A DNA stretch of 44,781 nt, counting the filler, from Catajapyx aquilonaris (Eukaryota), in assembly GCA_000934665.2 (NCBI GenBank). It is 2 parts of 2 records of this genome, joined end to end, with 100 filler letters (N's around TTAATTAATTAA, not from the genome) between each part and the next. Parts side by side here need not be neighbours in the genome. Positions count along the whole stretch, not along the records: positions 22,328 to 44,781 come from JYFJ02005901.1; 1 more part is not named here. The stretch is one strand, 5' to 3'. Of this stretch, positions 1-44,781 are shown in pieces (the stretch's first letter is position 1; the number at the start of each line of letters is the position of its first letter). The notes beneath the pieces were generated by a model that did not search any database, was not told where the DNA came from, and saw nothing but the letters and a program-made list of their open reading frames with translations. The translations under genes and the position numbers were made by a program.

Positions 1-2811
1 CGAAAAACCCTCATCCAGGCCAGGAAATCCCTCCGGAAAAACTACCTAACCAACCAACCCTTCGGCACCAGCTGACCACACAAAAATCGTCCAGTCCCTA
101 CTTCAATCTTGTTCCCCGAACATGTATATACGGTCACGATGCACTTAACCCGTCTGTTACAGTCCGGCTCCTGCCACTCATACCAGGTTACGATGACAAA
201 TGACAACCTGACCTCACACCTTCTACAGGCTGTTGCGCGCGCATCAAACGTGCCATCAATAAGCGGTAGACCCGCTAATTATTTAATAAAATGCCTCTTG
301 GGCCCCTTCACAAATGAGATATCATCTCATTACCCATTTGCAACTAGTGCAAGACCTAAGCCTTCCTTCATCACTCTATTTTTCATTCGGGATACACCGC
401 AAGACTCCAATTACCTGGGGCTGGCAGACCCCTAAACAAATGTGGCCTGTTGAGTTATACCCACCCAATTGTTACTCACCTACTCTGGAGCAATAAAGCG
501 TGAAATGTTGCTGGGAAGTCGCACGTGATCAATATGTGTTAACACAGCGCAAGGCAGCCAGCCCTTATATTGTATTGCGCAACAAGTGGCAACCGATTCT
601 CGGATAGAAACCAATCTCTATTCCTACCCTTCAAAAAAAAAAACATATTGGCGACTATTAGCGCAAGAAAGCGTTTTGTAGGTGTCTCAAAACCTTCCAG
701 CAAATTGGGGAGCAAATTGGTTAAATTAGGTAGATGTAGTTGGGCAATAATATACCTCCGCCGAATTGTTTCCAGCCGAGCGCAGTGAGGCTTGCAAAGG
801 CGAGATGAGATAAGACGAAAGGGAAATTGCACTTTTCCGGCCAAGCCATCAGAAGGAGAGGAGGGGGCGATCAAGGAAGGAAGATTCTAACGTACATTCT
901 CACGGTTTTAGCCTGACTCGGCTTGTCTTGGCCGCACTCGACTTGGCCTGCTCCGACTGACATCGTTTCACCTCGCGCCTGATTCAATTTCCCAGTAATT
1001 TAGCCAGATTTGCGAGCTCAAACTCCATCCCCGGATCTGGCTGTCGACACTTCAAAGTCCATGTTGCAAAAATAATAATGCATGAAATCTTGGAAAGCTG
1101 GGTACATATGTGCTAAAAATTAGGACATTATTTCGTTGGTTGGCCCCATGCCCTACCCAACTCTGACAACATATGTGGGACTGAAATGACATAATTAACC
1201 ACCCTTTTAACCACATGCAATAACCTGTCATTATCAATTACCACCCGCTACAAAGCCAGAGAGGCGTCGGCGTGCTAAAAGCTGGTCCAAATAGCTGCCG
1301 ACTTTCATTAGCAGCCGCATTAGGAAAACGCTGCAACTTATTGATCTGCTTCGATTTTTCATGTCAAGTCTGATTGATATCAAAATATGGGGGACGGATG
1401 TGTTTGTTTCAAGCAGTCTTCTTGACGCACTTTCTAGAACCAAATGGTTTGATTTGTTAGTAAGGTTGATTGCGTCCTCGAATTAATCTGCCCCCACCTT
1501 CTTTCCCATTCCCTACACTGCATCCCCAAACTAATTTGAACAGTATCGATCGGGCAAAGGCAATTCCCGATCCCATTCCCACCATACTTGTGGCTTTCCC
1601 TTCCCGTAACCACCCGCAGCTCCTTCCCCCTCCATTGTTAACGAGTTGCACAAAGCACCCCGGTGAAATGTGCCACCTCAACCTGCAGAAGTAATCAGAA
1701 AGGAACGAACCGGAAAAAATAATAATAAAAACGCATATTCCACACTTGACATTTCCATCCCCTCCAAAAAAATCAATTGTTGCCTACATCTAGGACACCC
1801 CCTTAGCTAAAGGACGATAAAAAAACCAGGGGGAATTAATCGAGTTTTGTGGATGCAAAAGGGGTGGATGCCTAACCCAGGAAAGGGCCTAGGTTTCGAA
1901 CCAGGCCTTTGCTCCTCGATGAGGAGAGAAGGAAATTAATCTTCCTGGAATTCAATTAGGCCGCGAAGGATTGCGTTGTTCTGATACGCGGCTAATACTG
2001 TTACCTGCAACGCCAGGCTCTGTTCGGCCCAATTTCCTTCCGACAAGACGCTAGATACGAAACAGGACCTCCCCCCTATGCAGCCACTTTCATTCCGTAC
2101 GCCATGTTGAACAATCTGCTCAATCATTGACTGTAAACAGGCTAGTCCGCGACTAGTTTTGCACTTTATATCCTAGCCATACAACTTACAGTGTGGAGTC
2201 ATTTCCAGCTTCATCAAGGAGTCCCTCTGGTACAACTCTGATGGAAGAGAATGGTAGAGGGGGCTACAGCCCATCATTCTCTTCCGGTTTCCCCCTCCTT
2301 ATTCCTCGGGGCCAGCCAAGGCGCGGAACTTATATCCAGGGATGCAATTGGGATCGTGGGCGTAAGAAGGAAGCCTATTGCCTTACTACCGGACATAAAG
2401 AATATCCTCTTTGGCCCATTAAGGTCGTGTATATGGCGGCATAAAATGCCGGGGATGTGCTTCGTTACCCAGAACAAAGTAGCGAATATCTAATGTTATC
2501 GGTTATTTTATAGGCCGTATATTAAGCGGAAAAGGAGGTAGGAGAAAGGAGCCAGCCGCATACCCTAATTTGTCGTGAAAAAAAAAATGAATATCGACGG
2601 ATTCGTGCCAATCTGTCTTGGACACAATGTGTACCGGTGGGGCTATAGTGGGAAGAGCAAGGGAGAACATTTGTTTCCGGCTTGATCCGGCAATGTTGCG
2701 GCGGCCACTCGGCAAAAGGAGAGGCAATCAGTTCTCTTTTCAGAGGCTGAAGAAAAGGCGGAGCGGAGCGAAGCACAGCGGACCAGAGCCCCTCATTTCC
2801 TCCCCATCCCT

Positions 2812-2838
2812 TCCCTCCTCCTCCTCCTCCTCCTCCTC
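2812..2838. repeat. (CCT)n microsatellite
   Basis: Run of cct triplets; explains the poly-G/S/E stretches in spurious ORFs at 2522-2997. Confidence 0.9.
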
Positions 2839-3745
2839 CGAAAAACCCCTTTTGCTGACTCGGTGGCTGTGATGCTGGCCGCTGGACCATTCATCTCTTT
2901 CTTTCTCTCTCAGCCGCCCCCCACTCCTGAGGGCTAATGATGCCCCCACCTCCCTTCCCAAGTCTCGGGAATTAGGCTGGGGGCTCGCCCACATCACGCT
3001 CTAACTACCCCGCACAAATCCCCACACTTGGACTATTTTGTTTATCAACTCGGCATCGCTTTCTGGCCCATGCAGCCTATTTCATTTCCGCGGATTTGGC
3101 TCTATTCGCCATGTCATATATCCGGCCAGGAATGGAGATATAATGTGGACTCAATTTTCAAATTGGAAGAGAGCATAGAATGAGTGTCAAGGCGTAGGTT
3201 TCGGTTCTGTTTTATTCATGCATGAGCTTCGGTGGGGGAAAGCGACTATGGTGTGTGACACTCGTGTCAAACAATTAATAAAATCCCCATTTGCGCGTAC
3301 CGGGAGATTGTCACATTGTTAACTACAAACATGGAAAAGGTTTGTAAATGTAGGGTGTTCATTACTTTAGAGCAATGTGGAGTGTATGACCAACGACGTG
3401 CTGTCAGGGATCCAAAATGATTCCATCTCCATCCCAGCCATCCACTTCCCCCACATAACAGTAGGCGCACGACAAGAATAGCTTTGCCGCAATCATTTGG
3501 CCACCACTACCAACACCCCTTAACAATTGGTCGATCTGTCCTTCAGCTGCGAATATAGGAGTGAAGGACGTTGGGATGTCTGGGGTAGGTCGCACTGGGA
3601 TCAGCGATTTCCACTGTCGTGCGCTAATTGCACAAGACAACAAAGAGTTCTCAGAGCCCATTTTGGATCACTGACCGCACTGTGATCACCTTGCTGATGT
3701 AACTAGTACAAGCAGCCCCCTGACACGCCTATCCCAGCAGCCTTA

Positions 3746-3897
3746 AGGTGCGTTTAAATGTGGGCGATTTGATGAGCGAAGTCTTCGCCGAGGCTGAAAT
3801 TAACAATCGATTTTCGCCTGAAACAATATTGGTTACTTGGGTTTCTCAGCCTCGGCGAAGACTTCGCTCGTCAAATCGCTCACATGTAAACGCAGCT
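3746..3897. mobile_element. PIF/Harbinger-type MITE (152 bp)
   Basis: ~50-bp imperfect terminal inverted repeats (aggtgcgtttaaatgtgggcgatttgatgagcgaagtcttcgccgaggctga vs reverse complement agctgcgtttacatgtgagcgatttgacgagcgaagtcttcgccgaggctga). TTA on both flanks (3743-3745, 3898-3900) is the TWA target duplication typical of PIF/Harbinger. Confidence 0.8.
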
Positions 3898-6800
3898 TTA
3901 TGCAGACCTCCGTGAGCGAAATTCTTCCCACCTGTAGGGAGAGGGGTTGCCGCTTCGGCGCTGGTGTAGGCGCCCATGAGTAACATTTTGCGCACACTTA
4001 CACTACATGAAACTAATTTCTATATGAAAACAGTTATACTGTATACTTCAGGGTTGTTGGGCCACTTGACAGTATACTTGCTTGGTCAGAGTGAGAGCTG
4101 AGATTTGCCATGTTCAGCCATAAAAACAGTGAGAAGATCCACAAGCACGCTTCGATTACAGGGCTACACGTCACTAATAATAAGATTTGAACCAGGAAGA
4201 ACGTATGCAAGCACGGAAGGAGGGAAAGGAAGGGAGGGCTCTCTTTACGGCCAATCGTCCTGAGGAAATCCTTCCGTAACGAGCTCAAATTTATGTCTTT
4301 GCCTGGCAATCGGGAATCGGCCCAATCCCCTCCAGACAAGATGGAAATTGGCTTTGATTGGGGGATGGGGTTGAATTTTTTTTCTCTCCCCTCCCCCCCC
4401 CTCCCCCTTGCTTTTCGTCGATGGTATATGCTCAAGCTGCAGGCACGAATTGAGGATTAAGCCCTGGTATTTCCTTCCGATACATTCATCAGTTGGATTT
4501 ACAACCCCCCATCGCAAAATGTCACTATGCCGATTAGCCTCCAGGTTGTTTAAGTTTTTCCTATTTTTCCTTTTCCACCCCTCTCGGTTCGTCACCACTT
4601 TTCTACGGATTCGCCACCACTGAGAAAATGTTTCTCATTAGCCATCCACCCCCAGACTTAATTGGAACCTCTGATTCGCTCTACAAAGCAGTCTTGCTTG
4701 TTTCTCGGCGCAGCAGCTCAGCTGGAGAAGTCAAGTGCAGAACAGGGAGAAATTGTCTGCGAGGAAACATTAATTTTGGTCTGAACCCGAGGGAATTGAA
4801 GGAGAGCGCTGCCTCGGAGATTAAGCGTCAATGTACACATATCCTGGCTTCCCGCTGGAGGTAAAATGGCCCTGAATTGATTCGGGGCACCCGGTGCAGG
4901 CTAGATATTATGGAGATGACGGGGATGTTATCAACCTTAATCATCGAGCAGCAGCATCAAGTCATATCCGTGGGTGACTATCCGGGAGACATCCAAGCCC
5001 GGCCCTCCCGCCAGCTAAGTCAAGCTCAAGACAAACACATCTCTCCAACTCCTGGAGGCAGATCCGGTCTCTCCCCTTTCCCCTATCTCCATCCAACCTT
5101 GCTCCCCTAGCTGAAACCTTCACTAATCAACCCGACTCTATGAAATGCCCATCCATTAAGTCGGGCCCAGCCTGTGTACTCGACTACAACGCTTCAGCGC
5201 CCTTCATAATTACGGACCTTTCGCGGTCATGTCGCCTGAGATAGATGGAACACCCACCATCCTGTTCTATTCTACAAGACACATTTATAGATCTTAAATT
5301 CGACATGCTCATAGCCCTGAATAGGGCTGATGTGTCCATCATTTTTCGCCATTTGGTTCAGAGAAAAAAAAAACATGGAAAGAAAAATAGCACGTAGGTG
5401 TATAGGTCTGTGGGTCCTTTATCCTGGAATGGGTGCGAGCGAGATGGTAGCAGGCGGCGGGATTAATGGCGTGCCACTAATCAGTGATGGGAAGGCTCTC
5501 TTTCGGACAAACTAGAGACGGGCAAGAAATGGCCGACGTCAAGTATAGGGGAAGGGAAGGGACGGCGGGGGAAAGGAAGTTAAGGGAGCTTCTTCCATCG
5601 AGCTGCCCACTAGCCAACAAGCCCTAGCCCCATTCCGACCATTTTTCTTCTCAGACCTTCCTCACCCACGACTAATTGCTTCTTTGCAAGGAGGAAAGTG
5701 AGGGAGAGAAAGAGGAAAAAGGAACAAGACCAGGAGACTAGAAAAATGGATCCGCTCCTTCAAGCTGCTTTCCACTTTACATACAGAGTACAGGCCTGCT
5801 GCTGCTATATGAATATCGGCATTCTGGGTACTGTATGTAGGCCATTAGGTGATTCTCCTTTATATTAATGATGTTGCTATTCTACTCGGAATAAATAAAC
5901 AGCTTCCGAAATCTAAGCTTTGAGTGCACAATGTGATGTGCTTATGGCTTGACGGAACAACAGACACTATAGCAATATTACAGTACAGTACAGCTCACTG
6001 AGGACAAGAGGATGACGGTGTATTGAGGAATTATATGCCTTTAGAAAACAGGCTGTACATACATGTATGAACGAAAGATAACAGGCAGTATTGACATATT
6101 TACCTTCTATCACCTTCCATGTTTCTACTTACTTTAACACCACCACAATAGGTTTTCGCATAACACGCATATTACAGGCTTACTGCTCCCATGTGGGCCC
6201 TGCGTTCAGGCACTCCAGTTATTATTTTCACCTTGGCTAAACCACTTAACATTACCTGCCGTCACACCAGTAAGCCTATCAACACGCATTGTGCCGAAAA
6301 TAAAAAATGTCCAAAATACCCCGCACCATATTCCAAATGAAAAGGGCACAGCGCCAACGTTGGCCTATAAAACCTGACGCAAATCCTGCCTCTTGTTTGG
6401 CGACATCGATAAAATAAAACGTGTGCAGCCTAGCCCATGCTAAAGAATCTATCAAGCCATCAAGGAACGATCCCAAATCGAATCGGAGGGAAACACAGGC
6501 CCTGCATCAGCCGAGTGCAATGCGAACCAAGTGCAACCAGGCTCAAGCTAAAATCCCATACAAACTTTGCGGCCGCCCTTCCATTCCTATCTGGCGCCAT
6601 AAATGACATCGGACACCACAGTCCGCTCTCTAAATCCCGGGCATCCCCTGCTCAGTTTGCCAACACCAAATTCGCACAATTTTGCATCCTTTTTTTGTCC
6701 ACACGTTACAAAATCAATCATACATCAACTCATCAGGGCACGTTACAAGGCGCCACTCTTTCCCGTCCAATCCATAACATGGGGTGATTTTGTCCCCAGG

Positions 6801-9800
6801 ATGGGGGCGAGATGACACTCTGGTTACTCGGCACGTCCTCAACCGCCATCATGCGAGTAAAAATGACACTGAACGATTTATGCGGAGGATGTCAGGTGAC
6901 ACTCTACGACATCTAGACAAGTACCACTTCCTGAAAGTAAATTGGAACCGAACTTCATAACCCCCTTCCGCTCCTTTAATCACAAGTTGTTGACCGCCGA
7001 GTAATCCAGCAATAACTGCAAAAATGTTCCCATCTCTATCTTCTCCATTTTTTTTGGCCCTTCTCTAGCCCGCCCTCCGACTGGAGAGCAAGTTCCAATT
7101 TGGCACAGGTGATTACTCTTCATCTGTGGCTCAGAAGAGGCTGGGGGGTAAACCTAACTGGCCTCATGAGGTCAGCCGCAAGAAGCGGCCAAGACGACAT
7201 CCTACCAGGACCACCGGACCTAATCCACCTCCCAGACAGCCAATCAAACTTTCCGCCAGCTTCAATTTTCCTTCGTTTTTGGTCTTTTACTGTACGGCGT
7301 GGCCAACATTCAACCCAGACCAGACTCCCATCCCAACCCATTTTTTTTTCTACCAGGGGTTATTACCAAATATTGACATTACTATGCCGCACTGGATGCA
7401 TACACAGCCTGCGGCTTTCATGCAAAAACAAGTGCAGTTTTACAAACAGTCAGCTTTATGCCACACAATTACAGTAACACGTGAGATTATCTAGCGTAGC
7501 CCATTAGGATTTCATGTTTCGTCTCCTAACTCCACCACTTGTTTACAAAAACGCTTTTAAAGCTCTGAAACCGGATGAACTCGCTGGGTTTTCTGCAAAT
7601 ATACATGACGATTGAAATAGAAAGTAGGCCTATCTTGCTTGTCAACAAGAGCCGGAAAATATTTGGAAACTAGGTAAACAACCGGCAGCTTTGCAATCCG
7701 GAGGCGTTTATAGTACGTTCATCCCCAGAATTAGAACCAAGCCTGAATGACTATACCACTCAGTATGTAAGGTCCGACCTAATAGCCACGCATATTCCTC
7801 CTAAACAAACTCACGATATAATTATACTATGCACCTGCAGGATAAATCAGTGCAGTGAGCGACGATAATGAAAAAGTGAGCTTAGGGGCAGTGGAAGAGA
7901 ATCTCCGGCGGGGATAGAATAGAGACTCAGGCGAACAAACGAACGCAGGAACGCAAAAACGCGGCCCAGAAGCAGCCAATTATTCCAGCATCCCCCCCCC
8001 CCCCCCCCATACTCCCCTTCCCCTTGGCTCTAATTGGAATCCAAGCCCAACGTTACTGGGGGGATGTGGAGATGCCACCGCCGTACCGCGTCCTTTCCTC
8101 TTCCAACAGTAAGGTTAGGTTAGGATGGGGTAGTAGAGTGGACCCCAAAGAGTACTTGATCCCAGATGGGCAACCAATGGGAGCTGGAAAAAAAAGAAGG
8201 TAGGAGAGCTTTCCTCTTCCCAAATCTGGCCCAAACGTGCTCTCAAGGAAGTCTACCTGACGGACCAACAGCCATCTAATCAATGCTTAGGTGGCCATCA
8301 TTCCACCCACTCGCATCGTCTTCTGCTGCTATTTGCCCCCTATCCCTGACTGCCACTCTTCTAATGCAAAACGTGCTGAAAGGATTTGAGGTCCTCAGCC
8401 AACTAAACAAGCAGGTGTCTTCCGTGGTAGTCAACTAATCTGGAGGATGATCGTGCCCGAAATGGGCTCCTTCTAATCCCTGCATGAATCCATCGTCACC
8501 CCCGATGCTGATCCACCGAATTCCGGATACATTGTCATCCGGGACAGCTCATCTCTCATTAAACCCCCTTTCCCCACAACGTGTGATGGACTGCTCAAAT
8601 TGGCCCCNCCCCCCCCCCCCCCCCTAGACATGCTGACTTGTGCAAATTCGTCTCATTATGCACGTGTCAATCGGCGGATATAATTTGCTCAATCCGCATC
8701 AGTATAGCATATCCAGGCTAGGGGTGAACTGGAGGGTGACGCTAGGCCTAGGCTGACCGCCGCCATCATTATTATTGTTATTGGCCCCCGCAGGATTGAT
8801 TGTATTTTTTTTAGTTCTATTCCCCGGGATTTACGGTGGCTGGGATCAGTACCGATTCCAATCGCTCCCTGTGGCTATAGGCGCGTTTTATGGGTGGTAG
8901 GTTAATTAGGCTTTAAGCTGCTTCGACGAGCTGATTAGCACTTTTCCTGCTACAGGCAATACGCACTTTTCGCGACTAATTGCCACGAGAATTGGTGCGA
9001 TCCAAGCTGCCAATGTGGCGCTGATAACTGCAACCACAGCACTAAAGGCTAGCTGATGAGGCACCCCCTATTTTTTAACCCACCCCCTTCAAAATCAGGG
9101 GGAAATCCGGACAATCGCTGCATTCGCACCGGATTATTGCTCCTCCACGAGTTTACATGCCAACTGATCGTTTACAACCGCTTACCGTTCATATTTACAC
9201 CACACTTTCATGCGTTTTGCCGCGATACAGAGTGATTTACATGATTCTCCCCCTCCACCATTTTTACTCCCCCGTCCCATATAACCCGCCTATCATATCT
9301 CGGCCGAAAATATTCACCAAGTGATGAATTAATCATGAGCCTTGATTATTCCGCGTAAATCTAGCTTTCGCATCCTGACTGCAGTTCATATAGATATACG
9401 CTTCCGTATTGTTCAAAGTACTCATCCCGAGTAATATTAACCGCGGTTATATACTGCACGGCCACTCATTTCCGGGACTTACAACCCCGCCAGTTCACGA
9501 GCCCTCTGGCATAGAAGATATTTCATTAAGCTGCACTACTCACTCGATCGACTGTAATATTATTAGAGCAATCTTAATATACAGCCCTAAATTACACCCA
9601 CTGCAAGGTCGTTGTGACGTATAATTTCCTGCAGGCATACCCCGCTCAAACCATGCATGGCCATCAAATAATGAGCCTAACCCACACCGCGCCGTCGAAT
9701 ATTATTTCATACCCATATTATTTGGATTCGTAATGGAAGACCGAATGTGGCAGGGGTACACTCTGCACCAACCTACCCCCATGACCTAACCTTCATTCTC

Positions 9801-9801
9801 G

Positions 9802-9862
9802 GCGGATACACGTCTATCCTTCAGCGGATACAGCCTATCCTTCAGCGGATACAGCCTATCCT
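9802..9862. repeat. 21-bp tandem repeat, ~3 copies, interrupted by hAT MITE
   Basis: Unit gcggatacagcctatccttca; resumes as atatccttcagataca after 10161. Confidence 0.85.
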
Positions 9863-10161
9863 CATGGGCGTAGCCAGGATTTAGGTTAGGGGGGGCAGGA
9901 CGCAAATTGTGTCTGGGGAGGGGGGCGCAGGACCCGCCGCAGGCGGAAATTTTTCGATTCAAGGTCACAACCCTTCCTCGCGACCTCAAGTGGGGCAAAA
10001 CGGAAAAGAACCCATAGAACAGTGCAATTCTGCACTGTTCTAGAGGGTTTTAGCGCGTTTCCCCCCCGTTTTTCTGCACTTCCCTGAGATTTAGGGGGGC
10101 AGCCCCCCCCCCCCCCCCNNNNNCCCCCCCCCCCCCCCCGCCCCCCCTGGCTACGCCCATG
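9863..10161. mobile_element. hAT-type MITE (~300 bp)
   Basis: Perfect 15-bp TIR CATGGGCGTAGCCAG...CTGGCTACGCCCATG; 8-bp target duplication cctatcct/catatcct (7/8); G/C-run subterminal regions. Confidence 0.85.
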
Positions 10162-11501
10162 CATATCCTTCAGATACACACCTAGGAGAATAGGTAAAAG
10201 TGCCGGGTCTCCCGATACGAAAGAGTAGCCTATTATTTTAGTCCAGTGACCATGCTTTTCCCAGCCAAAATAAAGTCGTCTTCGAAGACAGTAAGCATCG
10301 CCTCCAGCCAGGTTCATGGGAGTTTGTGTTAATTAAGGAGTTTCAGGCTGGTCCCGGCGGGTGTTGCTATCTTCTTCATCAAACTACTACCGGGAAAAGG
10401 GGGAGCTCATGGACAATGAGGATTCATCCCAGTGTACCTACACAACGGTGTCGACACCATGCGCACCAGCCTCCGGGACATGGAAGGGGAAAAAAGTTCT
10501 TNNNNNNNNNNNNNNNNNNNNNNNNNNNNCGGAAGAATGCGGAGGGAGAAACTTTCCTTTTAATGTGATAGACATGGCTAGAGGGTCGTGGGCGCAGATG
10601 GGGCTCCAGGGGCAGCCAACGCCCTCCGGAAGGAAGGAAGGAAGAAGACTCCTTCTCTCCCCTCCTTCCCCCTTTCACATTCCTTGAATGCAAGCCCAAA
10701 GCTTGCCGGCCCATTCCCACTGGAATCAGACTAGAAATTTTCAGTGGCGGAAGGATACGGCCAGAAAACTTGGTCCTTTGCCCAAGAGACGACCTTTCTA
10801 ATCGAATTTTCGCTTATTTCGGATGGATTTTTGCAGGGGAGGGATTCAATATCGTAATGGAATCAACTTGCGCCGGATTAAGCCAGCCAAAAGGACGGAG
10901 TAGGAAGAGGAGGGGGGACCCCTGGTTATTCCAGTTTGTTCCGTCACAAAGTAGGGAAAGGGGGGGGGGGTTGGGCCAACCGGGTAAGAGCTCTTCAAAA
11001 ATCTCTCTAAACCGAGTCCCGGCTCTATTGCAGCTTTTGTTCTCCAAGTCGACAGAGTCCTCTCACGTGACGATCTCAATCCGAAGCGGATCAACTTTCT
11101 TTCCATCCTCCTCGCTCACTTTTCTCAGACCATTACGTTGGATTCCTTCAAACGAGTTAGATTGCATCTTCCCTATTCTTGCTCTTCAGAATCAATTCTG
11201 ACGTTTAAAGGCCGCACTTGTAAAAAAAATTATGTCAATCCAGATTAATGAGTGTAGACACTAGGGGGAAAGCAGAGAGGATTTCCCCTCTTTGCTACCC
11301 CTAGAGCAAATGCCTTGATTTATTAATAGTTCGCTTTAGAGTACTTGACGCTCCCTAATAGCTTTCATTCGATGCCATATCATTACGTCTGCGGCCACCT
11401 TTTCATGGGAAAACCAAGGAACGATAATAGCGTACTTCTCAGTACATCTTTCTCCTAATGAATGTAGCTTAGCCAGCATGTTTGAAGGAGCATATATGCA
11501 G

Positions 11502-11519
11502 GTGTGTGTGTGTGTGTGC
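11502..11519. repeat. (GT)n microsatellite
   Basis: gtgtgtgtgtgtgtgtgc. Confidence 0.85.
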
Positions 11520-14500
11520 GTTGTGGCGTGTTGCGGTTCCGGGGAGATGTACGCTGCTGTGCTGAGCACTGAATATCCGCCAGCTAAATATCTCCAGCAG
11601 CAATCTCCTGGCACCTTGGTTACAGCCTTAATTAGCAGTGTGGATCGATGTGGCCATAAATCTGGCCCCGATAGGCTAATTTTATTTGGTGGGCCTACAC
11701 AAAGCAGTGGGCAAAGGCTGCACCCGCGGTACATTATGGAAAGGCGCGATGGCGGACTTGACTTTTTTTTTTGTACCTTCCTTTTTCCGGAATGGTTATT
11801 GGGGGCCGCCAGCCATTACCGTTATTCTCCCGCGCCTCCATGCAATGTTCCAGGAAGCAAATTCAGGGGGGCCTGGCCTTATATGCAGCAGCCCATCGCT
11901 GGATCGGAATTCCTCCTCCCCAAAAGGCTCTGGCGCTATTACCAGGCTAAATCTCGGTCGCGGATGCATTCATTCTCCCCCCTTCCCCTACCATACCCCC
12001 AGCACCCTCACTCAACCTACGGATAGTGTGCTGGCCCGCAATTCTATCGGGGGGTATGTGTGAGGGAGGATGAATTGGGTGCGAGATTGGCCGCGGGGAA
12101 TTATTAGATTGCGGCCATATTGCACTGCATCACATATAGTATATACGATGCAGCGGACGGGGGTATGTATAGGCCCGGACACCAATCACTCCCCCTTTGC
12201 CAACCCGTGGCTATTATTCAGAAAATGCGAATCCGCAGAGCCACCAATCACCAGGACTCAAGCTTCAACCCCCCAAACATGTTGATCACCTGCCACAAAG
12301 AAATAACTTGCAATTTGCTTCGTGCCTGCTGACGCTTGGTGTGAACTAACCAAATCACATATGCCGCCAGGCAGAAACAACAAACAAACTTAATCAATAC
12401 AGACTTTTTGTCATTATTTCTATCAAAAAATATGGCTCCGATGTCAACATTGTTCACTCTACATAACTGGGTTCAGGTCTTGACTAGAGCTAGATCTGCC
12501 TCATTTTTCTCCCTGACATGGACCTGGACCATAAATAGGAATGAATCGACCTCATTCCTGTCTTTTGAAGTGGCCAAAAAAAATTCCAATGTGGGAAAAC
12601 CTGGCCTCCAATTGCGGGCTCAAGTTCCCTCGGAAATTCCTTTTGTGGTGAATCCAACATCCGAAGCGTACTCCAATATTATCATGGCGTGGGAATCCTT
12701 TTCCTGCTACGCCTATTGCACCGCACGCATACTTTTGCCGCTAATTAGCGGGGCTGTGTCGTGAAACACTAATCCGGAAAATCCGGGGGTGGTTGCTGAT
12801 GTAGGCCGCCTGCAATGAATTAACCAACAACGCCCGACAACTACGCCTAACGAGGACCGATGTAACACCCCTTGATGTCTGCCCATACACACACCCGGTA
12901 TTGCATCCACTTGAGACATCCCATATAGTGTGTTCAAAAAAATGCGGTCCACCTATATACAGCATGCAGTATAAAATTTATACTGGTTTGAAACCACCTC
13001 TCCTAATTCCGTGTCATTATGCAGGCTTAGCAAAACCTCCTTTAAAAAAATAATTCCATTGAAAGCGGGACAATGTTCCGTCACAATGGTCCGCTTTAGC
13101 ATTCAGCCTGACTTGCCTGCTGGAAAGCGAGGTAAATACGTGTCCGGACAAATGAAAAAGCGCGTCAAATCCGCAATAAGCGGTCGGCTAACAAAGTCTG
13201 CCCACTCATTATTTCTCCGGAAATTAAAGGCCGATCAAATTTGCTCCACATCGGATTTCTGTACCCGTTCAAAATCCGGCGGCTCAATACTTCATGTCCG
13301 CAGAATCTGGTGTGTGACCACAATTTCCTCAGGGGGTCTAACAAGCCTTAACTTCAACAGTGCCGCACTTTCTCTGCAACTTGCCAGTGTTTCCCCCTGG
13401 TGCCAAACAAGAAAATAACAACAATACGGAGAAAAAAACAAGACGCCAAAAGTTGTAGCTACTTTATAATTGACCCGTCCATCAATTTCTAGTGGAGATG
13501 AAAGCTTCAAAAGTTTTCTGGCTATTTGAAGAATTTAATTTTTAATCAATTCTATGCCACCTGTGAATGGCAGCTTGAAGGCACCATCATTCTGGTTATT
13601 TTGGGAAATGTCAGTACTTTCCGCTCACAGTCGATTCTTGTATACTGTACACAACAATCGGGCCCATATCCTTCCGAATTCTCTGCAAATTCTTACTGGC
13701 TTTAACACCTGAAGTCTTCAGGCGCGAACAGGTGCTAATTTTGCACTTCCCCACGTAATCGAGGCCTAACATCACATAAGTGGGCAGGCTTACAAGTTGT
13801 TGTTTTTTTTTGCTTACTTTTTCAACCCCGGGGCCTGGCGTTAATTTCAGATCAAGTGTGGACAGGCAGCGTCCACTTACAGCGTTCACGATTGTTATGC
13901 ACGAAGCCTCGGTGCCAGCCAAAAATCCAACCCCTCCCTACAGTACTTGTTGACTCCCAGATTTACCGCGATGCTTGCATTTTCCCGCGCTGCTGCTATA
14001 AGGGTCCATCGAGGCTACAATTGGACAGCAGCCCAATTCCTCTTGCCAACTCTCTCTCACAGGAATCCCATTCAATTTCCCCAACACATTCAGTGCGGAT
14101 TCTTCTCCAGCTCCTATCGCTCCATTACCCAATGTGGGGGTCCTTCTTTTTTTTTCGATCCCCCGCAATTATTCGCTTGCTGAGAAATATCAAAAAAATG
14201 GGAGAGCCCCTCGCAGTTCAAAATTATGCTTACAGGACATATTTTCGATCCCCTTCTTCAATCCCCATTTCCCGGGACAAAAAAAAAAAAAGGAGAGGGG
14301 AAAAAAAGAGTTTACGATCCTAGTATCGACCACCGAACTGCATTCCGGATGGAAACTGGCGCCAACGAAGAAGAGCTCTCTACCGATGCCATATTGGTTT
14401 TATCGGAAAAGTGCACCATAATTCGAAATACAAGACGCCAGCCGCAACATTTGGGTAAGATAGAATGCAGGTGGGAACCATTTATCAAAACTGGGCCGTA

Positions 14501-15561
14501 TACACGTGGCATATCATTAGCCTGTTCATATAGAAGCGGACTGATCTAACTTGCAAAAAAATTCGATAGTCGGACACTATTAGAAGACTAGCACTAGGAG
14601 GAATTTCCAGTAGTGTGGTAGAGAGAGGAAAAAAGAAGTGCTTGGAAGGTTCCAAAAAAAAAAAAAAAAAGGCTGGTCGAATTCTTAATGGCAGTGGGAG
14701 ATGGTGGTCTTGGGTTTGTGCGCGAGGGAAATGGGCTGCAGGCGGCCATTTATGGGGGGCAGGAATCATTTAATCCCTGTGTCAACAGGGGCCACGGGGG
14801 GCACTTGGCCACGATGGGCAGGCGTCTAATGGACTTGCCGTGTAGGGCCCGCCTTGCAGCCAACCGATAAAACTCGGGCCCCGATAGCCTTCTCCAAAGC
14901 ACGCTGGACGCCACTAAACCTACCCCCCACCCTCCAACACTACCCTTTCCCACCTTCCCCCTCCAGCTACACCCTGGAAAATACCCCTTCCGGGAGGGAG
15001 GAGCCATGGGAAGTCATGAAAACTAAATCCCTCAACCTCTTCACCAACTAACTCACCACATCCACAATTTTCGATCCATAATCAGTTTTATATGGTAGAC
15101 CAAATCAGCGATTGTTGCACCAGGCCCATCATGTGTGACCTATAAAATTTGTAAGAATTTGGAGTCATAAGAAGAAGAAAAAAATCGATTCCTTGCACAC
15201 GCTACAATCCTAATTATCCAGCCAAGGCCCCGAATTGGAGTTGGGCCAAAGAGACGTATAGAAACAAGGTGGAAGACCTCTGGCTTTCAGTCGATGACGA
15301 GGCCGGGAAAAGGCCGCGGCAGTATTGTCTGGTCGACACGGACGCACCATAATTAGCATTGTTTCACTGGCCTTTTGTTGGAGGCAGCCAACGCATGCAA
15401 GAGACCCATGCTCGTCTCCCCAGGGCCCTCGTCAAATCCCACCCGCTCAACTCTCCCGCCCGCCCTTTCCAAATTCACAAAGTCACTTGCTAGTCGGTTT
15501 CAAAGCACCAATCTTACTGCGACATCTAGGAACAACGTCTGGTCGCACCTCCAGTTGTAGA

Positions 15562-15698
15562 AACGTGCTCCTGCCATATAGGCAACGTGCTCCTGCCATA
15601 TAGGCAACTGCTCCTGCCATATAGGCAACTGCTCCTGCCATATAGGCAACTGCTCCTGCCATAAAGGCAACGTGCTTCTGCCACATAAGCAACGTGCT
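15562..15698. repeat. 21-22-bp minisatellite, ~6.4 copies
   Basis: Unit aac(g)tgctcctgccatataggc repeated head to tail. Confidence 0.95.
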
Positions 15699-18600
15699 GT
15701 ACAACAGAGGCATATAGGTTATCTAACTACCAGGATAACAAAAAAAAAAAGTTCGGTAGCACAGTACTTATAGGGGTCATTACAGAGCGATGTCCCATTT
15801 AAACCCTTTCGTATATGGGCCTCATAAGGAAGCGGTTGAAATCGCTCAACATAACGACCATTCAATTTTACCGCACGGAACGGGCATCATCCGGGCCAAG
15901 ATGGCCATCATTCGGCGAAACTAAATGACGCCATCCGAAATAATATTAACCGACATGTTTCTAAACCAGATCTGTCCTCAGCAGGTGAAAGGGATCAACA
16001 ACTTCTGGCCAAACGGAATTTCTGAAGGAAACGTAGAGGGGTTCTCCCTTCTTGACCACCCATCCATTCCACTCGAGGTCTTCCCATCCCCTATCGAGCA
16101 GGCAAGCGTGGAAGAAAAAGAAGATTTTTTTTTTTGAGAAAGAGGGGGGCATGGATCTGTCAGTTGGCTGGACCACAATCATGTCAAACTATGGGAGGTG
16201 ACACCGCGACAGGGTACGGGTCCTATCCAGCCAGCTAGCCAACCATCGAGAGCATCAGATTCACTCCACGGCCCTTACCAGCCCTGATTCAGCTCTTTCG
16301 CTTCGTTTCTCCTGACCCACGGGTCATTAAGGCCACTTCTGCTCAGATTCACTTTTTATAGTCTACAGGAGGGTAGAGCTGATGGACTCCCTTTAAGCAA
16401 CAAGAGCAACTGCAGTCTAAAGGCTATAGCCGGACATTACTGTAGGCGATGTAACTATCGAGATTTTTTTTTCCAGATGTTTATACACGTAATGATTCAG
16501 TGATTCGGGTTGTACACCTGTGCAGTCAATTACATACACGCTACATTATTTACAGACACAACACACCGGGGCTCGAATAAAATAAATACTCGACCACTTT
16601 TAATTAGCTGTATTTAAAAGATTCTGGCGCAAAATAATATACAATTATCTAAAACAACAATGTCAGTGGATGGATTCCCAGAGAAAAATTTTGCCTCTCG
16701 GAAAGGAGTACGTACGTATCCAATAATTAATGGTAATGTGGCTTATAATAACCCGAGGTGGGACAACATTATGCAGACATGCTTAATTATGTGATTACCT
16801 AAGGCAAGGTAAATATTATTCAAAGAGTTGTGGTCTACCGGTTATGACTGGCATGCGAGCTATTTGAGGCATTTCAAATAGGTCAGCCTTTAAATGACAA
16901 AACGTTTAACTAGAATAACACATCCCCGTAATAGTATTTGCATCGAAGCGTGTTCCACCAAAAACGATATGTGCAATAAAGCAACACCAGAGAAAACGTG
17001 ACATCCCCACCACTATCACTAGCCCTATCACGCGCGTGCAGTTAAGCAGGCCCACAACAAGAGCCCTGCAATTATTATTTATCCTCGTCAAAAGCATAAT
17101 TCACCCTGCTATCTGTGCAGCATTCTCTCCTTAATCATACTTTTCGCACATGCAAAATAGTCATTCCTCAAGTGTTCCGTGCCAAATCCCCCAGGCCCAA
17201 AACGGACAACTGGTTACACAAGAGGTAACGAATGGTCACCGGTGCGCTCCACAGTAGCTCCAGCGTTGACAAAGACCCTTTCATGTCCCTCCCCCAAACT
17301 ATCTGATAGCCCCCGCTTATTTCCACTAGCTCCAGCCACCTCTCGCATCAATTTTTTTTTAGCTCCAAAAAAACGGTGCCGGGCCCAGGGGGCGATATCC
17401 CCCCCTACTTCCTTGGCAGTATTTACCAAACGTAGGTAAGTTAATTAAGTATGCAGCGAGGCAAAGTAAGCCAAGTGAACCAATTAGATTTGGGGAGCCT
17501 GGCTTCTGCTGGAAAAGCGCCCAACTCTCCTCACGCCAACACCACTTCCAAACTCGCGATTTATTTCCTCCTTTCCCACTCCGTACTGGCTCAGAGTGGA
17601 AATGGCGACGACACTTTTACATTGGCCAATGTTGCACATTGTTTTCATTTTTCAGCCCTATGCACTGTTGGCTCCTGATTCCTCTTTTAGTCGGATTAAC
17701 CAATCGTTTGGTGCAATCAAATCCACCTACCAACAGGGGGCCCAGGCTGCCCTTGAAGGCTGGTTCCACATTAAGCCAACAATTAGATATTGCAGGATTA
17801 AATCAAGCGTCGCTATTCAGGCAAAAAAAAAAAAAAATCATTATTCATAGCGAGTTGGTGGGGAGTAGAGAATGGCCTAATCGCCAGCAAATTATTTTCG
17901 GACCAGTTGTTGCTCCAACAAGCGCACTTCCCATAACAATACACACCACTTTCCGTTCCTATTTATGAACCCCCCCCCAGCTGCAAATACTGCCCCCCAC
18001 ACACCTCCAACCTGCCCATTCAGTCATAGTCCAGCAATAGCCTGCCAAACTCCCTTTCTCTGGACATTACGCCGGTTGTTGTGCCGGCTGAAAGCTTCTC
18101 TTTTCAACCCAAAAATAGTTCAGAATAGTGGCTATTTGACAGCTTCAGCCATAAGCTGGATATAGGTAAGAGAGGAGTTTTTTTAAAAAAATTGTCCTTC
18201 TCCTTTCCCCAGACTGTCTGCCATAAATTGGCCGCATAGTTGTTGCTTCAACATGAGGCGAAAGGATGCCCGGAATTCCCTGCGTCTATCTCCCCTGGGC
18301 CGCAATGAAGTTTTCTTTGGGCAAACACAACCAGACGGAGCCTGATCCGCCATCATCCATCTCAGCAGCCATGTTTACCTTTCATCGCAATTCGCAGCCT
18401 CCGCACCAAAACACGCCCTATCACCACCCGACACACTTCCTCCACTTATAACCGCACCATAACACCAACATGAAACGCACATATTCCGCCATATTTATTG
18501 CACCAAGCTTGTGTCCAAATGGTGCGGATTAATTCATGCGTGAGGACCCTCGTTAGACTAGGATTGCAAATTTTAACGTCGGAGTAGCGTGGGGGCTGGG

Positions 18601-19010
18601 CTTTGCACGCACTCTGCAAAACCGCTCTTTCTTTGCTGTTATAAATGCAGTGTTAGTATCTGCGAAAGTCTGGCACGCACACATTCCATCCGTCCAAATT
18701 AATATTTGGAGGAGAGCCTTGCTTCCGGCTACCAATTTACTTTCGGCGGCTTGGATTACGGATTCATTCCAACATTCAACGTCTTCTTTATTCAAAAGAT
18801 GTCATCAAGGTATACGCTACTATAGGTAATCATAGCGCTACGTTTAGGAGTAATTATCCGGCTAATTTGCAAGTATGTTGTAACGTGCCCTCACCAGATG
18901 GCCTGCGCGCGCCTGGGAACGCTCTTTTGTAGAGACAGTCGGGTTTTGGACCTGGTTCGGGCTGGTATAATAAACGGTTGCGCCGTACCCGTTGTATTAT
19001 TGTACCACAG

Positions 19011-19338
19011 TAGTTAGAAAAATCGGAGTCCCATACTTTTGGTAGGGTAACCACATCGGCGTCCCATACCTATTCGGATATAGTAGACCAGAGTCCCACG
19101 CTAGATAATCCCTCACAATATTTTAACGACTTTGACAACTTTTAACGAAAATTATCGTCTCAACGGTATAATAGTCGTTACTCTTCTTGACGTGAAATTA
19201 ACGTTAAAAATCGTGAAATTGATGTTCAAAATTTGTTAAATCATCTGGCGTGGGACTCTGGTCTACTATATCTGAATAGGTATGGGACTCCGATGTGGTT
19301 ACCGTACCAAAAGTATGGGACTCCGATTTTTCTAACTA
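19011..19338. mobile_element. MITE/foldback element with 96-bp inverted arms
   Basis: 19011-19106 vs reverse complement of 19243-19338: 92/96 identical. Each arm has three gtccca(t/c) sub-repeats around an AT-rich spacer. Superfamily not assignable. Confidence 0.8.
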
Positions 19339-20735
19339 GACCACGACCCCGAGTGACCTTTCGGGGCCAGGGGGATGACTTGAGGGGGTGAACCCTCACA
19401 ATATTTACATGGCTGCCCAATGAGAAGTTCATATTCCGGGTTGTGTACTGTTGGTCAGTTGACTATCTGACCATGTGAACATGGCGGCACTTTGGGGTAC
19501 ACCCCCATACGTGGCATGGTCTCTGATAGCTGGTCCGTTGATTTCCTTTCAGAGCGGGGGGCCATCGTGCTGCCACTAAATTGAGGATTTTGTTTGCTGC
19601 AGGTTAATGGGCCCGATCGAACCACCGGATCCACCTTTTACGAGGTCCCAACACGCCCACCTCCCAAATACGAAACCTGCAAGGCACCCCAATAGCCCAC
19701 CAGATACCCGAACGCACCTGAACACAGCAAAAAAAATAAATAACGACGCTTATTAGTGTCAAGCCCGGTCGTTCCTTCAACATTGATGGATCTGTCATAT
19801 ATACGCTGTCAAGACGCGTCATGCCGGACTCCCAATATAGGGAGCGAGGGTAGCAGTGCATTCAACTCGCACGGAATAAACGACGTGGAAGGCTAACGAC
19901 CATATCACATACAGAAGGCCCGGTTTCCCCTCGGCCAATGTCTGCTGCCACTCGGACCCCCCTCTCGTTATCAAGGCTTTTCTCCTGTTATTGACAAGGA
20001 AAGCTAAGGAAAAATGAGGACGCCCCCCCTCCCCCCTCCTCGGGTCTCAAAAGGAAGGAATCCGATTGACACTCACTGGAGCCCTGCCTTGGATAGTTAC
20101 GTACACGTTGCCTGCTTTAGAACCAACCCCCTCTTGGAACACTCCCGAGGCCACCACAAAAATGGATTTCCAACCTAATGGCCTGCAGGCTCTTCCCCCC
20201 CCCCACAGAACTTTCATTTCGCACAAAAATGGTGTCCGTAATGACGTGCCATCATCGCATTCTCGAGATGACGCGCCACTTTTTCTTCTGCCATTGCAAC
20301 TGAAACATTACCATTCGCTGCGGGTACAAACATTGTCAGCATCATATATAATCACCTGGGATCAACGTTCGCCGCCTTCTTGCAGGTGCTTTTTCGGAAT
20401 AATCCCCCGGACTTTCTAAGTTCCTCAGGGGAAAGTTCGGTGAAATGACACGAGAATGACAGCACTTTGAAGTCTGACTTTGATAGACCCTGGGTGGAAA
20501 TTGCCTAGCAGCCAGGATGAAAGGCCGTTTGGGGGGAAGCGGAACAGCCCCCAGGACTACGACATCTTTAATGATCTTTTAGGAGTCCCCGGTACTTAAC
20601 TCACCAGTGCCCAAGCATACTGATACCCAATTCCTGAAAAGTATACCAAAGAGCTTTTTGCATACAGGCTGTGATGCAGTCAAAGGAGTAGGAAAAAAGT
20701 TATTGACAGCCTGTCATTTTACCTTGTGACGCTCC

Positions 20736-20749
20736 TCACTAGAGGGCAG
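20736..20749 (+). promoter_or_regulatory. CTCF-like motif
   Basis: tcactagagggcag matches the CCASYAGRKGGCRS consensus at 13/14; motif match only. Confidence 0.35.
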
Positions 20750-20825
20750 TAGCGTCTGGGTGTGGACCACCTCTTTTGTAGGGAGAGTCGTGAAACGGCC
20801 TGACTGCATGGTTGCACCTGTTGTA

Positions 20826-21097
20826 CAGTGTTGGACATTAATCGCGTCGTACTGCTAGCGACATTTTTCGATGCGGCAGACGTGCAAATCGAAATGATAG
20901 AGTGCGAGCCATGGTCATAGAATACTAAGGTCTGGACACTCCCACCTATACCCTAGAGGTAGTGTACGGGGGCTGGTGCGAGCCATGCGACCCAAGGCCT
21001 ACCTTTTCTGATTCGCACGGCTCGCACTCTATCACTTCGATTTTCACGTCTGCCGCCTCGAAATATGTCGCTAGCAGTATGAAGCAATTAATGTCCA
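20826..21097. mobile_element. Tc1/mariner-type MITE, CAGTGTTGGACATTAAT family (right end truncated)
   Basis: Starts TA-CAGTGTTGGACATTAATCGC; 79-bp inverted arms 20832-20910 / 21019-21097; same terminus as copies at 23402 and 36933. Confidence 0.8.
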
Positions 21098-22227
21098 TGG
21101 GATGACCTGAGGAGGTCACAACTCCCTATAAGACAAAAGCTTCACAAACGTCACTGCGGGTGTTTCCCCCCGCAGATGGAATCCATTTCGTTCTTGGACC
21201 ATGCAATGGATTCATTCCCAGCTCCAGACTAATTTGCGCTACTTCTTCCACTAAGGACATAAAAGTGTCGGGGGAACAACCGTAAGGGAAATGTGACAAA
21301 CGACCCGCTTGACTCTCCAACTTTTACGCTTGCAAGAGAGGCGGGAATAATACTAATAATAAAAAAAGGAACAGGGGAGAGACCGAGGGAAGGTTTTTGG
21401 AAAGGGGGGCTGAAAGTATTATCCGGAGGCTTGTGGTGAGAAACAGGAGGAGAAAACTTTTCGGACAGTCCTCCCCTGAAAAACGAGGCTCAGTCTGGCG
21501 AAAACTTGCAAAATGGGCATACGCGGTTTGTTGTAGCCGCTTGGATTTTGTCAGTTATAAGCCGGATAGCCAAATAAGAACCGGGAGTTGGAAGCGAAAA
21601 AAAAGGGCGTGGTATTAGTTACGATCAATGGTGTGCTGGTAGACGTCAGCTTGTTCCATTCGTTTTAATTCTGGAAGGCAGGCGTGAGGTGGGGGGGGGG
21701 GGTTGGGTGGCCAGTTCTAGGGCCAGGCTCAGCTTCCTTGGCGAGTGCCTCTGAAAATAAATTCCATTTCCCCTGTCGACCACACTCCATTTCCTCCTGA
21801 CTTTCTTACACGCGCCTTCACACCTTTATACCAAACACTTCTTGAGGAAGAAAAAAAAAATCATGGAATATTTCTAGGCAATTATAACTCAGGCAAGGTT
21901 TCATACTGAAGCCATACACAACTTGCATGCATGAAAAAAAAGAGCCTATGATATGAACTTAACGAGATCTTTTGGTCCCGTCCTGAACGATGACCATCCT
22001 TCTAGGCCCCCCCTCCACCCACCCTACTCCGTAAGACGTTACTTCATTTTCCGCAAGTCGGTTCCAAATTCCGAAAGATGAAATGAAAAGAGAGCCGAGA
22101 TCAAGAGAAGGAAATCCAATCCCAGACCTGATTTTTTCCCCTTTCCCTTTTCATCCCCCCACCTCCTTCCCACCCCCCCCCTTTTTTTTAAAAAAAAAAA
22201 GAAGTTCAGGGAGACGGGTGGAAAGTA

Positions 22228-22327
22228 NNNNNNNNNNNNNNNNNNNNNNNNNNNNNNNNNNNNNNNNNNNNTTAATTAATTAANNNNNNNNNNNNNNNNN
22301 NNNNNNNNNNNNNNNNNNNNNNNNNNN
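22228..22327. other. Artificial contig-joining spacer
   Basis: Exactly 44 N + TTAATTAATTAA (22272-22283, stop codons in all six frames) + 44 N = 100 nt. Confidence 0.95.
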
Positions 22328-22482
22328 AACAGAAGGGACGAGTCTTGCCATCCCGATCCTTCGGAAGGTGAACCCGCTCTAGGGGGCCAGCCTGTGAATC
22401 ATCGTTGGACTTATTTCAATACTTTACATCAATTATTCCAGTCCATGCAATACCTAAGGTATGCCCGGGTATGCCCTACCCA

Positions 22483-22543
<61 letters not shown>

Positions 22544-22792
22544 GCTGCTGCTGCTGCTGCTGCTACTAGTATATTAATTTTTCCCAATGCAAGTTGCACT
22601 GATTGAGTTTGAAGGGTCAATAAAGTGCAGAATTTACATGAGTTGATGGACACAAATGTTCCCTCAAAAGTGTACGACCATTTGTTCGTCCCTGCGGCTC
22701 TTAACCTGTATGAACAACTCGAACAGGAGTTCCTCGGTGGCCTCCTCCGACAGATTCCCGCAGTACAAGGTCCGGTCCTTGTCGCTGTCCAT
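22328..22792 (-). CDS. RBM7: RBM7/RBM11-family RRM protein (NEXT complex subunit), 5' partial
   Basis: Exon 1 22792-22706 MDSDKDRTLYCGNLSEEATEELLFELFIQ (donor gttaag). Exon 2 from 22391 (acceptor cacag) AGPLERVHLPKDRDGKTRPFC, running into the gap. Matches the RBM7 N-terminal RRM signature DRTLxxGNL...TEELLFELFxQAGP...PKDxDGK. Confidence 0.88.
22483..22565. repeat. Compound (TAT)n(GCT)n microsatellite in RBM7 intron 1
   Basis: ~20 tat units followed by ~7 gct units. Confidence 0.95.
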
Positions 22793-23058
22793 CTTCTGCT
22801 CCGACCACCTCAGCCTTGGGAAGAAGTTTGGAACAGTCAGAGACTATCTTACAAAATGCAGCAAATGCCAGCGATTTCCATATAAACTTTTACATTCTAG
22901 TCGGCAGGTGTCGCATCAATTTGTGACAAACCTTTGGTCGCCAGGGTCGCCAGGTGGCAGGAGTGAGCTAATAAAGATGGCGGCGCCCATGATCCTTGCG
23001 GTGTGACTCTAATTACTTCAATTACTGGCTCATTACTGCCTCATATTTCGCATTTGGC
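22793..23058. promoter_or_regulatory. Putative bidirectional promoter and first exons of RBM7/MTERF4
   Basis: Head-to-head genes; CTCF-like tcgccaggtggcag 22947-22960; YY1-like aagatggcggc 22974-22984; strong donor GTAAGT at 23059. Confidence 0.6.
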
Positions 23059-23089
23059 GTAAGTGGTATAGTGTACATATTTTACGTAA

Positions 23090-23400
23090 TAAGTACACAA
23101 GTACTAAATGTATGGTATGGACCAGGGAACAATTAATATTAAGTAATAAAATGCCGTAAATAATGTATGTACTTCATGTGCACAAATACTTAATGTACAT
23201 ATTTATGGCATGTACACAAGTACTTCAATATCATGTGCACATTTACGTCATGTACACAAGTACTTCAATATCATGTACACATTTACGTCATGTACACAAG
23301 TACTTCAATATCATGTGCATAAGTACACAAGTACGTGTACTTAATGAATAGCATGGACTGGGGAACTATTAATATAAAGTAATAAAATAAGTACACAAGT
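23090..23400. repeat. Degenerate tandem repeat (40-bp core unit) in MTERF4 intron 1
   Basis: catgtacacaagtacttcaatatcatgtgcacatttacgt x ~2.5-3, plus a ~65-bp block repeated at ~23091 and ~23321. Confidence 0.85.
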
Positions 23401-23401
23401 A

Positions 23402-23459
23402 CAGTGTTGGACATTAATTGAGGCATACTGCGGTATGCCTCGATTAATGTCCGACACAG
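23402..23459. mobile_element. 58-bp minimal Tc1/mariner-type MITE (hairpin)
   Basis: 27-bp arms (24/27 complementary) around a 4-nt loop, TA on both sides; removing it and one TA restores the local repeat unit gtacacaagtacttca. Confidence 0.8.
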
Positions 23460-23535
23460 TACTTCATGTACATAAGTGGTTTAGTGTACGTACAATAAAC
23501 AATGCTGGAGTATGATGTACAATTTTGTATTTCAG

Positions 23536-24465
23536 ATGATGAGCCTTAAAATGATGCGTACACTACTGATGGTGGGCAGAATGTCCAGGGTGACGTCAAC
23601 ACCGATGCGGCTTTCCTCCAGCGTGCCTGGAACCATTTCCAGTTTGCGCAGCAGCTCAGATGCCGATGTGGACAAGGTGTGCGCCAATGGGATGGAGCGT
23701 TTCAAGACATCAACAGCGAACGAAATGACTGAGATACTCCTCAATTACGGTTGCCCTCCAAACGATGTGGCAGAGGTCATCAAGTTGAGTCCGCATCTCC
23801 TGTCGTCGCCGCCCAAGAAGGTCCAGGCAGTTCTGCAAGTTCTACAGGAAAATGGGTTTTCTCCAGAGCAGTGCATCCAGTTTGTGTCGCTTAATTTTGA
23901 AGCAATCCAGTTGGAGTTGGACACCTTCAAGGAGATTCTGGACGAATGGAGGGAGATCGGGATAAGCGAGAAAAATGTAGCTCAACTCCTATCAGAATGG
24001 CCCAATCTGTTCCAGGAAGACATCAGGAACGTTAGGAGAAGAATACATGAATTCAAACTGTACTTTGACACCGGAAAGATTTTTCGTATTCTTCTGGCAT
24101 GCCCAAATGTCATCACCGAAAAATGGGAGGACATTGAAGAAAAACTTGATTACATGTCTGACGAGATGATCATAACCAGAATGGACATTCAGAAGACAGA
24201 AGCCTTGCGTCACTCCCTGAATCACATCAAACTACGGCACACTTTTATGACCAGGGCTGGCCTTTACAAGCGTCCCAACCCCAAATCCACCGTCCCTACA
24301 AAAAACCCAAGCCTTTCAAGCATAGTATGCGCCGACGACCAAGAGTTTGCAACAAAAGTGTGCCACATGACACTAGAGGAGTACTTGGTCTTCCAAGAAA
24401 TGTACAACCTGGAACTCGAGGCAGAATACATGTCGGACTCAGACTCGGACACTTACTCCGAGTAA
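23536..24465 (+). CDS. MTERF4: Mitochondrial transcription termination factor family protein, MTERF4-like (~309 aa)
   Basis: Single coding exon after acceptor ttgtatttcag (23535). R/S/L-rich N-terminus resembling a mitochondrial presequence; mTERF helical repeats (xxPxLL). C-terminal KLRHTFMTRAGLY...NPSLSSIV..DDQEF...TLEEYLVF plus acidic tail, as in MTERF4. ATTAAA at ~24510. Start could alternatively be 22977 (see findings). Confidence 0.85.
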   Translation: MMSLKMMRTLLMVGRMSRVTSTPMRLSSSVPGTISSLRSSSDADVDKVCANGMERFKTSTANEMTEILLNYGCPPNDVAEVIKLSPHLLSSPPKKVQAVLQVLQENGFSPEQCIQFVSLNFEAIQLELDTFKEILDEWREIGISEKNVAQLLSEWPNLFQEDIRNVRRRIHEFKLYFDTGKIFRILLACPNVITEKWEDIEEKLDYMSDEMIITRMDIQKTEALRHSLNHIKLRHTFMTRAGLYKRPNPKSTVPTKNPSLSSIVCADDQEFATKVCHMTLEEYLVFQEMYNLELEAEYMSDSDSDTYSE

Positions 24466-25024
24466 AAAAAATATTGTAAAGAAAGTAGCATGTAATGTAA
24501 TTGTGATCAATTAAATACATACTGATATGCCTTTGTACATTTAATGGTGGTTATTTATTTGTACTCATCATATGATTTGGCCGAACATAATGTTGTTGTT
24601 TTTTTAAATATATTTATCCAGATATGCCTAAGGATTAATTTCCTATTTAGTATTTAATTTGGAGAAAACCGTACTCAAATTATAGCCAATTCCTCTTATG
24701 ACTTGTTAATTATTATGTTAATTTTGAGAAGTTGTAGTAATTTAAATATAATTTAATCAGCTTCTGGATTCCGCCTGAGGCATTTATATCAGCTCCCTAT
24801 CCAACCCTCTGGAAGTCTCCCCAATCATCAATCATGCCGTGTTGCCCCTTCTGTAAAGGAAATCAATGCAGCAGGAGTCATGGCCTCTAAATGTGGCATC
24901 GTTGGGGTATCCTGGGGGAGCAAAAAGGGGATGGGTGGGCAAACCCAGCCAAGGGGAAGAAGAAGAAGAGGAAGGGAAAGGAAGAAGAAGCTAGGCAATG
25001 GAGGCATAGCACAGGTGCACATCC

Positions 25025-27728
25025 ATGGGATTCAAGAGGATTGGATGGTGAGTTACACTGTTTATGAAAAATTGCATTAGTTGCCTTTACTTTATCCACC
25101 GACAGGTTCCTGCCGCATCGACCTTTGCCGTTCTGTCAGCGGACTTCCTGCGCACAGGTGTTTCTTTGGACGTACCTCACCCTCTTGTTGGCTACCACCG
25201 CACTGTTTGTAACCTCGTTAGTGGACCTCCGACATCAGCAGGCTGCTCAGTCGCCTCGGGCCGAGTTGCCTCCAGTACCGTGCCATGTCTTGTCGCAGCT
25301 GTCCACTCCGACTTTCCTAGCGGCGGGATGGACCAAGGCGGTGTACCAGGCCAGGATGGACATACCGGGCAAGACGAAGGCGGACGTGGCGGTTAAAGTG
25401 GTGAATTTGAGCGGAAAGGACTACGTGACTTGTACCAAAGAGCAGGGGCTGTCGGAGAGGTTGTGCTACCAGAGGTCGGCTGCCAAGATACTCAAGGAGA
25501 CTGCGCTACTAATGCATTTGATTCACCCCAACATCGTGAAGGTAACCATTATTCCCAATAGCAACGAGTTTCGATACATAACGAGCCGTTTAATTAGGAC
25601 ACAATGAGTACAATGTCGACGATATTGATACAATTTAATCCCAAGTTTGCATATTAAATCAGGCGGGTTGGATGTGTGCGGGGCATTCAATTAACGAGGG
25701 CAAAGTGCAGACAGGTAGGATGGGAGCCCCACCAGTAATTAGGGACACGGCTTGTCTGGTTTTGAGTAGATAAACAGTGTGACAGGTGGTGGTTAGGAGG
25801 AACAAAACCTGCCCAGCCACTTTATCCCTTCCGAAAAATGAACGACGGAAAAAAAAAAAGCCAAAGGGGGAATTGAAAATGAGGAACACGCATTAAATAT
25901 CCACCTGTTGTTTTTAGACAAAGTTACTTTTGTGGGTCAATAATTAATTGGGTGTACAGGATGTAATTAATGCAGGTTATTGCCGACATGAGAACAAATT
26001 GCTTGCGAATAATTAGTCGTGAAGCACAATGGGTTGTTTCAAATGGAAATCTCACGGAGATCTCAGGAGGTGGAGGAGTGTAACGTTGATAGCGATCGTA
26101 ACATGCTGGGGATAAAGTGATTACCTTGCTGACAGGCAAGTTTGCTATCTCGTAGAAAAGGGAGGGGGATCTTTCTCTCCTTTTTTTGTGAGCAGGTGAA
26201 AGCGTGCAAATTTGATTCGCTTCGCATGCTTTTACTGGTTCCTCCTTTTTTTTGTCGAGATTTTAAAAAATGGGAACAAAAAGTTGCAAGGTCGACTGCC
26301 TGGGAAGTCGTGGGTGACCACTCCACATGTACGAACATGGGCAGCGACTCCCGCATATTTTTCATAAGATCAATGTACCCTGCATTAATTTTGATGGATA
26401 AGTCAAATCCATTATGATTTCACATTTATTTTATCGTAAAGAAATTAGTAAGTATGGTTTCTTCACATAACGAAATCGTGACATGTCCATAGCGATTTTA
26501 TCAGCCTAAATTGTAATAAGTCATCGAACGATGCGAACCTGGTCACCTGGAATAATTAATCGAGCACATGATTTTTGCAGGTTTTGGGCCACTGCGGACC
26601 AGGTTCTTTGTGGCACTTGGATGAATCGCAGTGGAGAGTTGAACATGAAAATGCGGATGGAAGCCATCAAGAAGTGGTTCTTGTCACCGAATTAGGGCAA
26701 CCACTGGATACCATTCGACTTCTGCAGATGCCATGGGAAGATCGACTAAGGGTATTTATATTTGCTCTTTTCTGCCGTTCGTAAAATAGCGATATGAACC
26801 TTTTCTATGGGGCAATAGGTGGCTTATGATGTTGCGTCCCTTCTGGAGTTTTTGGCAACTTCACCGTTAGGCTCACTGTCGGTGAATGATCTGCGGCGCC
26901 AACAGTTTGTGCTAGTCCGAGGGCAGCTGAAGCTTTCCGATGTGGACGACGTGGGTGTGACAGAACCTCTATGCAAGTCTGATCGAGAGTGTTCCGTCGG
27001 ATTTCCTCCGATTCCGCATGGGTAAGAGTACGTTTGGTGTAACTTCAGCCGAATCTGATTGCCATTTTGTACAGGAACGACGATGTGATGGTGCACGTTC
27101 AGTGTGTGCGAGGAGAATGCTTAGGACGTAATGAGAGACACAATGTCCTAAGTGCTGGAAGGCAGCTGGTTCTTCCATTCCTGTCCGTAGGGGCTCCAGA
27201 GGTTCTCCTCCCCCAGGTGGAACAGCTCCTCGATTGCTACTCGTGGCTCCAATGTCCCGCAGCACGCATTGCTCAAGCCACGAGAGAACTTGTGGACCAG
27301 TTCGCAAGGGGTGATTATCGCAATCGTACTGAGGACAGGCGGATTTCTCAAGGTACGTTAAGTTGCTGATTGCAAGTGTCGCATAATTATAGTTTTGTCA
27401 CTTTTCAGGGTTTGAACAGCTGGAAAACCATGACTTGGAAGGGTTGTTTGACTACCCTTGTTCAAAGTCGCTATCTAGTGGAAGCTGCGTTAAGTCAGTG
27501 GCGGATGAGGCAGAAGCCAGGGACATATGCTTGAAAGATGCGTCATGTCGGGCCGTTGTGATGGGGACTGTTACCACTTGGACAGGTATATTTTCCGCTG
27601 TCCACTTCCTACACGTTAACCTCAACAGAAACCTCGTCATTGCAGGAAGGATCCTCGCATTTTTCAAGAACGGCAGCGAGGGACCTACTGTTCACGAGGG
27701 ACACAAGCTGCTTATAAGGACACTATGA
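25025..27728 (+). CDS. PKDCC: Extracellular tyrosine-protein kinase PKDCC/VLK-like (~456 aa)
   Basis: Exons 25025-25047, 25106-25541, 26581-26751, 26819-27021, 27075-27352, 27409-27585, 27646-27728; all GT-AG with consistent phase. N-terminal hydrophobic anchor; LAAGWTKAVY, VAVK, ILKETALL..LIHPNIVKVLG, SPLGSLSVNDLRRQQFVLV.GQLKLSDVDD match PKDCC kinase motifs; Cys-rich C-terminal domain. First exon less certain. Confidence 0.88.
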
Positions 27729-27914
27729 TTTGCATGCTAGTCAAGATCAATCCGACTGTGATATTTCCATCAGGGCAAGAAACATGCCGTCAAACTATCA
27801 ACCAAAAAGCATTTATTCGCTTGTACTTTATATCACACTACACAACAAACAGATAATTAAACATTGATTACATGATTTCAAATTATTTTTTTTTGAAAAT
27901 GCCGCTTCAGGTTG

Positions 27915-30900
27915 TTACACCTTGGGTTTGGAGATTGCAGTGCTGGAAAGAAAGGAGGAATTAATCTCAGTTTAATCTCGTACGACTTGTTATCATGGTA
28001 CTTACAGTGTCGACTTATTGCCGCTAAGAACAATGAAGGGTGATTGCGTCTCCTTCTGCTTATGCTGCAGCAAGGTTAGGGTTCCCAATGGCGTGTCCGT
28101 CGAGCTCATCTGCTTCATCAACTGTCAGGTACGAATTCAAACGTTAGCGAAGAACAAATTTAAAACCATCCCCTCGCACGTTACGGTAACTTTCTTAGCC
28201 CATTTTTGTAAAGACGTTAAACAAAGTCAGGCAGCCACTAATCAGATTAAATGGCTACACTTTGCAACGCAATCTACCATGTAAGTGCCGCTAAGTCACG
28301 GTTAAATCTTAACTGACAGCCGAAATGGTTGGTGGAACCATGCATCAGTAATCTCCTTTTTTCCCCACTCACCATTTCTTGCTCCCGTTTCTTATGCCGC
28401 TTCTCCACCTTATTCTTCCCAGGTCCCTTCCCGTGAAACTTGTGCGAGAGGTACCGGAAAGCCTCCTTAGGGTTAAGAAGCCTTCCATCATCATCAATGT
28501 ATTCCAGCTTGACGTCCGGCTTGTAGGTATCCTTCTCCTTGAATTCAGAAGATGGTCCAGCGTAGTGTTCCCTCCTGCCGAACTTGTCGTCGTCAAAGTA
28601 AGTCTTGTCCTCAATTGAGTAGTGCTGAGCCTCCAGGTGCTTCATGCGAGTGGCAGACACGTTCTTTTTGCTCTCGCGTTCCAGGTAGCCTTTGCTCACA
28701 GCAAGACGCAGGGCTCCAGCCAGGCCCGACCCAACGTCCGGTTCTTCGTCCAGGATGGCAATTTCCTCCGATTTGATCTCCACGGGAGTCTCATCTATTT
28801 CAACCTCATTCCAAGCCCCACGGTTCGTCTCCTCTTCCATTCTAGGCGGCTTCTCTTCCACCGATTCTTTTTCAAAGTCCTGCAAAAGGGAAATTATTTC
28901 GCTAATTACTAACACAGCAGATTCCCCTTCTAACAATTCCTTCAACATTGTAGTTCCGTAACAATAAGAAATCATGAAATGCAGTTATCCCATGGTAAAT
29001 CTCTTCGCTTGAATGACTTGCGACTCAATGAGAGCAATAGCAAATTTGGATACTTATGTGAACACAAGCTGAATCTTTTTGTTTTTAAATTAGGTTCAAT
29101 AAAATTGTCGTACAAATGTGACCATCATCTCCTCTTCATCCTCCTCTCTGTTCCCTGCTAGTCCGTAGGTAGGTATGTCTCCCAGCGTCCGGCAGAATTC
29201 CGCAGTCGAGTTAAGTACGATAAAGCCTTTTCCGGCGGCAAGGGAACCGTCTTCGTCTGCTGGTTCGGCTTTTATATCTTCATCCACCTGCAAGAAAACA
29301 TTGTGATAAAGTCGGTCAATTCAAAAAGACAAAATTATATCCGCACAAACATGATTACATTACCTTCTCTATAAGAGCAGTCTTTCTCTGCTCCTTCTGC
29401 TTCATCTTCCTTGTCTTGTTGAGCGCATTTTGAAGCTCTATTTCCAGGTCATCTGGCTCCAGTTGGACTTCAGATAAGTCTTCAGTTGGGTCTGAAAGTA
29501 CAAATGCCATCACAGTCGGTAGGAAAGCTCACGGGGGGAATTTCCAAGGAAATGAAAATATTGTGCACAGGACTTACATGCAAGATCGTCTGTGTCCAAA
29601 TACTCATCCAGATCCATGGGGACTTCCAGACGCTTGCGAAAAGCAGCGGCCTCTTTCTTACCCTTCGCCAAATCCCTCTCATCGAGCCTTTTGCTTTCTA
29701 CTCCGTCCTCCTTAGCTTTCCTCGACCCCTGATCCTTTGGCGTCGTGTCGGCCATCAAGATCAGGTCATCTGCCTTCAGTACTTTCCTCTTGCGCACGAC
29801 CTTCCTTATCTGGCAGTGAAAACAATTTTTTTTTAAGATTATGGCTTCTTTTTTCCTGTCACTTTTATTGACCCCTTCAACTTACCTTCTTGGTGGGCTT
29901 CTTGAACGTCACCATTTCTTCAGGAGTGAAGTAATCAGTGGCAGGCTGAATTCCTGCTGTGTTCAAGGAGTCTTGGGTTTTCTTCTGCAGTTTAAGGCGG
30001 ATCAGTGCCACTTCTCGGTCCTTGTTGGGAGCTTCGCCAGTTCCTGAAAATGCATTACAAGCCACATATTACCTCTTCAACATTCTGCGCATTACAGTCA
30101 TTGCTTTGCATTTTCAGTGACAATATCAGTACCATTCGCACGATGCAAACTGTGGACTTACCAATGACAAAGCTGGCCTTTTTCTCGCCTTCAATCTCCT
30201 CATCATACTTGGCCAGAATCTGCTTCTTTTTGACGATACCATACTCATCCACCTCGTTCTCCTCATAGGCATTGTAGCCGTAGAGGTAGGGCTTCATCTT
30301 TTTAATCTCTGCATTCTTATCGAAACGCTCCTCATCCATAAGGTTCACGTTCACAAGCACATCCTCCCCGTCTTCCAAAACGCCTTTGTCCTTTATTGTC
30401 AGTATCACATCCCTGCCTTCCACGAATTTATCCTGAGTAAGAAAAACATGAATTAAAATTACTGGCCTGATAGTTACATAGCAGTAAGATGTCAGGATAT
30501 GCAATACACACCGTGTCATGCTGCACTCGTAGCCCAGTCAGGTCTCTGGCTCCATATGCGAAGTTCTTTTCTCGCTGGAACTCCGACTGCACAAGGTCGC
30601 CCACTCCGAATTCAGCGTCAAGCTCCTCCAGTGCCTTGGCCCGCTGCTCGGCTTTCTCCTTCTCCTGCTGTATCCGTCGGGTTCGTTCAACCCAGGCTGC
30701 TGCATTGTCAACTTCCGGATCCTCCGTCGCAGCCAAGGTCTTCACCTTGGAGAGCTTGGCTTCCACCCGGCGCTTCTCCCTGCGCTCTTCCAACCTCTCC
30801 CGTATGGCCTGGGTGCGCTTCACGTCCGAGATGTTCTCAGGGGGCTTGTGCACAAAGTCCTTGTCTGCAGACTTGGATTCTTCTGCCCCTCCTTCCTGCT

Positions 30901-33215
30901 TGGGACCATCTGAGTCCAGCTGGAGGGGCTTTAGGCCCAGTTTTGCTCGTAAGCGGTTTGTCTCGTTGATCGACAGCGACAAGGTGCTTCCACCCCCACT
31001 GTTGTTCTCTACTGGCGAGTCCGATCGGATGCGAGGCGGAGGCGGGGCCTGTGGTAGCCTCTCCAGCTTCGGCATATCAATTTCACCATCTGGGAGAGAT
31101 ATATGCAAAGTTAGTTGCAGTACTGAGGTGTTGACAACAGAAGAACACACAGAAAACCGCATTCTTCCTAGCCATGTAACCGCTCCTCAGTTATTCCTTC
31201 CTAACGCTTGCTCGGTTTTCTTTCAAACATTTTCAGAGACAAGGTGTGTCTAACAATCTCATAAGGCAGGAGAACAAAAACATTAATAGCAATTTAAAAA
31301 ACTAGGGCCCCTAGTACAAACTTCAACAGAACTTTCAGTTTAATCATTTTTTTCCATGAAGGGTAGTTCTGGGCTGCATTCACAAACGGATGTGGTGCAA
31401 GTGAGTTAGGAGACATTCTTGTACCTATCAGCAAATTCCACAGCATTCATTTACATCCTCGCATGAAACATGCCGAGATGACACCAAAAAATACACGTGG
31501 AGAACAGGCCCGGAAAAATTTCTCGTTTCCATTTACCCGTTTCTCTCGTACAAGTTCATACAAGGTGTCCCAGAAGGAACTCACATTCCTGTTGGTGAAG
31601 ACATGCTTCCAACTAAAGTGAGTATCCCGCTTGAAGCGCCAGGGCTCCCCCATACCAAGTTGTTGGCGTCTGGAGCAACCCTAGCACAGAAGTGCCAAGT
31701 GAGGCATGAGAATGAGATTTTCACTGACATGGACCAACTCAATTTTGGGACACCCTGAAATATAAAAAACTAATAATTTCCCTGTGCTTGAGTTTCTGGT
31801 CAAACCAAATGACTGTACATCCTACAGGATATCAAACTTTCCAGGTTATAATTTAGTCCCACATCTCAAAAAATAATCAAAGCAGCTGCTGAAGTATGAA
31901 GATGGATCGTTCACGTATTTCACATCCCGCGCACAGGATCTGAGACCTACTGGGTGCTCCTTTTGTTTTTCTTGAAGAAATGATTCGCTCATAATTCCAA
32001 CAATGAAGTCCCACTATCAGACTATAGTTATAAATTTTAAAACAATACCAATCTTTCGATATACAACGATACAGGATGATGTACTTTCGAAGAAGCGCTG
32101 GGAACTGTGTGACTAGACATTAATCGAAGAAAGGAGGGACTTTCAAAACTACCAAAACCATTTTGTTTGCATCCAAAGAGGTTCTCTTTCTTGCTCTGCA
32201 ATTAATTCTCCCCACTTCTATTGGCAAACACACCCTGCTATCATTTCTTGATGCCTGTATACCTTGTTGGAAATTTCAGCCAGAATTACTCACAATGATT
32301 CAAAGAACTCACACACACAGGAAAACTTCAGTCGAACTTCCCTAAGTCGAAGAAAATTATGTGCTTGGTTGGTCACAATGTAAAATAATAAGAAATAAAC
32401 TTCCCTAAAGGCTGTTTCACGAGGTCGCGATTCCGCCCACTGCTGCGGTTGCGACTGGCGATTCGCGTCCGCCAGCAATTCACGAAAAAAGTAATCACAG
32501 GAAAAGAAGGGCCAGTGCCAACTCCACTTGCTACACAATGCTATTGTGTACTCAATGGGAGGTACACGAATACGTGCACCAATTGTTGACACCATTGAAG
32601 GAAGTAATAAATGACACAGCTGGTCACATGGGTGATTTAATTTTCCTCCCAGGTATTCTTTTAGGAAGGGGCCTCAACACAAAATGATGGGAGTGAATAA
32701 CAGGTAATTAACTGCATGGACAATAACATGGAATGGCACTGGAGGTCTATGGTCGCCATTTTCCACAGCAGCTGCGTATCGATCGCTAGGCACGCGATTC
32801 TCAAAACGCCAACTCGCGATTCAAGATCGCGCAGTGGGCGGGTCCCTCGTCTCGCATCCGCTCCGCTAGCCGGCAACAGATCGCCTCGTGAAACAGCCTT
32901 AACTCTTGGGGAAGGTGCGGTGGCTGAGATGGTAATGTCTCGGCTTGCTGTGCGAAAGGTCCCGGGTTCTATTCCCCGCCCAGGAGTTTACCTCTCGCCT
33001 GCGACAGTGGGTCTCTGGCCCGCGACTAAGGAGGCGTCTTGGCAACCGGCATCCTTTTCCGACATTGCACTTGCACCTGTGTCCCCTCCCAAATTCCCCC
33101 ATCGTTACCCTACTTCCCTAATTGCCCTTTCACAGAGTTTGAAGAAAGATTGGAAAATCAGTCAAAATGGTGGTATTCCACCCCCCCTAAAAGGGCTTCG
33201 TTCCTTCCAATGGGG

Positions 33216-33295
<80 letters not shown>

Positions 33296-35062
33296 CAGCT
33301 TCCCTAACTCGAATTTATATAACTCGAAGGGCTGGCAGGGCCTTACGATGGGATATCAATGCATTTTCAGTCTCCCTAAGTCCAAGTTCATGTTGGCGAG
33401 TACGAAAAATGTTATCATTTCCTAGCCGCAGGGTCGAGAGTAGGCCACATGCACAGAAAGGCTCTTTCCTGATCTCCGTCTACCAGTAATGACTCATGCC
33501 ATCCGTGCCAGGTCCCGATCTAAGAGTAGGCAAATGTCCATAACAGAGTTTTTATTACAACCAACAACGAGGAACATTGTCGCATGATAGCGAGTTATTT
33601 TTAAGCTTTGAACACCTTTTGTCGCTGGATATAGAAGTAGGCTTCCTTATAGAGTTCTGTGCTTAAAAAAGCCAAAACGTCTCTAACTCATTCCAGTCCC
33701 ACGGAGATTCGACTTATGGGAGTTATACTGGATATGGAAATTTTAGTATTTGGGTCTATAAGAAGCGCCCTGTAATAAGTACAGGTAGTGGGCACGAGTT
33801 ACATCCTGTAATACCCTTTACCCCAATGGCTCCTTGATAAGGCGAGTGATTTCTGGAACACAATGGCACAATTATCCGAACATGGTTGTAATACACTGTA
33901 AAGTGTGGAGGCGAACACGTGTCAAAATTCAAGCACTCCTTTATGTAAGTGCTAGTTATCTTGATGTGACACATCTGCCTCCACACAAACTTGTAATATA
34001 AAAAAATGCATCCTTAAAAAAGACTGACCATGGTACCCTAACAGAATCATATGAAATTAAATTTGTAATGAAACACCGACCATACTTCCATATGAACTCC
34101 CCAGATGTATAAACCGCCTCAGGACACGTAATTCATATTTCACGTAATACACCGGACATGTCCAGAGTTAAATCTGGCGACAGTATTGCAATTACTCACA
34201 TTGTTAAGAAATGAATGTGAAAGTATTCTTCTGCAAAATAGCTACTCTTCAAATCATCTGACTAATTAATCATATTCATTGCAATAAAAGATACTTTTCG
34301 GCCCCCTCGGAAAACAAGCACTTTGAAATAAGTACATCAAACTGCCGCTGGGTAAAATCAGCACAATAAATGAATCATGCTCGCAAACAAAAATCGCACA
34401 CTCGGCTTGGGGCAGACAAGTAGTCCCACTCATCAACAATAGCTTACCATGTCCTTAACAGCAGGCGAGGACAAGTTCAGGGCCAGCCTTCACCTGGAAA
34501 AAGGAACAAGAAAATCAGGCAGACTTTTTTTTTCCTCCACAGTTTTTGGTAACCAGCACACACAATTATTCTCATGACGAATCTGGCGAAATATATTACT
34601 TGGGCCATAACAACCGCCATAAATCATGGGTGCTGACTGTTACACTTCTAACCTACACTTATAATACGTAGCGTACCATGGTCAGTCTCCCCCAAAATAT
34701 TACTACGAGGAACAGCCACGATGGCAAGTGCTCTTGCAGCGAAGTCTTTCACTTGACTACTCAGCGGTACTGATCGCCACACTATTGACATTTAGTATTA
34801 CTATTATCTGGGCGACACGGTGGCCGAGTGGTTAGCGCCGCAGCCTTCCAGCTCTAAGGTCCCGAGTTCGATCCTCGGGTCGGACGGAGGATACTTATGT
34901 GGATAGAGTTTCGATGGGTTCTCTCCGTGTTCGCGTGGGTTTTCTCGGGGTTCTCCCGTTTCCTCCCACTATCAAAATCCATCACATTACAGGCAAATGA
35001 TTAAAGTCTGTCTATTAAAAGATGATCCCCTAAGAGGCCCAAGGGGCCTATCACGGGGTATC

Positions 35063-35128
<66 letters not shown>

Positions 35129-35629
35129 TGCACATGAAGTAAGTGTGCATTTTTTTTGAGGAATGATCGAGTGACTTGAGAGAAACATTTTTTTGCCAAT
35201 TTGCTGTTGCAGACTCATCGTTCAAGTCATACAACGAGGATTTGTCACGAGTCATACAAACCCTAAGTAACCACAGTAATACCACGGTAACCATTTTGCC
35301 ATCCTGCCTGTTCCGCATTTTATAAAGAGTACGAAGCGCGGAAACGCACCTTCCAAGTCGATGACCTCCTCCTTGGAGTGCGTCTTCCTTTCAGACCCGT
35401 GGTCCTGATGGGAATCCTTCCTCCTGCTGGAGGTGCTCTCCTTCTCAGCAGCCCCTCTGTGCTTCTTATGGTGATGCCTTCCATCTCTGTCCCTGTCCCC
35501 TCCTCCTCCTCTATCGTCCCTCCGTCCTTCCCCGCCCCTTTCAACCCCCTTCACCTTCTCCCTAGACCTGGACCTGGACCGGTGACGCTTCTTCTTCTTC
35601 TCCTCCTTATGCTTCTTAGACGAACCCAT
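27915..35629 (-). CDS. SART1: U4/U6.U5 tri-snRNP-associated protein 1 (SART1/Snu66), ~820 aa
   Basis: Exons 35629-35350, 31089-30512, 30432-30162, 30043-29886, 29809-29578, 29491-29364, 29287-29123, 28879-28373, 28121-28006, 27942-27915; frame consistent. MGSSKKHK start with RS-like region, HIND motif [66 protein letters not shown] on the minus strand at 27817-27812. Confidence 0.95.
31561..31757. mobile_element. Degenerate mariner/Tc1-type MITE in SART1 intron 1
   Basis: TA-caaggtgtcccagaa ... ttttgggacaccctg (reverse complement cagggtgtcccaaaa, 13/15); right TA not preserved. Confidence 0.55.
32409..32899. mobile_element. PIF/Harbinger-type MITE (491 bp)
   Basis: Perfect 16-bp TIR AGGCTGTTTCACGAGG...CCTCGTGAAACAGCCT with TAA on both flanks (32406-32408, 32900-32902); internal inverted ccgcccactgc/gcagtgggcgg. 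Confidence 0.85.
32908..33295 (+). mobile_element. tRNA-derived SINE with (TAA)n tail
   Basis: Pol III A box tggctgagatgg (32921-32932), B box ggttctattcc (32965-32975), ~300-nt body, (TAA)n tail 33218-33292, reconstructable 12-bp TSD cttccctaactc. Confidence 0.8.
34448..34493 (-). other. Putative 46-nt poison cassette exon of SART1
   Basis: Minus strand: ctgattttcttgttcctttttccag | gtgaaggctggccctga...ggacatg | gtaagc. Joined to exon 1 (phase 1) it reads G-E-G-W-P-stop. Confidence 0.6.
34810..35123 (+). mobile_element. tRNA-derived V-domain SINE with (TTA)n tail
   Basis: A box tggccgagtgg (34821-34831), B box gttcgatcc (~34866-34874). Central ttctctccgtgttcgcgtgggttttctcggggttctcccgtttcctcccac resembles the V-SINE core. 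Tail 35064-35123. Confidence 0.85.
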
Positions 35630-36035
35630 CTTCAATCAGCCGCAGATAATTCGAACTATCGAACACACGCGAAAAAATTAAAACGTAACCGAAGCGACAG
35701 ACGCCATTACGTGCAACACGGCCCGTTCCTACGGCTGTACCTGTGCAGTAAGGCAATTACGATGTGTGTTAATCCAGCTTAATTTAAACACCTAAATGTG
35801 GATTGTAACATTTGGTTAATTAGTAACTGATATGTACATACAAACATGTGCATGTACACGCTGTAATTGTGCTAATTTGACAGTGCAAATGATGTCAGCG
35901 TGCACAGTTTGGCAACTGTGCGTTCAATGCGTCAGTCGCAGTCCGACCAATCAGCTACCGCCAAACCGTGCCGTTAACCAATCAGAACCCTGCAACTGCC
36001 ACATGTAAACACCCTCCAAATCCCCATGGCAACGG
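35630..36035. promoter_or_regulatory. Putative bidirectional promoter SART1 / PP2A-A
   Basis: Immediately upstream of the SART1 ATG; CpG-rich; candidate + strand donor gca|GTAAGG at 35748; two ccaatcag boxes (35947, 35978); tgtaaaca (36004); ccatggcaac (36024-36033). Confidence 0.5.
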
Positions 36036-36932
36036 TTGTTCCATCATCCTTCCTATATATTTTTTAAAAAACCTATTTAATTTAACATCAATGCTCATAA
36101 CCATATTTAAATATAATCCGCACTAAAGGCATTTATTCCAGTGCTTTTAAACCCCCCCCCCTCCCCCCTCCCAGCACACATCCTGCCCTCCCTCCTTTTT
36201 TTTATCCCCCTTTTTTTTTCCAGTGCACCCCCGGAGCCTCCATTGCAAAATTCCGGGGATCGGTCCACCAGAAGTGTCCCTCCCGCCTCCAGAGTGTCCA
36301 GGGCATTCTCCAGTCGGACACCCGCCACAACAGGTCCCACAAGCTCCGGGTAAGGCTAAAGGGAAAAGATTGGGAGGGGGGAAGGGGTGGAGCCGCGCCG
36401 GAGAGAACGGGGGGGGTGATGTATTCCAAAAAAGGGGAAGCTCAGGAGGAGGAACGCCCTTTCGGTGCGTTTGCGAGGGCAAGACACCCCAGGGGCAGTT
36501 GGCCCCCTCGAAATTAGTTGGGTTAGAACACTTTGTGCTGAGGAGGAGAGGGGGGGATTCGGCCTTGGAAGGGTTCGGTTTAATATTGAGGTGAAGGCCA
36601 TTGTTGCACTTTGCCATTGTGACATGTCAATAGTTTGTTGATGGGGTTTGAAGGCTGCTGTGGGGTACCAGCCTCATTGCAATTATTATTGAAGGGTACG
36701 CAGTATGGACAGAGCGACACTGGAGAACAGCGGAATAAATAGTAGGCTAATAATGCATTAAATAATAACAATGAAATAAATATAATAAAATAACAGCACT
36801 AATAAATAGCTCATAGATAATAATATGAATTACAGGGATCTGTACTTACGAACGGGCTCCCAAGGCTCCCCGGAACAAGGGGTAAGTCACTGGGCTGATG
36901 AGCGTACAACAGACTTGGCGCCTTATGCTGTA

Positions 36933-37145
36933 CAGTGTTGGACATTAATCGCATCATACTGCTAGCGACATTTTTCGAATCGACAGAAGAACGAATCTTG
37001 CTCGCATGGCTTGCACTATATAGTAATAATTTGTTTTATTTTATTATTATTATTATATGGCTTGCACTATCCATTGCTTCGATTTGTTCGTCTGCCGCTT
37101 CAGAAAATGTCACTAACGGTATGACACGATTAATGTCTAATACTG
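36933..37145. mobile_element. Tc1/mariner-type MITE, CAGTGTTGGACATTAAT family
   Basis: TA-cagtgttggacattaatcgcatcatactgctagcgacatttttcg ... cgattaatgtctaatactg; homologous to 20826-21097. Confidence 0.8.
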
Positions 37146-37202
37146 TGCAACAGACATGACGAGTGATTTACCCCTTGCCCCAGATGGATAATTTTATAAT
37201 TA

Positions 37203-37370
37203 CAGTAAAACCTCGATATGACGCTCTTTGAGTGACTGCCCAAAAGTAGCGTCATAAGCGGGATAGTGTTATATGCCGGAAAATTTACCTTACGGGAATG
37301 ACCAAGTGACCGGGGAAAATAAGGGGCGGGAAAGCGTTATATGCGAGAGCATTATATCAAGGTTTTACTG
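37203..37370. mobile_element. pogo/Tigger-type MITE (168 bp)
   Basis: TA-CAGTAAAACCTCGATATGACGCTCT ... AGAGCATTATATCAAGGTTTTACTG-TA; 22/25 TIR match, intact TA duplication. Confidence 0.85.
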
Positions 37371-37630
37371 TATTCCTCTACTGTCGATCACTTCTGCGTA
37401 CATTGAGCGACACCAAGAGATAATAAATAATTGGGAAACTGTGTTTTTCTGTGCTTGTAAACAAACACACGTGATATAAGTGGTTGTTGAATCTTTACGT
37501 ACTGTATGTATGGGCTGGTCCTCAGGGATTCGAGTTATGTACAAATCTAACTTATGGACATTTTCGGGAACGTAACCCTGTTCGTAGACCAGGGACTACC
37601 CTTTCAAGGCTGTTATATCCGGATTCAACT

Positions 37631-37631
<1 letters not shown>

Positions 37632-37682
<51 letters not shown>
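37632..37682. repeat. (TAA)n microsatellite, possibly a retroposon tail
   Basis: ~17 taa units. Confidence 0.9.
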
Positions 37683-37684
<2 letters not shown>

Positions 37685-38490
37685 GTGTCAAGTAGGGTCG
37701 AAACTGATTTATTTGGTCAAAGTACTGTAGGATTAGACTGCCTAAGCTCCTCACGTAAATAAGATTGGCAGGTGTATATTGAGGAAAGCATCCGAATGTT
37801 TGCAGTGTCATGAGTGTGACGTAGCTTGTTAGCCTGATTTCAATGAAAACACTGCACTTATCTCTGGATTGCGCAATGGCCAGTGTTGTCACAATCATGG
37901 TCGATATGGAGTATGTATAGTATACCTTGTGACTCACCCAAATGGGTCAAGATTCTGTAAGTTCATTCAGCTCCTTATGCTTTTAAAATGCGTCTGCACA
38001 TGTGACTGTGCATGCTGAAGGGATCATTGGTGGAAAACAAAGGGATTTTAGAGCCCCTTGCTTGTCAGTCCTCATTGTAATCGCTTGCAACATTGTTCAG
38101 TCTCATGATAGGACATTTGCAGTCATACGGTAATCTCAATTCGGAATTGGTGAAACCTGCTTGTAACTTACCATGTATTCGGCACAAACTTCTGCTAAAA
38201 TTTTTGCCTCATTGCAGAGAAGGGTTCATCTTGTTAGACGTACCAGAAACCAGTTCAGTGCAGATAGGTTCATCTGACAGATTGACTTTGATGCAGACAT
38301 GTCTCACGGTGCATGTCTATTGTGCAACTTATGGCGTGCGCTAGTCAATTGCTTTCTATTGCTCATTAATCCTAATAGGATGGGCATTGTGTAAATTTAA
38401 TGGCACGGAAAAGTCTTACTCAATGCGACTTTTTAAGTTTTCAGAATTATATTAGTGGTTGATCCTCACTTTTTAATGTTACGCAGGTGG

Positions 38491-38578
38491 AACTCCAACT
38501 GTACGTAAGCAGATAGCAAGACCAAGTGTGGACCAACTCCAACCGTACATAAGCAGATAGCAAGACCAGGCTTGGACC
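38491..38578 (+). repeat. 44-bp tandem duplication in PP2A-A 5' UTR
   Basis: aactccaactgtacgtaagcagatagcaagaccaagtgtggacc / aactccaaccgtacataagcagatagcaagaccaggcttggacc, between acceptor acgcag (38486) and ATG (38588). Confidence 0.9.
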
Positions 38579-38587
38579 AGGCACAAA

Positions 38588-41500
38588 ATGGCAGCCAGCG
38601 ACACTGCAGGAGACGACTCCCTGTACCCAATTGCAGTCTTGATTGATGAGCTACGAAATGAGGATGTTCAGGTAAAAAGTCATGCTGAATTTATAATTGC
38701 TCCTCCTTTCCTTGTTTGGAATTACCCATGGCACTGATTATGACTTGATGTTGAATTGCATCTCCACAGCTGAGACTCAACTCCATCAAGAAGCTGTCGA
38801 CCATCGCACTGGCGCTGGGAGTGGAGCGCACCCGCACAGAACTCATCCCGTTTCTGACAGACACAATTTATGATGAGGATGAGGTTCTTTTGGCATTGGC
38901 TGAACAGCTCGGCAACTTCACAGCACTTGTCGGAGGATCAGATTATGTTCACTGCCTCCTGGTGAGTAGTTTCACTCCCGAGTTTGTAGGAACTTTTTTT
39001 GTACAAATGGCAGGAAAACTCAAGCCACTTTCATTTTTGCAGCCTCCCCTTGAGTCCTTGGCCACAGTGGAGGAGACAGTCGTCCGTGACAAGGCAGTGG
39101 ACTCCCTCCGTGCCATCTCCAACCAGCACAGCACTGCCGACCTGGAAGGCCATTTTGTTCCACTGGTTAAGCGGCTGGCGTCTGGGGATTGGTTCACCTC
39201 TCGGACATCTGCTTGCGGATTGTTCGGCGTCTGCTACGTCCGCGTATCGGCTGCGGTGAAGAGCGAGCTGAGAAACCACTTCCGCAACCTCTGCCAGGAT
39301 GACACGCCCATGGTTCGCAGAGCGGCTGCCTCCAAGCTCGGGGAATTTGCAAAGGTCGTGGAGGTGGAATACCTGAAGTCAGACCTCATCCCCATGTTTG
39401 TCAATCTGGCGCAGGATGAGCAGGTCAGTGCTGCAACTTCTGGTTGTAGTAAACCAATTTGCATTGCTGCTGTTTGGTTTTGCTTATCTCGGCACTTGTA
39501 CTTTGCAGGACTCTGTGCGCCTCCTGGCAGTGGAGGCATGTGTGAACATAGCCTCTCTGCTGCAGCAAGAGGACGTGGAGCAGCTGGTGATGCCCACTCT
39601 CCGTTTATGCACAGAAGACAAGTCATGGCGGGTTCGCTACATGGTGGCAGACAAGTTCACGGAGATACAGAAGGCAGTAGGAGCAGAAATAACTAAGACC
39701 GACCTGGTGCCTGTCTTCCAATCCCTGCTGAAGGACTGTGAAGCGGAGGTGCGGGCGGCAGCAGCGCACAAGGTAATTTTCTGCTGCATATGCTTTCTCC
39801 ATGTGTGAGACGCGTGTGACATTGATTGTGTTCCTGCAGGTGCGAGACTTCTGTCAGGGGCTGGAGACGAGTGTGCAAGAATCTGTCATCATGAACAACA
39901 TACTCCCCTGCGTCAAGGAACTGGTGGCCGACCCCAACCAACACGTCAAGTCCGCCCTGGCCTCCGTCATAATGGGACTCTCTCCCATACTTGGCAAGCA
40001 CAAGTATGTAGCAAGGTTGCTGGAGTATGGAGAATGCGGATGGAGTTTACGAAATTGGATCTTTCTTCCGCAGCACTGTGGAACATCTGCTCCCCTTGTT
40101 CCTGTCCCAGCTGAAGGACGAGTGTCCGGAGGTGCGCCTAAACATCATTTCCAATCTGGATTGTGTCAATGAGGTCATTGGGATCCAGCAGGTAAGGTGT
40201 ATTGACTGGAAGATGTGCAGATGATTTCTCTTCTAGTGCTGTCTGACTCTGCCTTGACTTTTCATCCCTCGATTCTTGATACTAGTGCGGACAGAAAGAT
40301 CGTGGAACATTGCAGGGGGATTAACTTTTTAAGACAGGCAGCATTTAGGGCCCCGCGACCCATGTGCACCGGTGCTTCCCGTGACAAAAGGACCTCAGGA
40401 TTTATGCATTTGTCTTCTCGCAATGAAAATCTTTGAAGTTTTTACAACATGATTGTAAATTTAATTAATTTTTGGCCGCCTTTAGGTCTAATCAATCTGC
40501 AATCCCCCCCTTTTTTTTCTCACTCATGGAAATAAGTTCAGTAGTGAATTATTATTACAAGTGCAGGAGAGGCAAATTGTGGGATTCTGACATGTTTTCA
40601 TTGCAATGCTTTCTATCCACCTGTTAAATCTGAGCAGTTGTGTTATTTGTGAGTTTGTCACATTTGCAATCGAGTGTACCTGAGTATGGGGAAAATTAGA
40701 TTACAGCAAAGTAATGTGTGTATTAGCAATGCAGGCTAGTGTTCCTTTCTGGAAATCACTTGCTGTCCGCAGTAACATCGCTTCCATACGTACATCATGT
40801 GTTACTGTACTCAACGGTTGGAAGTAATAACGTTAACGTCTAGTTCCTTCTTCCTGTTAAAGGTATCGTCCATTGCCAATTTATATGTTGATTTGTGATA
40901 TAAAGTGCTCTTACCTTGACTTTTATGCTAAAGACCAAGCGCTGTTGAGACATGGTTGTGACGACATTTAGGTTCGACTCAGTCACTGTGTCACTGGTAC
41001 TGGTCTCTAGGCTCATCAACATATTGTCACGCCTCGCTGATAAAAAATGAGTATTTAATGGCTGAACGGCTACAAAATGTAACTGAATTTACATGAAGTT
41101 AGTTTCATCTGCAAGGCAGTTAATGATTGGCAGTGGACGTCAGTAAGACTAGGTGTAACATTTTGACGTATGTGCAATTAATTAATTGTTAAATATTCAG
41201 TGCTAATGTTGAAGTTATGTCTAGGTGTCATCGAGCAGGAGCAAAAATCACACCATTTTTTGTTTCTTATCATTTGCTGTTTCTCACCTTTTCTTCTTTT
41301 TTTCCCCATTACATACCTATGTGGGTGTAACAATTGTCATATGAGCATCGTGTAATTTAGAAACAGCATGATCTCTGAAGGAACGAACATTGGACACCAG
41401 CATTACATCGGGTTGGCGCAATCATTAAGATTGCGGAAGGCTTATGTTACACCTACACGGCTACACCATCCACTTCTTTCTGCTTTTTTCTTATTATTTT

Positions 41501-42831
41501 CCTCTTATTTTTATCTGGTGTAATGCTGTCAAAGTCAACAGTCCGCGAATGTGGCAGTGCTCCACTGCTAGCAGTGGTGTAAAGTGAATGGATCAGCGGC
41601 AGATACTAATGCTGCATCATCCACCTTGATGAACCCACCTTCAGAGGCTACTAATCCATTGATTTACACCGTTGCCACATTTGTGGACTGCGACATTGCC
41701 AAAGTTACGCTCTGAATTTTATTTTTATGGGGTTTGAAATTTGAGCCAGTTAGGCATTCGATTAACATGCCTGAGGAAATGAGAAGCAGTGACATGCAGT
41801 AAGTTTTTTTGATTTTGTTTTCGAATTGCTGACTGGCTGGCCGTGTAATACATGGCAAATATCCCACGGGGTGGCTTAAGTTCTTTTGAGTTACCTTTTT
41901 TTCACGGGGTGGGAGAATGTTGGTGAAGGAAGCGTTAGTCGTTTAGTTGAAAATCTGAAAATGTGGCTAAAGAGTAGAGCAGATGGGTTCCTCACAGCTA
42001 TCACAGTCGCTGCTGCCCGCCATCGTGGAACTAGCGGAGGACACCAAATGGCGAGTGCGCCTGGCCATCATTGAGTACATGCCGCTCCTGGCAGGGCAGC
42101 TGGGGATGGACTTCTTCGATGAGAAGCTCAACGCCCTCTGCATGACCTGGCTGGTTGACCACGGTTGGTACATCAGGACTTGCAAGTTGGAGCTGTGTCT
42201 CTGAACAAAAAAATGTTCCTTCTTGTCTTGCAGTGTATGCCATTCGTGAGGCAGCAACTCTGAACCTGAAGAAATTGGTAGAGAAGTTTGGGTCGGAGTG
42301 GGCGCAGAATACTGTCATACCAAAAGTATTGGCCATGTCTAGGGACCAGAACTACCTCCACCGCATGACCTGCCTCTTTTGTGTCAATGTGAGTGCTTGC
42401 ATAATTCATCAGTGTTTCTTGACGTTAAATATATTTGTCATTTGGGAGCAGGTCTTGGCTGAAGTATGCGGGCCTGACATGACCGCCAAGCTAATGCTGC
42501 CCACAGTCCTCGGCATGGCGTCAGACAATGTGGCCAACGTCCGCTTCAACGTGGCCAAGACCCTACAAAAGATTGGTCCAATTCTTGATCCAACGTGAGT
42601 GCAATTGTTGATTTCATCCTGCTGCACAGGACTAAATCCTCTGATTAATTTCCAGCACCCTTCAATCACAAGTCAAACCTGTCTTGGAAAAGCTTAACAT
42701 CGATGCCGATGTGGATGTCAAATATTTTGCTTCAGAAGCAATAGCAGGTGCGTTCAAATACTTTTGTCCCCGTGAATGTTTGTTTTGCACTAAAACCTTT
42801 TTCCTCTTTTTTTTTCGCAGCACTTGGTTAG
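38588..42831 (+). CDS. PPP2R1A: Serine/threonine-protein phosphatase 2A 65 kDa scaffold subunit A (HEAT repeats), ~589 aa
   Basis: Exons 38588-38671, 38770-38961, 39043-39423, 39509-39772, 39840-40003, 40074-40191, 41998-42163, 42234-42388, 42452-42594, 42656-42747, 42821-42831. Diagnostic [99 protein letters not shown]. Single invertebrate ortholog of PPP2R1A/B (Pp2A-29B). Last exon less certain. Confidence 0.96.
40192..41997 (+). other. Highly structured PP2A-A intron 6 (series of G-U-rich stem-loops)
   Basis: Helices 40867-40881/41125-41139, 40883-40892/41015-41024, 41320-41332/41445-41457, 41539-41558/41671-41690, 41576-41600/41647-41670, 41744-41761/41821-41838. Confidence 0.65.
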
Positions 42832-43431
42832 AGGTAGCGAAGACTGCATTATTATTTTTCCGTTGTTTTGGTTTCCAGGTAAGAATAAACTACTTGTGTC
42901 AGGAGACCATGTTAAAGGTGCAAGTAGCAAACACAAAGGATGAGGACTTATAATATTCTTTTTCCCCCCTATCTGTGAGAGTGGTGGAAGAGAGAGATAT
43001 GTTCCAAGAGTGAATTTTTTCTTTTTCTTTTTGGCTCCTCATTTGCTTTGCCTTACCTTTCTATTTTATTTCACTCGTAGCTCCAATACAAACTTTGAAG
43101 CCACATTCCCTGAGCCCCCTCGTGATTGGTCAGTTTCTCACCAGGATTATTTTTGAGCGGTCTTGATTGCTTCAAATTTTTTTTTTGAAAATCTTTTCCA
43201 AGTAACTGACGAAATTGTTGCATGTGACGTATACAGCCAATTTTTGCAATGTTTTTTGCATGCAGCAATTTCTCTTGTGTACCAGACAAGAAAAGAAATG
43301 TTTGTATGTCAATTCCCACCTTTTTGCAAAGATGTAGGGTGGAACTTTTAACTGCCTGAAAGTAAAAGATAGGATTTGCAATTTCCACTAACAAGGTTGA
43401 AACTATGCGAGGAAAACGCATCCTTCATACA

Positions 43432-44188
43432 TCAATTGTGTTGCGGTACTTTAATACCAATCACTTGTGTCCATGTATAAAGCAGATATGACATGAACTA
43501 AATTGAAATATTATTGCCCAATTAAATGGTGGCATGCGCAGCAAGAGATGAGAGTATGAGGTTTCTCTGTTACTCCCCCTTAGAATTATTTGTCTGTAAA
43601 TTACGTGGACTTATTTCTGTATTACGTACACTTGTGAGCACTACTGGATAAATAAATTTGTTCTAAAGTACTGAACTGTTTAATATTTTATCTGAAGCTG
43701 AAGTGTTGAGTAGACATGCATGGGAGTCATTCCATTCCGCTAATGATGTCCCCTTGACACAAGAAAGAAAGCTGCAGCGTACGACAATGGTCAAGTTTTC
43801 GCCCATGACTTGCTAGTGTGATTCTAGGATGTTCCTGTGTCAACCCGGGAAGTGGTGTGATATGTCTCCTCAGGTATCTCTTTTCTTATAGACTAGTAGC
43901 GAACCCACTGCCAAAATTTGGCAACACTGCCGGGCCCTCCCCTCACTTGAAAGTCGTACAAGATGCCATGACCAGTTGCCGCATAGACGCCTTCTCTGCA
44001 CACTGCTGCCACTCTCAGCTGGGGCAAGAAGTACTACATGCATGTAGGTGATATGTCACCATGCGGACAAAGCCCACCAGGGTTATGCCTCCGTTGCAGT
44101 GTGTCCCAACCTCTCACCACTATAGCGAGTGAACCTGTTCGTCAATTGTCTTGCGGTACTTTAATACCAATCACTTGTGTTCATGTAT
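43432..44188 (+). repeat. 47-bp dispersed direct repeat downstream of PP2A-A
   Basis: 43432-43478 and 44142-44188, 45/47 identical (tcaattgtNttgcggtactttaataccaatcacttgtgtNcatgtat), 710 bp apart. Confidence 0.9.
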
Positions 44189-44781
44189 GCCAATAAAATT
44201 GATCCTATAAAACACACATTATTTAATAAGTAAATAAGCCTTACATTTACATTCCACTAGCGGTCTACCACTGCGTCACAAGTTGCAGACCTGACTTGAG
44301 GGACTCGAGCTACAATAGTTTTCAAGAAGTTTACACTTTGAGCAAAGCACACTTGCACACCATACAATAAGTGCTGGAGTTCGGATGGAAGTGACCTTGT
44401 TACAATTTAATTGCAATTATTGACATTAGTGAACAATAAGAGACACTTTCCAGTGAAAGTACAGGGTGTGCCAGGGCCAGTCAATACTGGTGCCAGCAAT
44501 AATGTTGGGATTCCACCCCCAAAAAGTCCAGTATTTTCTCCGGATGTGGTCAGTTTATATGGCCAGGGAATGAGGAAGAAGGAAAAGGGACCTGATTTAT
44601 GGGGATGTCGGCTGCACATTGACAAAGAGTAGCATCCAGTCGCAACCTTGCCGAAATTGGACCCCTCTGAATAAGGAGACCTCATTGGCTCTGGGGTTTC
44701 CCTCCACCATCCAGCATGATCCTAATTAGACCCTTCTGGAGACGCTGAGGGGTTGACCGGTTCGGCGGTTTGCTTTTATTG

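Follow-up and report, generated by a model that had tools for sequence, protein, structure and literature searches.

A predicted long-range RNA helix that may loop out a stop-carrying exon-like unit in intron 1 of the SART1 orthologue of Catajapyx aquilonaris

The stretch of DNA analyzed here, hereafter the window, comprises 44,781 nucleotides of the genome of Catajapyx aquilonaris, filler included. As judged by sequence comparison, the gene on its minus strand is an orthologue of SART1, a tri-snRNP protein that recruits this particle to the spliceosome; identity to the best-matching SART1 proteins of the searched collection does not exceed 52%. The part of the gene that concerns us contains the following features:

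35350..35629, minus strand: coding part of SART1 exon 1, with the ATG at 35629 and ending in phase 1
31090..35349, minus strand: SART1 intron 1, 4260 nt (donor G at 35349, acceptor G at 31090)
30512..31089, minus strand: SART1 exon 2, which encodes the HIND motif and the beginning of the SART-1 domain

When exon 1 was joined to exon 2 in silico, the reading frame was open. The gaps between matched coding blocks elsewhere in the gene span roughly 40-370 nt, and intron 1 is, by this comparison, the only long intron of the orthologue. These results agree with the sequence-only reading, which had placed SART1 on the minus strand and the inverted repeat described below inside an intron of this gene; the intron in question is intron 1. 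The cockroach SART1 isoforms X2-X5 diverge from X1 exactly where this exon 1/exon 2 boundary falls, and therefore alternative use of 5' exons at the equivalent position exists in another arthropod. A search of metagenome contigs with the protein pattern of exon 2 matched 411 stretches, none of which was confirmed as a related locus.

Repeat finding within intron 1 identified two arms, 34021-34040 (AGACTGACCATGGTACCCTA) and 34669-34688 (TAGCGTACCATGGTCAGTCT), that are complementary at 19 of 20 positions (95%), as had been claimed, and are separated by a spacer of 628 nt. At the one unpaired position, two C's face each other on the plus strand and two G's on the minus strand. On the SART1 transcript, the arms and the region between them are arranged as follows:

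34669..34697, minus strand: upstream (5') arm, made of the core 34669-34688 and a G/U-rich extension, 34689-34697 (RNA 5'-UUUUGGGGG)
34012..34040, minus strand: downstream (3') arm, made of the core 34021-34040 and the extension 34012-34020 (RNA UUUUUAAGG-3')
34041..34668, minus strand: loop of 628 nt that the helix would close, single copy in the DNA contigs

To place this repeat in context, we scanned the window for 20-nt inverted repeats in which no more than one position mismatched and the gap measured 30-3000 nt. Four loci that were not of low complexity were recovered, and since the other three are short-spacer hairpins, the repeat in the SART1 intron is the sole long-range one in the window. 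Of 300 dinucleotide-shuffled versions of the window, 5 contained any such inverted repeat, and the analytic expectation is 0.008 per window, or 0.0005 for intron 1. With up to two mismatches allowed, the 16-nt core of the arm occurs at two sites in the window (0.02 expected), both of them the arms themselves, a count that was reached in none of 100 shuffles. An 8-nt palindrome, ACCATGGT, is present in both arms. A search of the window with Rfam gave no match at the gathering score; a snoU30 candidate in the loop was discarded, its score being below threshold (20.9 bits, with the cutoff at 45; E = 0.64), and no D box was visible by eye.

The arms had also been proposed to extend to 34012/34697, giving a helix of about 29 bp. 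The pairing types of this proposal held: on the minus strand all nine positions of the extension (34012-34020 with 34689-34697) can pair, seven as G-U and two as A-U, while on the plus strand seven of the nine positions are A-C. The length was somewhat too generous. RNAduplex gave 27 pairs on the minus strand (19 Watson-Crick, two A-U and six G-U), and the helix is closer to 27 than to 29 bp because the outermost U-G is left open. With the extensions included, the RNAduplex energy was -40.4 kcal/mol on the minus strand vs -31.6 on the plus strand; for the cores alone, the values were -33.6 and -30.9 kcal/mol, respectively. The predicted pairing of the arms is thus biased toward the sense strand of SART1. 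With the register fixed, all nine positions were pairable in 5533 of 17,937,545 cases on the minus strand (3.1e-4) and in 3677 of 17,937,545 on the plus strand (2.0e-4); within the unique part of intron 1, the rates were 2.4e-4 and 1.05e-4, respectively. The extension includes five consecutive G-U pairs, a G5 run against a U5 run, which is thermodynamically weak and in effect a single coincidence rather than five.

Folding in context gave a similar picture. In the folds of 731 nt and 1101 nt, core positions paired with probabilities of 0.9-1.0 and extension positions with 0.5-0.97; holding the upstream arm unpaired cost 27.1 kcal/mol of ensemble energy, and in the minimum-energy fold of the 4361-nt context of intron 1, 27 of the 29 helix positions were paired. 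By these calculations, the duplex of the arms is thermodynamically stable and is predicted to form within its surroundings.

The loop that the helix would close contains an exon-like unit, whose signals are listed here together with a second donor-like site:

34448..34493, minus strand: exon-like unit of 46 nt, delimited by splice signals; candidate poison cassette exon, cryptic recursive-splice exon or pseudo-exon
34494..34518, minus strand: acceptor signals of the unit (branch-like CTGAT at 34518-34514, 17 of 19 pyrimidines, CAG with its G at 34494)
34442..34447, minus strand: donor of the unit, GTAAGC (ATG/GTAAGC, 7 of 9 consensus matches)
34194..34199, minus strand: second donor-like site, GTGAGT (8 of 9 matches), which would give a unit of 294 nt, still within the loop

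The branch-like sequence can be compared with the branch-point consensus, CTRAY. The pyrimidine content of the unit's acceptor (17 of 19) exceeds that of the six real SART1 acceptors scored (11-14 of 19), and its donor, at 7 of 9, falls within the range of six real SART1 donors (5-9). The unit has stops in all three frames, and when it was placed in silico after exon 1, an in-frame TGA appeared at codon 99. Both arms sit wholly in intron sequence on either side of it, the upstream arm 174 nt 5' of the acceptor AG and the downstream arm starting 407 nt past the donor G at 34447. The earlier claim that the loop holds a cassette exon is therefore borne out in part, as far as an enclosed, stop-carrying exon-like unit is concerned; its use as an exon is a prediction from its splice signals. 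Literature searches that combined SART1 with poison exons or unproductive splicing matched a handful of papers, none of which names the two together in its title or abstract.

The unit is the only acceptor-donor pair that reached the scoring threshold within intron 1. Over the 89.6 kb of strand sequence in the window, nine acceptors had a donor at 25-300 nt, i.e., about one per 10 kb, which corresponds to an expectation of ~0.4 units of such strength in an intron of 4260 nt and ~0.06 in the loop. The acceptor also runs straight into GTGAAG, in the manner of a ratchet point. Among acceptor-like sites, a GTRA follows immediately in 1 of the 25 whose tract has 17 or more pyrimidines out of 19, and in 5 of the 531 that have 12 or more. 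Given this AG/GTGAAG arrangement, the unit could equally be a recursive-splice (ratchet-point) exon.

We then evaluated the copy number of the locus, using contigs from three DNA runs, all of one sample, over the stretch 33320-35045 at a likeness threshold of 80%. Positions 33784-34769 were covered by only one contig, of 1189 nt, in each of the runs X1, X2 and X3, at depths of 32.2, 17.9 and 38.3, respectively, similar to those of other unique contigs; one 58-nt bin within this region showed a small additional piece. In contrast, the flanks had summed depths of 1e3 to 6e5, which makes them massively multicopy, and a further run, X5, matched only these flanks within 33320-35045. Their limits are as follows:

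33217..33783, no strand assigned: left flank, where an (AAT)n run (33217-33304) gives way to a repeat body that is multicopy from 33320 to about 33783
34770..35123, no strand assigned: right flank, where a multicopy repeat body (boundary at 34809/34810) gives way to an (ATT)n run (35056-35123)

Comparison of intron 1 against the window produced 42 matches, every one of them between microsatellite runs, and therefore the two multicopy flanks are not detectably alike. The only inverted pair that the flanks offer is an A-U microsatellite duplex.

Considering these results together, we tentatively propose, with a confidence that falls somewhat short of even, that the helix loops out a cryptic or poison exon of SART1 intron 1. 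Once the downstream arm had been transcribed, 407 nt past the donor of the unit, the two arms would pair; the pairing would draw the outer parts of the intron together and put the enclosed splice sites aside, so that exon 1 would be spliced straight to exon 2 and the stop-carrying 46-nt piece kept out of the mRNA. The looped-out piece might serve as a poison exon under regulation, or be no more than a cryptic or recursive exon that is dangerous to include. We infer, from prediction and from the arrangement of the signals, that the helix may form in vivo, that the spliceosome may recognize the unit, and that pairing may change its use. Timing would matter in this scheme, since the polymerase passes the unit, with its two splice sites, about 400 nt before it reaches the downstream arm, and exon definition could thus precede folding. 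Exon-like units of such strength are not rare in the window, which weighs against the proposal.

A different explanation is that the inverted repeat is fortuitous or made by mutation, for instance by template switching or as what remains of a dead low-copy element, and that it lies without any selected role in a transposon-laden intron, enclosing a pseudo-exon that is never used. We regard this as a real possibility, only slightly less likely than looping out. At 0.008-0.017 such repeats per window by chance and with 604 windows of the genome considered, several chance cores are expected genome-wide; an expectation of 5-10 core repeats of this quality also counts against looping out. The inverted similarity breaks off abruptly beyond 20 nt in either direction, the 8-nt palindrome is found in each arm, and units as strong as the one in the loop occur, as noted, about once per 10 kb of strand. 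The sense strand is moreover G+T-rich at the locus, so that more G-U pairing is to be expected on it without any selection. However, the core repeat, the nine-nucleotide extension that pairs only in the sense strand (~3e-4) and the enclosure of the sole strong unit are jointly well below one expected event per genome. The strongest acceptor of the intron also adjoins a GTRA (1 of 25 strong sites), which is unexpected for random sequence. Additionally, a helix with a net stabilization of 27 kcal/mol would probably fold and influence nearby splice sites even if it were unselected. The related idea of a longer, decayed inverted duplication was ruled out, as 56 of 200 shuffles inward and 12 of 200 outward scored at least as high.

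The juxtaposition of acceptor and donor raises another explanation, which we consider unlikely: the unit would be a ratchet point followed by a cryptic recursive-splice exon, and the long intron would be removed in two steps. Exon 1 would be joined at 34493, and the regenerated AAG/GTGAAG would then compete with the GTAAGC located 46 nt downstream; the helix would be incidental, or it would decide between removal in one step and in two. Consistent with this, the sequence at the unit reads CAG/GTGAAG behind a tract with pyrimidines at 17 of 19 positions, the AAG at the end of exon 1 would regenerate a donor with 7 of 9 matches, and the juxtaposition is found at only one of the 25 strong acceptor-like sites of the window. 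The competing donor 46 nt downstream suits the model of cryptic recursive-splice exons in Drosophila, as set out in the excerpt of its description (PMC8605326). In contrast, the intron measures 4.26 kb, whereas fly recursive sites, according to the excerpted source, mark very long introns, mostly over 40 kb (PMC6110457); the site lies 856 nt from exon 1, away from the midpoint, and the regenerated donor is off consensus at +5 and +6.

A more elaborate version of the loop-out proposal, in which SART1 would sense its own activity through a timing device in intron 1, strikes us as speculative and quite improbable. Fast recruitment of the tri-snRNP would allow the unit to be spliced in before the helix closes, and the mRNA would be destroyed; with slow recruitment, the helix would close first, the unit would be looped out, and a productive mRNA would result. 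If true, this would be a structure-timed homeostatic loop of a core spliceosome component, combining recursive-exon anatomy with a loop-out helix.

The least probable explanation is that the arms are the terminal inverted repeats of a DNA transposon or MITE of ~668 bp with the loop as its interior: the size, the sharp 20-bp terminal repeats, the other transposon-like hairpins in the window and a TTAA 4 nt outside the left arm do resemble a miniature inverted-repeat element (Kolobok-like in one version), but arms and interior lie on a single contig at single-copy depth in all three DNA runs (one sample; at least 80% likeness, a test that would miss a family sharing only 20-nt ends), the arm has no further copy in the window, the arm pattern had no match in the metagenome contigs, the right side has no TTAA, 289 boundary combinations yielded no direct repeat beyond a low-complexity AAAA, and arms 95% intact would imply a young insertion, the sister copies of which should be visible. 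The sequence-only reading had itself raised the possibility that the arms are the ends of a multicopy transposon, and the single-copy depth in 3 of 3 DNA runs and the lack of another copy in the window speak against it. The search for a target-site duplication covered 17 x 17 boundary offsets and lengths of 2-11 nt, and returned only matches of 2-3 nt and the low-complexity AAAA. A Kolobok or piggyBac element was ruled out because the right-hand TTAA is missing. We also considered that an insertion with an 8-bp ACCATGGT duplication might have split a pre-existing 20-nt palindrome; this is not favored, since such a palindrome would be no less improbable to begin with and the presumed ends of the element agree at only 5 of 6 positions.

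Inclusion of a stop-carrying exon is how many splicing factors keep their own abundance in check, and long-range RNA pairing has been shown to tune exons of this kind in mammals. If the loop-out proposal is true, such tuning would also operate in an invertebrate and on a protein at the core of the tri-snRNP, and the locus, with its 20-nt arms and 628-nt loop, would be a compact test case for folding and splicing that compete in time. If the helix does no such work, the locus would serve as a calibration, indicating that a unique, strand-biased helix of -40 kcal/mol around a strong exon-like unit can mean nothing.

MITEs are bounded by short, sharp terminal inverted repeats that enclose a few hundred non-coding bases. 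Like them, the SART1 arms bound a few hundred non-coding bases, here in an intron; unlike them, the SART1 repeat lacks a target-site duplication, has no second copy at 80% likeness or above, and resembles nothing else in the window.

The resemblance to the ratchet points of Drosophila, as these are presented in the excerpted descriptions, concerns the unit itself. It juxtaposes an acceptor and a donor, YnCAG/GTGAAG, and is followed by a short cryptic exon with its own donor (PMC8605326); as with the cryptic recursive-splice exons of the fly, inclusion would be harmful and would normally be suppressed (PMC8605326). Unlike those cases, the SART1 intron is 4.26 kb long instead of tens of kilobases (PMC6110457), the site is off the midpoint and the regenerated donor reaches only 7 of 9. 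The long-range helix that flanks the unit in the SART1 intron falls outside the ratchet-point anatomy described in these excerpts.

The closest parallels to the loop-out proposal come from human genes, for which we rely on excerpts of the respective reports. In BRD2 (exon 3b) and BRD3 (exon 5b), pairs of complementary regions in the flanking introns control the inclusion of poison exons (PMC10789245), and PHF20L1 and CASK provide further cases of paired conserved complementary regions, or PCCRs (PMC10573301). According to the same source, several supported complementary pairs were targeted with antisense oligonucleotides in human cells, and splicing showed no apparent change (PMC10573301), which counts against the loop-out proposal. 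Human PCCRs were defined by conservation and tested with minigenes and antisense oligonucleotides, in contrast to the SART1 helix, which is known from sequence and prediction. The SART1 case also differs in its host, an invertebrate, in its gene, which encodes a tri-snRNP protein, and in the ratchet-point-like acceptor of its unit. In other respects, as far as these excerpts describe the human pairs, the cases correspond: the SART1 arms sit in both introns flanking a short, stop-carrying unit; the duplex is predicted to be stable, at -33.6 to -40.4 kcal/mol, compared with -23.6 for the tested PHF20L1 pair (PMC10573301); pairing is proposed to act on how often the exon is included, and hence on unproductive splicing; and the timing of transcription relative to folding is expected to matter. 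If real, the SART1 helix would by analogy join the known class of complementary-region loop-outs, alongside those of BRD2 and BRD3.

By protein similarity, the minus strand of the window carries a predicted SART1 orthologue. Exon 2 is similar to human U4/U6.U5 tri-snRNP-associated protein 1 (E = 7.7e-34), Pfam places both HIND and SART-1 there, with SART-1 recurring in a later exon, and tblastn with three arthropod SART1 proteins as queries returned seven coding blocks, from 31072 to 28008. The nearest relatives in a large protein collection (44-52% identity) were from insects and crustaceans, followed closely by fishes. When exons 1 and 2 were joined, the reading frame at the junction was open. 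Since exon 1 ends at 35350 and exon 2 begins at 31089, intron 1 spans 4260 nt and has the inverted repeat inside it; elsewhere, neighbouring matched blocks are roughly 40-370 nt apart.

Features of SART1 intron 1 and its borders
35629 (ATG) to 35350, minus strand: exon 1, donor AAG/GTGCGT
35056-35123: (ATT)n run in intron 1, inverted relative to the (AAT)n run, adjoining a multicopy repeat body
34669-34688: arm 2, plus-strand letters TAGCGTACCATGGTCAGTCT
34518-34514, minus strand: branch-like CTGAT
Minus strand: pyrimidine tract of the unit, 17/19 pyrimidines
34494 (the G), minus strand: acceptor CAG
34493-34448, minus strand: exon-like unit, 46 nt
34447-34442, minus strand: donor GTAAGC
34199, minus strand: second donor GTGAGT (8/9), giving a 294-nt version of the unit still within the loop
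34021-34040: arm 1, plus-strand letters AGACTGACCATGGTACCCTA
33217-33304: (AAT)n run in intron 1, adjoining a multicopy repeat body
31089 (start), minus strand: exon 2, preceded by CTAAC...TCTCTCCCAG

Five predicted cockroach SART1 isoforms (X1-X5, a naming separate from that of the sequencing runs) diverge exactly at the equivalent of the exon 1/exon 2 boundary, three with alternative short N-termini and one beginning at a downstream methionine, which points to alternative use of 5' exons at the corresponding position in another arthropod. This pattern of predicted isoforms suggests, as an indirect hint, alternative exons in the orthologous intron. On the plus strand, an open frame at 38755-39693 with HEAT and PPP2R1A-like HEAT repeats lies ~3 kb from the SART1 start, and the two would form a head-to-head gene pair. 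TTAATTAA-type sequence flanks an N run at about 22228-22320, which we read as an assembly gap.

The complementarity claimed by the sequence-only reading was recovered by a repeat search, in which 34021-34040 and 34669-34688 came out as inverted 20-nt arms with 95% complementarity and 628 nt between them. A scan of the window for inverted repeats (20 nt, at most 1 mismatch, gap of 30-3000 nt) yielded four loci that were not of low complexity; the SART1-intron pair was the sole long-range one, the other three being short-spacer hairpins (3764-3879, 19010-19339 and 20850-21079). Any such repeat appeared in 5/300 dinucleotide-preserving shuffles of the window, and the analytic expectation was 0.008 per window and 0.0005 for intron 1. 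No further site for the 16-nt arm core with at most 2 mismatches was observed in the 44,781-base window (expected count 0.02), and 2 matches to the core were reached in 0/100 shuffles. Past the arms, the inverted similarity did not continue inward (56/200 shuffles scored as high) and was not convincing outward (12/200). Four short-spacer inverted repeats (3740-3903, 19011-19338, 20832-21097 and 36926-37152; arms of 58-99 nt, 79-95% complementary) look like foldback or MITE-type elements.

The core duplex had an energy of -33.6 kcal/mol on the sense (minus) strand and -30.9 kcal/mol on the plus strand, and these values became -40.4 and -31.6 kcal/mol when the extension 34012-34020/34689-34697 was included. 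The plus-strand duplex gains little, since its extension has A-C at seven of nine positions. The claimed sense-strand extension thus held as to the G-U and A-U pairing on the minus strand and the seven A-C positions on the plus strand, while the helix shortened from ~29 bp to 27 pairs (19 Watson-Crick, 2 A-U and 6 G-U), interrupted by a single G-G mismatch and lacking the outermost U-G pair. In sense-strand folds of 731 and 1101 nt, the pair probability was ~1 for the core and 0.5-0.97 for the extension, which fell to ~0 in the plus-strand fold. When the upstream arm was forced to stay unpaired, the ensemble free energy rose by 27.1 kcal/mol. With the whole intron as context (4361 nt), the minimum-energy fold retained 27/29 helix positions as paired and nested the helix within a predicted 60-bp all-A-U duplex built from the (AUU)n and (AAU)n runs on either side; it also contained a further long-range helix of 17 bp in intron 1 (32884-32900 with 32408-32424, minus strand).

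The unit enclosed by the arms has an acceptor with more pyrimidines (17/19) than the six real SART1 acceptors scored (11-14/19), and its donor (7/9) falls within the range of six real SART1 donors (5-9/9). At these thresholds it is the sole acceptor-donor pair of intron 1. Nine such acceptors occur in the 89.6 kb of strand sequence of the whole window, so roughly 0.4 such units are expected in the length of intron 1. The unit carries stops in all three frames, and when placed in silico behind exon 1, which ends in phase 1, it is translated as G-E-G-W-P-stop, the stop being codon 99. Of the poison cassette exon previously proposed for the loop, a stop-carrying exon-like unit was confirmed, whose standing as an exon is that of a candidate. 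A sub-threshold snoU30 match also lies in the loop (34194-34283, minus strand; 20.9 bits vs a cutoff of 45, E = 0.64); by eye it had a short terminal stem and no clear D box, and it is probably due to chance.

We tentatively favour the idea that a loop-out helix keeps the stop-carrying unit out of SART1 mRNA: the arms would pair in the pre-mRNA, the helix would loop out the unit, and the unit would be excluded from the mRNA. That the repeat is instead a neutral by-product is only slightly less likely. The core repeat has a chance of 0.008-0.017 per window, it is single copy, and its loop takes in the one strong exon-like unit of intron 1 (about 0.06 expected in that length), all of which argue against pure chance, although these supportive features were picked out after the fact, in a genome of which 604 windows had been read. 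The extension cuts both ways. It pairs on the sense strand alone (chance about 3e-4) and is not trivial, because a fully pairable 9-nt stretch in fixed register occurs at a rate of 3.1e-4 on the minus strand (5533/17,937,545; 2.0e-4 on the plus strand, 3677/17,937,545); however, it is largely a G5 run opposite a U5 run in a locally G+T-rich sense strand, and effectively amounts to one homopolymer coincidence. Published antisense tests likewise counsel caution, having often had no effect on supported complementary pairs (PMC10573301).

GTGAAG directly abuts the unit acceptor (34494/34493), the strongest of intron 1, in a ratchet-point-like arrangement, and, given the terminal AAG of exon 1, a splice to 34493 would recreate a 7/9 donor. 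In the window, GTRA follows 1/25 acceptor-like sites with at least 17/19 pyrimidines, this being the unit acceptor, and 5/531 with at least 12/19. The unit shares this anatomy with the Drosophila-type ratchet point with a cryptic recursive-splice exon, as described in part of PMC8605326. A recursive-splice device, with the helix incidental or acting as a switch, is nevertheless unlikely, since fly recursive sites are, according to sections of PMC6110457, typical of introns >40 kb, whereas intron 1 of SART1 has 4260 nt.

Contigs of three DNA sequencing runs from one sample (X1-X3) and of a run of unknown kind (X5) were mapped to 33320-35045 with at least 80% likeness. A single 1189-nt contig (33647-34835; 1-3 letters differing) accounted for the depth of every bin of 33784-34769, except for a small additional piece in bin 34538-34595. 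This depth (X1 32.2, X2 17.9, X3 38.3) was within the range of other unique contigs, so both arms and the entire loop are single copy. At 34607, a loop position that falls in neither arm nor unit, the three DNA runs have G vs A in the window. The adjacent regions 33320-33783 and 34770-35045 are massively multicopy (summed depths of 1e3 to 6e5, thousands of contigs), the right one with a sharp boundary at 34809/34810, and the X5 contigs fell solely on these repeats; the two showed no detectable similarity to each other or to the rest of the window. A single-copy island of 986 nt, holding helix and unit, therefore sits between two multicopy elements ending in (ATT)n-type runs. Around the arms, a scan for direct repeats of 2-11 nt at 17 x 17 boundary offsets gave no target-site duplication, just 2-3-nt matches and low-complexity AAAA; TTAA is present on the left side and absent on the right, and the arm pattern had no match in metagenome contigs. 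That the arms are ends of a multicopy transposon, the finding named beforehand as contradicting the loop-out, is on these results highly improbable, the copy-number tests covering arms plus loop, through which a family sharing solely 20-nt ends would slip.

No paper on SART1 with a poison exon or unproductive splicing was found by title or abstract, and the proposed loop-out of the unit, if real, would place a complementary pair of this kind in a gene and lineage without prior description. The closest known system is the poison-exon control of BRD2 and BRD3, for which parts of PMC10789245 describe paired complementary regions in flanking introns; transcriptome-wide structure data, in portions of PMC10573301, back such control by complementary regions. 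The SART1 helix, known here from sequence and predicted folding, resembles the BRD2/BRD3 type in position and thermodynamics, and differs from it in that the enclosed unit additionally resembles a recursive-splice exon.

Follow-up and report, generated by a model that had tools for sequence, protein, structure and literature searches.

Does the first intron of the SART1 gene of Catajapyx aquilonaris hold a short, stop-carrying cassette exon that is really used in splicing? The question is raised by a 46-nt segment that lies, with what look like splice signals of its own, inside the gene's only long intron, and that, if included, would end the SART1 reading frame early. We analysed the whole stretch of DNA around it (44,781 nt, hereafter the window) with respect to the host gene, the content of the intron, the rarity of the signals and the predicted consequences of exon use. 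In what follows, a slash marks an exon-intron boundary.

The host gene and its long first intron

The minus-strand host gene is SART1/Snu66, and is arthropod-like, according to matches with protein domains, structure chains and orthologues. Exons 2, 3 and 8 match the Pfam family SART-1 (PF03343) at profile positions 2-89 (E 2.2e-16), 91-175 (E 3.5e-24) and 408-585 of 585 (E 8.9e-40), respectively, and a HIND motif (PF19252; E 2.9e-10; residues 36-58 of exon 2) precedes the SART-1 domain. The human SART1 chain 5o9z_P is matched by exon 8 (E 1e-37) and by exon 2 (E 2.9e-33), the yeast Snu66 chain 5nrl_E is also matched (E 5.2e-7), and the best orthologue is 52% identical over exon 2. Exon 1 carries the conserved N-terminus of the family, that is, MGSSKKHK followed by an RS/K-rich stretch: its first 25 residues align with residues 1-26 of dragonfly SART1 with 19/26 identity (E 4e-6), and an MG[SATK].. 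start is found in 97 of the 120 orthologues listed. The whole exon 1 peptide, a low-complexity query, gave no match in a PDB search. The full frame comprises about 820 codons, and the gene model is as follows.

35350..35629, minus strand: SART1 coding exon 1 (280 nt; ATG at 35629; RS/K-rich N-terminus; ends GGAAG/gtgcgt, phase 1)
31090..35349, minus strand: intron 1 (4260 nt; GTGCGT...CTAAC branch at -22...CCCAG)
30512..31089, minus strand: SART1 exon 2 (HIND motif and start of the SART-1 domain; RNA contigs over 30511-30742 and 30826-31054)
27942..30432, minus strand: SART1 exons 3-10 (sequence model and eight CT..AC joints in one spliced RNA contig)
30432-30162, 30043-29886, 29809-29578 and 29491-29364, minus strand: SART1 exons 3-6 (model and RNA contig)
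29287-29114, 28879-28373, 28121-28006 and 27942 onward, minus strand: SART1 exons 7-10 (model and RNA contig)

The RNA contigs derive from one small run (share 0.23, not on record as RNA) and were placed on positions 27000-36500. The spliced contigs span exons 2-10 only; exon 1, the 46-nt candidate exon and both junctions of the candidate lie outside their coverage. All eight joints of introns 2-9 (79, 118, 76, 86, 76, 234, 251 and 63 nt) are present in one spliced contig, which also fixes GTACGA as the donor of the 234-nt intron 7. The assignment of exon 1 draws on an ATG-led open frame, on phase-1 fit and on the likeness of its N-terminus to those of the dragonfly protein and other orthologues, and the exon 1/exon 2 junction is predicted from frame and homology. 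The original prediction had named SART1 as the host and intron 1 as its sole long intron; the domain, chain and N-terminus matches bear out the first statement, and the contig joints, which give 63-251 nt for the other eight introns vs. 4260 nt for intron 1, bear out the second.

Intron 1 contains two repeat blocks.

34608..35241, unstranded: repeat (transposon-like) block (depth 223-296; many contigs 90-95% alike; (ATT)n at 35064-35123)
32072..33973, unstranded: second repeat block (depth up to 117; contigs 90-95% alike; (ATT)n at 33217-33298)

With respect to transcription, the first block precedes the candidate exon, and the open reading frames of the second block match no Pfam family. Because repeat or transposon sequence makes up at least about 59% of intron 1, the length of the intron need not signal regulation. 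Comparison of intron 1 with the window returned only the (ATT)n runs, an Rfam search of the intron returned only two sub-threshold CrcZ artefacts, both on microsatellites, and a tRNA search of the intron returned none. The candidate exon itself is single-copy in the window and lies inside a 634-nt bin that is free of repeat pile-up.

Splice signals of the 46-nt segment

The signals that would define the candidate exon, together with a second donor-like sequence at its start, are as follows.

34448..34493, minus strand: candidate cassette exon (46 nt; stops in all three frames)
34494..34518, minus strand: candidate 3' splice-site module (CTGAT branch, pyrimidine tract, CAG; score 12.3)
34442..34447, minus strand: candidate 5' splice site (GACATG/gtaagc, that is, ATG/GTAAGC; exon end 34448; score 4.8)
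34488..34493, minus strand: donor-like GTGAAG at the start of the candidate exon (CAG/GTGAAG; AAG/GTGAAG once exon 1 is joined)

The acceptor reads ...cctgattttcttgttcctttttccag/GTGAAGG, with its AG at 34495-34494 and the exon start at 34493. The branch-like CTGAT occupies 34518-34514, the tract at 34514-34496 consists of pyrimidines at 18 of its 19 positions, and no AG intervenes between CTGAT and the acceptor; the branch A, at 34515, is at -22, the same spacing as at the true exon 2 acceptor. All the elements that the original prediction had described, namely a 46-nt exon with CTGAT, a pyrimidine tract, CAG and ATG/GTAAGC, are thus in place on the minus strand. The GC content of the segment is 0.57 vs. 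0.43 for its flanks. The segment is not a coding exon that gene annotation would have missed, because it contains stops in every frame. At 46 nt it is short for exon definition, a point against reading it as a cassette exon.

Scores were computed with a crude matrix of approximate base frequencies, and the scored features were picked after the site had already been flagged by eye. By this matrix the candidate acceptor (12.3) outscores every other acceptor-like site on either strand of the 44.8-kb window; the real SART1 acceptors range from -0.65 to 8.3, and the candidate donor (4.8) compares with a median of 4.55 for the real donors. Intron 1 contains five donor-like sites with scores of at least 3, two of which are the sequence at the start of the candidate exon and the one 46 nt onward. 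The window contains 24 acceptor-like sites with scores of at least 7.5, and only one of the 24, the candidate, has a CTRAY branch in its AG-free zone. The full module, defined as an acceptor of at least 5 with a CTRAY branch in the AG-free zone and a donor of at least 3 within 20-300 nt, was found a single time in 89.5 kb (both strands), at the candidate site. In dinucleotide-shuffled versions of the intron, the full module appeared in 27/1000, and with the acceptor at 7.5 or more and the donor at 4.5 or more it appeared in 5/1000. The results indicate that the splice signals of the candidate go moderately beyond chance. As read from the DNA, the splice signals of the candidate form a complete set, and one that is statistically unusual.

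According to the hypothesis that the segment is a chance pseudo-exon, these signals arose by coincidence in a first intron rich in repeats, and the splicing machinery either ignores them or uses them only as noise. Pseudo-exons are common in long introns. The uniqueness of the site depends on the branch: with the branch-site criterion dropped, acceptor/donor pairs of similar or lower grade number 3-27 in the window (7 with an acceptor of at least 7.5 and a donor of at least 4.5, and 27 at lenient thresholds), several of the 24 high-scoring acceptor-like sites are plainly non-functional, and high-scoring look-alikes lie on the strand opposite to coding exons (28423+ and 28685+ are examples). 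The post hoc choice of the site by eye points the same way, as does the RNA structure near the candidate: folding of the 201-nt stretch centred on the exon is no more stable than that of shuffled sequence (z +0.43), and a hairpin between an A-run and the pyrimidine tract, at -13 kcal/mol, falls short of significance (z -1.47; an equally good fold in 15 of 200 shuffles). The idea that RNA structure masks the candidate acceptor was dropped. A search for the truncated product, in which the exon 1 peptide was compared with proteins of 51-163 aa, returned none at E <= 0.001, which counts weakly for a pseudo-exon since the species is perhaps absent from the database; against proteins of 164-2000 aa the same low-complexity query found no match.

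Set against the pseudo-exon hypothesis are the uniqueness of the branch-including module in 89.5 kb and its appearance in 0.5-2.7% of shuffles, the rank of the acceptor as the best in the window, and the position of that acceptor, 856 nt past the exon 1 donor and ahead of the weaker true acceptor, where the spliceosome would hardly pass it over. The stop codon adds no weight on either side, because any 46-nt insert shifts the frame. Conservation was sought in metagenome scans, which gave 411 pattern-matching stretches with the exon 2 protein, none of them a relative, and 0 matches with 23 nt of the candidate exon; the index searched for related loci contained no look-alike window, by position or by exon 8 protein. 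We regard a chance pseudo-exon as a substantial possibility, only slightly less probable than an exon that is used.

Predicted consequences of exon use

The reading that we adopt, tentatively and at somewhat less than an even chance, is that the 46-nt segment is competent for splicing and does serve as a cassette exon that carries a stop. On this reading the exon 1 donor (35350) would pair with the acceptor at 34493, which is very strong and is reached by transcription 3.4 kb ahead of the weaker true acceptor at 31089, and the donor at 34448 would then be spliced to exon 2. The feature on which the outcome would turn is as follows.

34477..34479, minus strand: in-frame TGA (codon 99 with the candidate exon included)

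The joined exons read ...VIDLE-GEGWP-TGA, in which the TGA follows 98 sense codons and lies upstream of nine junctions, namely the candidate/exon 2 junction and the eight seen in the RNA contig. Translation of the joined exons thus agrees with the earlier claim of a TGA after about 98 codons with nine junctions downstream. The resulting mRNA would stop at codon 99 with more than 2 kb of mRNA and the nine junctions beyond, and for that reason would be expected to be removed by nonsense-mediated decay (NMD); SART1 output would be lowered by the fraction of transcripts that take the inclusion route. We conclude that the predicted inclusion product is, in its anatomy, that of an NMD-coupled poison exon, with decay of the isoform as the predicted outcome. 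The original prediction of a poison exon is thus supported in part: it stands as regards its SART1 host, its full set of signals and its codon-99 stop, and is weakened as regards its argument from intron length, at least about 59% of the intron being repeat, and by the GT at the start of the exon, which makes recursive splicing a rival reading.

A further step, that inclusion rises with tri-snRNP or SART1 activity and so closes a homeostatic loop, is the weakest link of the proposal, and we consider such a loop unlikely. We know of no indication that SART1 is a sequence-specific RNA binder, so any feedback by SART1 would be indirect. In the literature searched, no paper was found that connects CG6686, which we take to be a gene name for SART1, with nonsense-mediated decay. 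The same literature yielded no link between SART1 and a poison exon, unproductive splicing or autoregulation by NMD; the texts on such autoregulation that name SART1 do so in other contexts.

Two other hypotheses give the module a function without a cassette exon in the normal sense. The first is that the module acts as a decoy exon, which binds U2AF/U2 and U1 and then stalls, so that intron 1 is retained and the transcript stays nuclear. The concept of intron retention through decoy exons comes from vertebrate work. What speaks for a decoy here is the presence of a strong, short, exon-like module in the sole long intron of a spliceosome gene; RNA contig depth is 0 over the unique sequence of intron 1 (31121-32071 and 33974-34607), which speaks against retention, though the run was small. 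We hold a decoy to be very improbable.

The second is that the module is a ratchet point for recursive splicing, a serious alternative because the exon begins with GT directly after the acceptor. Exon 1 would join the acceptor at 34493, and the regenerated AAG/GTGAAG would then act as a donor that removes the exon together with the remaining 3.4 kb of the intron; the exon would normally be absent from the mRNA, and inclusion through the downstream donor would represent a failure or a regulated outcome. The GTGAAG scores 3.99 in place and 3.47 once regenerated, within the range of real SART1 donors, and a donor-like sequence directly after the acceptor occurs at only 6 of the 184 acceptor-like sites with scores of at least 3 in the window. 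A length of 46 nt, a frame shift with stops and a downstream donor (4.8) agree with the anatomy of Drosophila recursive exons, which are cryptic, out-of-frame exons of about 50 nt with a downstream donor in the account of Joseph et al. 2021 (PMC8605326). However, GTGAAG lacks a +5 G, the regenerated donor scores lower than the exon's own donor (3.47 vs. 4.80, by the same crude matrix), the reverse of the order general in that class, and the intron, at 4.3 kb, is far shorter than those of most ratchet points described in the same text. We consider recursive splicing at this site improbable.

The cassette and recursive hypotheses can be combined, in a form that we rate as more improbable still: a recursive-type poison exon that serves as a gauge of tri-snRNP activity, and through which a core factor that does not bind RNA itself would obtain feedback via a ratchet point. 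According to this hypothesis, exon 1 would always join the dominant acceptor at 34493 first, and the fate of the transcript would be a contest of two nearly matched donors 46 nt apart: AAG/GTGAAG, which has no +5 G and would lean more on U5/U6 contacts, and ATG/GTAAGC, which has a +5 G and would be U1/U6-friendly. Because SART1 recruits the U4/U6.U5 tri-snRNP, SART1 abundance would shift the contest, and with it the balance between productive mRNA and mRNA bound for NMD. The layout of the candidate, an acceptor followed at once by a donor-like sequence, also offers a simple and testable system for asking how the state of the core machinery is read out when two donors compete.

Use of the exon would add SART1 to the small group of core spliceosome genes, SNRPB among them, whose output is limited by inclusion of a stop exon, and homeostasis of this kind would reach the factor that brings the tri-snRNP to the spliceosome, in an arthropod-like animal. 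If the exon is not used, the site is a calibration case, in which a module unique in 90 kb can still be a decoy.

Comparison with known systems

Poison exons are known from SR and hnRNP genes, where they are ultraconserved (Lareau 2007 and Ni 2007, both cited by PMC4109005; review PMC9895063). They share with the cassette exon proposed here the coupling of alternative splicing to NMD, which acts there, and would act in SART1, as a homeostatic brake on a splicing factor. Unlike SART1, a tri-snRNP recruitment factor, the SR and hnRNP proteins recognise defined motifs in their own pre-mRNA.

A lead on alternative exons at the homologous position of SART1 comes from Periplaneta americana, in which the RefSeq isoforms X2-X4 have three short alternative N-termini in place of the one encoded by exon 1. 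The replacement falls exactly on the corresponding phase-1 junction, so that exon 2 is joined there by alternative exons. The isoforms X1-X4 share with the gene described here the phase-1 junction between an RS-rich first coding exon and the exon that encodes PPPP/HIND. In Periplaneta, three alternative upstream exons join exon 2, replacing or following exon 1, as judged from protein sequences; these exons have no sequence likeness to the 46-nt candidate. They may be stop-carrying cassette exons within intron 1, which would make a parallel to the candidate, or alternative first exons, the isoforms then simply reflecting alternative promoters.

Drosophila ratchet points with cryptic recursive-splicing exons are described for Ubx, kuz and Bx by Joseph et al. 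2021 (PMC8605326), the Bx intron measuring about 31 kb and the Ubx intron about 73 kb. In these ratchet points and in the candidate alike, a donor-like GT directly follows the acceptor, and the cryptic exon is short (~50 nt), out of frame and followed by a second donor; harm from inclusion, and an outcome set by which of the two donors is chosen, are further traits of the class that are predicted for the candidate. The ratchet points described there generally have a stronger donor than that of the recursive-splicing exon, and weakening of that donor leads to inclusion; the candidate differs in that its regenerated donor is the weaker one (3.5 vs. 4.8), in that it has no +5 G, and in that its intron is 4.3 kb.

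A close parallel to the cassette exon that we favour is the PTC exon in intron 2 of SNRPB (SmB/B'), through which a core snRNP protein is autoregulated by NMD according to Lynch et al. 2014 (PMC4109005), who cite Saltzman 2008/2011. In that account the SNRPB exon is highly conserved, shown in RNA, responsive to SmB and equipped with a suboptimal 5' splice site, whereas the SART1 candidate is known from its sequence and has an acceptor that is maximal, not weak; the splice sites of known poison exons, as SNRPB illustrates there, are often suboptimal, which counts against the cassette reading. The two genes share the status of general spliceosome components, as opposed to sequence-specific regulators, and an intronic cassette exon with a stop, a candidate one in SART1. 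They would also share, on the proposal made here, a read-out in the form of how efficiently the core machinery works at sites that compete or are suboptimal, and the principle of the stop exon is, by the same source, established for a core spliceosome gene, SNRPB.

The SART1 gene and its first intron

The minus-strand gene running from 35629 to about 27900 is identified by its sequence matches as SART1/Snu66, the host gene named in the original prediction. A profile search matches exons 2, 3 and 8 to Pfam SART-1 and also places a HIND motif (Pfam) in exon 2; human SART1 from tri-snRNP structures (5o9z_P) matches exon 8 (E 1e-37) and exon 2 (E 2.9e-33), and yeast Snu66 likewise matches exon 8. 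The nearest orthologues are only ~50% identical on exon 2; the best matches include cockroach, termite, dragonfly and crayfish. The model rebuilt from sequence begins with two exons:

35629-35350, minus strand, SART1 exon 1
31089-30512, minus strand, SART1 exon 2, after which eight further exons follow

Logan contigs of a single run (X1; 32 million letters) proved to be spliced RNA. One 2936-nt contig skips eight intervals that begin with CT and end with AC on the plus strand; they correspond to SART1 introns of 79, 118, 76, 86, 76, 234, 251 and 63 nt; the last, 63-nt intron brings the total to ten coding exons. The contig also sets the intron 7 donor at GTACGA (29113), not GTCACA (29122). This exon 7 donor, TTT/GTACGA (slashes mark junctions), is poor (score -3.5) and lies 9 nt past GTCACA, the site implied by frame alone, with a gain of three residues (29114-29122, minus strand).

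Searched in full length, the low-complexity peptide of exon 1 returned no match; its first 25 residues match residues 1-26 of dragonfly SART1 (19/26 identity, E 4e-6), and an MG[SATK].. start is found in 97 of the 120 listed orthologues. The X1 contigs cover neither exon 1 nor its junction with exon 2. The predicted 4260-nt intron 1 is well founded, since the phase-1 end of exon 1 fits the first two bases of exon 2, which complete a D codon.

The original prediction had stressed that this is the gene's only long intron. The lengths stand (4260 nt vs. 63-251 nt), but the argument is weakened by repeat content: repeat pile-up bins at 32072-33973 and 34608-35241 make up about 59% of the intron. 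The many contigs piled up there are only 90-95% alike, with X1 depths up to 296, and derive from dispersed repeat copies that are expressed at other sites. Each repeat block adjoins an (ATT)n run (33217-33298, 35064-35123). Searches of intron 1 for Rfam families and tRNAs found none, and no Pfam family matched ORFs of the repeat blocks. Microsatellites of the (ATT)n/(AAT)n type, each 50-80 nt long, occur four times in the window (22483-22543, 33217-33298, 35064-35123, 37632-37685), and the two in intron 1, each next to a repeat block, look like tails of a dispersed non-autonomous element.

Several neighbouring features were also observed. A plus-strand gene at 27020-27942, with no Pfam match to its ORFs, converges on SART1; the RNA contig with SART1 exons 3-10 continues into three plus-strand exons with GT..AG introns of 53, 56 and 60 nt, and, since one contig spans both genes, their 3' ends abut or overlap. 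Just upstream of the SART1 start, a pyrimidine-/C-rich low-complexity stretch (36101-36626) has several open frames and, on the plus strand, two strong acceptor-like sites (36175, 36224) before a donor at 36349; a promoter region, or the 5' exon of a divergent transcript, may lie here. At 38755-42878 (plus strand) lies a HEAT-repeat gene resembling the PP2A scaffold subunit (Pfam HEAT, PPP2R1A-like HEAT), with a probable last coding exon from 42821, behind the window's second-strongest acceptor (11.9); CAG/GTAAGA 58 nt further on hints at another intron in the 3' UTR. A 326-codon open frame at 23485-24465 (plus strand) encodes an mTERF domain (E 1.6e-14).

Anatomy of the 46-nt segment and expectation by chance

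The segment predicted as a poison exon lies in intron 1, in a bin (34291-34607) free of such pile-up:

34493-34448, minus strand, candidate exon, 46 nt

On the minus strand it reads gtctgcCTGATtttcttgttcctttttccag/GTGAAGGCTGGCCCTGAACTTGTCCTCGCCTGCTGTTAAGGACATG/gtaagc, so that the branch site, pyrimidine tract, CAG and gtaagc donor are present as claimed. The branch-site A lies 22 nt upstream, with no AG between and pyrimidines at 18 of the 19 intervening bases. Translation of the model agrees with the predicted early stop: inclusion would give ...VIDLE GEGWP and then TGA at codon 99 (34479-34477), ahead of nine junctions. Stops occur in all three frames, ruling out a missed coding exon. The stop is uninformative, because any 46-nt insert shifts the frame. 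There is no second copy in the window and no significant RNA structure around the segment, and the X1 contigs do not cover it. An A-rich run (GGAGGAAAAAAAAAG, within 34494-34542, minus strand) can pair with the pyrimidine tract in a hairpin that leaves the branch site in the loop (-13 kcal/mol), not significant against shuffles (z -1.47).

Splice sites were scored with simple log-odds matrices built on approximate frequencies, and the scores are only rough in absolute terms. The gene's real donors range from -3.5 to 8.0 (median 4.55), its real acceptors from -0.65 to 8.3. The candidate donor scores 4.8, and the candidate acceptor, at 12.3, is the top acceptor-like site on both strands of the whole window. 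Only five donor-like sites of at least 3 lie inside intron 1, two of them at the candidate (its first base and its end). High-scoring acceptor look-alikes alone are not rare: 24 score at least 7.5 in 89.5 kb, and some of these, antisense to coding exons, are surely inert. Acceptor/donor pairs in the window number 3 to 27, depending on threshold, if no branch site is required. A full module was taken to be an acceptor of at least 5, preceded at 15-45 nt by a CTRAY branch site with an AG-free zone, and followed within 20-300 nt by a donor of at least 3. The window contains exactly one, the candidate. Dinucleotide-preserving shuffles of the intron contain a module in 27 of 1000 cases, falling to 5 of 1000 with an acceptor of at least 7.5 and a donor of at least 4.5. 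Such a branch site accompanies only 4 of 77 acceptor-like sites of at least 5 and 2 of 9 real SART1 acceptors; one of these two is the exon 2 acceptor at the end of intron 1, also at -22. Because the module is unique in the window and rare in shuffles, it is unlikely to be accidental (roughly 0.5-3% per intron, before allowing for picking by eye). We conclude that the observation is confirmed and moderately beyond chance. That the segment is an unused pseudo-exon is a real possibility, at somewhat less than an even chance. Two metagenome scans, with the exon 2 protein and with 23 nt of the segment, yielded no relative.

Alternative exons at the homologous junction

Periplaneta americana SART1 has four RefSeq isoforms (X4-X1). 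Isoform X1 (776 aa; distinct from the RNA run) starts MGSTKKHK... and continues ...YDSE/DDVIAVPPPP, and X2, X3 and X4 start MTAKHQISS/DDVIAV, MLYE N/DVIAV and ME D/DVIAV. The short peptides replace the RS-rich, exon-1-encoded N-terminus exactly at the homologous exon 1/exon 2 junction. Because the D/N/D switch is that expected for a phase-1 intron there, the isoforms indicate three different upstream exons joined to the cockroach exon 2 acceptor. They may be stop-carrying cassettes within intron 1 whose annotated reading frame starts at a later ATG, or else alternative first exons. In termites, a cockroach and stick insects, several ab initio models likewise depart from the others here, probably where gene finders lose the distant exon 1.

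Possible splicing outcomes and known systems

The candidate opens with GT, a feature absent from the original prediction, so that a donor-like hexamer follows its acceptor without a gap (CAG/GTGAAG). Of the window's 184 acceptor-like sites, only 6 have such a donor directly behind. Joining to exon 1 would give AAG/GTGAAG, which scores 3.47, within the range of SART1's real donors. By analogy, this fusion has the layout of recursive splice sites. Joseph et al. 2021 (PMC8605326) describe Drosophila ratchet points as an acceptor and a donor in tandem, at the head of a cryptic exon of about 50 nt. Such exons show little conservation, are mostly out of frame and have a second donor at their far end. 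In most cases the ratchet donor prevails and the exon is lost, whereas a weakened ratchet donor leads to inclusion. The candidate shares the short out-of-frame exon and the downstream donor, and a donor-like GT follows its acceptor. However, its regenerated donor is weaker than its own donor (3.5 vs. 4.8) and lacks a +5 G, and its intron is only 4.3 kb, so that the fit to recursive splicing is partial. A ratchet-type exon that is normally removed is improbable. Should the module be used, the donor balance predicts substantial inclusion, not clean removal. A decoy exon promoting intron retention is very improbable. Our tentative preference, a little short of an even chance, is a stop-carrying cassette exon that would really be spliced in.

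The anatomy partly supports the poison-exon interpretation. Among the papers searched, none linked SART1, under this name or that of the fly gene, to a poison exon, to unproductive splicing or to regulation of its own level via NMD, and the passages that name SART1 in a review tabulating known autoregulated splicing factors do so only in another context (PMC9895063). A homeostatic loop acting through SART1/tri-snRNP activity is, overall, rather unlikely. The principle that spliceosomal factors autoregulate through NMD is established: SNRPB, which encodes a core snRNP protein, limits its own output via NMD by means of a PTC exon in intron 2 whose 5' splice site is suboptimal (PMC4109005). A SART1 loop, if real, would be control of an already known kind.
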